Program-made: the position numbers and the translations under genes
Shown here: positions 1 through 64,000 of the stretch, piece after piece
Layout of the letters: every line of letters starts with the position of its first letter
Position numbering within the stretch: the first letter of the stretch is position 1
Notes under the pieces: generated by a model
What the model saw: only the letters and a program-made list of their open reading frames with translations
What the model was told of the DNA's origin: nothing
Database searches by the model: none
Source: an uncultured Chloroflexia bacterium
Lineage (GTDB): Bacteria; Chloroflexota; Chloroflexia; Thermomicrobiales; UBA6265
Assembly: GCA_963751075.1 (NCBI GenBank)
Contig: CAVVTE010000003.1
Span: 12,510-76,509 of the forward strand
Length of the DNA stretch: 64,000 nucleotides
Direction: 5' to 3'

Positions 1-65
1 GCCAGGAGTATCGCGGGAAGAGCCGGCGTCGCTCGTTTCTCGAGGATTTGCTCGATTTTGACTAA
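1..65 (+). CDS. 3' end of a probable zf-TFIIB-type small protein (partial)
   Basis: Frame from position 3 reads QEYRGKSRRRSFLEDLLDFD*, resembling the typical RRSFL.DLFD C-terminus of this family. Confidence 0.55.
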   Translation, partial: QEYRGKSRRRSFLEDLLDFD

Positions 66-108
66 TCCGGCGCCAACATCGCGCTCCGGACAATAGGACT
101 GCTGATCC

Positions 109-760
109 GTGGATCTCGGAGACGCGGGTCTTGCACTTACCGCTCGTCCTGCTGGCGATCATCGGTGGTGTAGTAGTGCTCGCCGGTGCGGCGATCAGGA
201 CCTGGCGGCAGCGCCGCCGTGTCGAGAGCGCTCCGGCACCCCTCGCGGCGCCAGCCCCGCTACGGCAGGAATCGAACGGCCTCGAGCAGAGGCTGCACTC
301 GCTCCATGCGGCCGGCCGCTGGGACGAACTGCTGCGGCTCCTGGATCAGACCCTGCCCGAGTGGACGGTTTCTTCCTCATTGATCGAGGTCGCCCGCGCG
401 GTCTCCGCGCTGGAACGGGATATCGCCGCGACTCGTGGCAGCGTGGTCTCGGACGTAGTGACCAGCCGTCTCACCCAGCAGACGCAGAGTGTTGCCGACG
501 GATTGTGGTCCCTGGCGGATCGCATCGTCGTCGCTGACCGGGTCAACTCCCCGCTACTGCGGGAGCGGTTGGCGCGGGAGGACGAGGTGTTGCTGCGGCT
601 GCTGCCGGCGATGCGGGAGGCGCAGACCGGACTTGCCGATTTGATGCTGGCGGGCAGCGGCGCAGACGGGCTACGGCGCGCGGAGGGACGCTTCCTCGCG
701 CTAGCGTCCACCGCCCGCGAGCTCCAGGAGTTCGAGTCTGGGCCGGCCCCGCGGGTAAAC
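109..760 (+). CDS. Hypothetical membrane-anchored helical protein (probable indels near start and stop)
   Basis: ORF 131-1036 has an N-terminal TM segment (LPLVLLAIIGGVVVLAGAAI) then a helical region; GTG at 109 follows AGGA; sequence after ~755 looks like read-through. Confidence 0.5.
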
Positions 761-914
761 GTTGTCGGAGGGCTGAGGCGACTCATAGCCGACGCGGATG
801 TTCCCGCACCAGCTCCAGGTCGACAAGAGCGGCGTCGAACGTCTGTGCGAACTCCGTCGATTTCCCGAAATCTTTGCAGCAGACGCCGGAGCGTCGCATG
901 GATACAAGAACCAC

Positions 915-1970
915 TTAAAGACCTCCGGTCCAAGCGGCAGGAGATCCTCGCGGCTCTTGAGTCGCCGTCGCGAGCACTGAAGAGATCTTCGCCAACCTGT
1001 GAAAGTGATCGGCGGTCGGCGTACCCGGGCCGGTAGACGGCACTCCGGCCCGAATGGCAGGGGCGACTTCACTCGTTCGCCGTTGTGGCATGGTGCGGCG
1101 GGCGCCGTCGGCGAGGGCGGCGAAGAGCAACGCCATCAACGCGGCGTGGCTGAGCGTGCTCGCCAGGGAGAGACGAGAGAAGATGACGAATGCACCGGAC
1201 GCCGCCTGGGCGACGACGAACAGGGATGCCCAGAGATCGGTGCGATAGAGATCAGGACGTTCGGCCTTGAATCGGCGCGACCAGAACTCCCGCCAGGCCA
1301 CCAGTGCCAGCGCGATCACTGCCGCCAGGCGATGTCCCCAGGCGACAGCCACTCCCGGACTCGAGAGATCGGGGAGCAGCGAGCCATTGCATAGCGGCCA
1401 GGTGTGGCAGGCGAGCTCCGCGCCGGAGTGGCGCATGTAGGCGCCGATGTAGGCCACGACGACCGCCCAGAGCAGAGTGACCCAGGCCAGCGTCCGGTAC
1501 CCCGATGGCACCGCGCGCGTCGCGGCTGGAACGATCGGCGTCGTCTCCCACAGCACACGCATGACCAGGAAGACCGACGCGAAACAGACCAGGGAGATGC
1601 CGAAGTGCGAGGCCATCACCGGTGGCGTCTGCGGATACTTCACCGCCCACGCACCCATCCCCGACTGCAGGACGAGCGTGAACAGCATCAGGGGGATAAG
1701 GGTCTTCAGCTCGGGATAACGCCGGCGCAGAGGGAACGCCGTCACCGACAGGCCGAGGATGATCAGTCCCTCCACGCCGGTGACGAGCCGGTGGGAGTAT
1801 TCAACCATCGTCTCGAAGGCGTACTCGGGAATGAACTCCCCGTGGCAGAGCGGCCAGGACGTGCCGCACCCCTCACTCGAGCCGGTGTTGGTGACCGTAG
1901 CGCCCATCAGCAGCACGATAAACATGCCGATCGTCGCCGCCACCGCTAGCCATTTCGCCGCGCGCTCCAT
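915..1970 (-). CDS. ctaA: Heme A synthase (COX15/CtaA family)
   Basis: GATVTNTGSSEGCGTSWPLCHG, EYSHRL, HFG, second C..WPLC and HRL motifs; multiple TM helices; true stop may lie nearer 1030. Confidence 0.9.
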   Translation of the reverse strand: MERAAKWLAVAATIGMFIVLLMGATVTNTGSSEGCGTSWPLCHGEFIPEYAFETMVEYSHRLVTGVEGLIILGLSVTAFPLRRRYPELKTLIPLMLFTLVLQSGMGAWAVKYPQTPPVMASHFGISLVCFASVFLVMRVLWETTPIVPAATRAVPSGYRTLAWVTLLWAVVVAYIGAYMRHSGAELACHTWPLCNGSLLPDLSSPGVAVAWGHRLAAVIALALVAWREFWSRRFKAERPDLYRTDLWASLFVVAQAASGAFVIFSRLSLASTLSHAALMALLFAALADGARRTMPQRRTSEVAPAIRAGVPSTGPGTPTADHFHRLAKISSVLATATQEPRGSPAAWTGGL

Positions 1971-2154
1971 GGGAGGAAGTGTAGGCGAGGCCGAGAACGT
2001 GAGACAGCACGAAGAACCAGATTCAAAATCTGCTGACACCGTGTTGGGCGGTCAGTGAGCCAAGGGATTCATGCGCGTCGGGCTGAGGGCTGACGCCAGA
2101 TGGGAGAAGCGACCTTTGCCCAGCAGCAAGGCGATAGCAACGGGAGGAGCGAGC

Positions 2155-2529
2155 GTGCTGGAACGAAACAAGGCCATCGTGCGACGGCTGGTGGAGGAGG
2201 TGCTCAACGGCGGACGGATGGAGGTGATCGATGCGCTCTATGCGCCGGCGCTCGCTCCGGAAGCCAAAGCGTGGATCGCGCCCTTCCGGGTGTCGTTCCC
2301 TGACGTCCACATGGAGGTGGTCGAGCTCATCGCCGAGGGTGACACTGTCGTCGGACGCTTCACCTGCTCCGGGACGCACCTGGAAGAATGGCTGGGATAT
2401 GCGCCGACCGGTCGCCGCTTCGAGGCCATCGACGAGGTGTCCATCTACCGCTTCCGCGATGGTCGCATCGTTGCATCCTGGGGACTCGAGGACAACCTCG
2501 GGCGCCTGGAGCAACTCGGGCTGCGCTGA
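2155..2529 (+). CDS. SnoaL-like ester cyclase (NTF2 fold)
   Basis: NKAIVRR..EEVLN, FPDVH..V.ELIAEGDTVV.RFT.SGTH; GGAGGA SD before GTG. Confidence 0.85.
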   Translation: MLERNKAIVRRLVEEVLNGGRMEVIDALYAPALAPEAKAWIAPFRVSFPDVHMEVVELIAEGDTVVGRFTCSGTHLEEWLGYAPTGRRFEAIDEVSIYRFRDGRIVASWGLEDNLGRLEQLGLR

Positions 2530-2673
2530 GAAGAGGGGTCATCACCGATTCGGTCACGCTGAATTTTGAAACCGGTTCCCGGTTCGAAGACGGGCGAGCT
2601 TCAAGTCGTAAGTCAGGTGTGAGACGGGCGGTGTTGCGCGGTGGACTGATCCCCCAACGGGGCGAAGCCGCCC

Positions 2674-3222
2674 TCACCAGACAGTGGTGAGATCGGTGAC
2701 TTCAACCGTCGTCCAGGTGGCCGGCGCGACTACTGTCCCGAGAGCGCGGAATCGTCCGCGATAGTAGGCGAGTGGCGCCGCCCCGTCGTGGCGAGCGGAT
2801 GCCAGGATCTCCCCGACGAAGCAGAGATGGTCACCCATAGGGATCGTCTGCAGTAGCGCGCAGTCTGCCCATGCGACCGCTCCCGATAGGACCGGCAGGG
2901 ATGGATCCCGGCGCTGGAATCCCGCGCCCGAGAGCGCGGCCCAACCCGTCCCCCGGTTGGGCTGCGCGAACTGCCGGGCGAGGCCGTGATCTGCCTCGCC
3001 GAGTACGTTGACCGTGAATCGCCCGCATTCGTCGAGGGCCTCCGCCATGCGCGAGCCGGCCTGGAACAGGACGGCAAGTAACGGCGGATCCCAAGACGCC
3101 ATCAAGACTGAGCCGGCGGTGGTGGCGAACGGTTCGCCATCTGCCATCGTCACGATGACCGAGACCCCCGTGACGATTTGGCTGGCGATGCTCCGAAACG
3201 CCTGATGCTCTCTGGGAGTCAT
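2674..3222 (-). CDS. Flavin reductase (DIM6/NtaB/HpaC family)
   Basis: FR....TGVSVIVT, S.DPPLL, F.VNVL, GDH..FVGEI, PLAYYRG motifs. Confidence 0.9.
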   Translation of the reverse strand: MTPREHQAFRSIASQIVTGVSVIVTMADGEPFATTAGSVLMASWDPPLLAVLFQAGSRMAEALDECGRFTVNVLGEADHGLARQFAQPNRGTGWAALSGAGFQRRDPSLPVLSGAVAWADCALLQTIPMGDHLCFVGEILASARHDGAAPLAYYRGRFRALGTVVAPATWTTVEVTDLTTVW

Positions 3223-3244
3223 CTCCCTGCCTCGCGCAGCGCTC

Positions 3245-4463
3245 TTACCACACGGTATCGGCCGGCAGATCGAGGGCCAGGCGGCCGGCGTAGACCAGAG
3301 TGCGCTCCGGGTTCAGGGGGTGGAACAGCCCGGCACGAACATCGCGGTAGGCTTGCTCGATTGGCGAAGACCGGAAGTACGCGCTTCCTCCGACCACGTC
3401 CATTGCCAGGTCAACCACGGCTTGCGCCTCGGTCACGACATGCCGCTTGGCGATCATCACCGCCGCCAGGGCCCGGTCATCCGGATCGTAGTCATCGCCG
3501 AGCTCGCCGAGTGCGCCAAGCATGGACCACCAGAGGGTCCGCAGCTTGACGTCCATCAGCCCAACCTGCCGCTGGACTGTCTGATCTTCAGCCGGTACGC
3601 GACCATCCGGCGTCTTTCGACTTTGGATCACGCGTACGGCCTCGTCGCGAGCGGCGGCGGCGATGCCGGCGTAGACGGAAGCAGCGGGGAGCGCGAAATG
3701 GATACCCGCCGTGCGCAGAATCGGGTCGACTTTGCCCCAGGGGCGGCGGCCCACGACTTGCCCCTCGGTGACCTGGACCTCCTCCAGCAGCACATCATTG
3801 CTGCCAGTCGCCCGCATCCCCAGCGTGTCCCAGTTGTCGAGGATCGTCACCCCCGGAGCGCTCATGGGGATACTCACCAGGAGCACGACCGGCCCCTCGT
3901 CCGGATCGTCGTATGCGGCCATCGTCGTCAGGACATCCGCGACCGGCGCCTGGCTGCAGAAGACCTTGCGGCCGCTGACGCGGTAACCGCCGTTCTCCCT
4001 GACAGCCCTGGCACTCGGCCAGATCCCGTCCGAGCCGCCGCTCGTCATGAGCACCAGCCCCTCACTCGCGACCCGGCGCAGCACCGTCTCCGCAGCGGCC
4101 ACTCCGCGCCGCCGGCGAAAGACCTGGCTCAGAACCAGATAGTGGTGCATGTTGACCGCAAGCGCGGTCGAGGCGCAGGAGCGGGCCAACTCCGCCTGGG
4201 CGAAGCAGACCTGGCGCATGGTAGCGCCGAGCCCGCCGAGATCCACCGGCACGGCCAGGCGGAGATACCCCGCCTCACCGCATTCGCTCGAAGTTCTCGT
4301 GGACGAACGTGTTCTCGCGGTCATGCGCGGCGGCTCTGGTCGCGAACTCGGCGCCGAGCTCCGCCGCCAGCGCTACGAAGGCGTCATCGTCGGGGCGGCT
4401 CGGTCGGGGCCGCCAGGGCTGCTCGATCGGGGTCGTTTCCGGTGCGGTCATCGTCGCGGTCAT
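3245..4463 (-). CDS. Acyl-CoA dehydrogenase-fold protein / flavin-dependent monooxygenase (frameshift ~4280)
   Basis: AAAHDRENTF..ENF joins EAGYL.L.VP..LGGLG; GRKVFCS, WDTLGMRATGSNDV, EQAYRDVRAG. Confidence 0.85.
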
Positions 4464-4753
4464 CCGTGCGCTCTCCTGTGCACTATTTGCTGCAAATCGC
4501 CGGCTCTCGTCGTCCATCGACACGGCGACTCACTCCGATGCACAGAGTAGGAGGCTGCCGGCAGCCGCACATGGGCAGATATACGCATTCCACATACGCC
4601 TTCGACCGTGCCACGTTGCAGGATCGACGAGGGATATACGTAGTTGGGTGCTCACGGTCACTCTCCTCCTGTGTCTCGGCATGGCCACCTACCGTGCCGG
4701 GATCCGGGTGGCGCATCGCCGGGTATCTTCCGGACCCGCCATCCACTCTAGCG

Positions 4754-4856
4754 AGCGACCAACCGGGTTCAAGTCCGATTTCTGAACCGGGTTCACCAGG
4801 TCTTCGTGTGATAGCGACCAACCGGGTTCAAGTCCGATTTCTGGACCGGGTTCACC
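4754..4856. repeat. 44-bp direct repeat x2 (period 59) in a divergent promoter region; candidate HxlR operators
   Basis: AGCGACCAACCGGGTTCAAGTCCGATTTCTG(A/G)ACCGGGTTCACC at 4754 and 4813, one mismatch. Confidence 0.8.
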
Positions 4857-4880
4857 GAGATTCCGTGTGATACTGTGGCT

Positions 4881-5571
4881 ATGCGCGGCTACGGGCAGTT
4901 CTGCCCGATCGCCATAGCCTCAGAGATCTTTGCCGAGCGCTGGACGCCCCTCGTCGTCCGCGAGCTGTTCTGCGGCAGTCATCGCTTCAATGAACTGGTG
5001 AACGGTCTCCCGCGGATCCCGCGGTCTCTTCTCGTGCAGCGTCTCCGCTCGCTGGAAACCAGTGGTGTATGTCGAGCGCCGGGTGGACGCCGCGGGTCGT
5101 GGTGTCGAATACCATCTGACGCCGGCCGGAGTGGAGCTTGGCGACGTCGTGCTCCGGCTCGGAGACTGGGGCAAACGTTGGGCTGATATTCCGGTCGGCC
5201 CGCAGAACCTTGATCCCGACCTTCTCATCTGGGACATCCATCGCCGGCTGGATGAGGACCACCTGCCGGACCGCCGGGTCGTGGTGCAGGTCGATCTCAC
5301 CGGGGCGAACCTGAAAAACTACTGGCTGGTGCTGGAGCGTCCGGCGGCCTCAGTCTGCTGGACCGATCCCGGCTTCGAGGTCGATCTCCTGGTCCAGGCC
5401 GACTCCGTCGCCCTACACCGCGTCTGGGTGGGTCAGCTTCCGCTCGATTCGGCGCTCCGTGAAGGGCTGATCGCGCTCGATGGCCCGGCGGATCTCTGTC
5501 GTGCCTTCCCCAACTGGCTCAAGCTGAGTCTGTTCGTCGAGCGCGACCGAGACGGGGGTGATAGGGGATAG
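4881..5571 (+). CDS. HxlR-family winged-helix regulator with C-terminal SCP2-like domain (frameshift ~5065)
   Basis: YGQFCPIA.ASEIFAERWTPLVVREL..GS.RFNEL..GLPRI joins EYHLTPAG.EL; C-terminal VCWTDPGFEVDL. Confidence 0.88.
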
Positions 5572-5647
5572 GACGTCGTAGGTCGTGTGTCATGTGTACG
5601 GAACAGCCGTGCATCCGTCACGCAGCTCACCTGCAGTCCGTAACTCC

Positions 5648-6598
5648 CTATGACCCTATCACCCTCAAGACATCTCGCGCCTGCGCCTTGTCGACCTGCA
5701 TCTGGGCGATGAGGTCTTCCATCGAGTCAAAGCGAGCGTCAGGGCGGATACGCTCCAGGAACTCGGTTGCAACCGTCTGGCCGTAGAGGTCGCCGTCGAA
5801 ATCGAGCAGGTGGGTCTCGACCATGCGGTCCCCGTCGTCGACGGTCGGGCGGCTGCCGATGTAGGCGACGGCTGGCCGGGGCGTTTGGTCACCCGGGAGC
5901 CAACCCCACGCGGCGTAGATGCCGTCGGCCAGCGGCGCCAGCCCTGCCGGCGGGACGACGTTGGCGGTAGGAAACCCGATGGCGCGTCCCAGATGCTGAC
6001 CATGCACCACCTCGCCTTCCACCCGAAACGGGCGACCAAGGAGGCGCCTGGCGGTAGCGACGTCGCCATTCATGACCGCCGTACGGACGCGGGAGGAGGA
6101 GACGACCTCCTGGCCGTTGGTCAGCCGAGGCACGGCAACCACCCGAAACCCGAGGCCGGCACCAATCTCCGTCAGACGCTCGACGGTCCCCGTACGGTCT
6201 TTGCCAAGCGCAAACCCCTCCCCAACCCACAGCTCCCGCAGGCGCGTTTTCTCCTGCAACCAGGCCATGAAATCCTCGGGCGACCACCGCGAGAGCTCCA
6301 GGGTGAAGGGGACGACGACGATCTCGTCGAGACCGGCCTCGGCGAGGCGCTCCTGCTTCTCTTGCGGCGTCGAGATGCGCCCGGAAAATGCCTCGGGCCG
6401 CAGCACCGCCGCCGGAACTGGTTCGAAGGTAACGCCCGTCACAGGGAGATCGAGCTCTTGACCGCGCTGAACCGCCTGATCGAGGAGACGGCGGTGACCG
6501 CGATGGACGCCGTCGAAGGTGCCAATGGTGACGATTCGCTCGCCTGGCGGCAGGTCGTCCGGGGCAAGCGGGACAGGTATCGCGCGGGGCTCACTCAC
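5648..6598 (-). CDS. ribF: Bifunctional riboflavin kinase / FAD synthetase
   Basis: TIGTFDGVHRGH, VSSSRVR, GRAIGFPTAN, GSRPT, ETHLLDF.GDLYG; follows truB. Confidence 0.95.
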   Translation of the reverse strand: MSEPRAIPVPLAPDDLPPGERIVTIGTFDGVHRGHRRLLDQAVQRGQELDLPVTGVTFEPVPAAVLRPEAFSGRISTPQEKQERLAEAGLDEIVVVPFTLELSRWSPEDFMAWLQEKTRLRELWVGEGFALGKDRTGTVERLTEIGAGLGFRVVAVPRLTNGQEVVSSSRVRTAVMNGDVATARRLLGRPFRVEGEVVHGQHLGRAIGFPTANVVPPAGLAPLADGIYAAWGWLPGDQTPRPAVAYIGSRPTVDDGDRMVETHLLDFDGDLYGQTVATEFLERIRPDARFDSMEDLIAQMQVDKAQARDVLRVIGS

Positions 6599-7686
6599 GC
6601 CGCGCTCCCTTCCTCAACAGCCACGACCTTCCGTGGTCGCCAGCCGGCGCCGTCAGGGGCGGCTTCGCCGGTGCCAAGCCACTCGCCCGCGGTGTCATAA
6701 GCTCGGATCGGACCCGCGGCGCCGCGATCGTCGGGGATCGTCGAGCCCTGCCGCCAACGGCGAGCCGCATCCGAGTCGAGAACGAGCGCCGGCCACTCCT
6801 GGACCGGAATGTCCGGATGGAGGGCGACCCAGGGCCATGCCCAGGGAAGCTCTATCCGGCTCAGCTCGTCCATCGTGAACGCCTGGCAGAGATGGAACGG
6901 CCCGGCGCGCATGCGGAGCAGATCAGAGAGGTAGGCGCCGGTTCCCAGCGCCGCACCCAGATCTCGCGCCAGGGCGCGAATGTAGGTCCCTTTGGAGCAA
7001 TCGACGAGCAAGGTTGCGGTCGGCAGATCCCATTCCAGCAGTTCCAGGCAGTGGAAGATCACCGGTCGCGGTGCGCGGGCGATCTCTTCCCCGCGGCGCG
7101 CCAGGTCGTAGAGTTTTTGACCACCGACCTTGATCGCCGCGTGCATCGGAGGAATCTGCTCGTGGGCGCCGCGAAACGACGCCAGGGTCGCCTCGATCGC
7201 GTCCGCGGTCAGCCCGGTTGCATCTGCCGTGCCGGTGACGCGGCCTTCGCTATCGTGGCTGTCGGTTTCGACCCCAAACGTCACCTCGGCGAGGTAGGTC
7301 TTGGAGGCGTCGTTAAGGAACTCCAGGGTCTTCGTCGCCATGCCCACCGCGAGAGGCAGGACGCCGGTCGCGGCCGGATCGAGCGTGCCGGCATGCCCAA
7401 TATGCTTTTGGCCGAGGAGACGGCGTGCGCGTGCGACGACGTCGAAACTGGTCCACCCGGCCGGTTTGTCGATCACGAGGTAGCCGTGGAGCGAGGGTGG
7501 CGAAGAGGGGAGAGGGGAGTCGCTGCGCTCAGGAGGGAGCGATTCGCTTAGGGAAGGACGGCCGCCAGCGGCCTTAAGGGGGAGAGGAGCACGAGGAATG
7601 TAGGGCTCGTCGTCCTCGCCCCCTTTGCCCCCCTCGAGCGCAGCGACCCCCCTTGAGCGCAGCGACCCCCCTTTGTCCCCCTTCAC
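6595..7686 (-). CDS. truB: tRNA pseudouridine(55) synthase with a repeat-derived N-terminal extension
   Basis: IDKPAGWTSFDVV, GHAGTLDPAATGVLP, CSKGTYIRALARDLG. Confidence 0.95.
   Translation of the reverse strand: MKGDKGGSLRSRGVAALEGGKGGEDDEPYIPRAPLPLKAAGGRPSLSESLPPERSDSPLPSSPPSLHGYLVIDKPAGWTSFDVVARARRLLGQKHIGHAGTLDPAATGVLPLAVGMATKTLEFLNDASKTYLAEVTFGVETDSHDSEGRVTGTADATGLTADAIEATLASFRGAHEQIPPMHAAIKVGGQKLYDLARRGEEIARAPRPVIFHCLELLEWDLPTATLLVDCSKGTYIRALARDLGAALGTGAYLSDLLRMRAGPFHLCQAFTMDELSRIELPWAWPWVALHPDIPVQEWPALVLDSDAARRWRQGSTIPDDRGAAGPIRAYDTAGEWLGTGEAAPDGAGWRPRKVVAVEEGSAA
7514..7671. repeat. Inverted-repeat hairpin element (GGGGTCGCT(G/T)CGCTC family) inside the truB 5' end
   Basis: Left arm GGGGAGTCGCTGCGCTCAGG 7514-7553; right arm 2x GAGCGCAGCGACCCC 7628-7671. 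Confidence 0.75.
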
Positions 7687-7689
7687 CCC

Positions 7690-8727
7690 CTATCCCCCGA
7701 CAACGACGGCGTCCGGCTCCGGGATGGCGGCGACCAACTCGGCAACTGTCTGGATGAAGGCATGTTTCTCCGCGTCACCACCCTCCAGGTGCGCGCCCGC
7801 GGCACGCGGGTGCCCACCGCCCCCGAAGTTGGCGGCGATGGCGGCGACGTCGAGGTTTTTCTCCAGACCGCGCAGGCTGACGCGCCAACCTCGTTCGTCC
7901 TCATCCTGGTAGAGGATGACCGCGACCCGAGAGCCCTGGGTACCGGAAAGGAAGTTGACGATCCCCTCCGCCTCGACCATCTCGGCGCCGCAGTGCCGGA
8001 AGCCTTCGCGGGTCATCTCCGTCCAGATGATCGGTCCGTTCCAGCGGATATTGTGCAGGGCGTGCTCCCAGAGACAGATGGTCGACCGCGGCTTCAGCCG
8101 GAAGAGCTGATCAACCACCGGCTCCAGCTCGGCGCCGCACTCGACGAGCTCGGCGACGGTGCGGATGGTATGGGGCGTGGTAGAGGGGGTGCGCAACCCG
8201 AGGGTGTCACCGTAGATGCCGGCCAGCAGATTGCGGGCCATGTCCTGGGTAACCTCGGTTCCCCAAAGCTTCAGCACCTCGGCGACGATCTCCGCCGATG
8301 ACGACGCTTCCGGCTCGACAATGTTCACATCACCGAAGCGTTTGTTCGTGATGTGGTGGTCGATATTGACGATCGGGATGCCGCCATCGAGGCGGCTCGG
8401 GTCGTCCTTGGCGAAATTGCCGAGCCGCTTGGGATCGGCGCAGTCGATCAGGCAGAGCATGTCATAGTCAGGCAGCTCATCCCGGCCGTAGACCAGCACC
8501 GACTCGACGCCCGGCAGGAAGTGCAGATTGGACGGGAAATCACCGTCGCTGATAAGCGGATAGGCGTCGACGCCATACTGGGCGAGGGCGATCCGCATTG
8601 CCAGCGGCGATGAAAGGCCGTCGGCGTCGACGTTTTGATGCGTCGGCATGAGAACCGTCTTCGCGCCGCGAAGCTTGACGAGCGCGGCGTCGGCATCGGC
8701 GGGATCGATAGCCCAGGAATCGCTCAC
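7690..8727 (-). CDS. nrnA: DHH-family bifunctional oligoribonuclease / PAP phosphatase
   Basis: H.N.DADG, IDC, NIDHH, YGDT, FGGGGHPRAAG; canonical position after rbfA. Confidence 0.9.
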   Translation of the reverse strand: MSDSWAIDPADADAALVKLRGAKTVLMPTHQNVDADGLSSPLAMRIALAQYGVDAYPLISDGDFPSNLHFLPGVESVLVYGRDELPDYDMLCLIDCADPKRLGNFAKDDPSRLDGGIPIVNIDHHITNKRFGDVNIVEPEASSSAEIVAEVLKLWGTEVTQDMARNLLAGIYGDTLGLRTPSTTPHTIRTVAELVECGAELEPVVDQLFRLKPRSTICLWEHALHNIRWNGPIIWTEMTREGFRHCGAEMVEAEGIVNFLSGTQGSRVAVILYQDEDERGWRVSLRGLEKNLDVAAIAANFGGGGHPRAAGAHLEGGDAEKHAFIQTVAELVAAIPEPDAVVVGG

Positions 8728-9161
8728 GCCGTCTCCTCTGGAGTCGAGGAGTCGTGGGGATCGTTGCCGCTGGCAGAAGTCGAGAGGGCCGGATCTTCTC
8801 CTCGACTCCTCGACCCCTCGCCTTCTCGCCTCAGTTCGCGCAGCGTGCGGTCGATCTCCTCAGCGTGCTCCATCGACCGATCGTCCCGGAAGTCGAGGTC
8901 GGGAATGATGCGCGTCCGCATCCGGGGCTTGAGATGGCCGCGGATGTACCCGGCCGCACCCCGGAGCGCGGTCAGGGTCTCTTTGCGTTCGCCGTCAGTG
9001 CCAAGAACAGAAACGTAAATTCGGGCCGAGCGTAGATCGGGGAGCACTTCGACGCGGGTGACGGTCCAGAATCCAAGCCGCGGATCATCGATCTCGGATC
9101 GGATGATGTCGACCACCTCCTCGCGGAGGAACTCGCCCATCTGTTGCGTGCGCCTGGTCAT
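8724..9161 (-). CDS. rbfA: 30S ribosome-binding factor A
   Basis: DPRLGFWTVTRVEV.PDLRSARIYVS, RIIPDL.F.DD.SMEH. Confidence 0.95.
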   Translation of the reverse strand: MTRRTQQMGEFLREEVVDIIRSEIDDPRLGFWTVTRVEVLPDLRSARIYVSVLGTDGERKETLTALRGAAGYIRGHLKPRMRTRIIPDLDFRDDRSMEHAEEIDRTLRELRREGEGSRSRGEDPALSTSASGNDPHDSSTPEETA

Positions 9162-9170
9162 GGCGGACTC

Positions 9171-9265
9171 CGAGAGTCGGAGAGTCGGAGAGTCGGAGAG
9201 TCGGTAAGTGCAAGGCTTTCGTCTCGCCTACTTACCGACTCACCGACTTGCCGTCTTACCGACTA
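9171..9265. repeat. 8-mer tandem-repeat inverted hairpin between infB and rbfA
   Basis: (AGTCGGAG)x3-AGTCGGTAAGT ... ACTTACCGACT-CACCGACT-TGCCGTCT-TACCGACT. Confidence 0.85.
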
Positions 9266-11164
9266 CGTTCGCGCTACCTCTTCGCGGTGGAAGAACTCGA
9301 CCTGATCGCCGACCTGGAGATCGTTGAAATTATCCAGACCCAGACCACACTCGTAACCGGCCGCGACTTCCCGGACGTCGTCCTTGAAGCGCTTGAGGGA
9401 TTTCACCGTCCCCTCGTGGACCACGGTGCCACTGCGCAGCACGCGGGTGCGGCTGTTACGGCTGATCCGTCCATCGAGCACGTAGAGCCCAGCGACCATA
9501 TCGCCGCCTGGCAGCTTGAACGTCTCGCGCACTTCCGCGTAGCCATCAGTCACATCCTGGAAGACCGGCGCCAGGAGACCCGTCATGGCCGCCCGCACCT
9601 CGTCAAGCAGGTTGTAGATGATGTTGTAGAAGCGGATATCGACGCCAGACGCGTCGGCCGCCCGCTTCGCGGCCACATCGGGTCGCACATTGAAGCCGAT
9701 GATGATGGAGCGGGTCGCGGTGGCCAGGCTGACATCCGATTCGCCAATGGCGCCGGTGCCGGCGTACGTGATGCTGAGCTGGACGCCTTCCGGAACATCC
9801 TCATTCAGCTTCAGCAGCGCGGTCTGGATCGCTCCGAGCGATCCGGAGACATCCGCCTTCAGGATCACCCGCAACTCGGCGACGCCGCCCTCGCTGACCT
9901 CTCGCGAGAACTCGGTCAGCTTGAAGGAGCGGTCAGCCGAAAGCGATTCGGCGCGGCGCTCCGCGGTGCGGCGCTCGGCGACCTCGCGGGCCAGCTTCTC
10001 GTCGGTGAAGACCATGAACTGGTCTCCGGCCTGCGGCGCTTCCAGCAGCCCCAGAATCTCGACCGGCATGCTCGGCTCGGCGCGGCGAATCTTGCGGCCG
10101 CGGTCATCGAACATCGCTTTCACGCGCCCCCAGGTTCCACCCGCCACGACCACGTCGCGCGGGTTGAGGGTGCCGCTCTGTACCAGCAGGGTGGCGACCG
10201 GACCGCGGGTGCGGTCGATCCTGGCTTCCACCACCACGCCGGAGGCCGGTTTGAGGGGGTTGGCTTTCAGCTCATGGACGTCGGCGACGAGCTGGATGAC
10301 TTCCAGCAAGTCCTCGAGACCGAGCTTCGCCAGCGCGGAGACCTCCACGAAGGGAACGTCGCCGCCCCACTCCTCCGGCATTACCTCCATCTCGGAGAGC
10401 TGCTGCTTCACGCGGTCGGGGTTGGCGGCCGGCAGATCGATCTTGTTGATCGCCACCACCAGCGGCACCTGCGCGGACTTGATGTGCGCCACTGCCTCAC
10501 GCGTTGTGGGCATGACGCCGTCGTCGGCGGCGACCACCAGCACGGCAACATCTGTTGCCTGCGCCCCCCGGGCGCGCATGGCGGTGAACGCTTCATGGCC
10601 GGGGGTGTCGAGGAAGGTGATCTTGCGGCCCTGGGCATCAACCTGGTACGCGCCGATGTGCTGGGTGATGCCTCCGGCCTCGCCTTCCGCTACGTTGGCT
10701 GAGCGGATGGAGTCGAGCAGCTTGGTCTTGCCGTGGTCGACGTGTCCCATGATCGTGACGACCGGGGGACGTGTCCGGGCCTCCGGATCGAGCTCAGACT
10801 CCGAGCGGCGCGTCTCGAAGCTGTCCCCTTGCCCAGAGAGATCGGATTCCTCCGGGTTGGTCTCCCAGCCGAGCGCCTCCGCCACGCGCGCCGCGGTGGC
10901 ATAGTCGACCTGCTGGTTGATCGTGGCCATCATGCCGAGCTTCATCAGCTCCTTGATGACTTCGACGCCCGTGGTCTCCAGTCGCTCCGCCAACTCGCCC
11001 AGGGTAAGCACCGAGGGGAGCGTGACCGGTTCGCGCACGATCGGCCCGGTTCGGCGCAGGGCAACGGTGCGCGCGCCTCCACGTCCACCCTTCCCGCGTC
11101 CACCTTTCCCGCCCGGACGGCGAGATCCTCCTCCGGGGCGTCTTCCTTGATAAGTGCTTGCCAT
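9263..11164 (-). CDS. infB: Translation initiation factor IF-2
   Basis: [63 protein letters not shown]. Confidence 0.98.
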
Positions 11165-11550
11165 TAGCGATTTCCTCCTTCTGCCTGGGCAAATGTCGAC
11201 GCCGCGCCCGTGGCCGTGGCTGACTCCAGCGGGAGCGTGGCGGCGTAGCTGCGCAACGTCTCTAAAGTTTCCGTGTCAATCTCCACATTCAATGCGCGTG
11301 CCAATAAGCCCGAGCCAAGCACTTTCTCCCAGCAGGCTCCCTGCCCGCAAAGGTACGCGCCCCGCCCATTGCGCCGCCCGGTGGGATCCGGTTCCACCTG
11401 CCCCTCCGGGGTGCGCACGATGCGATACAGCCCCCGTTTGGCATCATGCCCTCGGCAGGCAATACACATCCGTTGCGGGACGTGCTTCGGCCGAGGCCCT
11501 TTGCGCTTACGCGCAGGGGGTGAAGGGGAGGGCGATTCGCGCAACGCCAC
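11164..11550 (-). CDS. ylxR: YlxR/DUF448 family RNA-binding protein
   Basis: PQRMCIACR...KR.L.RIVR, GRGAYLC...C; located between nusA and infB. Confidence 0.92.
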   Translation of the reverse strand: MALRESPSPSPPARKRKGPRPKHVPQRMCIACRGHDAKRGLYRIVRTPEGQVEPDPTGRRNGRGAYLCGQGACWEKVLGSGLLARALNVEIDTETLETLRSYAATLPLESATATGAASTFAQAEGGNR

Positions 11551-11553
11551 CCT

Positions 11554-12894
11554 TTACACTCCCTCGGCCGCCGCGGCAACCGCCACCGGCTCGTCCTCGA
11601 GCGACAGTGGCGCGCCGCTCTCGAAATCGAAGCGGTGCCGCAGGTCGCGGTTGTAGAAAACTTCCAGCGCGGTTCCGGCCAGATCGACGTCGACACTCAT
11701 GCCCACCAGGTCGGGAGACAGCGGTCCAAACGTCTTATCGCGCACCGAAATGGTGCCGTCGGCGCGGACCAGGCGGGGCTGGCGTCCCTGCCAGGAGAAG
11801 TCGTCGCTCTGGGAGTCGGCCATCGCTGCCCGCGCCTGTCGCAGCAGCTCTTCGTCCATCTCCTGCAGCGCCGCCGGGTCTTTGATATCGATCCGCCAGC
11901 CGGTGAGCTTGTACGCCAGGCGGGCGTTCTGGCCCTCCTTGCCGATCGCCAGCGACATCTGGTCGGTCGGCACGATGACCGTGGCGACCTTGTTCGGCTC
12001 GTCCAGAGTGACCGATGACGGCTTGGCCGGCGACAGGGCATTGGCGATGAACTGCGCCGTGTCGGGCGACCACTCGATGACGTCGATCTTCTCTCCGTAG
12101 AGCTCATTGACGATGTTCTGGATGCGGACGCCGCGCACACCGACACAGGCGCCGACGGGGTCGACCTTCTCCTGCCGCGCGGCGACGGCGACCTTGGAGC
12201 GGAGACCCGGCTCCCGGGCGACCTCCATGATCTCGACCGCGCCGGAGAAGATCTCCGGAACTTCCTGCTCGAACAACCGGCGAATGAGCCCCGGGTGGGA
12301 GCGGGAGACAATCAGCTGCGGACCGCGCTGATCCTTGTTTACCTCGACCAGGAGCACCTTGACCCGCTGACCGGGCCGATAGCGCTCATTCGGGACCTGC
12401 TCCCGGGACGGCATCACCGCCTCGGCTTTCCCCAATTCGACGATGACCGCCCGCGGGTCAGCACGCTGGACGACGCCATTCAGCACCTCGCCCTGCTTGT
12501 CGTGGAAGTCTTCGTAGACCGAGTCGCGCTCGTAGTCCCGAATACGCTGCAGGACGACCTGCTTCACCGTTTGGGCGGCGATGCGGCCGAAGTTCTCCGG
12601 AGTGCGCTCGATGCGGATCTCATCGCCCACTCGCGGGCTGGCCGAGTATGTCATGGCCTCAGCCAGCGAGATCTGGCTCAGAGGGTCGTCGATCTCGTCG
12701 ACCACCGCCTTGACGGCGAAGATGCGCATGGCGCCGGTGGTCTGGTCGATATCGACGGAGACCTCCTCCTCGGTGTTCGCCATCTTCTTGTAGACGCTCT
12801 TCAGCGCGTGCTCGACCGACGAGAGCACCGCCTCTTTGGGGATCCCCCGTTCGGCGGCGATCTGGGCGATTGCCGTATAGAAGTCGCTCTTCAT
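11554..12894 (-). CDS. nusA: Transcription termination/antitermination factor NusA
   Basis: [57 protein letters not shown]; AAAGGAG SD before ATG 12894. Confidence 0.97.
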
Positions 12895-13082
12895 GCCCGC
12901 GATGCTCCTTTCCTGGGGCCACGGCGGATGGGCGGCCCGGTGGCGGAATGGCACGCCGCAACGTCGCGGCGCCGGAGCGCCTGGTGGGCGCAGTTGACAG
13001 GGACAACAGTGGGGAATGTGATCTGGCCCCTGGCCCAGGGCGCTGGAACAGCCACCCTGCGGCCGTATGGCGGCCTTTGAAC

Positions 13083-13147
13083 ACAAAAGAACGCGGGGTT
13101 TGGTCCCACGTTCCGCGGAAGGCTTGGTTCCAAGGAAAATGATAGCA
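13083..13147 (-). promoter_or_regulatory. Operon promoter (extended -10) plus a rimP-leader-like attenuator hairpin
   Basis: Minus strand TG-C-TATCAT (13147-13139), then GAACGTGGG-ACCAAAC-CCCGCGTTC-TTTTGT. Confidence 0.6.
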
Positions 13148-13492
13148 CCGAGACACTCTTACGACAACCTGTTCGGTGCCAAATCCGAGGGTCTTCAGCG
13201 TTCTTTGAGACCGCAAGCCCAGCGTCCCGCCTGTGTATCCCCGGGGACCTCGCTCGCGCGCCTATGCGCGCAATCGTCTCGGACAGTCGGAAAGAGAGAG
13301 CCCAACCACAACATGCCAAATATGCTGGGAGGAGGAATGAACGAAAACGGTGGTTCTTCACCCGCGACCTCGTACGCCAACCATCTTCCATATTACGTCG
13401 GCAATGCGCGCTAGATTGTCACGTTTGATCCCACACACGGCAGGGCCAATACTGCCCGGGGCCCGGCCAACGATATTTCGAACGAAGCTCGT

Positions 13493-14548
13493 TCAGACCG
13501 TCGTGGTCGGCATCGCCTCGTCGGATGTGCCATCCGGCGTAGAGGCGGCACCAGAGGGATCGTCCTCGGGCGGTTTGGGCTTCGGCGCCAAAGGGTCCAT
13601 GCCCGGCTCCCAGATCGCCTCACCCTCGGCGACCGGCTCGACGGTGATGCCGAGTCGCTCCAGGAGATCGGCGGCCCAGATGGCACGCCAAGGACGGGGA
13701 TTCACGGGCTGGTGCGGCGCATGGGAGTCAGAGCCGATCGAGACGAGGAGTCCCTTTTCGGCGGCGAGTTGGCGGTAGAGCGCCGTCTGGTCGTCGGTGT
13801 GGGAGCGATAGTGTGCCTCCAGCCCGTCGATCGGCACCTCGGCCAGCACGCGATCGAGGTCCTCCGGCAAGAGCGCGCCGACCGAATCGGAGCGTCCGGG
13901 GTGGGCGACGACAGTGATGCCGCCCGCCTGGTGCGCGGCGTCGACGACACGCTCCAGCGGCTCATCGGCGCTGAACCCGCCACCGAGTCCCGAGACGAAC
14001 TCAGCCGCCTCTTTCAAGTTCTTGACATGTCCCTCGCGAATCGCGGCCATCAGGACGTGATAGGGCCAGAGCGGCCGGCCGCCGGCAATCTCCTCGAGAC
14101 AGGGGAGTGGCTTCCCTTCCGCTTCGATCCGTCGCCGCGCGTCTTCGGCCAGGGTCATGAGTTGGGCGTCGAGATCGGCCAGCACGGAGCGGAAGGCGCG
14201 CGCTTCGGCATCGGCCCGGTTCGGTTGAATGCCGTAGACCAGTACATGCCACTGACGACCGCTCCAGCGGCTGGTGATCTCAACCGCGGGAATGATGCGG
14301 ATGCCGCGTCGGGCCGCCCGGCGCGTCACTTCCGGCACGGAGCGCTGGGTGTCGTGGTCGGCAACCGCCGCGACACGGAACCCGCCACCCGCCAGGTGAT
14401 CGACGAGAGCGGCGGGCGTCCAGGCGCCGTCGGAGGCATGGGTGTGCAGGTGGAGATCGATCGGGTCTGCCGGCCCCAGGGTGAGCGGCTCGGGTGGGGC
14501 GGCCGCGGCGGTAATCTCGTGGGCGGGAGTGCTTGGCGGGTCTGCCAG
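13493..14548 (-). CDS. PHP-domain metal-dependent phosphoesterase
   Basis: In-frame upstream extension gives IDLHLHTHASDG, ADHDT, VEIT, HVL, AHPGR, GSDSH; AGGAGG precedes CTG at 14548. Confidence 0.88.
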   Translation of the reverse strand: MADPPSTPAHEITAAAAPPEPLTLGPADPIDLHLHTHASDGAWTPAALVDHLAGGGFRVAAVADHDTQRSVPEVTRRAARRGIRIIPAVEITSRWSGRQWHVLVYGIQPNRADAEARAFRSVLADLDAQLMTLAEDARRRIEAEGKPLPCLEEIAGGRPLWPYHVLMAAIREGHVKNLKEAAEFVSGLGGGFSADEPLERVVDAAHQAGGITVVAHPGRSDSVGALLPEDLDRVLAEVPIDGLEAHYRSHTDDQTALYRQLAAEKGLLVSIGSDSHAPHQPVNPRPWRAIWAADLLERLGITVEPVAEGEAIWEPGMDPLAPKPKPPEDDPSGAASTPDGTSDEAMPTTTV

Positions 14549-14752
14549 GGCGGGTCCTCCTGAACGCGCTGGTTAGCGCGACGGCTCATGCTGCCGAGCA
14601 GTCTAAATGAAATCATCTCTTCGGTTATGCGCCTGGATCCACGGCGGCCGCGCGACCCGGGCTGACACAGTGTCACGGCCAGACTGGCCAGCCCCGCGGC
14701 GGCAGCACAGGTGTAGGGCAGGAGGAGCGGAGCAGTGACGCAGGTGTCTCGT

Positions 14753-16108
14753 TCAGGCCTTCGCGCCCTCTTCCTCTCGCACCGTCCGACTCATCGCGCC
14801 GAGGAGTGCGGTCACCGCCATAGCCCCGCCGGCGGCGAGGAAGAGCCGCTCCAAGCCGCCGGCAACAAGTATTCCGGTCAGGGCGTAGGAGACGGGATCG
14901 AGCGCGACGGCGGCGAAGACGACCAGACTCATCACCCGTCCGAGCAGCTCCGGCGTCGCTCGCTCCTGCAACCAGGAGATGAGTGCCACCCCGAGGTAGC
15001 CGGCGGCCGCTCCCATCACCGCCGCGACGATCGACCCCACTACGAGCGTGGGAGCAAAACCGAACGCTGCCAGTCCGGTGGCAAAGAGCATCGTGACCAG
15101 GAGGAGAGCGAGTCCACGCCGGCGCGGGCGGGGCAACGATCCAGCGGCGGCGAGTCCGAGCAGGGAACCGGCGCCGAAGGCAGAGTAGATGACGCCCAGC
15201 GCGCCCGGACCGCCAAAGCGCTCCGTGGCCAGCACGGCGCTGCCGACCACGATTGGCCCCGCGGCGGCGGTGTTCAACGCCGCCACGATCAACAGCAGGA
15301 TGCGAATCACGGGATCACTCCAGGCGAAGCGCACCCCCGCCAGAATGGCCGCCAGTCCGGCATCGTCACGAGCCGCATCCGAGCCGGCGCGGACCCGGCG
15401 CGACGCTGTCGCCAGGCTGAGGAACGCGGCCGCGGCGAGGGCGAAGACCAGAGCCGTCGCGCCGAAGGTAACGCCCAGTCCGACGGAGGCGGTCAACCCG
15501 GCAGCCAGCGCGGGACCAACCGTGCCGCTCACTTGCTCCACACCCTGGACCAGGGCATTCGCCGGTTCGAGCTGATCACCTTCGATCAAGGCCGGCACGG
15601 CCGACATCGAGGCCGGGTAATAGAAAGCGTCGAGGCCGCTGAGGAGGCCGCCGAGCAGATAGAGGTGCCAAAGGGTGACGTCACCGAAGAGAACAAGCCC
15701 GGCCAGTGCGGCCATCAGCGAGGCGCGCCCGGCGCTGGTCACGGTCATGATCAGCGCGGGTGGGAAGCGGTCGCTCAGCCAGCCCCCTACGGGGAGGAGA
15801 ATCGCACCGGGAATGGCAGCCACGGCCAGCACCGAGCCGAGCCGAGCGCCGGGACCAGCCACCTGGAGCACGAGGAAGGTGAGGGTGACGAAGAAGATCT
15901 GGTCGGCCAGGAGGGATGCGGCGGCGCCGGTCCAGAGCCGCCGAAAGAGGGGCAAGTGGAGCGGGCGCCAGAGAGGGAGTTGCCGAAATCGGGTGAACGG
16001 GCCGCCTCGCCTCGCAGCCGCCGGGGACGGAACACTCACCGCAACCGGCGATCGATGTGAATGAACGTTCGTTCCGTTTCGCGGGCGGGAGGTTGTTTGT
16101 TTGATCAT
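14753..16108 (-). CDS. MFS transporter (DHA3/MFS_3-like); true start probably near 16045
   Basis: FRRLW.G, GG.LSDRF, ~12 TM segments, LLGRVMS. Confidence 0.88.
   Translation of the reverse strand: MIKQTTSRPRNGTNVHSHRSPVAVSVPSPAAARRGGPFTRFRQLPLWRPLHLPLFRRLWTGAAASLLADQIFFVTLTFLVLQVAGPGARLGSVLAVAAIPGAILLPVGGWLSDRFPPALIMTVTSAGRASLMAALAGLVLFGDVTLWHLYLLGGLLSGLDAFYYPASMSAVPALIEGDQLEPANALVQGVEQVSGTVGPALAAGLTASVGLGVTFGATALVFALAAAAFLSLATASRRVRAGSDAARDDAGLAAILAGVRFAWSDPVIRILLLIVAALNTAAAGPIVVGSAVLATERFGGPGALGVIYSAFGAGSLLGLAAAGSLPRPRRRGLALLLVTMLFATGLAAFGFAPTLVVGSIVAAVMGAAAGYLGVALISWLQERATPELLGRVMSLVVFAAVALDPVSYALTGILVAGGLERLFLAAGGAMAVTALLGAMSRTVREEEGAKA
16059..16074. promoter_or_regulatory. Putative TetR operator upstream of the MFS gene
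   Basis: GAATGAACGTTCGTTC, near match to the palindrome at 16775. Confidence 0.65.
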
Positions 16109-16132
16109 TCCATCCGTTCCTGACCGTGGGTT

Positions 16133-16753
16133 CTATCGAGTCGGCGCCAGAGAATGCTCGGTCGCCTCGGGCCGGAGGAGGGTAGCGATCACCGTCTTCA
16201 CGGCCGGTGCGTAGCGGGAAAGTTCGATCTCTGGCACGAGCGCCTTGCGGGTAATGACGCCATCAATCACCGCAGAGATCATCTCGGCGGTGAGGTGCGG
16301 CTCGATCGTGGAGGAAATTTCGCCCCGCTCCTGACCACGGCGGAGCAGATCGGCGAGGGCGCCCGTGACGCTCTGGTCGTGGCGGCGCACGATCGCCGCG
16401 ATGCGCGGGTTGCGTGCTGCTTCCGCCCCGACCTCGAGGTAGACCGCTGCTGCCGCCGGGTCGTCGACCGCCGCAAGGGCCTCGTCGACCGCGCGGCCAA
16501 TCGCCGTCGGGATATCGCTGGTGCGGCCAATGAATGTGATCAATTCCAGACTCTCGGCGCGGTCTTGCTCGACCAACGCTTCGATGAGGTCGTCTTTGGA
16601 GCGGAAATAGCGGTAGACCGTTCCGGGGCTGAGTTTGGCTTCGGCGCAGATCTCAGGCATCGTCGCGCCGTGGAAGCCGCGGCGGGCGAAACAAACCGCC
16701 GCCGCAGCCAGAATCTGCCGTTTCCGTTCTTCCGCAATCTCTGTTTCAGGCAC
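16133..16753 (-). CDS. TetR/AcrR family transcriptional regulator
   Basis: RKRQIL.AA..CFARRGFHGATMPEIC.EA.LSPGTVYRYFRSKDDL. Confidence 0.93.
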   Translation of the reverse strand: MPETEIAEERKRQILAAAAVCFARRGFHGATMPEICAEAKLSPGTVYRYFRSKDDLIEALVEQDRAESLELITFIGRTSDIPTAIGRAVDEALAAVDDPAAAAVYLEVGAEAARNPRIAAIVRRHDQSVTGALADLLRRGQERGEISSTIEPHLTAEMISAVIDGVITRKALVPEIELSRYAPAVKTVIATLLRPEATEHSLAPTR

Positions 16754-16774
16754 CGCTTTCCACCGCCATCTTAT

Positions 16775-16790
16775 GAATGAATGTTCATTC
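16775..16790. promoter_or_regulatory. Putative TetR autoregulatory operator
   Basis: Palindrome GAATGAA-TG-TTCATTC immediately upstream of tetR. Confidence 0.7.
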
Positions 16791-17065
16791 GCATCTTACC
16801 CTGAGCGAGCGCCGCGGTCAATCCCGCTGAGACTATCAGTCGTGCAGGGACGAGCAGGGCACGGTATCTCCGTGGAGTCTGCGCTCGCCGTCCGCGAGTT
16901 GACAATCACCATCGCGCCGCCACTTCGCCCTGGAGTCTGACGTTAAATATGGCCCCAGCGTGAACATCGCCGCGAGCGAGGAGGCGCGAATGAGCGCCTT
17001 ATCCGCCCCTTGACCACTGTCAACACCGGACACCGCCACCTCCGGGGAGGAGGCTCTCAGCCGGA

Positions 17066-18162
17066 TCAGGAGACGAGCGACACCTCGACCGACTGGATAC
17101 GAGAGAGCCCCTCGGCAATCACATTCCAGTGCTCGCCACCATCAGTCGAAGCAAAGAGGGTTCCCGCGGTGGTGCCGAAGTAGACCCCGGCTGGCTCGAG
17201 CATGTCCGCGGCCATCCCCTCGCGCAGCACGTTGTGCTTCCCCGTGGGCAGACCGTTGACCGACGGCGTCCAGGTCGCGCCGCCGTCGTCCGTCCGCCAG
17301 ACCCGCAACGCGTCGTCGGTACGAATCGTCTCCCCGTTCTCCGGAATCACCCAGACGCTACTTCCGGCCGGACCTGTTCCAGGGGCCGCGGCGACGGGAA
17401 AACCAAACGGTGACGGCAAACCAGATCCGATATCTGTCCAGTTACGCCCACCGTCATCGGAGCGATAGACGCCGTCGTGTTGCTGCATGAAGAGCCGCTC
17501 AGGGTTGGTGGGATCGAGCACGACTTTATGCACGCAGCGGTGAACGCCGGGATGCTCCACCTTACCGCCAAAGAACTCCGTGGCGACATACTCCGCCATC
17601 GACGACGTTCCCTCGTTGGCGGGGGTCCAAGTCTCACCGTCATCGTCGGAGCGGAAGAACCCGGCAACCGAGATCCCGGCGTAGACACGACCTGGCTGCC
17701 CCTCGGGGAGGATGACGGTGTGCATGCAGAGCCCGCCGCCACCCGGCCACCATTCCGGGCGCGAGGGGTGGGCGTTCAGCCCGGTTACGTCCTGCCACGT
17801 CTGACCGCGGTCATCGGAACGGAGAAGCGCGGCGGGCATGACTCCAGCCCAGACGCGGCCGTTCTCATCCGAACGACCAGGGCGTACGTGCCAGGCTCGC
17901 TCGCACTCAGGCAGATCGCCGCACCGCGACCACGTTTCGCCCTCATCCTCTGAATGGAAGATGGCCGGCAAGCCATCCCTGGGATTGGCCGCCGCCCAGA
18001 GCGTGCCCCGCCTGTCGCGAACGACATGGCAAACATCGTGGCGCTGATCAGCGATGGACCCGACACGCGCCATTCCCCGCGCTCGCCATCCGAGCGGAGG
18101 AGATAGATGCCATCTTTCGTTCCGGCATGAATGAGGACTTCGACCGCCGTCGCCTGTACCAT
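17066..18162 (-). CDS. BNR/Asp-box beta-propeller protein (sialidase-like; frameshifts near 5' end)
   Basis: Repeated SxDxGxTW boxes; W.PGGGGLC.H, CVHKV, Q.H.GVYRSDD, FGFP; N-terminal GTKDG.YLL in an adjacent frame. Confidence 0.85.
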
Positions 18163-18319
18163 GACATACGTCTCCCGGCATTCGTCTGACTTCAACCGAT
18201 CACGGGGGTGTACGTACACTCTAGAACATTCGTGCCGAAATGGCAACAGCCAGCCGTGAGATCGAGATGCAAGCGGGTACAGATCGATGTGGATAACCGC
18301 CTGCGGCATCGGGCAAGGC

Positions 18320-19302
18320 TTCGCTTCGAGCCAGTTGGGATAAGACCAGGAATCACGTCACTGCACCGACTCACCATCGAGAAACCGGCAAATATTGGCT
18401 GCGGACCGTTCCACCATACGTCGACACTGCCACGACTACCGCCGCCGAGATGCGCGGTCACGAATCACTCTGGCAGGTCGGCAAAGGGGTTGCGGCCATC
18501 GGTTTCGTGCTCGAGCACGTCCAACGCTGCCCCCCGCAGGTGGCCCTCGCACGATGGCTCGTCGCAACGCCGCTTCGTCGACGAGACCGCCACGAGCGGT
18601 ATTGACGAGATACGACCCCTTGGGCATCATCGCGAGTTCTGCATCACTCACAAGGTGATATGTCTCTGTCGTCAGTGGTAGGTGGATGCTGACGATGGCT
18701 GACTCCCTCAACAGCTCCGTCAGTGGCAACCAAGTGGCGCCGAGTCGCGTCTCCTCGGCAGGCGGCCGGCGTCGCCGCGTTGAGTAGACGATTCGGGAAC
18801 CAAACGGGATTAGGCGCTCAGCGACGGCCGTCCCGATATCACCCATCCCGATCAGCCCCACGGTGGCGCCTGCGAGATCATCAATTCCTGCGCCAATCAA
18901 CTCGCCGGTCGCGAACTGCCCAGCGCGGCTCGATCGCTCGCTCCATGGCAGCCGCTTGACCAGAGCGAGCATCAGCATCAACGTCTGCTCGGCAACTCCG
19001 GTGGCGTTCACTCCAGGGTTATAGGCGACTGTGATTCCAGAAGCAGCAACCGCCGCGACATCGACCGTGTCACAGCCGATGCCAATCAACTGGATGAAGC
19101 GGACCCGAGGCGCCATTGCCAACGTGGGTGCGTCGATCTGACGTCTCGCGTTGACCAGGATGTCCGCGTCGGCGGCCAACCGCGCGAACTCTTCATCCGT
19201 GAAGCTCGAAGTGACCGCGGTTTCAACTGATGCGGGGAGGAGTTTGCGGAAAGGTTCAACTGTTGCCGCCAAGGCTGGGTCAATCAGCAGAACCTTAGGC
19301 AC
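18320..19302 (-). CDS. D-2-hydroxyacid dehydrogenase (frameshifted near 3' end; stop approximate)
   Basis: VGLIGMGDIG, HLPLT.ET, VNTARGGLVDE.AL, then AALDV and TAHLGG in shifted frames. Confidence 0.85.
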
Positions 19303-19377
19303 GGACCGCTCCTCGTACAGCAGTGGCACGAGTGATCAGAATCACCGTAATGGCGGTTCAACTTTACTACGCTACTC

Positions 19378-20160
19378 CTACTCCGGTGAAAGATCCTTTG
19401 CCATGCGGAACAGCCCGGCGGTGAGCCCGCCGTCGACCGGCAGCACGACCCCGGTGATCCACGACGCTGCGTCCGAAACCAGGAAGAGCACGGCCTGGGC
19501 GACGTCATCCGGATGGCCGACCCGCCCCAGGGGGTACCAGGCGGCCAACTCCTGCATCACGTTAGGGTTGACCGCTTTGCGCTCGTTCCAGATCGGGGTG
19601 TCGATCGTGCCGGGAGCGATGCAATTGGCGCGGACGTTGAACTCGCCATAGCGGATGGCAGTGTTCTGGGTGAGGTTGACCATCCCGGCCTTGGCCGCGG
19701 AGTACGCCTCCTCACCCAGACCCATCAACCCGTTGACGGAGGCGATATTGACGATCGCCCCCTTCCGCCTGGCGATCATGCCCGGCAGCGCCGCCTTCGT
19801 GCAGAGGAACGCGCTCTTGAGAACGATGTCGAAATTGCGGTCCCAGATGTCGGGCTCGATCGTACGCAGATCGTTGCCGAGCGATGCGCCGGCGTTGTTG
19901 ACGAGGATATCGACCGGGGCGAAGACCTCCTCGGCGCGGGCGAAGATATGCGCGACACCCTCAGGAGTCGCGACGTCGGCCTCGACCGCCATCGCCGTTC
20001 CCCCGGCATCGTCGATCTCCTTCGCCACGGACTCCGCACGGTCGCCGTACAGGTCGGCGACGACGACGCGCGAACCTTCCCGGGCGAAGAGCTCGGCGGT
20101 GGCGCGGCCGATGCCGGAGCCACCACCCGTGACCACCGAAACCGTGTTGGCGAGGAGCAC
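19378..20160 (-). CDS. SDR family oxidoreductase
   Basis: TGGGSGIG, NNAG, YSAAK, N.IAPG.IDT; AAGGAGG SD. Confidence 0.93.
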   Translation of the reverse strand: MLLANTVSVVTGGGSGIGRATAELFAREGSRVVVADLYGDRAESVAKEIDDAGGTAMAVEADVATPEGVAHIFARAEEVFAPVDILVNNAGASLGNDLRTIEPDIWDRNFDIVLKSAFLCTKAALPGMIARRKGAIVNIASVNGLMGLGEEAYSAAKAGMVNLTQNTAIRYGEFNVRANCIAPGTIDTPIWNERKAVNPNVMQELAAWYPLGRVGHPDDVAQAVLFLVSDAASWITGVVLPVDGGLTAGLFRMAKDLSPE

Positions 20161-20595
20161 GACGAACCTCCTTGGTGAGAGTGACTGGGTGACCATATTC
20201 TCCACGATACGGACGGCGTGGAGGGAGCTGGCATGTGTTAAGCAGGTGGCGCGTGCTCCGCTCGGACAACCAGTGCTCCTCGACTTCCGCTCTTCTTTTC
20301 GACTCCTCGACTGGCCCGATGTGACCACCCGAGGTATTGCGCACAGAGGCGTCGTTCCTTAGAGTGCGGGGGTGCCAATCACGACGCGCCATGGCCCTCG
20401 CTAAGGAGTTATCGCATGCCTCGCTCGACGACCCTCCGCACCGTTGCCGCCGCGATCAGCAACACAACGGCGCGGGGCGGAGGCAACACCCGCAGGATGA
20501 CAGGTGTCGGATGTCAAGGAGTCGAGAAGATCTCGGCAAGATGGTAAGGACGAGCAGACGCCGATAGTCAACACCCAACACCCAGCGGAGGCAGT

Positions 20596-20985
20596 ATGGA
20601 CGGCCAGGGTTTTGATGCCATTTCACGAAGGGTTGGCGCGTCGGCTTCGCGGCGTGGGATGTTACGTACCGCGGTCGCGGTGGTGGCTGGCGCTTTGCTC
20701 GTTCCCGCTCCACCTGAGGCGGCCGCGAGGCGCACCGCCTGTGCGTTCCGCTGCGGCGGCGAGCGCCTGCAATGCCGTCAGGAGTGCCGCAAACTCGGCT
20801 CGGCGGAACGCCACTGCAAGCGCGCTTGCGAGATCCTGCGCGACCAGTGTCACGGCCGCTGCGGATTCACGGTACGCAAGAGCAAAGGCGTCATCGGCGA
20901 AGGCCAGGCGCAGAGGTTCGTGATGGGGCGAGAACGGCGAGGGGGAAGAGGCGGTCCGGCCGCGATCAGAGGGGGGCGGCCGTAG
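20596..20985 (+). CDS. Small Tat-exported cysteine-rich protein
   Basis: GGAGG SD; MDGQGFDAISR..SRRGML signal and hydrophobic helix; four CX3C motifs. Confidence 0.7.
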   Translation: MDGQGFDAISRRVGASASRRGMLRTAVAVVAGALLVPAPPEAAARRTACAFRCGGERLQCRQECRKLGSAERHCKRACEILRDQCHGRCGFTVRKSKGVIGEGQAQRFVMGRERRGGRGGPAAIRGGRP

Positions 20986-21131
20986 GACGTGAGGCGGGAG
21001 GCGGAAGGCGGGAGTGAGACGGCAAGATGGCAACGAGATAAGCCGAGGATGACGTGCGCCATCGCACCTAGACGTCTACTGTCGTGCTTCTAAATCTTCC
21101 GACTTCCGAATCCCGACAGGAGGGAGGCAAC

Positions 21132-22181
<1,050 letters not shown>

Positions 22182-22218
22182 ATTGATGGCCATGGAGCAA
22201 TCGCTTGCCTCCGCAGGT

Positions 22219-22362
22219 CTGTAGGGGCGATGCCTGCATCGCCCGAGTGCGCCCAACCGGGACGATCATTCGCGAACCAATCGGGGCGAGACACGCGATC
22301 AGGCCCTAAACGCGGTTGATTCTGGAACGCGGGCGACGCGCTTGCAGGCGACGCCCCTACAG
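22219..22362. repeat. GTAG-type REP pair in inverted orientation (REPIN-like)
   Basis: CTGTAGGGGCGATGCCTGCATCGCCC ... GGGCGACG..GGCGACGCCCCTACAG; other copies at 24965-24987 and 58688-58711. Confidence 0.75.
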
Positions 22363-22391
22363 CGTGCATGTTAAGGAAAGGAGCGGTTCCG

Positions 22392-23540
22392 GTGGCGACG
22401 AAGCGACCCCTCAACATCGGTCTGGTCGGGTGCGGGTTCATGGGGCGTACCCACTCCAATGCCTGGGGCAAAGTCAACCAGTTTTTCGATCTGGAGTATC
22501 AGCCGGTGCTGCAAGCGGTCTGCGCCCGAAACCCTGAAGAAGTGCAAGGGTTCGCTGACCAGTGGGGATACTCCTCGACCGAAACCGACTGGCGGGCGCT
22601 GGTCGCCCGTGACGACATCGACCTGATCGATATCGCCAGCCCGAATGACACCCACGCCGAGATCGCCGTCGCGGCGGCGGCGGCCGGCAAGATGGTCACC
22701 ACCGAGAAACCGCTGGCGCGCGGCGGCGCGGAGTCGGAGCGGATGGTGGAGGCGGTGGAGGCGGCAGATGTCCCGAACATGGTCTGGTACAACTATCGCC
22801 GCGTGCCGGCGGTGACCCTGGCCAAGCAACTCGTCGACGAGGGGCGGCTGGGGAAGATCTTCCACTACCGCGCCAAGTTCCTGCAGGACTGGACGATCTC
22901 GAAAGATCTGCCCCAGGGCGGAGCGGCGCTCTGGCGGCTCGACGTGAACGTGGCCGGCAGCGGCGTCACCGGCGACCTGCTGGCGCACTGCATCGACACT
23001 GCGCTCTGGCTCAACGGCGGCATCGACCGCGTCTCGGCCATGACCGAGACCTTCGTCAAGGAGCGCCACCACACCCTCACTGGCAAGACCGAGCCGGTCG
23101 GCATCGACGATGCCAGCGCCTTCCTGGCCCGTTTCGAGAATGGCTCGCTGGGCACGTTCGAGGCGACCCGCTATGCGCGGGGGCACAAGGCGCTCTACAC
23201 CCTGGAGATCAACGGCGAGCACGCCTCGATCATGTGGGACCTGCACGATCTGCACCGGCTGTCGTATTTCGACCACGGCGACGAGGGCCGGGTGCGCGGC
23301 TGGCGCTCGATCCACATCACCGACAGCGACCATCCCTACATGGCGCACTGGTGGGTGCCGGGGTTGCAGATCGGGTACGAGCACTCCTTCGTCCACCAGG
23401 CAGCCGATTTCCTGACCGGTCTGGCCTCCGGCGAGCCAGTCTCCCCGACCTTCCGCGAGGCGCTGGCAACCGATTACGTCACCGACGCGGTACTGAAATC
23501 GGCGCAGTCAGAGAAGTGGGAGACGGTGAAACGAGCGTAA
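22392..23540 (+). CDS. Gfo/Idh/MocA family oxidoreductase
   Basis: [37 protein letters not shown]. Confidence 0.92.
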
Positions 23541-23592
23541 GGGGGAGCCGACTTCGCCTCAGGGGGTGCCAGCCGCTATGCGGCTCCCCCTT
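23541..23592. repeat. Palindromic repeat AGGGGG..CCAGCCGCTATGCGGCT, also at 27524-27574
   Basis: Shared core directly after stop codons at both sites; the 27524 copy also carries GTCGCTGCGCTCAGGG as in the truB arm. Confidence 0.7.
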
Positions 23593-23598
23593 ACACCC

Positions 23599-24258
23599 TC
23601 ATACCGTCACCCCGTCCCCCGGTTCGGCGAGTTTGTGAAACGTGATGTCCATCGCCGAAAAGACTCGGGCGTAGTTGGCGTAGCGCAATTGCACGAAGAA
23701 GTCCTTGGCGTAGCCGTCGTGGACCGGGATGATCTGCCGTGGCCGCATCCGACGCGCGAAATCGACCGCGCCAACCTCAGTCAGGAATGGCGCCATCACC
23801 GGCATCACCAGGGTCTCAACACCGGAGAAGGCGAGGAGTGGATCCTGGAAGGAATCGCCGGCATTCAGCACCCGCTCGTTGATCAGGAACGCCGTGTGAC
23901 GGGGAAGGGTGTCGGCCAGGATGGCTTCGTGCCCGGTCGGGATGGCGCGTAACGTGAACGCGCCCGCAGTGTGCGTGCCCTCCTCGATCATGGTGGCGTC
24001 GATCCCCTCGTCACGCAGTTGCGCGGCAACCTCCCCGTTGGTCACTACGTCCGCACCACTCAGTGCCAGGATCCGCTTGAGCGGCTCGAGGTCGAGGTGG
24101 TCGGGGTGGTTGTGAGTGATGACCACGGTCGAGACGTCGCGGAACGTCTCCGGAGTGACCCGCCCCTCGATAAAGGAATAGTTCCCGGGGTCGAAGAGGA
24201 GCTTTTCGCCCTCGTGCTCGAACAGCAGGCATGAATGGATGTACTTGGTGATCCGCAC
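23599..24258 (-). CDS. MBL-fold metallo-hydrolase
   Basis: HSCLL, FDPG, ITHNHPDH, GDS, PVHDG. Confidence 0.88.
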   Translation of the reverse strand: MRITKYIHSCLLFEHEGEKLLFDPGNYSFIEGRVTPETFRDVSTVVITHNHPDHLDLEPLKRILALSGADVVTNGEVAAQLRDEGIDATMIEEGTHTAGAFTLRAIPTGHEAILADTLPRHTAFLINERVLNAGDSFQDPLLAFSGVETLVMPVMAPFLTEVGAVDFARRMRPRQIIPVHDGYAKDFFVQLRYANYARVFSAMDITFHKLAEPGDGVTV

Positions 24259-24380
24259 CTGACTGCCTCCTGACGTACCGACGCCCGCTCATAGTTGAGT
24301 GCCAGAAGCCTCTTCATCTGACCTCTTCTGGTGGTCGAGGTCGTCTCAACTGTAGTCGACGCTGTTGGCGCGATCGTGTA

Positions 24381-24862
24381 TTACCCTCCAACCCCTCTTT
24401 CATATGCCTCTCGCACCTGAGCCGCGATCTCGTCGAGCTCCGTCTCGTGACGGCGTGTTCGACCAATCCGCATCGATGCGGAACGTGTCCCCGGCGAACC
24501 TGGGGAAGACGTGCAGATGGGTGTGAAAGACCTCCTGAAAGGCGGCTTCGCCGTCGGCCAGGAAGAGGTTGATGCCCTCGCAACGAAGCCCGGAGGCACG
24601 GAGCGCTCGGGCGAGCCGCATGGCGACGGTGAACATCTGTCCCCCAGTGGCCTCATCGAGATCGGCCAGGTACGCAGCGTGCCGCTTGGGGATCACCAGC
24701 AAATGACCGGGTGTGACCGGCCCGATATCCATGAAGGCAAGCAGATCCGCATCGTCATAGACGATGCTCGCCGGGGCCCTGCCGGCCACGATCGCGCAGA
24801 AGATGCAGTCAGTCGCGGGTGAGTCCGGATCTCGGCAGACGAGGAGAAGCGTCCTCCCCCAC
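24381..24862 (-). CDS. HIT family protein (indels at both ends)
   Basis: DCIFCAIV, AFMDI.PV.PGHLLVIPKRH, FQEVFHTHLHVFPR. Confidence 0.88.
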
Positions 24863-25036
24863 AGTCGTTGCTACCTCACTGCTGAGCCGGTGACGGTGTG
24901 GTCATAAAGGGGGAAGCCACGAAAGGGATCAACTCGGGCCCAGCATATCGGCGGATCAGCCCTTGGCGACGCGGACGTCGCCCCTACTGGCCATCTCGCC
25001 GTCTGCTGTCTCGACTCCTCGACCTCTCGCCTCGCC

Positions 25037-25339
25037 CTACTTCTTCCGCGGTGCGCCCTTGGCCGGGGCGGCGTCGGGCGGCACCCAGCCCTCGGGCAGG
25101 CGCGCCTCCTCGCCGAAGAAGAACTCCTCCATCTGCTCGCGCAGAATACGGCGGGTGTCGGGATCGGCGGGGTTGAGCCCGTAATGGTTGATGAGGATCG
25201 TCATGTGCGGCTGCCAGAGGGCGTAGGCCTCGGCGGAGATATTGTCGTAGATGCGCTGGCCGAGCTCGCCGGGGAAGGGCGGCTTCTCCAGCCCGGGCAA
25301 CTCGCGGCCGATCTTTGCGCATTGCACCATTCGCGCCAT
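25037..25339 (-). CDS. yggX: Fe(II)-trafficking / oxidative damage protection protein
   Basis: [38 protein letters not shown]. Confidence 0.9.
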
Positions 25340-25551
25340 CTTCGCTCTCCGGGGGTCTCGGGTCACGGCGCGGTGGATCAATTCTGCCGCGCATCCTGCT
25401 CTTGCACCCGGGAACCGTAGGGGAGCGAACAGAGCGCGTCAACTTTTCTCGGTCCAGATCCCCGGCTATCCTCTCGGAACCCGCCCTTTCGCTTGCATGT
25501 GCACTCGCACTTGCAGCGTGCGTGCCTGTTGCGTACTCCAGGATTCCGGCC

Positions 25552-26425
25552 ATGACCCCGATCTCGCGCGTCCTCTTCCTCGGCCAGTCGTGCGCCGCGG
25601 CGATGCCTCCGCTGACAGCGCTGATCGACGCCGGGATCGAGATTTCCGCGGTCATCCTCGCGCGCCAGCCCGGGGCGCGGCTGGGTGAGATCCAACGCTT
25701 CGCCACCGGGAAGGGAATCCCGGTTGTCTGGGTGAAATCCGCCGCCGAGGCCACCGATGCGATGCGGACAATCGCGCCGGAGGTGGCCGTCGCGGCCTGC
25801 TTCCCCTGGCGGCTGCCGCGCGCCGCGCGCGACATCCCGCCCCTTGGCATTCTCAATGTCCACCCCTCGCTCCTGCCGGCGGGCCGGGGGCCGGAGCCGG
25901 TGTTCTGGACGCTGCGGCGGGGAGAGCCGGTGACCGGGGTGACCGTCCATCGCATGGACGCTGGGTTCGACACCGGGCCGATCGTGGCCCAGACGGAGAT
26001 GGCGATCCCGGACGGCATCCGCGCACCCGCTCTCGAACAGGATCTGATGACGCGCGGCGGCAGTCTGCTGGTGGACGCGTTACCGGCGCTGGCGGCAGGT
26101 ACGCTCCAGCCCTGGCCCCAACCATCGCGAGGGAGTCACGTATGCGCCGGTACCGGCCGCGGCCGATTGGACGATGATGACCTCGCTGCCGGCGGCGTGG
26201 GCCTGGCGCTTCGCACGAGGTGTCGCTCCGCTCGGTGGGCCGCTGACCGCGATCGCCAGCGGCGCGGCGATCCGGGTCGTCGACGCGCTCGACTGGTCGC
26301 CGCACGAGCGCCTCCCGGAGCGGGTGGTGGACGACGGCGATGGGACGGTGCGAGTGCGCTTTTCGCCGGGCTGGGTGCGCTTCCGGCGGGCCGCGGCGAC
26401 AACAGAGGCTATGCCTTGCCGATAA
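25552..26425 (+). CDS. Formyltransferase (methionyl-tRNA formyltransferase-like; frameshift ~26130)
   Basis: LNVHPSLLP..RGPEP, TGVTVHRMD.GFDTGPI. Confidence 0.8.
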
Positions 26426-26517
26426 CCGCAACAGGGTGAAAGCATCAACCTGCGGATACGCCCCGAAGTGGTCAGCGCCAAGTATTGCGATCGAACACAG
26501 AATTCAGGAGACCGACC

Positions 26518-27525
26518 ATGACCCTCCGCTTCGACACGTCGTTCTGTCGCCTGGTCGGTATCGACCTGCCGATCGTGCAAGCGCCGATCGGCGGCATCAC
26601 GACGCCGGCGCTCGCGGCTGCGGTCAGCGAGGCCGGGGGGCTCGGCATGCTCTCCATCACCTGGCGCGATGCGGACGCACTGCGAATCCTCCTGCGCGAG
26701 ACCAGCGCCCTGACGGCCAAACCGTTCGCCGTCAATCTGGTGCTGGAGTGGGATCCCGCCGAGCGGTTGGCGATCGCGCTGGAGGAGGGGGTGCGCATCG
26801 TCTCGTTTTTCTGGGGCGATCCCGCGCCGTGGGTCGATCAAATTCATGCCGCCGGCGGGATCGTGTTGCACACGGTCGCTAGTGCGGAAGAAGCGCGCCG
26901 CGTGGCCGATGCAGGCGTCGACGCCGTCGTGGCCCAGGGCTGGGAAGCGGGTGGCCACGTCTGGGGCGAGGTCTCGACCCTGGCGCTCGTCCCACGTGTG
27001 GTCGATGCGGTCACTCCGCTGCCGGTCGTAGCCGCCGGAGGTATCGCGGACGGCCGCGGACTCGCCGCCGTGCTCGCGCTCGGCGCCGGCGCCGCCTGGA
27101 TGGGCACGCGCTTCCTGCTCGCGGCGGAAGCGGCGACGCATCCCGTCTATCGGGAGGCAGTGATCGCCGCCGGCGAGACTGCAACACCTCACAGCACGCT
27201 CTTCGACGTCGGCTGGCCAAACGCGCCGCTGCGCGCACTCCGTAACGCCACCTGGGAGGCATGGCGTGCCGCCGGCGAGCCGCCGGTCGGCGCCCGTCCC
27301 GGCGAAGGCGAGATCGTGGCCACCGGGGAGGACGGCCGCGCCATCGCGCGTTACAGCAACGACGCCCCGGTGGTCGGCGCCTCCGGCGACGTCGCGGCGA
27401 TGGCCCTCTACGCCGGTCAGGGAGTGGGCCTGGTCCAGCGCATCCAGCCCGCCGGAGAGATCGTGCGCGAGGTGGCCGAGGAAGCTGCCCGGGTGCTTGC
27501 GGCGACGAGGGAGGCGCTTCGCTGA
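26518..27525 (+). CDS. Nitronate monooxygenase (NMO/FabK-like)
   Basis: PIVQAP.GG, VAQGWEAGGH, AAGGIADGRG, MGTRF, YAGQGVG. Confidence 0.92.
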   Translation: MTLRFDTSFCRLVGIDLPIVQAPIGGITTPALAAAVSEAGGLGMLSITWRDADALRILLRETSALTAKPFAVNLVLEWDPAERLAIALEEGVRIVSFFWGDPAPWVDQIHAAGGIVLHTVASAEEARRVADAGVDAVVAQGWEAGGHVWGEVSTLALVPRVVDAVTPLPVVAAGGIADGRGLAAVLALGAGAAWMGTRFLLAAEAATHPVYREAVIAAGETATPHSTLFDVGWPNAPLRALRNATWEAWRAAGEPPVGARPGEGEIVATGEDGRAIARYSNDAPVVGASGDVAAMALYAGQGVGLVQRIQPAGEIVREVAEEAARVLAATREALR

Positions 27526-27715
27526 GGGGGTACCAGCCGCTATGCGGCTTCAGGGGGTGTCGCTGCGCTCAGGGAGTGAAGGGGGAGAGGACGAGAGGGG
27601 TTAGTCAGATCGGGACAAAAAGCCCCCTTCACCTGTCTCCGACGGGCCGGGTACCCGCGTAGCGGGTGGCGGGTTGGGGGATGAGGGCAAACGCCGCCTC
27701 ACCTATCATGCCCCG

Positions 27716-28273
27716 ATGGATACCGCCTCGAGCGTCTGGCAGGGAAAGCGCGTGCGGCTGCGGGCGATGGAGCCTTCCGACTGGGAGGTCTACTTCGCCT
27801 GGAACCAGGACGACGACCAGGCCCGAGCAGTCTCCAGCATTCCATTCCCGCAGTCGATGGAGGCAGTTCGGCAGTGGGCGCAGCAGGAGGCGACGCGCAA
27901 ACCGGAGGGTGACGCCTTCCGCTTCGTGATCGAGAACGAGATGGGTGAGGTGGTTGGCGATCTCACCACCCACCACTGCGAGCCTCGTGCCGGTACCTTT
28001 TCGTACGGCATCACCATCCGCCACGAGCACCGTCGTAACGGCTACGCGGCCGAGGCGATCTCCCTGGTCCTCCGCTATTACTTCCGCGAGTTGCGCTACC
28101 AGAAGGCGACGGTGAGCGTGTTTAGCTTCAACGAGGCCTCCGTCCGGCTCCATGAGTCACTGGGCTTCCAATTAGAAGGACGCATGAGACGAACCGTCTT
28201 CACTGACGGCGAGCTGTTCGACGAGCTCATTTATGGTTTGACGGTCGAGGAGTTCAGCCAGGGTGATGAATGA
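27716..28273 (+). CDS. GNAT acetyltransferase (RimJ/RimL-like)
   Basis: VRLRAMEPSD, RRNGYA.EAI, NEAS.RLHESLGF.LEG. Confidence 0.88.
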   Translation: MDTASSVWQGKRVRLRAMEPSDWEVYFAWNQDDDQARAVSSIPFPQSMEAVRQWAQQEATRKPEGDAFRFVIENEMGEVVGDLTTHHCEPRAGTFSYGITIRHEHRRNGYAAEAISLVLRYYFRELRYQKATVSVFSFNEASVRLHESLGFQLEGRMRRTVFTDGELFDELIYGLTVEEFSQGDE

Positions 28274-28570
28274 CCGATGAGGGGGTGCGGGTCACTGCTC
28301 ACCCATCACGCCTACTCCCGGCTCTCAACCCCAACTCGTCCGTGAGACGCTGAAGGAGCAACCTCACGCACCGGGCAGAGGGGCAGCTCATAGATGCCTC
28401 CCGGCAGGACATTTCTCCGCCACAACTCAAAGCACCTGCAGCGGCCACGACACCTGGGTACGGTGGCATGGACTATGCGGCGGCCAGGCAAAGACCGTCG
28501 GCGTGGTCCGAGATCAATGCAGTCGGCCCCGCGGGACGCGCGGAAGATGCTGTGCACGAGGAGGTGCGTC

Positions 28571-30595
28571 ATGACGAGCGGCCGGAACGAGGAGTTCTAC
28601 GAAGGCGATCGCGACCAGGTTCTGTCCACAGCCGGCGTCGGCGAGACCATGCAAGAGGTGTTGGCGCGGCGTTGGAGTCGTCGTGGACTCATGAAGGGTG
28701 GCATCGCCGCGAGTTTGGTGCTCACCACCGTCGGCAAGCGTATCCCCCACGCGGGCGCTCAGACCGCCACACCCGTTGCCGGTGATCCCCTGCAGGTCGG
28801 AAGTTTGACCTTCACACCGATCGGTCTCGACGCCGGCGACCAGATCGTCGTCGCACCCGGCCACACCGCCATCCCCTTCCTGCGCTGGGGCGACCCGATC
28901 ATGGCTGGCGCGCCGGACTGGGACCTCAACAATCAGTCGGCCGCGGCACAGGAGCAGCAGTTCGGCTACAACTGTGACTGGATCGAGTTCTTTCCGCTAC
29001 CCCCGGGTTCGGACAGCTCTGACCACGGGCTGCTTGTCGTCAACCACGAGTACACCAACCCCGAGCTGATGTTCCCCGGCTATCTGACCAGGAACCCCGA
29101 ATTCGGTGCGGTGGCGACTCCCGACAACGCGCCGCCGGAGATCCCGGAATTCCTCACCAACCCGACCCAGGAGATCGTCGACGTCGAGCTAGCCGCCCAC
29201 GGCCTGAGCATCGTCGAGGTGCAACGCAACGACGCCGGAGAGTGGGAGTTCGTCCAGGACTCGAAGTACAACCGGCGCATCACCGGGACGACTCTTATGG
29301 AGGTAACCGGTCCCGCTGCGGGCATCGATCTGCTGCAGACGAGCGAGGACCCAACCGGCACGCAGGTGTTGGGCACGCTCAATAACTGCGCCGGGGGCAA
29401 GTCGCCGTGGGGAACGGCACTGACCGGTGAAGAGAACTTCCAGCAGTACTTCGCCAATCTGGCGGCCTTGGCGGAGGACGATCCGATTCGTATCGTGCAC
29501 GACCGCTACGGCGTGGGCGAGGCCGCTTCGGAGCGGCGTTGGGAGGAGTTTCACCCCCGCTTTGACCTCGCCCAGGAACCGAACGAACCCTTCCGCTTCG
29601 GCTGGGTGGTCGAGTTCGATCCGTACGATCCGACCTCGACCCCGAAGAAGCGGACCGGCTTGGGCCGCATGAAGCACGAGGGAGCCACGTCCGCCGTGGC
29701 GCCGGGTGGTCAGGTCGCGTTCTACACCGGCGACGACGAGCGCTTCGACTACGCCTACAAGTTCGTCACCAGCGGGACCTACAACCCGGACGATCGGGCG
29801 GCTAACGCGGATCTGCTCGCCGAGGGCACGCTCTACGTGGCGAAGTTCAATGACGACGGCACGGGCGAGTGGCTGCCGCTGGTCCACGGCGAGGGGCTAC
29901 TGACCGAAGCCTACGGTTTCGCCTCGCAAGGCGAGGTCCTGGCGAAAACACGCCTCGCCGCCGATGCGCTCGGCGCGACGAAGATGGACCGGCCGGAGGA
30001 CTTCGAGACCAACCCCGTTACCGGCAAGGTCTACCTGGTGTGTACCAACAACCACCTGCGAACGCTGGAGCAAGCCGATCTTGCCAACCCGCGGCCCCAG
30101 AACTTTGCCGGCCACATCATCGAGATCAGCGAGGACAACGGCGACCACGCCGCCACCACCTTCACCTGGGATATCTTCATCCTCGCTGGCAATCCTACGG
30201 ACAGCGGCACCTGGTACGGTGGCTATGTAGGCGACGTGAGCCCGTTCGCCGCGCCGGATAATCTGACCTTCGATAATGACGGCAATATCTGGATCGCGAC
30301 CGACGGTATGGCGAACAACCTCCCAGGCAATGACGGTCTCTTTGCCGCGCCGACCGAGGGTGTAGAGCGCGGCCACTCAATGCAGTTCTTCAGCACCGTT
30401 CCCGGTGCCGAATGCTGCGGTCCGGTCTTCAACCCGGACAATACGGCCCTCTGGGTTTCGGTCCAGCACCCGGGCGAGGAGGGGTCACTCGAGTCGCCGC
30501 GCAGCCTGTGGCCGGACGGCGCAGGAGCGCCGCGGCCATCGGTCGTCCTGATTACGGCAAACGATCAGTCAGCGCGCGTGGGGCGGCAGAGCTAG
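28571..30595 (+). CDS. phoX: PhoX-family alkaline phosphatase, Tat-exported
   Basis: SRRGLMK Tat motif; FGYNCD, VNHEYTN, NNCAGG..PWGT.LTGEEN, GRMKHEGA, MDRPED, PDN, VQHPGE. Confidence 0.93.
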   Translation: MTSGRNEEFYEGDRDQVLSTAGVGETMQEVLARRWSRRGLMKGGIAASLVLTTVGKRIPHAGAQTATPVAGDPLQVGSLTFTPIGLDAGDQIVVAPGHTAIPFLRWGDPIMAGAPDWDLNNQSAAAQEQQFGYNCDWIEFFPLPPGSDSSDHGLLVVNHEYTNPELMFPGYLTRNPEFGAVATPDNAPPEIPEFLTNPTQEIVDVELAAHGLSIVEVQRNDAGEWEFVQDSKYNRRITGTTLMEVTGPAAGIDLLQTSEDPTGTQVLGTLNNCAGGKSPWGTALTGEENFQQYFANLAALAEDDPIRIVHDRYGVGEAASERRWEEFHPRFDLAQEPNEPFRFGWVVEFDPYDPTSTPKKRTGLGRMKHEGATSAVAPGGQVAFYTGDDERFDYAYKFVTSGTYNPDDRAANADLLAEGTLYVAKFNDDGTGEWLPLVHGEGLLTEAYGFASQGEVLAKTRLAADALGATKMDRPEDFETNPVTGKVYLVCTNNHLRTLEQADLANPRPQNFAGHIIEISEDNGDHAATTFTWDIFILAGNPTDSGTWYGGYVGDVSPFAAPDNLTFDNDGNIWIATDGMANNLPGNDGLFAAPTEGVERGHSMQFFSTVPGAECCGPVFNPDNTALWVSVQHPGEEGSLESPRSLWPDGAGAPRPSVVLITANDQSARVGRQS

Positions 30596-30811
30596 GCAGC
30601 AGGCCGTCCCTTACGCGTGCTCGACGTCTCAGTTCCGCTAAGCGAAGCGTCGTCCCGCGATGTGCAGGACGACGCTTCTCCGTTGACCTCGTTCATCGAT
30701 TTGGAATGGAAGCGCGGCGATCAACATCCAGTAGCCGGCGAACGCGACCAGACTGGAAACTCACCGGAGCCCGAAGTTGCTTCGAGGTAGCGCAGCGAGT
30801 ACGAGTCCGTC

Positions 30812-31997
30812 TCACTCCACGATCAGCACGGCCATCCCCAGCGGCGCCCACTCGTACATCCAGTCGGCGACGTCCATCGGCAAGTTGATGCACCCGTGGC
30901 TCATCGGGGTGCCGAAATTCTCGTGCCAGTAGGTGCCGTGGATGGCGTGGCCGCGGTTCGTGAAATAGAGCACGTCCGGCACTTTTGGCACGTTATAGGA
31001 CTCGCCGCCGATCACACCGGCCATATCCTGCTCGGGCACTTTGGTGTTCACCGTGTAGAACCCGGCCGGGGTGCGAAACTTCGCCTTGCCGGTGCTGACA
31101 TACGTGCTGCGAATCACGACGCCGTTCTCGTACGCCCACAGCGCCTGCTGGCTGAGTGAGACGACGACCGCGCGGCCACCGCTTGGTGCCGGTGGCGCCG
31201 CATCCAGGGCCGGAATCGCTACCGGCGGCACGAAGAGCGACTCGTCATAGACGGGGATGTTCCCCTGAGGCTGGGGCGCTCTTGCGACGTCGTAGCGAGC
31301 GGCTAGCATCTCGCCAACCGGCGTCATCGTAATGTCTTCGCCCTCGCGCCAGCGGAGCTGACCCCGCTCGAAGACCTGGTAGCTGACGCCCTCCGCGATG
31401 TACTCCTCGCTCAGCGGATTGCCGAGATACGCCTGCCTCGCCGGTCGCCTCCCAGAACGCGCGGAACCCGCCCCAGACGCCGTGCCGGGTCTCCGGTACG
31501 AACCGGTACGACGGCTGCTCCACCGTCATCCGCGTGGCATCGTCCTCTGAGAGCGGTTGCCAGGCACGAGCGACGGTCAGCTCCTCGCGCGGGGCAGCGG
31601 TCGCGCGGGAGGAGAAGCGGCGCACCAGCAGCGGCGGCCCCAGCTCACGGCCGACCTCGCCGAGCGTGACGTAGTTGCCGTTCTCGTCACCCTCGGGCCA
31701 GTACTCGAAGCGGGCGTACTGGTAGTACTGGATGATTTGCCCCTCAGATTCGGTCATCTCCGGCGAGATCGGGTTGCCATACGACAACGCGCCGCCCCCA
31801 GTCCGCCACAGATCGAGGAAGAGCCCATCGATGGTCTGACCGGTTTCGGGAATGTAGACGGTGCTGGGCGGGGACCAGTTCGGATCGACGGGATAGGCGC
31901 CCGCCACGGGGGCTGTCACGGTGATGAGCAGGGCAACGATCCCGACCAGACGCCATAGGCGGAAGATGCCATTCGTCGGCAAACGCGATCGCGACAT
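30812..31997 (-). CDS. L,D-transpeptidase family protein (frameshift ~31430)
   Basis: Signal peptide, PETGQ/PETRH repeats, VSTG, AIHGTYWH..FGTPMSHGCIN. Confidence 0.9.
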
Positions 31998-32390
31998 GGA
32001 GCAGAGGTCCTCCCCGGTTCACCGTGGTCCAACGTGCCACAGATACGGAAACGACAGACGGTGCGGCTCTCAGCTTTGACGAGACGGCGAGATGCCTCCG
32101 ATGAGACGATACCGGCAAGTCTAATACGGACGATGGGCCATCGCGTCTCGCCTCATAGCGATAACGCAGAAGGGTGCGAATCGGGGTCCAGGCGCCGCCG
32201 AACCAGATCAGGCCGGCACGCGAGAGGAGCGCGACGTATACGGTGGCGTGGCGTGGAGAGCACAAGGCCCGGGCGTGATGAGACCTTATCGTCGCTCCGC
32301 CGTCGCCGGCGGTAGCGAAGATGCGATCATCCTCTCGCTGCGTGGCCATGCCCGTGACCTGCGCGATCAGTAGGACATCCAGCTCCTCAC

Positions 32391-33161
32391 TCACTGTACG
32401 GCACCACCGCCCATGGCGTTGGCACCGTCTGTACCGCTCGGAGTGTTGTCAACGCCTGGAGACTGGCCAGCCGCGGCAAGTTCGGAGACGGTCACTACCC
32501 GGTACCCACGGCGGCGCAGCGCCGGCAGGATGCGCTCGAGCACGGCGACCGTCCGGTCCTGGTCCACCGCGGCATCGTGGAGGATGATCACGCCGCCGGG
32601 GCGGACGTTGAGCAGGATGTGTCGCGCCGCGTACGGCGCCGAGATCGGCAGGAACTCCAACGCGTAGGCGGAGGCCATGGCACACCGGTAGCCATGCGCA
32701 TGGAGCTGGTCGAGCATGCGGCGCGTGAACCAGGTGTGGCCGGGACGGAACCAGCGCACCGGGCCGAAGGCCGCGAGCACCTCGTGTGTTTGCAGCAGCT
32801 GGCGTTCGAATTCGGCGGCGGGGAGGCGAGCGCTCGGCGCATCCGACATCATGTGGTTGCCCAGCTCGTGCCCTTCGCCGACCAGGCGGCGCACGACCTC
32901 CTCATTACCGACAACATGCTCACCGATCATGAAAAAAGTGGCATGGGCATCATGCGCGGCCAGGACATCCAGGATGCGCGGCGTCAACGTGGCGTGCGGG
33001 CTGTCGTCGAACGTCAGGGCCACGAGGGGCCCCGCGTTCTCGTGCTGGAACAGTACATCCGGGAATCGCCGGCTGAGCCAGCGAACCACTGGGCCGGGCC
33101 GGAGCAGGGCCGCGACGACGACGGAGACCAGGCCCAGCAGGTGCGCGACGCCCTTACGCAT
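32391..33161 (-). CDS. Polysaccharide deacetylase (NodB)
   Basis: VALTFDD.P, ATFF.IG, GHELGNH, FRP, GGVIILHD. Confidence 0.9.
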   Translation of the reverse strand: MRKGVAHLLGLVSVVVAALLRPGPVVRWLSRRFPDVLFQHENAGPLVALTFDDSPHATLTPRILDVLAAHDAHATFFMIGEHVVGNEEVVRRLVGEGHELGNHMMSDAPSARLPAAEFERQLLQTHEVLAAFGPVRWFRPGHTWFTRRMLDQLHAHGYRCAMASAYALEFLPISAPYAARHILLNVRPGGVIILHDAAVDQDRTVAVLERILPALRRRGYRVVTVSELAAAGQSPGVDNTPSGTDGANAMGGGAVQ

Positions 33162-33294
33162 GACCTTCCGGTGGCGTGCTGACGTTCTCCGCTCGATAAG
33201 CGGTGACGGCCGAAGCGCTCGTGTTGGCGCCGCTCAGCGACCGCAGGCAGGCGAGCAGCGTCTCGTCAATCGATGGTCGATTCGGTGAGTGCAT
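33154..33294 (-). pseudogene. Possible N-terminal remnant of a tyrosine recombinase
   Basis: GGGAGA SD; IDETLLACLRSLSGANTSASAVTAYRA resembles the XerC/D N-terminal S..T..AY motif; truncated. Confidence 0.35.
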
Positions 33295-33636
33295 ACGGGC
33301 TCTCCCGATCTCGTCTGCAACGGTAGCAACTGTGAGCAGGGGAGGGCAACACCGCGTCCTCGAGAAACGTGGTTCCGACACCTCGGGAACCGGATCGATG
33401 GAGGTTGGCGGCGCTGGGCATACAATTCCCGCGCCCAGTCGCGGACGAATCGCAGGTCGAGCATCGCCTCCAGATGGCGGCAGACGTGGCTGGCGGCAGG
33501 TGAGCCTGGTGAGCTGCCCCCAGCGACGTGATCTGCACCCGGGGCAAGGCCGCCGCCCGATAGCAGTCACTGCCCGACGACGATTGGCCGGTACGCTCAC
33601 GGGTGGCCGCGCTCGCACCTCGAGAAAGGCTGATGC

Positions 33637-34269
33637 GTGTGCCGCGTTGATCCCGCCCGCGACCCCGCCTACGCCACCACGCTGCTGCAGCGTGCCACGG
33701 CGTTACAGTTAGAAGCTGGTGCCGTCGTGCAGACGCTCGATCTGCAGGCCATGCTCGAGCGCCTGGGGTCGCCCGAACTGGTTGGCAGCGCGGTCTCCGG
33801 CTTGATGGTCTGGCGTGATATCGACTTCTCCGTCGGCTGCCCGCAGCTCACCTTGGACCACGCCTGGGACGCGCTCAGACCCCTGCTCATCAATCCCCAG
33901 GTCACGCGTCTGGACTACCGCAACGAGACCGGCGAGCGCAGTCCCACTGGGGATCCCGCCGACCAACGGCTCTACGTCGTCCTCCGCTATGAGTCGGAGC
34001 CGGGAACGGAGTGGAAGATCGACCTCTCGCTCTGGACCGTCGAGGCACCGAGCGATCCTCGCGCCCTGCTCGCCGACCTGCAACGCCGCCTGACGGACGA
34101 GACGCGCCTCGCCATTTTGTGGATCAAGGATGTCTGGCATCGGCTGCCGGTCTATCCGTATGAGGTTGGCGGCTTCGAGGTCTACGATGCGGTACTCAAC
34201 CACGGTGTGCGCACGCCGGAGGACTTCGACATCTACCTGCGCGAGCGCGGCCTGCCGGGACGCGCGTGA
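33637..34269 (+). CDS. Hypothetical protein, Pol-beta nucleotidyltransferase-like
   Basis: VGSAVSGLMVWRDIDF (GS-x-DxD), WKIDL, IL.IK, YDAVL..GVRT. Confidence 0.65.
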   Translation: MCRVDPARDPAYATTLLQRATALQLEAGAVVQTLDLQAMLERLGSPELVGSAVSGLMVWRDIDFSVGCPQLTLDHAWDALRPLLINPQVTRLDYRNETGERSPTGDPADQRLYVVLRYESEPGTEWKIDLSLWTVEAPSDPRALLADLQRRLTDETRLAILWIKDVWHRLPVYPYEVGGFEVYDAVLNHGVRTPEDFDIYLRERGLPGRA

Positions 34270-34391
34270 CTCCATTCCGTTCTTCCGATAATCAGCCAGC
34301 CTGGCAAGAAGCGGGTAACACGGTCGTCCCGAGGCTCATCCCGGGTGCGGTATCCCGGTGTGCTCAGGATTTCACGCCCCAATAGCCTGAA

Positions 34392-34811
34392 TCACGCCGT
34401 GGCATTCCCGCCCAGAATCTCCAGGTAGTGCGGGTTGTACATGATGCCCAGGATGTTGCCGAACGGGTCGATCACTGACGCGGTGACCCACCCCCCTTCA
34501 CCCCGAGGCGTGAGCGGTTCATAGACTCTCGCGCCCATCGCCGTGAGCCGCTCCAGCGTTGCCGCCACATCGTCCACGTGCCAGTACGCAACCACACCTC
34601 CCGGACCGGCGGCTGCGCCTTGCGGGGCATATCTGCTGTCGATGATGCCGAGCTCATCCTGGTAGTCGCCGAGACGGAACTCGATATAGCCGGGGTTTTC
34701 GGAGTCCGGGCGTTGGAAGTACGGCTCGATGCCCAACAGCTCGGTGTACCACGTCCTTGCCGCCTTGAGATCATCCGCCCAAAAGCTGATGGTGGCGAGC
34801 CCTCGCAACAT
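34392..34811 (-). CDS. VOC/glyoxalase family protein
   Basis: MLRGLATISFWADDL.AA..WY, YWHVDDV, DPFGN.LG; AAAGGAG SD. Confidence 0.9.
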   Translation of the reverse strand: MLRGLATISFWADDLKAARTWYTELLGIEPYFQRPDSENPGYIEFRLGDYQDELGIIDSRYAPQGAAAGPGGVVAYWHVDDVAATLERLTAMGARVYEPLTPRGEGGWVTASVIDPFGNILGIMYNPHYLEILGGNATA

Positions 34812-34892
34812 CGGTGCTCCTTTCGTCGCCGCCGCGACCTGTCGCATGTGAGGCGGTGCTGCAGCCTCTGGAAGCAGAGTACCGCGAGCTCG

Positions 34893-34908
34893 CGACAACA
34901 TGGTGTCG
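34893..34908. promoter_or_regulatory. Putative WYL-regulator operator (CGACA-N6-TGTCG); related site at 35656-35669
   Basis: Dyad CGACAACATGGTGTCG upstream of the VOC gene; CCGACACCCCTGTC upstream of the WYL gene. Confidence 0.5.
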
Positions 34909-34933
34909 GGAATTGCCGCCTGGTTCGGCAAAT

Positions 34934-35632
34934 TCACATCAGGGACGGCTCAGCCAATTCGAAGGGGAGTTCGGGCAACATGGCGTCGAGCGATCGAGGG
35001 GTAATGGACTCCCGGGTGAGGGTCGCCCGCGCGATGCGGTCGAGGCGGAAGATGCGGGGCGCCTGGCGCAGACGGCACCAGGCGGCCAGGTACCAGCCCG
35101 TGCTGACGCCGAAGAGACCGGACGGCTCGACGACGCGGACGGTTTCGCGATCCTGACCATCCCGATAGGTCAGCTCAATGGCGACGGAGTCGAGCAGCGC
35201 CTGCTGCATGACCTGTGATACCGGGTCGACCGGGCTGCTGGGAGCCTGCGCGACGCGGATTTGGCTGGCCAGTTTGGACGCGGACTCCCTGGGCGCGGCA
35301 GCCATAACCGCCGCCAGCTTCTTGAGCGCAGAGCGGCCAGCCGTGGCGAAGGGCATGGTGTGAGTGGCAGCCAGGGCCGTAGCCAGCGCGGTAGCCTCGG
35401 CGGGGGTGAGGTTCAATGGGGGCAGGGTGGTGTCGACGTTGAGGCTATACCCGCCGCCGGGTCCGGGACGGGCCCAGATCGGCACCCCGGCCTCCTGCAG
35501 AGCCAGCAAGTCGCGCTCGATCGTGCGCGTGGTCACGTCGAAATGCTTGGCGAGCTCGGCGGCGCGCATCGTCCGCGGCGCGCGAGCGCGCAACTCCTCG
35601 ACGAGCGCATACAGCCGATCGGTACGATTCAT
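34934..35632 (-). CDS. YafY-like HTH-WYL transcriptional regulator
   Basis: MNRTDRLYALVEELR, TIERDL.AL, GPGGGY, WYLAAWCRLR...R.FRLDRI. Confidence 0.92.
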   Translation of the reverse strand: MNRTDRLYALVEELRARAPRTMRAAELAKHFDVTTRTIERDLLALQEAGVPIWARPGPGGGYSLNVDTTLPPLNLTPAEATALATALAATHTMPFATAGRSALKKLAAVMAAAPRESASKLASQIRVAQAPSSPVDPVSQVMQQALLDSVAIELTYRDGQDRETVRVVEPSGLFGVSTGWYLAAWCRLRQAPRIFRLDRIARATLTRESITPRSLDAMLPELPFELAEPSLM

Positions 35633-35811
35633 GCCAAATAGGGTAGCGCGAAAACCCGACACCCCTGTCCCGGCATTTGCTGAGGGGCGGTGTTTCCTTG
35701 GACCAAAATCATTGTCGTTAGTTGGATCCCCGCTTCGCCCGGCTGACACGAGATCCGGATGATGAGCGCCGGCACCGCGCCTCGGTCGCTCCCAGTCCCC
35801 CGCCCTGCCTC

Positions 35812-35841
35812 TCGTAGTCTTCGTAGCCTTCGTAGTCTTCG
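35812..35841. repeat. 9-bp tandem repeat x3
   Basis: TCGTAGTCT TCGTAGCCT TCGTAGTCT. Confidence 0.7.
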
Positions 35842-36183
35842 GAATCTTCCATAACACTCATCCGCCAGCGGGATGCCCCGCCCCCGCCACCCAGCGCAGG
35901 GATCACCCGGATTCCGTATGAGCCCCGCGCGGCCACAAGTTTGGCGACTGGAGGACCCATCGGGCGCGATCCGAAAAGCGCATGCCGCGAAAATGCTCCG
36001 CCTCGGGGACGCGGAATCAGCGAACTCGAGGCTCCACGATTAGCTCATCGGCGTCCCGATCGTCCTCCGGGACGCCTCCGCTGATGCGCCGAGTATCCGG
36101 AAGCCGACCGACTCGTACGAACCGCGCGCCGGGGAGCCAGCATGCCCCGCCACAGCGACGTCGATCTCACATTGGTTACCCTC

Positions 36184-36232
36184 TTGACTTTTAGAGTAAT
36201 TACTCTATGATGCGGTTAGAGCAATTACTCTA
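36184..36232 (+). promoter_or_regulatory. Sigma70 promoter overlapped by two palindromic TetR operators
   Basis: TTGACT-16nt-TATGAT; TAGAGTAATTACTCTA 36192-36207 and TAGAGCAATTACTCTA 36217-36232. Confidence 0.8.
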
Positions 36233-36262
36233 AGACGCCAGGTTGGAGGGCCGGGGCCGCCC

Positions 36263-36907
36263 ATGCATAACCGGGAACGCATCGTCGACACGGCCATCGC
36301 CCTCTTCAACGAGCAGGGCACCGGTTCCGTCACGACGAACCACATTGCCCAGGCCATGGGTATCAGTCCCGGCAACCTCTACTACCACTTCCGCAACAAG
36401 GAAGAGATCATCCGTGCGATCTATGCCCGCATGCGCCCCGCCTGGGAGGCGGCCTCCGCCTTGCCGGCTAACCGGCCGCCAACCGTAGCCGACCTGCGGC
36501 GCATCCTCGCCAACCACGCCCGCGTCGTCTGGGCTTACCGCTTCTACTACCGGGAGTTGCCGGCCCTGCTGCGGCGGGACCCCGAGCTGGCCGGCGAGTA
36601 CCGAGAGGTGCGACGGGCCGCCCTCACCAACATCGAGACGCTGTTGAGGCATTGCGTTGAGGCCGAAGTCCTCGTGGTGCCCGACGCCGACGCGGCGCTG
36701 CCTGAGTTAGCCCAGGTGTGCTGGGTCCTCGCGGACTTCTGGCTCCCATTCGCGGAACTTGGCGACGATCCCGTCGGTCCGGACGATCTCGACCGCGGCG
36801 TCGCCCTCATCATGCGGGTGCTGAGCCCGTACTTCACCGCCGACTACCGTGGCGGAGTTGCGCGTCTGGAGCGGGTCGACGGCCACCGGAAAGGCGTTGT
36901 CTTGTGA
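36263..36907 (+). CDS. TetR/AcrR family regulator
   Basis: RERIVDTA..LFNEQG...VTTNHIA..MGISPGNLYYHFRNKEEI. Confidence 0.93.
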   Translation: MHNRERIVDTAIALFNEQGTGSVTTNHIAQAMGISPGNLYYHFRNKEEIIRAIYARMRPAWEAASALPANRPPTVADLRRILANHARVVWAYRFYYRELPALLRRDPELAGEYREVRRAALTNIETLLRHCVEAEVLVVPDADAALPELAQVCWVLADFWLPFAELGDDPVGPDDLDRGVALIMRVLSPYFTADYRGGVARLERVDGHRKGVVL

Positions 36908-37186
36908 CTGAAACCGACTCGGTCGGTACGAACGCGAAGCGAGAGGAGAGTGTGGATCGTAACGACGGCGGCCGGAATCGGTGTTGATCAGAGCTTCACG
37001 AACTTCGGCGCCAGTGGCGCCATCGTCGTCACCAACCAGTGGTCTCCTGCTCGTCCTGCTGCTCTGCGCTCCCCACCCGGTCACCGTGGTGGCGCTGCCG
37101 ACCGCCGGGGGAGCCTGATGCCGCCGGAGCGGGTGACCACCTGCGTCCATCACTGCCATCTCTTCTTATATAGAAGGAGCCGTGTC

Positions 37187-37939
37187 ATGAGCAACCGCAC
37201 CCGTGTACTGACGGCGACGCTGCTGATCATGGTCCCCGTCCTGTTCATGCTCTTCTACGGGCTGTTGACGATGACCTTTGATTACCCGGGGATCCTGCGC
37301 GAGCCGGCCGGGGAGATCTTGCGCCGCTTCGCCGCGGGCGGCCCCTCCCTGGTGCTGCTGTGGTACGGCTTCGCCCTGACTCCGGCGCTCTTCATTCCCG
37401 CGGCCATCCTGCTGCGCCGAGCCTTCCCCGCCACCACCCCACTCCTTGACCTGGCCGTCCCGCTGGGCGTGCTGGCCGGATTGGTACAGGTGCTGGGGCT
37501 CATCCGCTGGCCGTTTCTGGTGCCGGAGCTGGCGCGGACCTTTCTCGACCCCGCGGCCAGCGAGGCCACCCAGGCGGCGGCCCTAATCGTCTTTGGCGCC
37601 TTCCATCAGTACGCCGGTGTCGCGATCGGGGAGCACCTCGGCTACCTGTTCACGGGTGTGTGGACGCTCGTCATTGCCGGCGCGATGCTGAAATCACCCC
37701 TGTTCCGACCGTGGTTGGGCTGGGCTGGGATCGTCTCCGCCCTCGGCATCCTGGTTGGGCTCCTTGAGCCAACCGGGATTGCCCTCGCCGGAACGATCAA
37801 TGCCGTGGCGTACCTCGCCTGGTCGCTCTGGCTCGTCGCAATCGGCGTCTCGCTGCTGCGGGTACACCCGCAGGTGGCGGACAGTCCCGCTACGGCCTCT
37901 GCCATTCCAGCGTACGCGCCACTCGGCACCCGACCGTAA
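37187..37939 (+). CDS. DUF4386-like membrane protein
   Basis: TFDYP.ILR.P, Q.LGL.RWPF.VP.LA, HQYAGVAIGEHLGYLFTG.W; AAGGAG SD. Confidence 0.75.
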   Translation: MSNRTRVLTATLLIMVPVLFMLFYGLLTMTFDYPGILREPAGEILRRFAAGGPSLVLLWYGFALTPALFIPAAILLRRAFPATTPLLDLAVPLGVLAGLVQVLGLIRWPFLVPELARTFLDPAASEATQAAALIVFGAFHQYAGVAIGEHLGYLFTGVWTLVIAGAMLKSPLFRPWLGWAGIVSALGILVGLLEPTGIALAGTINAVAYLAWSLWLVAIGVSLLRVHPQVADSPATASAIPAYAPLGTRP

Positions 37940-37988
37940 CCCTGTCAACCACGACCGACCAATTCCATCGATGACGGAAAGGACACCG

Positions 37989-38105
37989 ATGACGCAGACG
38001 ACCGAGAGCAGGGATCTGCACGTGGTCTTCGGTGCCATCGGTGGGGCGGGGGACGCCATCGTGCGCGAGCCGGCCGGACCGGCAAGGATGGAAACGCGCG
38101 GGTAG
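37989..38105 (+). pseudogene. Truncated NAD-dependent epimerase/dehydratase N-terminus
   Basis: AAAGGA SD; LHVVFGAIGGAGDAIVRE Rossmann start, then abrupt loss of similarity. Confidence 0.55.
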
Positions 38106-38253
38106 CTGGCGGCCCAGCCCGCCCGATGCGCCAGCAGCCGCGGCACTGGATTGCGGCATTCGGTCGTGCCGTCGGGTCAGGAAGGAGGCGAGGAGCGGGC
38201 GTTGCCGCCCTCTTCTGTACGCACCTCGTCGAACATGAGAAAGAGGACACCCG

Positions 38254-39171
38254 ATGATGATCCAGAGAAGGGCATTTGTTGTCCTTGCCGCGACTGCGGG
38301 GACCTCCCTGGTCGCTCCGGCTCGGAGCTTTGCTCAGGCGGAGGCCACTCCGGCGACATCCATGACGGAGACAACCCCGCGGACCGGATACGCTCCGGTC
38401 AACGGACTGCAGATGTACTACGAGATCCACGGCAGCGGTGAGCCGCTGGTCCTGCTCCATGGCGCCTTTGGGGCCATCGACCTGTGGGGCCCGATCCTCA
38501 CCACCCTGGCCGAGACCCACCAGGTCATCGCCGTCGAGTTTCAGGGCCATGGGCACACCGCCGACATCATCGACCGCCCCCTCGGCTACGAGCAACTGGC
38601 CGACGACGTCGCGGCGCTGATGAACCATCTCGGCATCGAACAAGCCGACATCGTCGGCTACAGCATGGGCGGCACCACCGGTCTGCAACTGGCGATCCGA
38701 CATCCGGATCTCGTGCGCAAGCTGGTGGCCATTTCGCCGAACTACAGCTCCGATGGCTACTACCCGGAGCTCCTCGCGGGTCTTCAGGTGATGACTCCGG
38801 ACATCTTCGCCGGAACGCCGCACGAGGCAGCGTACCTGCGTCACGCGCCGAACCCGGAAGACTTCCCGGTGCTGGTCGAGAAGCAGAGCGTCTTACCACA
38901 GGCGTTTGCCTTTCCGGAGGAGGACATCGCGGGAATCGCGGCGCCGACGCTGGTTGTCCTCGGCGATTCCGACGTCGTCCGTCCCGAGCACGCGGTGGAG
39001 CTCTTTCGCCTCCTCGGGGGCGGCGTTCCCGGCGATCTCGTCGGTCTCCCCAGCTCCCAGCTCGCCATCCTCCCCGGCACCACGCACGGCACAATCGTGC
39101 TCGAACCCACCGACCAGCTGCTGGCGATGATCGAGCCCTTTCTCTCGGCGCCGATGCCCGACGCAGCGTAA
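38254..39171 (+). CDS. Alpha/beta hydrolase with Tat-like signal
   Basis: QRRAF signal; YYEIHGSGEPLVLLHG, GYSMGG, GDSD, PGTTH. Confidence 0.9.
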   Translation: MMIQRRAFVVLAATAGTSLVAPARSFAQAEATPATSMTETTPRTGYAPVNGLQMYYEIHGSGEPLVLLHGAFGAIDLWGPILTTLAETHQVIAVEFQGHGHTADIIDRPLGYEQLADDVAALMNHLGIEQADIVGYSMGGTTGLQLAIRHPDLVRKLVAISPNYSSDGYYPELLAGLQVMTPDIFAGTPHEAAYLRHAPNPEDFPVLVEKQSVLPQAFAFPEEDIAGIAAPTLVVLGDSDVVRPEHAVELFRLLGGGVPGDLVGLPSSQLAILPGTTHGTIVLEPTDQLLAMIEPFLSAPMPDAA

Positions 39172-39180
39172 CCCCCATTC

Positions 39181-39267
39181 CGGCGTGGTCATTCTGCCTG
39201 TGGAAATAGCGGCATGGTCATATTGCCCGTGGAAATAGCGGCATGGTCGTGCTGCTTGTGGACGGGT
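39181..39267. repeat. 29-bp tandem repeat x3 (degenerate)
   Basis: CGGCGTGGTCATTCTGCCTGTGGAAATAG / CGGCATGGTCATATTGCCCGTGGAAATAG / CGGCATGGTCGTGCTGCTTGTGGA. Confidence 0.8.
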
Positions 39268-39557
39268 TGAAAGGCCAAACACTCAACAGCAACATGATCA
39301 TGCCGGTAGGCGTCTAACCCGCGATCCGCAACCATGGCCTGTCGCAGAAGAGAACGGCTTGTTGAAGATCTCCCCGGTTGCTTCTTCCCACTTTTTTCCA
39401 CAGGCTTGCTCGCTATTGGACCCCTCCGGTTCCCTTCCTATTCCCTGTTAGGAGCGGTCCGAAGTAATGCTAGGCAGCAAATCAGATGAATACAGGATAA
39501 GATAGGCTTCGTATGAGCCGGCATCGATGCCGGACTGTTTCGAGGAAGGAGCCTGCC

Positions 39558-40094
39558 ATGTCCCGCCTTGCACGCCTCGTCTCCGTCATCGCGCTTGTTG
39601 GACTCTTCGCCGCCGTTCCCGTTCTGCGGACTTCTGCGCAAGATGGTACGCCCGCCGCCATAGGCGTCGAGGCGACGCAATCAATCATCGATGCTTATCT
39701 GGCGGCTCTCGTAGCCCGCGAGGACATCGCTCCCTTCTTCAGCGACGACGTCGTCCTGGACTTGGTGGACGTCGAGCAGCAAATCCAGGGACGGGATGCG
39801 GTCGCCGGCGCGATCGTCGCGCTGCACGAGCAGACCTTCGACGCCCGTCCCGAGCTGACCAACCTCATTGTCGGAGAGGGGACGGCGGCGGTGGAGGCGA
39901 TTTTCGTCGGCACGCACACCGGCGAGTTTGCGGGCATTCCGGCAACGGGCCGGCAAGTAGCGGTGCCGTACGCGGTCTTCTACGACGTGGACAATGGGGA
40001 GATTACGGCTCTGCGAATCCATGGCTTTGCAAGTGGACTCGTGGCGCAATTGACGGCTGAGGCAAGCCCGGCGGCTGGAACACCCGTGCCGTAG
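39558..40094 (+). CDS. Secreted SnoaL-like ester cyclase
   Basis: Signal peptide; GTHTGEFAGIPATGRQV; AAGGAG SD. Confidence 0.85.
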   Translation: MSRLARLVSVIALVGLFAAVPVLRTSAQDGTPAAIGVEATQSIIDAYLAALVAREDIAPFFSDDVVLDLVDVEQQIQGRDAVAGAIVALHEQTFDARPELTNLIVGEGTAAVEAIFVGTHTGEFAGIPATGRQVAVPYAVFYDVDNGEITALRIHGFASGLVAQLTAEASPAAGTPVP

Positions 40095-40121
40095 CCAGAC
40101 TCTTCTACTCAGCGGGGCGCC

Positions 40122-40428
40122 ATGCGTGAGCTGCCCTCCGGCGCCGTCACCTTCCTCTTCACTGCTCAGCGGAGCGCCATGCATGAGGTGTCCTCCGGCA
40201 CCGTCACCTTCCATTTCACAGACATTGAGGGGAGCACCCGCCTCTGGGAGCGTGATCCAGCCAGGATGCGTGCCGCCGTAACACGCCATGACGAACTCCT
40301 CGGCGCTGCGGTTCAGGCTCACCATGGCTCCCTCTACAAGCATGTCGGTGACGCGGTCCAGGCGGCCTTCTTCACGCCAACACATGCCCTGGCGGCCGCC
40401 GTTGCCGCCCAACGTGCCCTGGCCGGCA
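40122..40428 (+). pseudogene. Class III adenylate/guanylate cyclase N-terminal fragment with duplicated start
   Basis: LPSG.VTFLFT then TVTFHFTDIEGSTRLWE...VGDAVQAAF..ALAAAVAAQRAL; truncated. Confidence 0.8.
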
Positions 40429-40516
40429 CCGGCAGGAGGCGCTCGAGCATCGCAATCGTCCGTTCCTGGTCCGCCGCGGCATCATGGAGGATGATCACGC
40501 CGCCGGGGTGGACGTT
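40429..40516 (-). pseudogene. 88-bp fragment of a polysaccharide deacetylase gene
   Basis: About 90% identical (9 mismatches by eye) to 32522-32609; encodes NVHPGGVIILHDAAADQERT. Confidence 0.85.
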
Positions 40517-40558
40517 TCGGTGTTGGGACACCGCGCAAGGGAACTGGGGAAGACGCTG

Positions 40559-41248
40559 ATGGCGAGCAAGAACGCGCCGACCGAGGTCTATCTGGAACTC
40601 GGGCAGAAGAAGGTTTTTGCCGGGGCGCTCGACTGGCCGGGCTGGTGCCGGAGTAGGCGCGACGAGGAGGCGGCGCTCGCATCCCTCATCGCGTACGGGT
40701 CGCGCTACGCCGAGATCGTCTCGCGGACGCCGATCGACTTCGTGCCGCCGGACGATCCGGCCGCCTTCACAGTCGTCGAGCGGCTCACGGGCAATAGCAC
40801 GACCGATTTCGGGGCGCCGGACGTCGCGCCCTCACGTGACGCGGAGCCGTTCGATGAGGCATCGCGCGAGCGCTCCGAGGCGATCCTGGCGGCGATCTGG
40901 CAAGCGTTCGATCAGGCGGTGCGGGCGGCGGAGGGGAAGGAGCTCCGCAAAGGCCCACGCGGCGGTGGCCGCGACCCCGACGGGATCGTGCGACATGTCC
41001 TGGGGGCCGACGCGGCGTATCTGCGCCGCGTCGGGCAGAAGTTCAGTCAGGACGAAGGGGCGCCGCTGGACGACGAACTGCGGCGGACGCGCGAGGCGAT
41101 CCGCACTGCGCTGGCGGCTGGGGCGCGTGGGGAGATCCCGCTCCAGGGTCCGCGCGGCGGCACGCTCTGGACCCCGCACTACTTCGTGCGGCGCGTCGCC
41201 TGGCATACCATCGATCATCTCTGGGAGATCGAGGATCGGATCTTGTGA
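40559..41248 (+). CDS. Conserved hypothetical protein (DinB-like C-terminus)
   Basis: KKVFAGALDWPGWCR, TTDFGAP, LRKGPRGGGRD, RR.AWH..DHLWEIEDR. Confidence 0.75.
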   Translation: MASKNAPTEVYLELGQKKVFAGALDWPGWCRSRRDEEAALASLIAYGSRYAEIVSRTPIDFVPPDDPAAFTVVERLTGNSTTDFGAPDVAPSRDAEPFDEASRERSEAILAAIWQAFDQAVRAAEGKELRKGPRGGGRDPDGIVRHVLGADAAYLRRVGQKFSQDEGAPLDDELRRTREAIRTALAAGARGEIPLQGPRGGTLWTPHYFVRRVAWHTIDHLWEIEDRIL

Positions 41249-41258
41249 GCGGTGGTGA

Positions 41259-43724
<2,466 letters not shown>

Positions 43725-43726
43725 GA

Positions 43727-44508
43727 CTAGTCAGCCGCGCCGCGAGTCCCCTCCAACCCCGGCACCACCGGGTAGCGCGTCAACACCAGCGGATCGTGAC
43801 CGGGAATGACGTGGTCGGGCGAGTCGGCCAACGCGCGAATCGTCTCGAAGGCGTCGTACATCTGGGGCAGGTCGCTCACGATGCGGAAGGGGCGATCCTC
43901 TTCGATATTGGCGTAGTAGTGCGCTGCATCCGAAGCCAGGACAACCCGGCCACGCACGTCTCAACACAGACAATCTGAAGCCCAGCCGCGTGACCACCCG
44001 ACGTGGTGAACGGTGATTCCCGGCACGATCTCCGCCGCGCCGTCGACGAAGCGGACTCGCCCGGCGAAGTTCTGGCGAACGAGCTCCAGAATATCCTCCG
44101 GCTCCACGACCCAGAGGAAGCCGCCCTTACTGGCGTAGCGGCCAGTCCAGAAGGCCATCTCGCGGTCCTGCACGACAAAGCTCGCGTTCGGGAAGTCAGC
44201 GACGTTCCGAATATGGTCGTTGTGGAAATGGGTCAGGATGACGTGTCGGATGGTCTCGCTCGCGATACCAAGCTGGTGCAACCCCTCGGCTGGGGTGTGG
44301 AGGAAGACGAGCGACCGCGCCGCGCCGCGGTTTCGGCTGTGAAGCCGCAGTCGATGACGACGGTGCGCTCCGGCGAGACCGCGGCCCAGACGAAGAAATC
44401 CATGGGCGTTGGTCCGTCGTGCGGATCGTTGCGATAGAACCGCGTGCCGTGTGGGGCCATGCTCTCCGCGTACTTGAGGGCATACAACTCGTACGAGCAG
44501 CTGGACAT
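43727..44508 (-). CDS. N-acyl homoserine lactonase-like MBL hydrolase (several frameshifts)
   Basis: DPHDGP.PMDFFVW, IDCGF, ILTHFHNDH, GH.AG.Q, LASDAAH, IPGHDP spread over three frames. Confidence 0.8.
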
Positions 44509-44626
44509 AAGCTCTCCTTCGCGGGCAGCCGGATTCGAAGGATCACGGTCAGCGTTCGTTTCTGAAACCCAATTCGCCGCGTTCGGATCGCTCCACGCGC
44601 CGAGAAGCAACTCTCGCAGCAGGCCC

Positions 44627-45859
44627 TCAGAGTGCGGTGGCTCGTTCGGCGATCTGCGCCGCAAGGTAGGCCGCGTCCTCGCCGATCCAGCGAACAGGCC
44701 GGACTTCGCGAGTGCAGCCAGTCCAAGCCGAGGACGTACAGGCCCGGCACCGCCGTCACCCGCGGCGCTGAACCGGGTACCCCTCCGCATCCAGGATCGG
44801 CAGCCGCACCCAGCTCGAAGTCAGGCCGATAGCCGGTGGCCCAGACCACGGTGCTCACCCCGCCGCGTCCAGATCCAGTTCCGCTGGCGTCCCCGCGCGA
44901 GCTCCGCCGCCGGGCGAAGATAGTCGGGCGGATCTGCCGGCGGCGCATCCAGACCCTGCTCCCGGATGTGATCGTCGATCGCTCGCAGACGTACCCATCG
45001 CCTGCTCATCGCCCACCGCCAAGTTCTCGGCCAGGTCCGGAGCGAGGGTGATTGTCCCGTCCGGGATACCCTGTAGGCGACCCAACAGCACCACCCCTTC
45101 CGCCGCCAACGTGTGCACGTTGAGGTCGCGCCCGCCGCCGCTGCCCGTGAACTGCGGGTTCGGCAAGCCGGCCCGGGCCCCGGGCGGGAGGCTGTCGACG
45201 GTCCGGTCGAACCAGCCCACCGCACGGAGCCAGAGCGAGAGATCCAGGCCACGGTAGCGACGCGGCGCCCACCAACTGCGGCCGACCGATAGTTAGACCA
45301 TCCGCCCCGCTCGTCCCAGCTCCTCGGCGATCTGGAGCCCGCCTGGCCGATCACCACAAGCACCGCTCCGGGTGGCAGCGCCGCCGAGTTCCGATAGTCG
45401 TAGGGAACAACCTGCGCTATGTGAACAGGCAGGTCCGCCGAAAGGTTTGGAATGAACGGTCGCTGCAGCGCTCCGGTGGCAACGACGACCTCAGCGGCCG
45501 CGTACGTCCCCTCCTCGATCCGCACCAGGAAGCCGGCACCGTTCGGGTCGGGCGCGACCGCGGCCACCCGCACCCCGTCACGCACCGGGGCGCGGAACGA
45601 GCGGGCGTAGGCCTCCAGGTGAGCCAGCCACCTCATCCTTGCCCATGAAGCCGTCGGGATCGGCGCCATAGAATCTTGGTTGTTCAGACATCTGTTCGCC
45701 CGATGGCCGCCAAACCCCATCACTTGTGCGCCAGCTCTCCGCAATGCGTCCCTGCTCGAGCACGACGTGCGGTCGACTCTGCTCAGTCAAGCAGAAGCTC
45801 ACGGCGAGACCGGCCTGACCGCCCCCAATGACGACGACCTCGGTCGGCTGGGAGCTCAC
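44627..45859 (-). CDS. Flavin-containing monooxygenase-like oxidoreductase (heavily frameshifted)
   Basis: VIGGGQAGLA, ATG, YRN..ALP.GAVLVV, VVWATGYRPDF, PGLYVLGL.W. Confidence 0.75.
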
Positions 45860-46094
45860 TGAACGGCTCGGCGTGTGATGAGATGGGGAGCGATCCGCTT
45901 CTCGGCGACGGCAACGCGCATAATGATCCTCCCGCGGATGGCCTTGGTTTTACGGCCTGACCTGGCCATGAGTGCGTCGCGCGACGCGACCCGACCAGAC
46001 CGAAAGAGCCCCAGCCGGGTTCGCCATTCGCTCCCCCCACCGTCGCGGCGATCCGGAGATCACGGCGGGGATCAAGGTGCCTGAGGAAGCTTCA

Positions 46095-46121
46095 CTCTAA
46101 CGATGATTCACAACTTGTCAA
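46095..46121 (-). promoter_or_regulatory. Sigma70-like promoter for the FMO/lactonase operon
   Basis: Minus strand TTGACA-16nt-TAGAGT. Confidence 0.55.
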
Positions 46122-46239
46122 GCGCAGGCAGTGGTCCAGGACACGCCTTCCCCGTCCCACAAGACCCTGACTGAGCCAACTCTGGCACCCCGGGAGTATT
46201 ACGAGAACGCCTACTGCATATGAGACATCATGATCACCA

Positions 46240-47523
46240 TTACCCGGGAGGCGGATTCTGGTTCCCGGCAGCCGTCACGGTGGGGATAGCGTCCTCAGGC
46301 TGTCCGAGAAAGACCTTGGCGCCGAGCCCAGCGGCCACCACTGCCGCTACGCCACCGAGGGCGAGCGCCCACCGCGGCCCCACGTGCTCCCCAATCGCTC
46401 CGATCACCGGGCCCCCGATCGGCGTCGAGCCAAGAAAGGCGACGGTCCAGAGCGCCATGACACGGCCCCGCATCTCCGCGGAACTTGTCAGCTGCAGGGT
46501 GGCATTCCCCAACGAGGTAAACCCGATCGAGCAGAACCCCACGGCAACCAACGCCAGGAGCGCCAGTGGAACGGTTGGTGCGACTGCCGTCAGCAGGACG
46601 GTGGCGCCGAAGAGGAGGGCCGCAACGGTGAGACGCCGGGTCGAACCGAAGCCCTGACTCGCCGTATAGAGCCCTCCGACGACCGCGCCCAACCCCATCG
46701 CTGCTGTCATCGCCGCGTACGTGGCCGGGCCCTGCCTGAAGGTCACCTCGGCAAAGAGTGGCAGGCTCACGGAAAACTCGTAGGTGAAGGTGCCGATGAT
46801 CGCCATCATCACGAGAATCGTTCGGATTACCGGCGAGGCGCGGACGTACCGCAACCCCTGACGGAGTTGACCAGGCACCTGCGGCGCAAGCGGTGCCGGC
46901 CGCAATTCCTCCACTCGCATCGCCATGAGCACGGCGAGGACGGCGAGGAAGGAAAGGCCGTTGATGAGAAAACAGGCGGCCAACCCAACTGAGGCGATGA
47001 GAATGCCTGCGATCGCGGGTCCGATGACTCGCGCCAGATTGATCTCGGTGGAGTTGAGCGAGACCGCATTGACGATCTCATCTTTGCCAACCATCTCCAC
47101 CACAAAGGCCTGGCGCGTCGGGTTGTCCACCGCGCTAACCGTGCCCAGACAGAGCGCAAGCAGGTACACCATCTCGATGCGGATCGCCCCGGTTGCCACC
47201 AGCGTTCCCAGCAGAAGACCTAAGACGGCTGAGACCGCTTGTGTCACATAGAGGATGCGGCGCTTGGGGAAGCGATCCGCCACGACGCCTCCCCACGGCC
47301 CAAACAGGAGCACGGGGATGGTCTGCAGCGCCGTTACCAGTCCTAGGGCGGTGCCCGATCCCGTCAACTGGAGGACCAGCAGCCCCTGGGCCACAGTTTG
47401 CATCCAGGTACCGGACAGGGAAATCCCTTGGCCCACCACCCAGAGTCGATAGTTGCGAATGGTCAGTGAAGAAAATGTACGGGTGAGGGTGGAAGACACG
47501 CGGTTCACGGTATGCGTTGCCAT
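46240..47523 (-). CDS. MFS transporter (MFS_3/DHA3)
   Basis: RNYRLW..GQ.IS..GTWMQ.VA, GG.VADRFPKR, DNPTRQAF, MRGRVMAL. Confidence 0.92.
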   Translation of the reverse strand: MATHTVNRVSSTLTRTFSSLTIRNYRLWVVGQGISLSGTWMQTVAQGLLVLQLTGSGTALGLVTALQTIPVLLFGPWGGVVADRFPKRRILYVTQAVSAVLGLLLGTLVATGAIRIEMVYLLALCLGTVSAVDNPTRQAFVVEMVGKDEIVNAVSLNSTEINLARVIGPAIAGILIASVGLAACFLINGLSFLAVLAVLMAMRVEELRPAPLAPQVPGQLRQGLRYVRASPVIRTILVMMAIIGTFTYEFSVSLPLFAEVTFRQGPATYAAMTAAMGLGAVVGGLYTASQGFGSTRRLTVAALLFGATVLLTAVAPTVPLALLALVAVGFCSIGFTSLGNATLQLTSSAEMRGRVMALWTVAFLGSTPIGGPVIGAIGEHVGPRWALALGGVAAVVAAGLGAKVFLGQPEDAIPTVTAAGNQNPPPG

Positions 47524-48073
47524 CTCACGTCAGCGCCAAGGCGAGGAGCAATGATGCTGCCACCACCCATGGCTGACAACGCCTGCTCGGCACCAGCATC
47601 TCCTATCACACTGGCGCCTGTCGGGGCCGCCTCCCAGTACCCGGTAAGTCCTGCCCTTGAACACGCGCTGGGCTGGGTTCTGCAGCGCACAATACAAGAC
47701 CACAGCCGCAAATAGTTGGAAGCGGCCGCCACTTGTTTCACAAAGGATCCAGCCTAACGTCTTGGATTGGCGAGGAAGCGGCGAATTGCTTGCTGTCGCA
47801 CTATCCAGCCTGTGGCCTGCGTGGTCCCGACGTCATAATGAGGATTTCACTGAGGGTCTTCTTGAAGATCTTCCGAGGCATTCACGGAGGCAAACCGAGG
47901 GTGACGATCGGGACCCGCAGTGCAGGCTGCCGGCCACCCTGCAGAGACCGTGCCACCTGGTGTCCGCCTTGGCGGGAGTACACCTACCCAGAAGTACCGT
48001 CTTCAGCCCAGTAACTCAACAACGACCCTTTCCGAGGTAATCCGGGAAGAGCCTCTTCTAGCTCAGGTGTACG

Positions 48074-49325
48074 TTAGGGCTCGACGATCATGCTCTGCAG
48101 GTCCCGCGGGTAATAGGTCAGACGCTCGACACCGTCAGCGCGGACAACCACGGTGTCGGAATGGCGGAACCCCGCCAGACCGGACACGTAGATCCCGGGC
48201 TCGATGGTCAGGACCATTTTTTCCTCGATGACGTCGTTGCTGCCCTTATCGATGAATGGCCACTCGTGTCCCTCGAGACCGATTCCGTGACCGGTGTGGT
48301 GGCGCTGATACTCCGCCACACCCAGGTCGGCGAAGGCGGCACTCACCTCGGTCTCAACCTCACCCAGTGTGCGCCCCGGCCGGATGGCATCAAATGCGGT
48401 CTGCTGCAGCTGGAGCATGCGATCGAAGTAGTGCTCGAACTCCGGAGTCGGCTCGCCAATGATCATCGTCCGCTCGAGCTCCGAGTTGTAACCGCCGACG
48501 TCCGCCCCAGCCCCGGTCACGAGCACATCGCCCCGTTGCAGCCCTTTCGTGTTCAGGAGGCCGTGCGGCTGCACGGTGTTCGCCCCAGCGCTGAAGATCA
48601 CCATCGCCGGCGTACCAAAACCCGCCGTCAACGTCCGGTATGTTGGGCCAAGAGCAGCGATCATCGTGCGGCTGGCCTCGGCCGAGGCTTCGACCCCGAT
48701 CTCCATCGCATTGCGCCCGAGCGCAAGCTTCTCCTGCATCAGACGGTGGGCCAGATTTCCCCAGACGCAGCTCTCTTTGATGAACGCCAACTCCGCGTCA
48801 CTCTTGACCGCGCGGAGCCGGTCGATGATGTCGCGCGACGGGAGCGTTTCGACTCCATCCGCCACGATTTCCGTCAACAAGGGGCCGTCGTAGCCGTTGA
48901 TATCGAGGTAACCATTCGAGTCATAGCCAAGCCGCGTTCCCGTGTCGTTCAGCCCCATCTCGGACAACAGATCGACCAGGTAGAGCAGGGGATGCTTCGC
49001 GCCGCCGGTCGGGTACTCGGGGTAGACCATGACCCGCTCGACACCCGATATCGCGCCAATGTGGTCCTGTTCCAGGTGCGGAACCAGCGCCCCCAGCCCG
49101 CCATCCTGCCCGACGACGATCGCCATCGGCCGCTCGGTGCTGTAGTGGAAAAACCCCGAGAGATAGGCCATGCGGATCGGATGGAAAAGGACGAGACCGC
49201 TCAGGCTGCCGCCGCTCCAGCTCATGCCGCGTGCGCGCCACCCGCGCATCGTATTCCGGCTGCTCGATGCCCCATCCCATGACAGGCGTCGTTCGAACTC
49301 CCTGTTGTGCTGACACCGTGACCAT
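48074..49325 (-). CDS. M24 family Xaa-Pro peptidase / creatinase-like (frameshift ~49205)
   Basis: LRAVKS.AEL, PH, GY.SELERT, HHTGHGIGLEGHE.P, TIEPG, RHSDTV. Confidence 0.9.
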
Positions 49326-49453
49326 TCAGGTCCTCCTTTCGCTTGTTTGACCGAGCTAGCGGCTGGGATGCCAGAGATCGAAGGCGTCACGCAGGCCGTC
49401 GCTCATCACAGTAAAGGCCAGCACCGTCAGGTGTTCTTGGTCGTGGTGCGTGG

Positions 49454-50432
49454 TTATGCGGTTGGGGTTGCGCCTCCGGGACCAGGTGTGGCGTCGTCTC
49501 CCGCGACGGTGAAGGGCTGAACCATGCCCAGTGCAAACGCCGGCTGCCCGGTCTCTGGATCAAAAACGTACGAGACGACCATGTACGTCCCGGGGGGCAG
49601 GTCCGGTTCCAGCCAGACCGTCTTGCCGGGGGAGAGAATTGCCGCGTAGGCGACCCCCGTAAACTGATCAAAGGTCGTCGCTCCTGGGACCGGGGTGCCC
49701 GACATCAGCCCTGCCATCATCTGTTGGAACTGCTCAACCGTGACCGAACCGTTCGTCCGCCAGAAGACGACCTGCCGCGGCTGCTCCCCGACATTCGTGA
49801 TCTCCCAGATCTGCGGTCCCGCGGGGACTCGGTTGCTCCAGGCCGCTGAAGGCGACGTCACGCAGCTGCACCCGTACAGAAGCAGGTATCACCTCAGCTG
49901 CGACCGGTGAGGCTTGAGGGGAGGCAAGTGATTCCGTCACGGTAAGCGGGATCAGCTGCATGATCTCCTCACCGTCCCCTCCGGCCTGGTATGAGACTGC
50001 CGTGCGCCAATCGCCGGCATCCAGATCGACGACGAACCAGGCCGTTTCATTCTCCAGGGCGAAGGAACCGCCGCCGTAGACATAGCCCGGGTGCGGTACG
50101 TCCTGACTCGCCGTCTCCAGCACCTGGGCCGTCGCCTCCTCCTCCGAGGTTCCAGCGGGAATCTGCACGAAGTTGACGTACGAACTGACCTCGCCAACGG
50201 AGGTCAACGAGACTAAATACCTCCCAGCGGCGACCTCCGCTGGCGCACCCTCAACCGTGCCGTCCGGCATCTGCCGTAGGGTGATTTCGGGGAGCCCAAG
50301 CGTTGCCAGCGTCTGGTTGGAAAACGACCAGTCGGTCCCTGGTCCCTCCTGGGCCACAGCTCCTCCAGCCGGCCCAAGCGTCAACCCGACCAGCAGAGCG
50401 GCTACGCCAGGCCACCACTGGAACCGTCGCAT
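49454..50432 (-). CDS. Secreted hypothetical protein with two cupredoxin-like beta domains (frameshift ~49840)
   Basis: AAGGAGGAG SD; signal peptide; P.EV.AGRYLV and WEITN.GEQP..DLPPGTY..ALGMV. Confidence 0.65.
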
Positions 50433-50776
50433 TGTCTCCTCCTTGTCATCTAACCCGATTGTTCCGGTCGTCATAGCACTGGTGCGAGCAGCCTCAGCTA
50501 GTCCACAAACCCGTGCCCGGAGCGACACCTCACTTGCAGGCGGAAACGCACGGTGCAGGCCAGCGTGACCCTGTGATGGCGCAACGGCTCACGACACGCC
50601 GGGTCACCTAGCTCGGATAGATCTCGAGGTGTCTGGTTCGCGCTGACAACGCATTCCGCACTGCGTGGCGCTGAGTAGCGTGGAGAGGGCGACGGGGCAT
50701 GACCCATGGGCACGATCCGTGGGCCATGTATGATGCCTCGTGCGGTCTGGATCTCGCACTCGGATGCGACGAGGAC

Positions 50777-52003
50777 ATGGGTCTCACACTCACGCCTTCC
50801 GTCTATCGGAATGTGGCTCGGCTGGCCCAGCCCCTGGTTGCTTCCATCCCAATCACGATCTTCTCGCTGGCGGCGGTCTCCTTGCCGCTTGCGACGGCGC
50901 AGTCGCTCGGGCTCTCCTCCCGCCTGACCGGCACCTGGCTCGTCGCGCTCTACGCCGTCCCCGGGCTAGCCTCGATCATCCTGAGTCTGGCGTTTCGCCA
51001 GCCGCTGCTCGTGGCCTGGCACATTGCCGTCGTCGCCTTTGTCGCCTCGCTCAGCCAGACCATGCCCTATCCGGACCTCCTGGGAGCCATGATCGTTGCC
51101 GGCCTCGTCGTGGCCGCCCTCGGCGCGCTCGGTCTCACCACCCGGGTCGCCGCGTTCGTCCCCACCCCCGTGGTCTTTGGGGTGGTCGCCGGCAATGTCC
51201 TGCCGTTTGTGGTGGGGACATTTGAGGCACTGCAGACCGAAGGACTGCTCGTCGGCGCGGCGCTTGCCGCCTACCTCATTGGGCGGCGGGCGCGCGCTCC
51301 CCGCGTGCCGCCGATCCTGCCCGCGCTGGTGGTGGGGGTGGCGCTCGCCGCGGTCACGGGGCGGCTCCACGGGCTTGCGTCCGGGTGGACCTGGCCCGCG
51401 CTCGCGCCCGTGACTCCGTCGTTCACCCCGGCGGCAGTCCTGACGGTGGTCCCGATTGCCGTGCCGCTGATCGCCCTGCACGCCAACCTCACCGCGGTCG
51501 CCTATCTCCGCAGCGAGGCCTACGCGCCACCGGCACGGGCGATTGAGGTGACGACCGGGGTCGCTACTGTGGTGGCATCGCTGTTTGGGCCATGCCCGAT
51601 CTGCATGGCAGCGCTGGTGACGCCGCTGACCGCTGGGCCGGAGGCAGGGGAGCGATCAGTCCGGCCCTGGGCCGCGTACGCGAGCGCCGTAGGGTTCCTG
51701 TTCATTGCGCTGGGCGCGGGAGTGGCCGCCGATCTCCCCTCCCTGCTCCCACTGCCGCTGCTGCTGGCGGTGGCCGGCCTGGCACTGCTCGGGGTGCTGA
51801 GCCAAGCCCTGGAACAGGTCATAACCGGACCCCTCCGGCTCGGGCCGTTGGTCGCCTTCGCCGTCGCGTCCTCCACGCTCTCGCTCTTGGGACTAGGCGC
51901 GGCGTTCTGGGCACTCGCCTTCGGCACCATGACGTCTCTGCTCGTGGAAGGGGACGCGTTGCGCGCTGGCAGAAGTGCCAGGTCCAGCAAGGTGCCAGGC
52001 TAG
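50777..52003 (+). CDS. benE: Benzoate/H+ symporter BenE family
   Basis: Multiple TM segments; LS..FRQPL.VAW, L.A.AGLALLG.L, AFAVA.S.LSLLGLGAAFWAL. Confidence 0.8.
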   Translation: MGLTLTPSVYRNVARLAQPLVASIPITIFSLAAVSLPLATAQSLGLSSRLTGTWLVALYAVPGLASIILSLAFRQPLLVAWHIAVVAFVASLSQTMPYPDLLGAMIVAGLVVAALGALGLTTRVAAFVPTPVVFGVVAGNVLPFVVGTFEALQTEGLLVGAALAAYLIGRRARAPRVPPILPALVVGVALAAVTGRLHGLASGWTWPALAPVTPSFTPAAVLTVVPIAVPLIALHANLTAVAYLRSEAYAPPARAIEVTTGVATVVASLFGPCPICMAALVTPLTAGPEAGERSVRPWAAYASAVGFLFIALGAGVAADLPSLLPLPLLLAVAGLALLGVLSQALEQVITGPLRLGPLVAFAVASSTLSLLGLGAAFWALAFGTMTSLLVEGDALRAGRSARSSKVPG

Positions 52004-52246
52004 GGCCTCTCTGTGACCCCGTGCCGGAAAGGGCAACCCGCGATTCCTACTCCACGCCGGGTGCCAGACCCCGGAACGCGTTCAGCGCCGCGTCGGAACA
52101 ATGGCCACGCACCTCGACGATCTTTCCGGCAACACCTGGGACCGACACCGATGGCCCAGACTTTCTTTATGGCCCCAGCATCCTGCGCCGTCAAGCGGAA
52201 TTGTGATGATCCTCCGGTTGTCACCTCATCACGATGCCTCAGCTCC

Positions 52247-54000
52247 TCACGATGTTCTCAGCCGCGCTGTTTTCTCCTCATCCACCGCGTAATGCTCCGG
52301 CAGTCTGACCAACTGATCCGGCGTGCCTAGGTATCGGATCACGACCCCGTAATCGCGCTCAGCGCTTTCCAAAGACACGTAGCCGGCAACCACATCGGCC
52401 AGGACCGCCTCGACCGGACGATTGAACGGATCGCCGTAGCCGGCGCCGCCCGGCGGGGCCAGCAGGACAGTTTGCCCTGGCTCTAACCCAATGACCGTTT
52501 TTGGTTTGAGCGGACGGCCGTCGGCGGCGAACTCGCCCATGCGCGCCCGGTCCACCTCCCGCGAACCCCTGCGCCGCGAACTTCGTGCGGTCGATCATCG
52601 CCGAGACGCTCCAGGGACCGTCGCCGCGATACCAGTACTCCGTCGCCTGCCCCAGACCACCGCGGGTCTCCCCGGCGCCACCGGAGTCGGTGCGCAACTC
52701 GCGTCGCGATTGCACCAGGGCGGAGAGGCTCTCGATCACCTCGGCCGGCACCCCGGCCACGCCGGAGGGGAAACCGGTCGTGCTCAGACCGTCCTTGGTG
52801 GCGCGGGCTCCCGTGCCCCCGACCTGGAAGATCGCGGTCATGAAGGGCTCGTCGTTCTCCGGATGTGCCCCACGCCAGACGCTGAGCCAGATCGGATCGG
52901 CGCCGCCCGCCAGTAGCCGCTCCGGCAATGCCTGGGCCAGCGCGCCGAAGATGGCGCTGGGGACGAAGTGTCCGACCAGGTGCCGCGCCGCCACCGCCGC
53001 CGGCTCGACGCAGTTGAGGATCGAGCCGAGCGGCGCGGTAACGTGCACCGGCCGGAAGGCCCCTTCGTTGTGCGGCACGTCGGGGGCGACCGCCGCCTTC
53101 AGGGCAAAGGAGGCGTAGCCGTGCGTGTAGTTCAGCACGACGTTGATGCCTCGCCCGCTCTGCGGCGACGACCCGGCGAAGTCGATGTCGATCTCATCCC
53201 CACGGACCGTGACGGTCGCCACGATCACGATCGGCTCCTCGAACCCATCGCTCCAGACTTCATGCTGGTAGACCCCGTCGGGGAGGGAGCGGATCGCCTC
53301 GCGCAGGGCGCGCTCGGAGCGGGCGATGATCTCGTCGGCCAGGGGATCGACGCTCTCCAGCCCGAACTCGTCCATCATCGTCAACAGTGCCCGCCCCCCG
53401 ACGTCGTTGCACGAGGCCTGGGCGTAGAGATCGCCGACCGTCTCGTCCGGGAGGCGGACATTGGCGCGGATGATCTTCAGCAGCTCGTGGTTCGGCTCGC
53501 CGCGGTCGAAGAGCTTCGTCACCGGGACGCGCAGCCCCTCCTCGTAGATCTCGTGCGCCTCCCCGGAGAAGACCTGACCGCCAATGTCCGCCGCGTGGCA
53601 GAGGTTGCCGAAGTAGCCAACGATCCGCCCCTCGCGGAAGACCGGGGTGACGACCGTGAAGTCGTTGAGCTGCCCCGAGGTCATCCAGGGGTCGTTGGTG
53701 ATCAGCACGTCGCCGGGACCCAGCGTCTCGGGGGGATAGGCGGCGAGGAGGTGACGCACGCCGGTGGCCATCGGGTTGATGTGCCCCGGGGTGCCGGTCA
53801 GCGACTGCGCCATCATCTGACCGCGGGTGTCGAACACGCCGCAGGCGAGGTCCTGCGATTCGCGCACGACGGTGCTGAAGGCGGTGCGCATCAGCGCCGC
53901 CTGCTGCTCGTTGGCGACCGAGAGGAGCCGGTTCCAGAGGACTTCCAGCGTCACCGGATCGAGCGGGGTCGCTTCGCTCGAGGGGAGAAGGGGGAGACAC
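52247..54000 (-). CDS. Hydantoinase B / 5-oxoprolinase subunit (frameshift ~52550)
   Basis: LEVLWNRL, RTAFS..VRESQD, GTPGHIN, NDPW, H.ADIGG, EEGL, DSGGAG..RGGLG, GG.GYGDP. Confidence 0.92.
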
Positions 54001-54014
54001 TTCGCTCAGGGGGG
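53965..54014. repeat. Left inverted arm flanking the four-helix-bundle gene
   Basis: GGGGTCGCTTCGCTCGAGGGG...AGACACTTCGCTCAGGGGG. Confidence 0.8.
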
Positions 54015-54018
54015 AGAA

Positions 54019-54431
54019 TCACCGGTTGGCCTCAGTTTCTGTAGATCCACGTAGGCTGCGTAGCAGGCCACGGATCAGGCGACGAACTTCCATCATCTGA
54101 GCCGTCAGCCTTCCGCTCGTATCAGCGTCGCGTAGCCAAGCTGTTCAGCGATCAGCACTTGGTTTCGAGCTCGCATAGCGAACCGTACGCGACAGACACA
54201 TGATGAGCGAACTCACGTGGCCCAGTTCGGCCATGGCCTTCCGCCAGATTCGATGGGATCGAGACCGCAGCTCGTCGTACTTGCGAGGTGAGTCCGTAGA
54301 GCTCCTCACGCGACCAATTCCCGTCGCTCGGTAGACCGCGGTCACTAGGGCCATTGCCTTCTCCAGGCTATCAGTCCTGAAATCCGCTCTTCCGACCCGC
54401 ACCATTCTCCGCCCACCCGTTCGGCGCCCAT
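54019..54431 (-). CDS. Four-helix-bundle protein (23S rRNA intervening-sequence / Avd-like family), frameshifted
   Basis: Joined frames give LIAW.[59 protein letters not shown].ELET....AEQLGY. Confidence 0.85.
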
Positions 54432-56681
54432 CAGTCCGTCAGCCACGACCGCGCTCTTCCCTCTCCCTTTCCCCCTAAGCGAAGCGTCTCCCCTGAGCGA
54501 AGCGACCCCCTCACCCCCCTGCGCAACAACGAGATTCCCTTGATCATCGACCGACACCGTCGCGCCGGGGCCGATGACGGTGGTCGACTCCCGCTCCTCG
54601 ACGATGGCGGGTCCGGCGAATGTGGCGCCCGGTCCCAGCCGGTAGCGGTCGTAGACCGCAACGTCGGTCATTCCGCCCTGCTCTGACACGTACGCCCGGC
54701 GCGTGCCCTTGCATGCTGATGCGGCGTCGCCGGTTGCCTCCGGCGCGGTCGAGAGCCGCAGATCGGGCCGCGGGCCGGACGAAACGACCCGCCAGGTGAT
54801 CGCTTCCACCGGCACCGGCGGACCGAGCCGGCCGTAGAGACGGAGATACTCGGTCTCGAACGCCTGCCGGATCGCCGGAACGCCCGCCGGGGTGAGTGGC
54901 CCCGGCGGCAGCGGCACTCGCACCTCGTGTCCCTGCCCGACATACCGCATCTCGGCTGCCCGGCGGTGGGTCACATCCCGTCCCCGCAGCCCGGCCGAGG
55001 CCAGCAGCATCGTGCCCTCCTCTTCCATCTCCGCCATGAGCCCGTTGACCCGGGCCCAGTCGAGGGTGTCGAGGCGGCCGGGGAAGGAGCGGGTGAAATC
55101 GAAAGCGACCGGCGCGGCCAGGAAGCCGATGGCGCTCATCACTCCGGCGCCGGAGGGGACGATCAGGCGCGGCGAGCCGAGTGCCGCCGCGATGCGATAG
55201 CCATGCACCGGCCCGGCGCCGCCGAAAGCGAAGACCGGCAGCCGCCGCGGATCGCCGCCTCGTTCCAGGGTGTGCACCCGGGCCGCGCCGGCCATGGTCT
55301 CGTTGACGATCTGGTGGATTCCCCAGGCCGCCTCCTCGATGCTCAATCCGAGCGGATCGGCCACGTCGCGGCGGATCGCCTCCCGCGCCGCGTCGACGTC
55401 GAGGGACATCGCGCCGCCGAGAAAGAAGCCGGGATCGAGATAGCCCAGGACCAGATCGGCATCGGTGACCGTCGGCCGCTCGCCGCCACGACCGTAGCAG
55501 GCCGGGCCGGGGTCGGCGCCCGCGGAATCGGGCCCGACCTTGAGCAGGCCTAATGCATCGATGCGGGCGATCGATCCTCCCCCGGCGCCAATCTCGATCA
55601 TCTCGATCACAGGCAGATTGATCGGCAGCCCGGAGCCCTTTTTGAAGCGATAGCGACGGTCGACCTCGAAGCCGTGCGCCAGCAACGGCTCGCCGCGGGC
55701 GATCACTGCGAACTTGGCGGTGGTGCCCCCCATATCAAAGGAGAGCAGATCCTCGTAGCCGGCGGCGGCGCCAAAGGCCGCGGCGGCGAGCGCGCCCCCG
55801 GCCGGACCGCTCTCCAGCAGCCGCACCGGGAAGCGGGCGGCCGTCTCGACCGTCGCCAGCGCGCCGGAGGAGATCAGCATCAGCAACGCGCCGTGGAAAC
55901 CCGCCCGCCCCAGTCGCTCTTCCAGATCCTGCAGATAGCGCTCGACCCGGGCCTGCACGTAGACATTGGCCACGGTCGTCGAGGTCCGCTCGTACTCTCG
56001 GATCTCCGGCACGACGTCGGAGGAGATGGACACCCGGATATCAGGTGCGGCCCGTTTCACGGCCTCCCGCGCACGCCGCTCTAGCTCGGGATTGGCGAAG
56101 CTGTTGAGGAAGGCGATGGCGATTGCCTCGATCCCGGCGGCGTCCAACTCCCGGGCCAGGCGCTCGACGTACTCCTCGTCCAGATCGTGCCCTGGCAGCG
56201 TCGAGCCGTCGGCGAGGGTGCGCCCCGGCACGCCGAAGCGGAGATAGCGCGGCACGAGGGGGCGCGGCATCTCCAATTGCAGGTCGTAGAGGTCGTAACG
56301 ATGCTCGCGGCCGATCTCGAGCGAATCACGGAAGCCCTCAGTGGCAAGGAGCGCCGTCGGCGCCCCCTTGCGCTCGATCAGCGCGTTGGTGACCAGGGTC
56401 GTGCCATGGATGATCTGACCGAGGGCCGACATCGGCGCGTCCGCGGACGCCAGTGTCTCCTCCAGCCCGGTCTCGATCGCCTGCGAGGGATCATCCGGCG
56501 TAGTGAGCGTCTTCCCAACGACGAACGCCCCAGTGGCGTCGTCATAGACGACCAGATCAGTAAAGGTGCCACCGATGTCGACGCCGGCGCGGAGGGAGTG
56601 GTGAGTCGAGGAGTCGGGGAGCCGAGGAGTCGAGGAGGGGTGGAACGCAGGTTGGGCCAATGACTGAAGATTTGCCTTCAA
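54431..56681 (-). CDS. Hydantoinase A / 5-oxoprolinase subunit (ends approximate)
   Basis: GVDIGGTFTD, HGTTL.TNA, REYERT.T, ESGPAGG, DMGGTT, IGAGGGSIA, SAGA.PGPACYGRGG, FGGAGP.H, MRY.GQ. Confidence 0.95.
54471..54510. repeat. Right inverted arm flanking the four-helix-bundle gene (within the hydantoinase A 3' end)
   Basis: CCCCCTAAGCGAAGCGTCT-CCCCTGAGCGAAGCGACCCC, reverse complement of the left arm. Confidence 0.8.
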
Positions 56682-56922
56682 CCCTCTCCCGATCGAGCGC
56701 CCTCACTCCCAACCCGCCACCCGGAGGTACCCGGCCCGTCGAGCCGGGAGAGGAGGCTTTCTCCGCCACCCGGCTTGACTCCCTTCTCCCCACTCCGAGG
56801 GGAGAAGGGTTGGGGATGAGGGGCGTTCCGGAGAGACGCGCTGCTGATAATCGGAAGGCCGACTTCAATCCTCCTTCTCGACTCCTACTTGCCGTCTTGC
56901 CGTCTTGCCGTCTTGCCGTCTC
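56603..56922. repeat. Nested repeat element: 8-mer arms enclosing a CCCTCACTCCCAACCC...GGGTTGGGGATGAGGG palindrome
   Basis: (GAGTCGAG)n 56603-56640; inner palindrome 56700-56822; CTCGACTCC and (TTGCCGTC)x4 56877-56920. Confidence 0.8.
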
Positions 56923-56926
56923 TCAT

Positions 56927-57724
56927 CTACGAGAGCTTCGGGAATCGCGACTGCGGAAAGATATCGGCCACTGGCGAGCGCATCGCCGCCAGAATGCCGC
57001 CGTCGACCGCGATGAGCTGGCCGGTGACGTAACTGGCGTCATCGGAGGCCAGGAAGACCACCGCACCGGTCATATCCGCAGGTTCGCCCATGCGCCCCAT
57101 AGGGATCGCCTCGCCGCGCTCCCGCTTCGCCTCCGGCGACATTCCCCTCGAGTCGACTGACCCAGGAATCAGCCCGTTGACGCGCACGCCGTAAGGGGCG
57201 AGGTCGACCGCCATGGCGCGGGTGAGCGCCTCGATCCCCCCTTTGGTCGCGTCGTAGGCGGCATTCCCCCGGTGGGCCCGCGTCGCGCCGCCGGAGGAGA
57301 CATTGATGATCACCCCGTCGCCTCGCTGCGCCATGTGCTTGGCGGCGCGCAAACCGCAGAGGAAGGTCCCTTTCAGATTCACGGCGTGGATGCGGTCCCA
57401 CCATTCCTCGTCGCCCTCGAGAAAGTGGCGCTCGGTATTCGTCAGTCCGGCATTGTTGACCAGCACGTCGACCGTGCCGAAGCGCTGCAGCGTCTCGTCG
57501 AACAAGCGGTCGACGGCCGCAGAGTCGGAGACGTCGGCGACGATGGCCACGGCCGTTCCCCCGGCATCGGTGATCCCCTGTGCGACCGCTTCCGCACCGC
57601 CGGCATCGACGTCGGAGATGACGACGACCGCCCTTTCCGCGCCATAGCGCTCGGCGATGGCGCGGCCGATCCCGTGCGCCGCACCGGTGACAATCGCTAC
57701 CTTCCCGTTCAATCTCTCCGCCAT
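56927..57724 (-). CDS. SDR family oxidoreductase
   Basis: TGAAHGIG, NNAG, YDATK, VRVN...PG. Confidence 0.93.
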   Translation of the reverse strand: MAERLNGKVAIVTGAAHGIGRAIAERYGAERAVVVISDVDAGGAEAVAQGITDAGGTAVAIVADVSDSAAVDRLFDETLQRFGTVDVLVNNAGLTNTERHFLEGDEEWWDRIHAVNLKGTFLCGLRAAKHMAQRGDGVIINVSSGGATRAHRGNAAYDATKGGIEALTRAMAVDLAPYGVRVNGLIPGSVDSRGMSPEAKRERGEAIPMGRMGEPADMTGAVVFLASDDASYVTGQLIAVDGGILAAMRSPVADIFPQSRFPKLS

Positions 57725-57878
57725 TATGCGTAGTTGCTCCCCTCTGTTAAGCGACACGGCGCCGGTGTCATGCTGCAAGTGAACGTAGTGAAGCATCTCA
57801 TCGCTTGTCCCGAAGCCGGGAGCGCTCAACGAGATGCTGCAAGTTCACTGATGCTCAGCACCATGACCACGAAGACGA

Positions 57879-57921
57879 TGTCATTCTGAGACGGTGTCAT
57901 TCCGAGGAACGACGGAATCTC
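57879..57921. repeat. GTCATTCC..GGAATC REP-like element
   Basis: TGTCATTCCGAGGAACGACGGAATCT; same family as the 61067-61207 array. Confidence 0.7.
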
Positions 57922-58079
57922 GTCGTGCTCCGCTCCAAACCCTGGACATCCCTGGATTCCTCGCAAGCTCCGTAGGACACCTGCATCCTGTCGGTCTACT
58001 CAGCACCCTGACACGGTCCCGAACCGTCCCAGCCTTCGATGCCTTCCAAATCAATGCATCGAGCCGAAAATCGCCCTCG

Positions 58080-58622
58080 TCACACCGGCCCAAGTGACCG
58101 GTGCGGAGCTGGCGGTAGCTCGACCTTGATCTCGTCGCCGGGGCGCACCTCGCCCCCGTTCAGGACCACGCCCATCACGCCGGCCTTGCGGATCAGGTTG
58201 CCTTCGTCGTCGCGGTCAAGCGTTGCCGCCATCAGACCCGGCGCGATGCCATCCAGTTGCGCGCAGGGATTGCGCAGGCCAGTCACCTCGACAGCTGCCG
58301 AGTTGCCCAGGAGCAGTCGGGTCCCGACCGGCAACCCCAGCAGGTCGACGCCGCGCGTGGTGACATTCTCGCCCATCTGCCCAGGAGAGACGGCAAACCC
58401 GGCCTCCCGCAGCTCGTCATGCAGCTCAGCGTGGATGAGATGCACCTGGCGCAGATTCGGCTGGGTGGGATCACGCGCTACCCGCGAGCGGTGCTTCACC
58501 GTCTCGCCCTGATGGGCATCACCCGCGACCCCGAGCCCAGTCATGAGCTGGATGCTCTCCTGATTCGGCTTGGACATCGTGTGTGTCGCGCTGCGGCTCA
58601 CCGCCGTCACCACCCCGCTCAT
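58080..58622 (-). CDS. MOSC domain protein
   Basis: GLGVAGDAH.G, NLRQVHLI, GENVTT.G.DL, VTGLRNPC.QL, RKAGVM.VV. Confidence 0.9.
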   Translation of the reverse strand: MSGVVTAVSRSATHTMSKPNQESIQLMTGLGVAGDAHQGETVKHRSRVARDPTQPNLRQVHLIHAELHDELREAGFAVSPGQMGENVTTRGVDLLGLPVGTRLLLGNSAAVEVTGLRNPCAQLDGIAPGLMAATLDRDDEGNLIRKAGVMGVVLNGGEVRPGDEIKVELPPAPHRSLGPV

Positions 58623-58761
58623 CGGTTCGCTCCCACGTCTCTCTGTTGTTGGCCCTATGTTTCCGGAGGCCATCAGCGGCCGTGATTGTAGGGGCGACGC
58701 CCGCGTCGCCCGCGTCACACCACGATGACATGACGGTCTCGAAAACTTTGTGACCACCGAC

Positions 58762-59622
58762 CTAGGCCAGGATCGATACAGTATCGAAGACCCGGTCGGC
58801 GAGCGCGGCGTCGCCATCGATTCGCGCGCGCTGTCGGGCGTCTTCCTTGGACATGCCCTTGGTGAAGAGTCGCCAGGCGACATCTTCATCGAGCGCGACC
58901 GTGGCGTCTGCCTCGATTCCCGGAGCCGACACCGAGCATCCATTCCCCGTTCTGCCGCAGCGCGACCCACTCGCCCCCCGCGTCACCACGAATCACTAGC
59001 CGCAGTGTGACGCCATCTGGCGTTGGCGCATCCCGTAGAGCACGTGGCAGCCCCCGCACGAACGTGTCTAGCACCGGCGCCAACCAGCGCCGCTCCTTCA
59101 GCCCGGGTCGTCCCACGGCGTCCCGGATGTGCTGCTGATGCACCCATCGCTCGGTGTACTCGCGGGCGACGTCGAGCCAGATCGGAGCTGGGTCCGGACC
59201 CGCCCAATCGACCGGCATCCCCAGCGCGGTCATATCCAGGCTCGAGAAGTACGCCTCGGTCAGCTCGCCCGTTAGCGCCAGCAGCTCGATCAGCAGCCTG
59301 GGGCTCATCCGCCGGGTCCCCGTCACCCAGACGGCGTTCTGCCGATCGATGGCGGCGACCAGCCCCGGAAGCGTTCCGATGTCGAGCCGGAAGCGAAGGC
59401 CGGGTTGACATAGCCATCGCGCCCCCAGGAGAGGCGGCCGATGTCGTCGCCGAGCAGATGCAGCGCGACGTCTTTCACCGACCAGCCCGGGCAGACGGTC
59501 GGGGCCTCCCAATCCGCGGGGGAGAGATCGCCCAGCAGCTCGAGCAGAGCGGCGCGCTCCCCAGGATAGAGGGGAAGGGTTTCGATTGGAGGGAGCGGAG
59601 CGATGGTGATCGGGTGGCTCAT
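58762..59622 (-). CDS. Maleylpyruvate isomerase family (MDMPI/DinB) protein (frameshifts)
   Basis: W.APTVCPGWSVKDVALHL, REYTERWVHQQHIRDAVG. Confidence 0.85.
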
Positions 59623-59725
59623 GGCTTTCGCTTCTGACTATCGGCTATCGGTTCGTCTCGTTGTTGCCACCTTTGCCATCTTTGCCGCCTTTGCCCCCTT
59701 CGGCAAGTTCGGTAAGTTCGCGAAG

Positions 59726-60967
59726 TCACGCGGTCATTCCTCCCGACTCCCGACTCCCGACTTTCCGCCTCACGACTGATGACTCAAGCACCGACGCCTT
59801 CGTCGGACTCCACGCCTCACCCAGCGCTGCTCGATCGAGACTGAAGCGGGCCGTCGGATAGGGAGTTGCCCCGTTCACAGCCAGGTCGGCCAGCATTTGC
59901 CCGATAACGGGGGAGAATTTGAAGGCGTGAGCGGAGCAGGTGGAGGAGACCACGATCTGCGGATGCTCCGGATGCAGGTCAATGATGAAATCCTCGTCCG
60001 GGGTCATGGTGTATCGGCAGCTCGTCGTCTCCAGGATCTCGCCGGTAGTGCCGGGCATGAGCTCCGCGGTGTAGGCGCGCAGGCGATCCAACAACGCGGG
60101 GTTGATGGCGCGGTTCGGGTCGGCGGGATCGACGGCGGGGCTGACCCGGTCGATCATCACTTTCACGCCCTCATGACCGAAGATCGGAAAGACCGACCCG
60201 AGCGACGTCGTGCCGGGGAAACGGTGCATCAGCAGCGGCAGACGATCTGGACTGTGCGCTGCCGGATCGCTCACGCGGAAGAAGGCGAGCTGCTCCTGTA
60301 GCACCGTGAGTGGCAGATCGAGCCCTAGCGAGGCCAGCAGTGGCCCCGACCACGATCCGGCGGCGAGGATCACCCGATCTGCGCTATACGTGCCCCGCAC
60401 GGTGTGCACCTCGACGCCTTCTCCGTCCGGCGCGATCTCCACCACCGGCTCCTCATCATGCAGCTCCGCTCCGGCGGCACGAGCCTGTGCGGCGAAGGTG
60501 GCCACACAGCGGCTGGCGGCGAGGATGCCGTAGCCCTCCTCATAAATGGCGATCGATCCTTCCGGGAATCTGTACTGCGGGAACCGCTGGGACAGCTCGT
60601 CATACTGGAGCAACTCGTAGGACATGCCGAGCGTGTCATAGGTCCGGACCACGCCCTCCATGGCGTCGGCATGCGGCAAGCCGACATTCATGCCACTGGT
60701 GCGAAGAAGCAGTGACTCGCCCGATTCGTCTTGCAGCTCGTCCCAGAGGCGGAAGGCCTCGCGACCGAGATGGACATACTCGGGAGCCTCGTAGGCAAGG
60801 CGGATCATGCGCGAGGGCCCGTGGGAGCTGCCCTTCTCATGGCCAAACGCGAACTGCTCGAGAAGGCGGACGCGGTGGCCAGCCCCCGCCAGCCGCCATG
60901 CCGCCGCGCTGCCCATCGCCCCGCCACCCACGACGATTACATCCATTGCCCGTTGCGCCGCCATCAT
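59726..60967 (-). CDS. solA: Monomeric sarcosine oxidase / N-methyltryptophan oxidase family
   Basis: VGGGAMGSAAA, GSSHGPSRMIR, C.YTMTPDEDF..D, CS.HAFKF. Confidence 0.88.
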   Translation of the reverse strand: MMAAQRAMDVIVVGGGAMGSAAAWRLAGAGHRVRLLEQFAFGHEKGSSHGPSRMIRLAYEAPEYVHLGREAFRLWDELQDESGESLLLRTSGMNVGLPHADAMEGVVRTYDTLGMSYELLQYDELSQRFPQYRFPEGSIAIYEEGYGILAASRCVATFAAQARAAGAELHDEEPVVEIAPDGEGVEVHTVRGTYSADRVILAAGSWSGPLLASLGLDLPLTVLQEQLAFFRVSDPAAHSPDRLPLLMHRFPGTTSLGSVFPIFGHEGVKVMIDRVSPAVDPADPNRAINPALLDRLRAYTAELMPGTTGEILETTSCRYTMTPDEDFIIDLHPEHPQIVVSSTCSAHAFKFSPVIGQMLADLAVNGATPYPTARFSLDRAALGEAWSPTKASVLESSVVRRKVGSRESGGMTA

Positions 60968-61047
60968 CTCTCCTATCTCAACCACCGTGTACAGAGATAA
61001 TGGAGCAACGAGAGCGGCTGCGCCACCGAGTCCACGATTAGCACCAT

Positions 61048-61210
61048 TGTGTCATTCATCACAATCGTGTCATTCCGAGGAACGAGGAATCTCGTCGTTT
61101 CTCCGCGTCTCTCCACCCAACCGTGTCATTCCAACGCAGGCGGAATCCTGTCGCCTCTCCACTCATCTGTGTCATTCATCTGTGTCATTCCAACGCAGGC
61201 GGAATCTCGT
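61048..61210. repeat. Array of GTGTCATTCC-N-GGAATC REP-like palindromes
   Basis: Full copies at 61067, 61123 and 61182, plus half copies TGTGTCATTCATC. Confidence 0.8.
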
Positions 61211-61364
61211 CGTCTGTCGGCGCCATGACATCGTCGGCCAGATGTTGCTCCCACACCCGAGCACGACTTGGCCTGCTCTCGGTCGTGCGCGGCGCCGCAA
61301 CACATCCGGGGCAGAACGACCGAGAATCGTGCCAGCCATTGGAGGTCGTGGTTGGAGGATACCC

Positions 61365-62144
61365 GTGAGCGTCGCTACGCTCGTCGAACGAGTCGCCCGG
61401 GTGCCGGGGGTGAAAGCGGTGACCCTCGGCGGGTCCCGCGCCCGCGGCATGGCGCGGCCAGATAGCGACTGGGATATTGGGCTCTACTATCGGGGATGCA
61501 TCGACACCGATGCCGTACGCGCCCTCGGCTACCCCGGTCACGTGGCCGAGCCCGGCGACTGGGGCCGGATCGTCAACGGCGGCGCCTGGCTGGAGGTCGA
61601 TCGCCAACGGGTCGACCTGCTCTACCGTGACCTCGACGAGGTCGAGTACTGGATCGCCGAAGCGGATGCCGGCCGCTTCGAGATCGATCGTGTTGGCGGA
61701 CACATCGCCGGTCTGCCCACTTATGTGCTCGCCGGCGAGCTGGCGCTGGGAACGGTGTTACGCGGGTCGCTGCCGAGACCGTCGTTCTCCCCTGCCCTGC
61801 GCCGCGCTGCCCCGCCACAATGGGAAGGGGACGCGGCCTTCTCCGTCCTCGTCGCCGAGCAACACAGCGCCCGTGGCGACGTCGCCGCCTGCGTTGGGCT
61901 GCTGGCGCGAGCCGTCATGGCCGCGGCGCACGCCCGGTTGGCGGGACATGGCACCTGGGCGCTCAACGAAAAGGGTCTCGTCTCGCGAGCCGGCCTGGAC
62001 GAGGCCGCCGAGATCCTCACCGCGGTTGGGTGGACGCCACAACGGCTCCAGGACTCCGTCGCCAAGATTCGTCAGCTTCTCCGCCTGGAACGACCCCGGG
62101 ATCTGGTACTCGATGGTGTGGTTCGATCGGCAGAAATCGTTTGA
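61365..62144 (+). CDS. Nucleotidyltransferase domain protein (DUF4037-like)
   Basis: LGGSRARG..RPDSDWDIGLYY, WG..VNGGAWL, VDLLYRD, NEKG; GGAGG SD. Confidence 0.85.
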   Translation: MSVATLVERVARVPGVKAVTLGGSRARGMARPDSDWDIGLYYRGCIDTDAVRALGYPGHVAEPGDWGRIVNGGAWLEVDRQRVDLLYRDLDEVEYWIAEADAGRFEIDRVGGHIAGLPTYVLAGELALGTVLRGSLPRPSFSPALRRAAPPQWEGDAAFSVLVAEQHSARGDVAACVGLLARAVMAAAHARLAGHGTWALNEKGLVSRAGLDEAAEILTAVGWTPQRLQDSVAKIRQLLRLERPRDLVLDGVVRSAEIV

Positions 62145-62223
62145 CAGGTTCTTCTTCGCCATAGGCGCGAGATCGATCCTCCCGCGGGTCTCCCCGGTGC
62201 CGCGGCATCTCGTGACCTGATAG

Positions 62224-62492
62224 GCTGAAACCGGAGCAAACGCAGTCGATCACGACGCCATTCTTGATTCTCGACGGGGAAGCTGAAACCAAAGCAAATG
62301 CAGTCGATCACGACGCCATTCTTGATTCTCGATGGGGAAGAGGAAGAGGCGATCGATCTCAACCAGACCAAGCTGATGGCGTTGCTGATTCCCGGGGCGG
62401 AACTCGTGCTCATGCTCGGCACCGACCACTTCGCGATGTTCGAGCAGCCTGATCAGTTCAACCAAATCGTGATGGACGACCTCGCGTCCTGA
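62224..62492 (+). pseudogene. C-terminal alpha/beta hydrolase fragment with a 58-bp tandem duplication
   Basis: ITTPFLILDGEEEE..IPGAELVLM.GTDHFAMFEQPDQFNQ; no N-terminal part; repeat units at 62224 and 62282. Confidence 0.75.
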
Positions 62493-62516
62493 CTTGTTTA
62501 CTTGCGTCGCAACACA

Positions 62517-62552
62517 TGCAAAAGGGCGGTTGGCGACAGCCGCCCTTTTGTA
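62517..62552. terminator. Intrinsic, possibly bidirectional terminator
   Basis: TGCAAAAGGGCGGTTG-GCGA-CAGCCGCCCTTTTGTA. Confidence 0.75.
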
Positions 62553-62862
62553 TTGAGAAGGTCCCTCCTCGACTACCAATATTCTCCGCGACGCGTCCTG
62601 GACTTCCCAAAACGGCGTTTGTCTGCTAGGGTGTGCGTCGTCACACACACGGGACCGCGGATGGGCGGCAAATACCGGTGTCTGATGTCTGCTCTCGTGG
62701 AGCCGAGTTGCCGGATGGGGCAGCGCCGGAGGCTCCCGATGAGCGTCACTTTCCGGACGCGGGCGGTGGTCCATGGGGATGGACGCCGCGGAATGCTCCG
62801 GGGAGTCCGCGGGAAGGGGTACAGGGGCTATCGGCATCGTTTGACCTCGGAGGGAGGGTCAG

Positions 62863-64000
62863 ATGACGTCATCCCCGTGGCGAGCCGCTTGCCGGCTCCG
62901 GATGGTCACGGCAGTCGCGTTGGCCGTTATGGCCGTGTCGCTGGCGCCCGCCGCCAGCACCGCGTTTGCTCAGAGCACGCTCTATCCAGGCGCCGTTGGA
63001 CTCGTCGCCAATACCGGCGGTGATCCTGTCCTGCTCCGCGAGACGCCGAGCTTCGATGCGGCGGTCCTGTCGTCGTTCCCCGAGGGGACCCCGGCGGACA
63101 TCCTCGAAGGCCCGGTCTACTCCGAAGACGGCGTTGCCTGGTACGGGGTCTCCGTTGGGGGGGTTCCCGGCTACATCGTGGCCGGCTATCTCATAGACAA
63201 CGGGCAAGCAGCGGCCCCGGTCGAACTGGCCCAAGAGGCGGCGCCGGTCGAGTTGGCCGAGACGGCGGCGCCGGCCGAGTTGGCCCAGGAGGCGGCGCCG
63301 GTCACAACGGCCCCCGAGATGACTGCCGCGGAGCCGCTGGCCGTCGAGGCCGCGCCCTCGGAAACACTGCCGTCCCCAGCTTCAGCGGGCGAGGTTCCTC
63401 TCAACCCGGTCACCACGACCGACCTCAATCTGCGTGCCGGTCCGAGCTTCGGCGACGCCGTGTTGCTGGTAATCCCGGTCGGTGCGGCCCTGGCGCCGAC
63501 CGGCGAGTGGTCGCAGGGGTTCGTCGGCGTTACCTACAACGGGAATTACGGCTGGGTCGATGGCGCGTGGCTAGCGGCCGGTGAGCCTGGAGCAGCCCCG
63601 CCAGTGACCAAGGATGTGGCCCTGATGCAGGAGGCCGCCCCAGCTCCGGTATCGGTGACAGAGGCGGCGCCAACGAAAGATACCGTGCTCACCGTTGACC
63701 CCTCCGCGGCTACCGGGGAACCGGCCTACGCGACCGACGTCGCCAACCTGCGCGCCGCGCCAACCGAAAGCGCGGAGGTCTTGCGTGTCCTCCCCGAGGG
63801 CGGCCCGGTGACGATCACCGGCGCATCGAGCGAAGGCTGGACGCCGGTCTGGTACAACGGCACCTCGGGCTATATCAGCGCCAATCTGCTTTCCGCATCC
63901 ACGACGGCGCCGGTGACCACGGCTGCCCCTGTCAGCCTCGCGCAAGAGGCGGCGCCTGCTGCCGATCCCTCTCGCTGCGGCCCCGCTCGCCGAAAGCGGA
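62863..64000 (+). CDS. Secreted multi-SH3b-domain cell-wall protein (partial; frameshift ~62990)
   Basis: GGAGGG SD; signal peptide; TTDLNLRAGPS..GF.GVTYNG.YGWV and TDVANLRAAP..GWTPVWYNGTSGYI; AAPVELAQE linker repeats. Confidence 0.8.
   Translation, partial: MTSSPWRAACRLRMVTAVALAVMAVSLAPAASTAFAQSTLYPGAVGLVANTGGDPVLLRETPSFDAAVLSSFPEGTPADILEGPVYSEDGVAWYGVSVGGVPGYIVAGYLIDNGQAAAPVELAQEAAPVELAETAAPAELAQEAAPVTTAPEMTAAEPLAVEAAPSETLPSPASAGEVPLNPVTTTDLNLRAGPSFGDAVLLVIPVGAALAPTGEWSQGFVGVTYNGNYGWVDGAWLAAGEPGAAPPVTKDVALMQEAAPAPVSVTEAAPTKDTVLTVDPSAATGEPAYATDVANLRAAPTESAEVLRVLPEGGPVTITGASSEGWTPVWYNGTSGYISANLLSASTTAPVTTAAPVSLAQEAAPAADPSRCGPARRKR

What the first reader, a model, noticed from the sequence alone, without database searches (positions are those of the whole stretch)
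7501..7692. Cargo-less copy of the same arm family forms the TruB N-terminus
Seen: arms GGGGAGTCGCTGCGCTCAGG and 2x GAGCGCAGCGACCCC belong to the same family as the arms at 53965/54471. They face each other at the nrnA-truB junction with only a ~75 nt spacer. They are in frame with truB and add about 60 residues (MKGDKGGSLRSRGVAALEGG...) before the conserved HGYLVIDKP, with no ATG/GTG in between. Inference: an empty site of the cassette that has been absorbed into a core protein, as with Rickettsia palindromic elements.
Basis: partly seen in the sequence, partly recalled or inferred. Interest (0 to 1): 0.7.

Follow-up and report, generated by a model that had tools for sequence, protein, structure and literature searches.

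The report
Hairpin repeat translated into TruB's start
A 198-base selfish hairpin repeat sits exactly between the start codon and the conserved body of the housekeeping enzyme TruB in a soil Thermomicrobiales bacterium, and is most likely translated as a floppy 63-residue head, much as palindromic elements are absorbed into Rickettsia proteins.

Summary
Window 7494-7691 is one long imperfect palindrome (RNA fold -146 kcal/mol, z -9.5). It carries the named arms and belongs to a dispersed family: 35 loci in this genome, 17 of them complete cargo-less hairpins. The motif was found only in this genus among the relatives searched.

The element fills the gap between the nrnA stop and the TruB core. 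Only one of its six frames is open, and that is the truB frame. The only canonical in-frame start before the core is the GTG 3 nt after the nrnA stop.

Relatives carry the same stop-3 nt-GTG junction followed by 0, 9, 59 or (here) 63 extra codons, always in frame. One is a metagenome contig in which the GTG is followed directly by Ser-Leu-His-Gly-Tyr. So the element most likely lies inside the coding sequence and is translated from a start coupled to nrnA. No RNA or protein data exist to prove this.

Cargo-less is the usual form of the family, not an emptied site. Sister copies do carry a 23S-IVS-type four-helix-bundle gene between the same arms.

It is a new variant of a known kind (RPE/MITE-like in-frame absorption). 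Interest is moderate.

The parts
7494..7691 (.). Whole hairpin element (198 nt imperfect palindrome; G-rich 5' arm and C-rich 3' arm when read on either strand)
   Evidence: Inverted repeats I1-I3; palindrome extent C3:20003-20200; RNA fold -146.2 kcal/mol, z -9.51; aligns 73% over 177 nt with copy C10:233410-233576
7514..7533 (+).
7628..7665 (+). Two tandem 19-nt modules holding the two exact GAGCGCAGCGACCCC motifs (7636-7650, 7655-7669)
   Evidence: (D2)
7576..7625 (.). Inner stem (20-nt arms, 85% complementary) with 10-nt apical loop 7596-7605; the in-frame ATT codon 7599-7597 lies in the loop
   Evidence: (I3)
7690..7692 (-). TAG stop codon of nrnA (ORF 7690..8727)
7684..7686 (-). GTG, proposed truB start codon, 3 nt after the nrnA stop and paired in the base of the stem
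   Evidence: the same stop-3 nt-GTG junction occurs in L152, L153 and a Logan contig of run X5
7495..7683 (-). 63 element-encoded codons (KGDKGGSLRS...PLPSSPP), the segment absent from the empty-site contig of run X5
   Evidence: AF2 pLDDT below 50 for residues 1-60
6595..7494 (-). Conserved TruB body from Ser65 (SLHGYLVIDKP...) to the stop; overlaps the ribF start by 4 nt
   Evidence: Pfam TruB_N 1.9e-52; 40 of 41 relatives have a match; alignment A1
7474..7476 (-). Internal GTG (Val71), the only other canonical in-frame start; lies inside predicted strand 1 (residues 68-74)
53959..54510 (.). Sister unit of the same family with cargo: G-arm 53959-53997, broken PF05635 gene (match 54143-54319, minus strand, 1 TGA inside), C-arm 54465-54510. 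It lies between hydantoinase A and B genes

Best explanation
Window 7494-7691 is a full-length, cargo-less copy of a genus-specific family of G-arm/C-arm hairpin repeats. These normally occupy the few bases between the stop of one gene and the start of the next.

In this copy the 189 bases at 7495-7683 lie exactly between truB's start codon (GTG 7686-7684, 3 nt after the nrnA TAG) and its second ancestral codon (Ser, 7494-7492). The element is open in that one frame, so TruB is made with a 63-residue Gly/Pro/Ser-rich, disordered N-terminal head in front of an otherwise intact enzyme.

Initiation is proposed to be coupled to nrnA. The ribosome finishing nrnA, or translating close behind the polymerase before the 3' arm exists, reaches the GTG that the folded stem would otherwise bury, and then unwinds the stem as it elongates.

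Shown: family membership, anatomy, the single open frame, the lack of any other canonical start before the core, and the in-frame series in relatives.

Inferred: that the GTG is used, the coupling mechanism, and that the extension is harmless.
For: 1. Family. There are 35 blastn loci in the genome. 17 are complete hairpins of 96 to about 200 nt. The truB copy aligns over 177 nt with another copy. The motif was found in 8 of 16 genomes of the genus and 0 of 25 genomes of other genera.

2. Frame. The element is open in 1 of 6 frames, the truB frame. The 17 hairpins average about 1.6 open frames of 6.

3. Start codons. No in-frame ATG, GTG or TTG lies between GTG 7686 and Val71. Val71 lies inside predicted strand 68-74. 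That codon is GTC, not a start, in G001, G005, G006, G010 and G013.

4. Conservation of the core N-terminus. Ser-Leu-His-Gly-Tyr-Leu is kept in the sub-clade (Thr for Ser in the G002 group) with only synonymous differences at these codons in G000, G001, G010 and G013.

5. In-frame series:
- nrnA stop, 3 nt, GTG, then 0 extra codons (one Logan contig of run X5), 9 (L152), 59 (L153) or 63 (this window).
- A GTGA stop/start overlap plus 9-10 codons (L155, L159).
- GTG plus 5 further codons (G005).
- ATG plus 47 further codons (G006).
All are stop-free.

6. The truB frame is the longest open frame upstream of the core in 7 of 7 junctions that carry this hairpin family.

7. The other junctions of the operon are 4-nt stop/start overlaps (rbfA/nrnA and truB/ribF; coordinates), so a start next to the nrnA stop fits the operon.

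8. Other genes in this genome show the same absorption. ispF and a NAPRTase have their only start inside the element. HpaB, hydantoinase A and IspD read into an element at their C-termini.

9. The TruB core is intact: Pfam 1.9e-52, and the GTLDP motif is invariant in A1.
Against: - There is no transcript, ribosome or peptide evidence.
- The GTG and its G-rich leader are paired in a stem of -146 kcal/mol, which should hinder free initiation.
- A single copy open in the needed frame is expected by chance about one time in four.
- The sequence is full of G and C homopolymers and the sequencing platform of this MAG is unknown. Only 7336-7561 was confirmed letter for letter by an independent contig (run X6).
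- In G001 the homologous first GTG is out of frame. G008 has no in-frame start, though its truB is split.
- The junctions compared are related, so the counts are not independent.
- GGGGGTGAAGGGG is itself a family module (11 copies), so the GTG may be element-borne rather than ancestral.
- The AF2 low confidence for residues 1-60 partly reflects the absence of aligned sequences there.
Confidence: 0.6

Rival explanations
1. The hairpin is an untranslated intercistronic spacer. TruB starts at the internal GTG (Val71, 7476-7474) and lacks the first residues of the conserved core.
For: It is the only other canonical in-frame start. Most copies of the family are intergenic, with the next gene's Shine-Dalgarno and ATG after the element: 10 of the 18 Pfam-confirmed genes that touch a copy.
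Against: - No Shine-Dalgarno-like run precedes it.
- It would remove half of predicted strand 68-74.
- The six codons before it are conserved at the protein level.
- The same codon is GTC in five relatives that carry similar inserts.
- It would leave a 213-nt gap in an operon whose other junctions overlap.
Confidence: 0.12
2. Translation starts inside the element at a non-canonical codon, for example the in-frame ATT (7599-7597) in the single-stranded apical loop. Only the C-rich 3' arm would then be translated, giving an extension of about 35 residues.
For: In other copies and relatives a start sits at the apex behind a purine-rich run: ispF, G004 and G007 truB. The loop is the only unpaired part of the element.
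Against: ATT is a very rare bacterial start (own knowledge). The nearest GAGGA lies about 13 nt upstream, further than usual. The open frame extends well beyond it to a canonical GTG.
Confidence: 0.08
3. The open frame is an artefact or the gene is dead. A homopolymer error in the assembly, or a recent insertion that has inactivated truB (dispensable in E. coli, own knowledge), would make the frame meaningless.
For: There are many runs of 5-7 G or C. The genome is a MAG, 87.5% complete with 4.8% contamination. A SpoU-type methyltransferase next to another copy has no in-frame start at all. G008 truB is split. One contig of run X1 skips 7515-7647.
Against: The TruB core is intact and 92% identical to the nearest relative. 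A 226-nt contig from another run matches 7336-7561 with 0 differences. In-frame inserts recur in contigs from independent metagenome assemblies.
Confidence: 0.1
4. On origin only: the hairpin did not transpose in as a unit. It grew in place from a short repeat-like N-terminal tail by module duplication, slippage or gene conversion from other copies.
For: Nearly every member of the sub-clade has something at this site, graded from 0 to 79 codons and built of the same 19-30-nt modules. L155 holds just the two ends of the G000 element. No target-site duplication is seen against the empty-site contig. No Y1/RAYT transposase was found. The closest relative G007 (NrnA 98% identical) carries a different repeat family at the same site.
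Against: Copies at unrelated loci are 94% identical over 142 nt, which needs dispersal of whole units. The truB copy aligns end to end with a copy on another contig.
Confidence: 0.3

Closest known systems
Rickettsia palindromic elements (RPEs)
   Same: Both are dispersed palindromic repeats of roughly 100-200 bp with no transposase of their own. Both end up in frame inside housekeeping genes and add a peptide segment that the protein tolerates. (From the passages of review PMC10969869 read, which cite Ogata et al. 2000; the primary paper was not read.)
   Different: No sequence relation was tested and none is expected. This family is very G+C-rich, with a G-arm and a C-arm. It sits at gene termini, directly after the start codon or before the stop, rather than inside domains. 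It belongs to another phylum (Chloroflexota, Thermomicrobiales). Sister copies carry a four-helix-bundle gene.
23S rRNA intervening sequences carrying an S23p ORF (Coxiella, Leptospira)
   Same: Both have a long stem made by terminal inverted repeats, short tandem repeats of variable number, and a PF05635 four-helix-bundle ORF in the loop, often decaying. (PMC4990558, abstract and passages read.) Here, 5 of 6 PF05635 genes in G000 and 4 of 4 examined in relatives lie between such arms.
   Different: These units lie in stop/start junctions of protein-coding operons, not in rRNA helices. The truB copy has no ORF in its loop. RNase III excision is untested, and it would be incompatible with translation through the element.
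REP/BIME elements mobilised by RAYT transposases
   Same: Both are palindromic repeats between genes of an operon, with many copies per genome.
   Different: REPs are 20-40 bp (abstract of PMC3733652 in the listing), whereas these are 96-200 nt compound hairpins. No Y1/RAYT gene was found in this 87.5% complete genome.
Bacterial MITEs (Correia, ERIC, BOX and similar)
   Same: Both are small non-autonomous inverted-repeat elements. In-frame fusions with host ORFs are known for MITEs (PMC10969869).
   Different: No target-site duplication is seen at the truB site against the empty-site contig. No parent insertion sequence was identified. The whole element is a palindrome, rather than unique DNA between short terminal repeats.

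Membership tests
G-arm/C-arm hairpin repeat family of this genus (defined here) | Module GAGCG[A/C]AGCGAC flanked by C-runs, present in both orientations | tested here: met
G-arm/C-arm hairpin repeat family of this genus (defined here) | Single long hairpin of 96-200 nt, G-rich 5' half and C-rich 3' half, apex GGACGA...TCGTCC | tested here: met
G-arm/C-arm hairpin repeat family of this genus (defined here) | Full-length alignment to other copies | tested here: met
   73% over 177 of 198 nt with C10:233410-233576
Rickettsia palindromic elements | Palindromic repeat inserted in frame in a host ORF | tested here: met
   The frame is open from GTG 7686 through the element into the TruB core. Translation is inferred, not shown.
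Rickettsia palindromic elements | Sequence similarity to an RPE family consensus | not tested
   No RPE sequence was at hand. I file this as 'works like', not as a member.
REP/RAYT system | Cognate Y1 (RAYT) transposase in the genome | tested here: not met
   PF01797: 0 matches in G000, which is 87.5% complete; the controls rang in 6 of 14 genomes
REP/RAYT system | Unit palindrome of 20-40 bp | tested here: not met
   198 nt here
MITE | Target-site duplication flanking the element | tested here: not met
   Compared with the empty-site contig of run X5, no duplicated bases flank 7495-7683. This rests on one contig and 30 loose letters.
MITE | Related autonomous element with a transposase | tested here: inconclusive
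   The only cargo found between arms of this family is a PF05635 gene, which is not a known transposase
23S rRNA IVS / S23p element | Stem of terminal inverted repeats enclosing a PF05635 ORF | tested here: not met
   The stem is present, but this copy has no ORF in its 10-nt loop. Two sister units do carry one.
23S rRNA IVS / S23p element | Location in a 23S rRNA helix and excision by RNase III | tested here: not met
   The element lies between nrnA and truB. RNase III cleavage cannot be tested with these tools.
TruB pseudouridine synthase (host gene) | TruB_N domain with the catalytic GTLDP aspartate | tested here: met
   PF01509 1.9e-52; G100-P104 invariant in 26 sequences
Any Rfam family | Score at or above the gathering threshold | tested here: not met
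   The best match was 39.1 bits against a threshold of 137, to a plant miRNA hairpin model

The most novel reading that the evidence does not exclude
The hairpins are the non-autonomous form of a mobile cassette whose full version carries an S23p/IVP four-helix-bundle gene, the same kind of unit known as the 23S rRNA intervening sequence. In this genus the cassette colonises stop/start junctions of operons. Its terminal module (stop TAG, a G-run, GTG) would be an adaptation: it ends the upstream gene and restarts translation at the edge of the element, so an insertion into a coupled junction does not kill the downstream gene but turns the element into that protein's N-terminus.
Probability: 0.2. 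Interest if true: 0.75.

Novelty: new variant of a known kind. Interest (0 to 1): 0.5.

Why it matters
In-frame absorption of selfish palindromes into core proteins is known mainly from Rickettsia. This appears to be a clear case in a free-living soil Chloroflexota lineage, at the very first codon of a universal tRNA-modifying enzyme.

The site offers a natural series of empty, short and long alleles. That series makes it possible to test how such insertions are tolerated and how translation copes with a stem of about 90 base pairs.

The element also affects annotation. Gene callers will either miss the start or predict odd low-complexity N-termini in these genomes.

Finally, the same arms enclose 23S-IVS-type four-helix-bundle genes. 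This gives a handle on the old question of whether IVS elements are or were mobile.

Tried and rejected
- nhmmer with one arm as query found only itself, so I built the census by motif and by blastn instead.
- A first script for hairpin limits based on the minimum-energy fold picked wrong stems. I replaced it with local self-complement alignment.
- Rfam gave only sub-threshold matches to plant miRNA hairpins.
- No RNA holder is listed among 24 public runs. The laid runs were contigs only, most of which break at the repeat. One X1 contig skips 7515-7647 with only 23 letters on its shorter side and was not followed up.
- No Y1/RAYT transposase was found.
- No near-identical strain (at least 95% TruB identity) appeared among the 80 best metagenome loci, so a synonymous/non-synonymous test on the extension was not possible.
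- No PF05635 gene lies between nrnA and truB in G001, G003, G011, G012 or G014.
- Literature searches listed no paper on this repeat family, on S23p/IVP genes in operon junctions, or on MITE-derived N-terminal extensions in bacteria. One search listed only rRNA-borne IVS papers. These searches cover open-access PMC and bioRxiv only.
- I considered read-through of the nrnA TAG to give an NrnA-TruB fusion, because the two genes share a frame here. I set it aside: the shared frame is a one-in-three coincidence and is not kept in G005.
Full report
**What is there**

The minus strand of the window carries the operon infB (9263..11164), rbfA (8724..9161), nrnA (7690..8727), truB (6595..7686) and ribF (5648..6598). 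The rbfA/nrnA and truB/ribF junctions are 4-nt stop/start overlaps, going by those coordinates.

Between the nrnA stop (TAG, 7692-7690) and the first conserved TruB residues (Ser-Leu-His-Gly-Tyr, from 7494) lie 195 nt. Almost all of this is one imperfect palindrome, 7494-7691:
- outer arms of 55 nt, 71% complementary;
- a 25-nt core, 84% complementary;
- an inner 20-nt stem, 85% complementary;
- a 10-nt loop (extent confirmed).

As RNA on the truB strand it folds into a single hairpin of -146.2 kcal/mol. Shuffled sequences average -101.1, giving z -9.51, and 0 of 200 shuffles fold as well.

The two right-hand motifs are a 19-nt tandem. The distance between the named arms is 102 nt rather than about 75.

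**It is a family**

The 15-nt motif is over-represented in the window: 7 hits against 0.81 expected. In the genome there are 31 hits against 4 for the reversed control.

A blastn census with the whole element finds 35 loci in the 5.94-Mb genome. Folding and self-complement alignment show that 17 of these are complete hairpins of 96 to about 200 nt with the same plan:
- a G-rich 5' arm;
- an apex of the form GGACGA...TCGTCC;
- a C-rich 3' arm built from 19-30-nt modules, some of them small hairpins of their own.

Because the unit is a palindrome, it reads G-arm then C-arm on either strand.

The truB copy aligns at 73% over 177 of its 198 nt with a copy on contig 10. Two copies in unrelated flanks are 94% identical over 142 nt.

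A 17-nt form of the motif occurs in 8 of 16 genomes of the genus, including this one, and in 0 of 25 genomes of 18 other genera of the order. Fragmented assemblies probably undercount it. The relatives are soil Thermomicrobiales/Sphaerobacteraceae MAGs.

No Rfam family matches. No Y1/RAYT transposase was found in this 87.5% complete genome.

**Cargo**

The arms at 53959-53997 and 54465-54510 belong to the same family. They enclose a PF05635 (23S rRNA IVS protein, four-helix bundle) gene broken by a TGA.

A second, intact unit at C18:204195-204815 has homologous arms (81-86% identity) and homologous cargo (72% over 333 nt).

Of the 6 PF05635 matches in the genome:
- 2 lie between arms of this family;
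- 3 lie between arms of other short-module inverted repeats;
- 1 is unclear.

In relatives, 4 of 4 PF05635 genes examined (G001 twice, G011, G014) also lie between such arms. In G011 and G014 the arms belong to the present family and sit between a stop codon and the next gene's Shine-Dalgarno and ATG.

So the cassette picture is real, and the truB copy is a cargo-less member. Cargo-less hairpins are the majority form, however, and the direction of change (cargo lost or cargo gained) is open.

**Is the element inside the truB coding sequence?**

Evidence within this genome:
- The element is open in only 1 of 6 frames, the truB frame. The 17 hairpins average about 1.6 open frames of 6, so this alone is weak evidence.
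- The only in-frame ATG, GTG or TTG upstream of the core is GTG 7686-7684, 3 nt after the nrnA stop. The next is the Val71 codon at 7476-7474.
- An AlphaFold2 model built on a 26-sequence alignment puts the first strand at residues 68-74, so a start at Val71 would cut it. Residues 1-60 have pLDDT below 50 and no secondary structure. No homologues align there, which contributes to the low confidence.

Comparative data are stronger. In other genera of the family the nrnA stop lies 20-30 nt before the core, and an ATG or GTG sits 8-13 codons upstream of it, next to or overlapping that stop.

Within the genus the spacer ranges from 11 to 380 nt. One sub-clade (G002, G003, G011, G012, G014) keeps a normal start 5-10 codons before the core and holds other repeats upstream of it. 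In the other sub-clade the repeat abuts the core directly. There the same junction (stop, 3 nt, GTG) is followed by different numbers of extra codons:

| Junction | Source | Extra codons after the start |
|---|---|---|
| stop, 3 nt, GTG | one Logan contig of run X5 | 0; its 30 loose letters read Ser-Leu-His-Gly-Tyr-Leu-Val-Val-Asp-Lys directly after the GTG |
| stop, 3 nt, GTG | L152 | 9 |
| stop, 3 nt, GTG | L153 | 59 |
| stop, 3 nt, GTG | this window | 63 |
| GTGA stop/start overlap | L155, L159 | 9-10 |
| GTG | G005 | 5 |
| ATG | G006 | 47 |

All are stop-free.

In 7 of 7 junctions that carry this hairpin family (G000, G001, G004, G006, L153, L154, L157) the truB frame is the longest open frame upstream of the core. 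The nearest in-frame start in these lies 24 to 79 codons away.

Across all 19 junctions scored, 18 have an in-frame start. The exception is G008, whose truB is split. By comparison, 9 of 38 off-frames have one.

The Val71 codon is GTC in G001, G005, G006, G010 and G013, so it cannot be the general solution.

Results that cut the other way:
- In G001 the GTG next to the stop is out of frame, and a second GTG 20 nt further on is the in-frame one.
- Junctions with the other repeat family, (GGGTGAT)n...(ATCACCC)n, often have an ATG only 5 codons before the core (G010, L156, L158).
- All these genomes are related, so the counts overstate independence.

**The same thing elsewhere in the genome**

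I scanned 70 stop-to-stop frames of at least 110 aa that overlap a copy. 18 have a Pfam domain. They divide as follows:
- In 10, a start codon follows the element, so the copy is intergenic.
- In 4, no canonical start lies between the element and the conserved N-terminus. These are truB, ispF (its only ATG is at the element apex), a NAPRTase (its only GTG is inside the element) and a SpoU-type methyltransferase (no start at all).
- In 3, the gene reads into the element at its C-terminus: hydantoinase A in this window, an HpaB-type hydroxylase and IspD.
- In 1, a regulator holds a 33-nt module internally.

The module GGGGGTGAAGGGG occurs 11 times. In 4 of these the TAG just before it closes a long ORF.

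**Mechanism proposed**

The element sits between codon 1 and the ancestral codon 2 of truB. The start stays coupled to the nrnA stop, as at the other junctions of the operon.

The folded stem would bury the GTG and its G-rich leader. The 16S 3' end is the usual CCTCC type. I therefore infer that initiation depends on the ribosome that terminates on nrnA, or on translation keeping pace with transcription. The ribosome's helicase activity would then open the stem.

The product is an intact TruB with a disordered head. Of the 64 residues, 11 are Pro, 10 Gly and 9 Ser.

None of this was measured. No RNA run holds the stretch. The public contigs confirm only 7336-7561 letter for letter (run X6).

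**Comparison with known systems**

The element works like Rickettsia palindromic elements and other MITEs that fuse in frame with host genes (passages of PMC10969869). I do not file it as a member: sequence relation was not tested, no target duplication is seen, and no transposase partner was found.

Its cargo-bearing sisters resemble S23p-bearing 23S rRNA intervening sequences, with a stem of terminal inverted repeats, variable short tandem repeats and a decaying four-helix-bundle ORF (abstract and passages of PMC4990558). Unlike those, they lie in protein operons.

**Caveats on sources**

G012, G021 and G036 are flagged unpublished. They enter the tallies. G021 is also one example of the short junction in another genus and one row of alignment A1. 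G012 is one of the five relatives and one member of the sub-clade with a normal start. No conclusion depends on them alone.

I did not test it, but it fits the picture of plastic gene termini.

Noticed in passing
window 53959-54510: A cassette of G-arm, broken PF05635 four-helix-bundle gene (1 TGA inside) and C-arm lies between the hydantoinase A and B genes. The hydantoinase A frame runs on through the C-arm and into the cargo for about 65 extra residues before a stop.
   Followed up: partly
G000 C18:204195-204815; C19:21317-21631; C10:13523-13834; C4:132952-133122; L232-L235: PF05635 (23S IVS protein) genes sit, as a rule, between inverted-repeat arms made of short tandem modules, at stop/start junctions of operons: 5 of 6 in G000 and 4 of 4 in three relatives. 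Several different arm families are involved.
   Followed up: partly
G000 C18:300751-300840 (locus L135): A copy lies between ispD and ispF. The IspF domain has its only in-frame ATG at the element apex, giving about 27 extra residues. The IspD frame runs through the element for about 100 more codons. One homopolymer indel would make this a fused IspDF with the element in its linker.
   Followed up: no
G000 C18:340682-340822 (L136) and C19:2932-3059 (L137): Two 92%-identical copies lie in paralogous contexts. The SpoU-type methyltransferase beside the first has no ATG, GTG or TTG between the upstream stop and its conserved N-terminus.
   Followed up: no
G000 C22:112328-112464 (L141); C16:106966-107084 (L129): An HpaB-type hydroxylase reads through a whole copy as a C-terminal tail of about 55 residues. 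A NAPRTase has its only in-frame start (GTG) inside a copy.
   Followed up: no
L010, L013, L015, L016, L017, L029, L156, L158 (nrnA-truB junction of relatives): A second palindromic family, (GGGTGAT)n ... (ATCACCC)n, occupies the same junction in other species of the genus. This includes the closest relative (NrnA 98%, TruB 92% identical). It supplies the nrnA TGA stop and often a truB ATG. Related ATCACC-type repeats are also dispersed in G000.
   Followed up: partly
window 27550-27594: A partial copy of the same family (one C-arm with the motif and a small GCCGC...GCGGC hairpin).
   Followed up: no
window 7515-7647 (run X1): One public contig joins 7515 to 7647, skipping 131 nt of the hairpin interior. 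It may be a deletion allele, another copy or an assembly collapse.
   Followed up: no
L029 (G008 C13:127012-127903): truB of this relative matches in two overlapping pieces with a TGA between them, and has no in-frame start before the core. It may be a broken gene or an assembly error.
   Followed up: no

Follow-up and report, generated by a model that had tools for sequence, protein, structure and literature searches.

The origin and purpose of the intervening sequences (IVSs) of bacterial rRNA and of their S23p open reading frame (ORF) have been debated since about 1990. In Coxiella, according to passages of PMC4990558, the 23S IVS has a 28-bp stem of terminal inverted repeats and three tandem GACAGAT heptamers upstream of its S23p ORF, and RNase III cuts the stem at its middle in vitro; "remnant of transposition" and "mobile element whose ORF aids mobility" are still listed there as hypotheses. 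The corresponding family, PF05635, is also, of all Pfam families, the commonest neighbor of DGR reverse transcriptases, as stated in an excerpt of PMC10053308. Arrays of 7-nt units whose function is not known occupy intergenic spacers elsewhere, namely, cyanobacterial STRR and the TAACTGA repeats of Beggiatoaceae, cyanobacteria, and Bacteroidetes (passages of PMC4679880).

Here we describe a four-helix-bundle (4HB) gene enclosed by inverted arms in the spacer of a hydantoinase operon, located in a 64,000-nt stretch of DNA from an uncultured Chloroflexia bacterium (the window). The locus is probably an IVS-type cassette (5′ arm, 4HB gene, 3′ arm) placed co-directionally between hyuA and hyuB, and it belongs to a widespread class of PF05635 genes enclosed by inverted, mutually complementary short-repeat arrays.

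Anatomy of the hyuA/hyuB locus

On the minus strand, the order is hyuA, 5′ arm, 4HB gene, 3′ arm, and hyuB. The original prediction had named the bracketing genes correctly: hyuA (ORF 54540..56681, minus strand) has the Pfam domains Hydant_A_N, Hydantoinase_A, and Hydant_A_C, and hyuB (ORF 52359..53954, minus strand) has a Pfam match of 491 bits. The open frame of hyuA in the assembly continues across the 5′ arm to a stop at 54345; in relatives the protein ends in ...GNLVVEV(E/Q)EPHAR followed directly by the stop. The left boundary of the inserted block is a G-run containing TGA (GGGGGGTGAGGGGG; 54511..54527, minus strand; repeat I7), and this TGA would be the true hyuA stop if the length of the G-run is off by one. 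It is followed, all on the minus strand, by the outer (GGGGTCGCTTCGCTCAGGGG; 54490..54509) and inner (GGGGAGACGCTTCGCTTAGGGGG; 54471..54493) units of the 5′ arm, a purine-rich leader (54406..54470) similar to that of the paralog on contig C18, the 4HB gene (54019..54405; final stop TGA at 54021-54019), and the inner (CCCCCTGAGCGAAGTGTCTCCCC; 53991..54013) and outer (CCCTCGAGCGAAGCGACCCC; 53965..53984) units of the 3′ arm. A gap of 10 nt separates the end of the outer arm from the putative GTG start of hyuB at 53954, the first possible start; the N-terminal extension seen in relatives is missing, and the C-terminal part of hyuB continues in another frame (ORF 52247-52555).

The arms lie where they had been predicted, with the inner units forming repeat pair I4 (53991-54013 / 54471-54493; 23 nt, 91% complementary) and the outer units pair I5 (53965-53984 / 54490-54509; 20 nt, 90% complementary). 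Each arm consists of two units of ~18-28 nt (repeats D1 and D3) and not of heptamers. These two nested pairs, with a predicted fold that closes the whole insert, agree with the terminal inverted repeats forming a stem of at least ~20 bp by which rRNA IVSs are recognized. Unlike rRNA IVSs, which are inserted in a 23S or 16S rRNA helix, the insert lies in the hyuA/hyuB spacer, and an Rfam search of the window gave no match.

The enclosed gene is of the rRNA-IVS family, as claimed. In a six-frame search, it matched PF05635 with 67.3 bits (cut-off 33.8; E 5.9e-18; profile positions 22-80 of 106, with one internal TGA) and TIGR02436 with 65.5 bits (cut-off 24), and both of the profiles proposed for checking the claim therefore match above their curated cut-offs. 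PF05635 positions 22-80 alone fall in one frame; the remainder was recovered from other frames by tblastn with paralogs, and alignment with the closest paralog requires at least four changes of frame. A profile of 18 relatives matched the PDB sequences 2gsc_A (X. campestris S23p pentamer; E 3.7e-37) and 2rld_A (8.6e-13), a link made by comparing sequences only; these S23p-type entries were the only matches in that search, which returned no Avd structure.

Base-level assembly errors are likely in this stretch. Short contigs from soil metagenomes have single extra bases at three inferred frameshift sites, restoring three frames, and in one near-identical soil contig the 5′ arm and leader contain 11 inserted letters and 1 substitution relative to the window. 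The frameshifts may thus be assembly errors, and the arm base counts, the "pseudogene" state of the gene, and the frame that carries hyuA into the arms may be so in part. In the sister long-contig assembly of the nearest relative, G001, neighboring genes are frameshifted.

Paralogs, cross-phylum survey, and orthologous junctions

All six PF05635 paralogs in the genome are intergenic. Read by eye, inverted arms are evident at four of them, and the repeat unit is a different one in each (GCTATCAGC, GGTGGCGGG, GTCGGGAA, and GGGG/CGCTTCGC types). In paralogs, the 5′ arm begins right behind the upstream stop codon. We then scored loci by aligning the upstream flank to the reverse complement of the downstream flank, with a threshold of 25 (the 95th percentile of 657 cross-locus control pairs). 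Four of the six paralogs exceed it (the others, L004 and L006, score 17 and 23), and the hyuA/hyuB locus scores 40. The threshold is also exceeded by 29/34 4HB loci in an order set drawn from 41 related genomes and by 60/76 in a broad set of GTDB species from more than 12 phyla (89/110 jointly, with 21/110 lacking an arm above threshold). Scores above 30 were reached by 79% and 66% of the loci in the two sets, while 1,000 random sites of equal geometry in the genome exceeded 25 in 2.1% and 30 in 0.2% of cases. As the original prediction required, other paralogs too have inverted arms, with four of six in this genome and most loci of the order set.

Most arms at the other 4HB loci are arrays of 7-8 nt repeats (for example, TCAGCNN, GAGTATT, and GTCGGCA). 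Their sequence varies at nearly every locus, and the 4HB gene is the constant partner across phyla. The distance from the stop codon to the 3′ arm is often no more than ~20 nt, and 15-130 nt lie between the 5′ arm and the Pfam match. Where both flanking genes agree in direction, the 4HB gene shares it at 25/25 loci of the order set and 44/48 of the broad set (69/73 overall). Close relatives of the 4HB family are encoded by 594 of 600 candidate stretches, distributed over many phyla. None of 80 broad loci had an rRNA match in Rfam, and non-rRNA settings therefore dominate in this sample. The gene-plus-arms layout is general among many bacterial phyla, and its recurrence points to a widespread, little-described class of mobile cassettes, of which the 23S rRNA IVS with its S23p ORF appears to be the one member described before. 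Searches of the literature, subscription journals and supplementary files excepted, turned up no account of 4HB genes bracketed by hairpins at sites other than rRNA.

The comparison of junctions among relatives that the original prediction had proposed reveals empty sites. Of the 13 congeners that have an ortholog, nine show a plain hyuA/hyuB junction and three have other hairpins there; the nearest relative, G001, has a hairpin-only element of the same arm family, and its hyuA, hairpin, and hyuB form a single open frame of 1293 aa. Our locus shows no clean insertion: ~100 nt of the ancestral junction was replaced rather than split, and a target duplication is therefore not visible in the comparison with relatives. 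Four genomes have the cassette at the site of the C18 paralog; the spacer there is 46 nt long in G009, and G008 carries a different hairpin, of 143 nt. Some cassettes, namely, those of sets A to D and of the C18 site, are shared at one site by several congeners, and 4HB copy number ranges from 0 to 7 per genome among the 41 relatives. Among orthologous gene junctions, the cassette appears and disappears, and it therefore is, or recently was, mobile; its orientation is that of its neighbors. The claim that it is transposase-less agrees with profile searches of the genome (87.5% complete) for two enzyme families, in which neither Y1/RAYT transposase (PF01797) nor reverse transcriptase (PF00078) was detected; inverted ends are present, and no transposase linked to the element was found.

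In orthologous cassettes, arm units differ between loci and are self-complementary within each. GGGTGAT units at one locus correspond to GGTGTCA units at the other at site C (84/104 aa identical), and GGTGGC corresponds to GGGTGAT at site D (79/104 aa identical). Counting 8-mers that a 5′ arm shares with a reverse-complemented 3′ arm, we obtained 9 and 13 within loci versus 3 and 0 between loci for site C and 6 and 9 versus 0 and 0 for site D. Unit variants in G004 match their pairing partners exactly, and the cassettes of set B have composite arms, with an inner heptamer-type arm inside an outer arm of the hairpin family. At the level of sequence, the two arms of a cassette change together.

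Arm pairing, hairpin-only copies, and competing explanations

On the minus strand, AGACGCUUCGCUUAGGGGG and CCCCCUGAGCGAAGUGUCU pair at 19 of 19 positions (17 Watson-Crick and two G-U), as originally claimed; in plus-strand RNA the two G-U positions are A-C mismatches. A 601-nt region folds with −280.5 kcal/mol on the minus strand (z −7.4; 0/20 shuffles as good) and −239.9 kcal/mol on the plus strand (z −4.4). The strand-specific G-U bias that had been proposed nevertheless finds no support among the 89 arm pairs. Selection on sense-RNA pairing should produce an excess of G-U-type over A-C-type mismatches, and the excess is absent (123 sense-strand G-U-type versus 104 antisense-type; binomial p = 0.23), so the two G-U pairs here count for little. 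Duplexes are firmer as sense RNA at 44 loci and as antisense RNA at 41, with 4 ties (Wilcoxon p = 0.52). Transversions account for 224 arm mismatches, and many arms are therefore imperfect stems.

The anatomy of the locus matches that of the RNase III-cut Coxiella 23S IVS, and we therefore read it as an IVS-type cassette riding in the operon transcript. The cassette would be transcribed as part of the operon RNA, its arms would pair into a double-stranded RNA stem of ~40 bp, and RNase III could then cut this stem and free the cassette RNA from the polycistronic transcript without ligation. We infer cutting and release because the rRNA IVSs of Coxiella, Leptospira, and Salmonella have been cut experimentally and because the genome encodes RNase III (rnc, C5:45809-46486, 219.7 bits).

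The arms here belong to a G-run/GCGNAGC hairpin repeat of the genus with a shared inner stem-loop, whose motif is repetitive in the genome. Some 40 copies are hairpin-only. One such copy, at 7520..7682 (nhmmer C3:20029-20191, E 1.4e-23), lies between two minus-strand ORFs. The "truB" hairpin of the original prediction (27506..27600, plus strand) is a shortened copy that starts at the stop codon of ORF 26485-27525 and has two G-type units and a side hairpin but only a short 3′ complement. Relative to the neighboring genes, hairpin-only copies at seven co-directional sites are sense in four and antisense in three. By comparison with G000, related G-run/C-run hairpins lie in frame within an ORF of G004 and G001, in the gene downstream of the C18 cassette. 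Copies in both orientations and in frame within ORFs argue for independent spread: the hairpin-only copies appear to be a palindromic family of 41 loci, with a shared stem-loop, that spreads on its own, rather than the excision scars ("empty hairpins") first supposed. The original prediction is thus supported for a 4HB cassette with arms, for arms at paralogs, for empty sites, and, within the two enzyme families searched, for the lack of a transposase, and is not supported for the G-U bias and the scars.

Hairpins within ORFs and in both orientations are a better fit to a DNA-level element, and it is possible, if rather improbable, that the arms are a self-spreading mobile palindrome (compare MITE, REP, and the Rickettsia RPE) with the 4HB gene as a passenger that arrived in its loop or was captured by it. 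Pairing would then serve, in a cruciform or in a hairpin of single-stranded DNA, an enzyme supplied in trans, and RNA pairing would be incidental. Consistent with this, only 2 of the 41 hairpin-family loci (24 of them at least 110 nt) have the 4HB gene, matches per congener vary widely (~28, 22, 14, and 14 in some, 2-5 in others), arm pairing has no strand bias, and the composite arms of set B place a heptamer-type arm inside a hairpin-family arm. All four bases occur at N of the arm unit GCGNAGC, which we take to be the very stable d(GCGNAGC) mini-hairpin. Against it, what accompanies the arms throughout the phyla is the 4HB gene, and the arms have a sequence of their own at almost every locus; a single DNA element with fixed ends therefore cannot explain the general pattern. 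Neither PF01797 nor PF00078 was found in the 87.5% complete genome, the co-directionality seen at 69/73 loci would be superfluous for a passenger carrying its own promoter, and the rRNA IVS relatives are processed as RNA, as reported in passages of PMC4990558.

Quite unlikely is a fixed expression device unrelated to mobility, in which a 5′-3′ panhandle acts on the 4HB message by stabilizing it, silencing it, or shielding it from the host operon, with vertical descent and loss by deletion. The arms do bracket the ORF tightly, the 5′ arm has more G than C at 71/89 loci (C-richer at 15, equal at 3), and same-site cassettes in several congeners fit vertical descent; however, copy number varies from 0 to 7 among close relatives, the hyuA/hyuB junction is plain in most congeners, close family relatives recur in 594/600 candidate stretches over many phyla, and the same arm family occurs without any gene. 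Chance or artefact (arms from low-complexity G/C runs or repeat misassembly) is very improbable: the stretch has signs of indel errors, genes in G001 are frameshifted, and the arm motif is repetitive, but largely refuting controls are that 0/20 shuffles fold as well, that 2.1% of random sites exceed 25 when the locus scores 40, that independent assemblies of other species have the same architecture, and that independent metagenome contigs span the 5′ arm and leader.

The IVS-type reading can be extended, tentatively, to a single universal selfish class of 4HB (S23p) cassettes that survive by excision from host RNA. The rRNA IVS would be the special case noticed first, and the heptamer arrays in intergenic spacers of cyanobacteria, Beggiatoaceae, Bacteroidota, and other groups would represent the arms and footprints of these cassettes. 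An Avd-like pentamer might help to copy or insert the cassette, and arms might be remade or homogenized at each event, which would account both for orthologous units that differ yet are self-complementary and for the missing strand-specific G-U excess.

The locus and survey together place the gene-plus-arms unit commonly outside rRNA, co-directional in the operons of many phyla, and coming and going at orthologous junctions with both arms shifting together. Many cultivable carriers exist, and the IVS question therefore becomes comparative and experimentally tractable. The cassettes offer a candidate explanation for intergenic heptamer arrays, could, as a natural module, divide operon transcripts at set points, and bear on the origin of Avd-type proteins.

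Comparison with known systems

Like REP/BIME elements with RAYT and like MITEs, the arm family forms dispersed G+C-rich palindromes of 130-170 nt in intergenic spacers, with many copies whose numbers vary between relatives; as differences, no Y1/RAYT gene (PF01797) was found in the 87.5% complete genome, no target duplication is seen, and two of the copies hold a gene in the loop. In 4HB cassettes generally, the arms are also particular to each locus and do not take the form of terminal repeats common to a family. Rickettsia palindromic elements (RPE) sit in frame in protein-coding genes and are translated as an extra peptide. The in-frame hairpins downstream of the C18 cassette in G004 and G001 and the 1293-aa hyuA-hairpin-hyuB frame of G001 resemble them, although lineage and sequences differ, and we know of no link between RPE and a 4HB gene.

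DGR Avd, as described in an excerpt of PMC10053308, is a four-helix-bundle pentamer related to the cassette protein; in contrast to DGRs, PF00078 was not found in the genome (87.5% complete), no template/variable repeat pair lies beside the gene, and the neighbors are hyuA and hyuB. The STRR and TAACTGA arrays are built of 7-nt units, as are the arms of surveyed 4HB loci, but they are sets of direct repeats, and the passages of PMC4679880, with no occurrence of S23, helix bundle, or intervening sequence, link them neither to 4HB genes nor to paired inverted arrays.

The closest described systems are the 23S IVSs with an S23p ORF of Leptospira, Coxiella burnetii, Xanthomonas, and Brucella. The cassette differs from them in its location in a protein-operon spacer rather than 23S rRNA helix 9, 25, or 45 and in its arms, which are built not of heptamers but of two ~20-nt units belonging to a dispersed hairpin family; excision by RNase III, demonstrated for the rRNA elements, would apply to the cassette by analogy. 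As far as the passages of PMC4990558 describe the IVSs, the two have in common a PF05635 protein, a long stem of terminal inverted repeats around the ORF, an ORF that is often decaying, a sporadic distribution, and the lack of a transposase, and the tandem heptamers in the 5′ part of the IVS (GACAGAT three times in Coxiella) have their counterpart in the 7-8 nt arrays at most other 4HB loci. The kinship to rRNA IVSs that had been claimed is therefore borne out by a common layout, with a terminal inverted-repeat stem around an S23p-family ORF.

Structure and base-level accuracy of the hyuA/hyuB cassette

Read on its minus strand, the window has the order hyuA, 5′ arm, leader, four-helix-bundle (4HB) gene, 3′ arm, hyuB, and Pfam identifies hyuA by three hydantoinase A domains and hyuB by a hydantoinase B match of 491 bits. 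The 4HB gene is enclosed by two nested, inverted arm pairs, which confirms the originally predicted arrangement: an inner pair of 23 nt (53991 to 54013 with 54471 to 54493, 91% complementary) and an outer pair of 20 nt (53965 to 53984 with 54490 to 54509, 90% complementary), both read on the minus strand. The inner arm pairs as minus-strand RNA at 19 of 19 positions, including two G-U pairs, as the original prediction stated. Predicted folds of the 601-nt region close the whole insert by its arms on each strand, with −280.5 kcal/mol (z = −7.4) for the minus strand versus −239.9 kcal/mol (z = −4.4) for the plus strand. A six-frame search assigns the enclosed gene to the proposed family (PF05635, 67.3 bits; TIGR02436, 65.5 bits); a Pfam scan of the mis-framed translation at 54145 to 54324 returned no match, the six-frame match to PF05635 standing, and an Rfam search of the window returned no family. 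Upstream of hyuA, the translation of 56557 to 56868 (...PNPSPLGVGRR...GGGLGVRAL...) suggests another G-rich repeat element just 5′ of that gene.

Homology to the closest paralog (C18:204304–204639) can be followed through the cassette 4HB gene only with at least four frame changes. We compared the window with four soil and rhizosphere DNA runs (X1 to X4), which yielded short contigs of relatives, none spanning the cassette; with contigs this short, the portion uncovered in X1 and X3 carries no meaning. One X4 contig has one extra base each after 54322, 54361, and 54374, the exact sites of three inferred N-terminal 4HB frameshifts, and in each case the added base brings back the expected peptide. 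Against the window, an X2 contig of 285 nt over 54375 to 54545 shows a single substitution and 11 inserted letters, and in this metagenome contig comparison neither the hyuA nor the hyuB portion had listed indels. G001, a sister assembly made up of few, long contigs, carries frameshifts as well, in its own 4HB copy and in one neighboring gene. Because the X4 and X2 contigs and G001 point to indel errors, the frame state and arm lengths are doubtful: assembly errors may account for the apparent pseudogene, the precise lengths of the arms, and the running of the hyuA frame into the arm, or, alternatively, these features reflect very recent decay. In the paralogs, the 5′ arm starts directly after the stop codon of the upstream gene, and lengthening the G-run at 54516 to 54521 by a single base would turn the TGA inside GGGGGGTGAGGGGG into the putative hyuA stop. 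The hyuB gene (52359 to 53954) also seems frameshifted near its 3′ end, where C-terminal residues matching relatives lie in another frame, in the overlapping ORF 52247 to 52555; relative to G001 it has one extra base and then, 80 nt further on, one missing base, a pattern that either faulty assembly or genuine damage could produce.

Turnover at orthologous junctions and the hairpin-only family

The 4HB cassette is, or was until recently, mobile. Among 13 congeners with an orthologous hyuA/hyuB junction, 9 (one of them the unpublished G012) have a plain junction of 58 to 127 nt in which the hyuA stop overlaps the hyuB start (ATGCCCGCTGA). The nearest relative, G001, whose HyuB N-terminus is 99 to 100% identical, carries a hairpin-only element of the same arm family as the cassette (183 nt, same boundaries; L008, G001:C11). 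The G001 region forms one open frame of 1293 aa in all, which may represent hydantoinases A and B fused through a hairpin-encoded linker, or else an artifact of assembly. A different palindrome (GTCATTCTGAG..GAAGAATCTCG paired with its complement) occupies the junction in G009 and G008 (L009 and L013), and a third, with an inverted repeat matching at 24 of 25 positions (GTAGGGGCGCTGCTTGCTGCGCCCG), occupies it in G006 (L011); hairpin insertions have a hot spot at this junction. In G025, from another family of the order (L029), three GTGACAA repeats and one GTGACGA directly follow hyuA, and then come a small membrane ORF, common to L032 and L033, and a further inverted repeat. The C18 paralog site is filled by the cassette in the genome holding the window (G000) and in G007, G004, and G001, while G009 has a 46-nt spacer and G008 an unrelated 143-nt hairpin. 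The cassette-free spacer in G009 (L146, G009:C124:6380–6620) contains a lone GGGTGAC/GGGTGAT run resembling an unpartnered 5′ arm, which may be a footprint or merely a purine-rich ribosome-binding region.

Empty hairpins had been proposed as scars left by excision of the cassette. They look more like a separate, spreading palindromic family, given 41 loci, both orientations, and in-frame copies within ORFs. An nhmmer profile built from 10 hairpin-only copies found these 41 distinct loci in the genome, 24 of them at least 110 nt long and only 2 carrying a 4HB gene. Outer G-run/GCGNAGC units recur in the copies together with an inner stem-loop (GGGGGAGAGGACGACG...) and a side hairpin (GGCCGC..GCGGCC), and copy abundance differs strongly between congeners. 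The inner ends of hairpin-only copies resemble those of the C18 cassette, a similarity that would fit an origin of the hairpin-only form as a deletion derivative that later multiplied. The neighbors of 11 strictly defined copies are co-directional in 8 cases, convergent in 2, and divergent in 1; by intrinsic polarity, 7 co-directional copies lie sense (4) or antisense (3) to their neighbors, and minimum free energies divide 3 versus 4 between sense and antisense. RNAalifold on 18 of the 24 long copies gave 15 consensus pairs, 3 with compensatory change, a result of little information because these copies are recent paralogs. A related in-frame G-run/C-run hairpin of ∼100 nt also occurs inside the ORF downstream of the C18-site cassette in G004 (L150, G004:C2:2700–3720) and G001 (L148, G001:C2:100940–101900); it adds ∼30 residues (LDGGGRGEGGDG...PLPPFPPSPLQAPP), is absent from G000 (L002), and resembles palindromic elements translated inside genes.

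Among 18 G000 copies of the hairpin-only form, outer-stem changes confined to one side, read by the element's polarity (which places the side hairpin in the 3′ half), fall mostly into the G-U class (26 cells, versus 6 for A-C). Common descent links these copies, which occur in both orientations relative to neighboring genes; single-stranded DNA or mutation bias is a possible source of the G-U excess. The GCGNAGC motif recurs in arm units genome-wide with N = A, C, T, and G (e.g., window 53970 to 53979 and 54495 to 54504), and it matches the very stable d(GCGNAGC) mini-hairpin. In several copies, the unit center folds back on itself locally and does not pair with the arm across from it.

Paired arrays flanking 4HB genes across genomes

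The genome holds six PF05635 matches, every one intergenic. Reading the flanks by eye, we found inverted arms at four paralogs, each with its own kind: GCTATCAGC at C19, GGTGGCGGG at C10, GTCGGGAA at C4, and G-run/CGCTTCGC at C18, the last of the same type as the hyuA/hyuB cassette. The fifth, C13, is truncated and has no convincing arms. Among 41 related genomes, 27 encode at least one 4HB copy (range, 0 to 7 per genome), and the four complete genomes of genus g13 in this survey encode none. At nearly every one of 34 loci in the order, the 4HB gene occupies a short spacer flanked by genes on the same strand, with an array of 6- to 9-nt units upstream and a reverse-complement array just past its stop in gene-oriented flanks. 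In a scan of GTDB species genomes with an alignment of 18 order-set proteins, 594 of 600 candidate stretches encode relatives; the best 80 loci span >12 phyla by record title. Candidate cultivable carriers include Bacteroides thetaiotaomicron (a control genome with a PF05635 match), Adhaeretor mobilis HG15A2 (L101, arm score 62), Bosea sp. OK403 (L126), Sphingobacterium alkalisoli (L137), and Maribacter sp. (L089).

Flank pairing was scored by aligning the 230 nt upstream of the Pfam match to the reverse complement of the 230 nt around and after the stop, for 34 order loci and 76 of the 80 broad loci (n = 110; L067, L124, L133, and L143 were omitted for short flanks). Scores exceeded 25 in 29 of the order loci (85%; >30 in 79%, >38 in 16 loci; median, 38) and in 60 of the broad loci (79%; >30 in 66%, >38 in 32 loci; median, 35). 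Cross-locus controls (657 pairs) had a mean of 17.9, 95th and 99th percentiles of 25 and 38, and a maximum of 67, and 1,000 random sites from the window's genome with the same geometry had a mean of 18.8 and a maximum of 34 (2.1% >25, 0.2% >30, 0% >38). The order set includes three unpublished genomes (G012, G021, and G036, with L056, L042, and L040), without which 26 of 31 loci score >25. Within the window's genome, four of six 4HB loci exceed 25 (L004 = 17, L006 = 23), bearing out the expectation that other paralogs carry arms. Units are mostly 7 to 8 nt (e.g., TCAGCNN, GAGTATT, GTCGGCA, AGGTGTC, GGGAGTAA). None of the 80 broad loci had an rRNA match in Rfam, many being MAGs, which often lack rRNA operons. 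Stable RNA genes adjoin some cassettes: a tmRNA 185 nt upstream (L081), a 6S RNA ∼130 nt downstream (L086), and a tRNA downstream (L101). Nowhere in the literature searched did we find hairpin-bracketed 4HB genes described outside rRNA, and the hyuA/hyuB cassette is one example of a general, apparently undescribed pattern.

The arms of 4HB cassettes covary. Four sets of cassettes are each found at one site shared by different congeners; in one set (84 of 104 aa identical) the units are GGGTGAT versus GGTGTCA, and in another (79 of 104 aa identical) GGTGGC versus GGGTGAT. The 5′ arm and the reverse complement of the 3′ arm share 9 and 13 8-mers within loci of the first set versus 3 and 0 between loci, and 6 and 9 versus 0 and 0 in the second. 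Complementarity has thus been kept during sequence turnover; G004 has two different unit variants, each an exact match to its partner.

The original prediction also took G-U pairs on the sense strand as a sign of RNA-level selection, an argument that the arm pairs do not support. Across 89 arm pairs, transition mismatches were 123 sense-type versus 104 antisense-type (P = 0.23), alongside 224 transversions, and, with energies computed on aligned arms only, 44 loci had the stabler duplex in sense RNA and 41 in antisense RNA (4 ties; Wilcoxon P = 0.52); strand signal is therefore absent over these pairs. As DNA, the two arms seem symmetric, which would follow from either perfect-complement synthesis or homogenization between arms. 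In the 5′ arm, G exceeds C in 71 of 89 loci (C exceeds G in 15, equal in 3), which is true on either strand and is uninformative on the gene strand because a G-arm...C-arm hairpin is the same on both. This bias may avoid a C-rich unpaired 5′ arm or keep Shine-Dalgarno-like runs from preceding the downstream gene.

Proposed RNA-level reading and comparison with known systems

The 4HB gene is co-oriented with its neighbors: where flanking genes run the same way, as called crudely from open frames, it agrees with them in 25 of 25 order loci and 44 of 48 broad loci and would therefore ride in host transcription units. RNase III, for which a long double-stranded RNA stem is a substrate, is encoded in the genome, and the ∼40-bp stem that the arms would form in an operon transcript would be such a substrate. 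A search for RNA runs covering 52300 to 56700 returned none. The best reading is a transposase-less cassette of the rRNA intervening sequence (IVS) type that would be cotranscribed with the operon around it and that RNase III probably excises from this transcript, the RNA processing part being extrapolated from rRNA IVSs cut by RNase III and from the encoded enzyme.

Two other contexts were rejected for the genome (87.5% complete): that of a diversity-generating retroelement (DGR), as no reverse transcriptase was found, and that of a REP/RAYT system, as no Y1 transposase was found. PF05635 is described, in excerpts of one source, as an Avd-like family beside DGR reverse transcriptases (PMC10053308). 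The arm family recalls MITE, REP, and RPE elements in its dispersed hairpins, both orientations, in-ORF copies, and variable abundance; unlike REP/RAYT, it occurs in a genome (87.5% complete) without a detected Y1/RAYT transposase or reverse transcriptase. Intergenic heptamer arrays appear in excerpts of another account with no link there to the 4HB family (PMC4679880).

Excerpts of an account of the Coxiella burnetii 23S IVS (PMC4990558) describe an insert of 428 to 444 nt with a terminal inverted-repeat stem of 28 bp, three tandem GACAGAT heptamers (strain-variable in number) 5′ of the ORF for the IVS-borne protein S23p, decay of that ORF, and a mid-stem cut made in vitro by both Coxiella and Escherichia coli RNase III. 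They also mention earlier proposals, in which IVSs were seen as remnants of transposition or as mobile elements with a mobility-aiding ORF (PMC4990558). As far as these excerpts go, the hyuA/hyuB cassette has the same layout as the Coxiella IVS but lies in an operon spacer, whereas the IVS lies in an rRNA helix.
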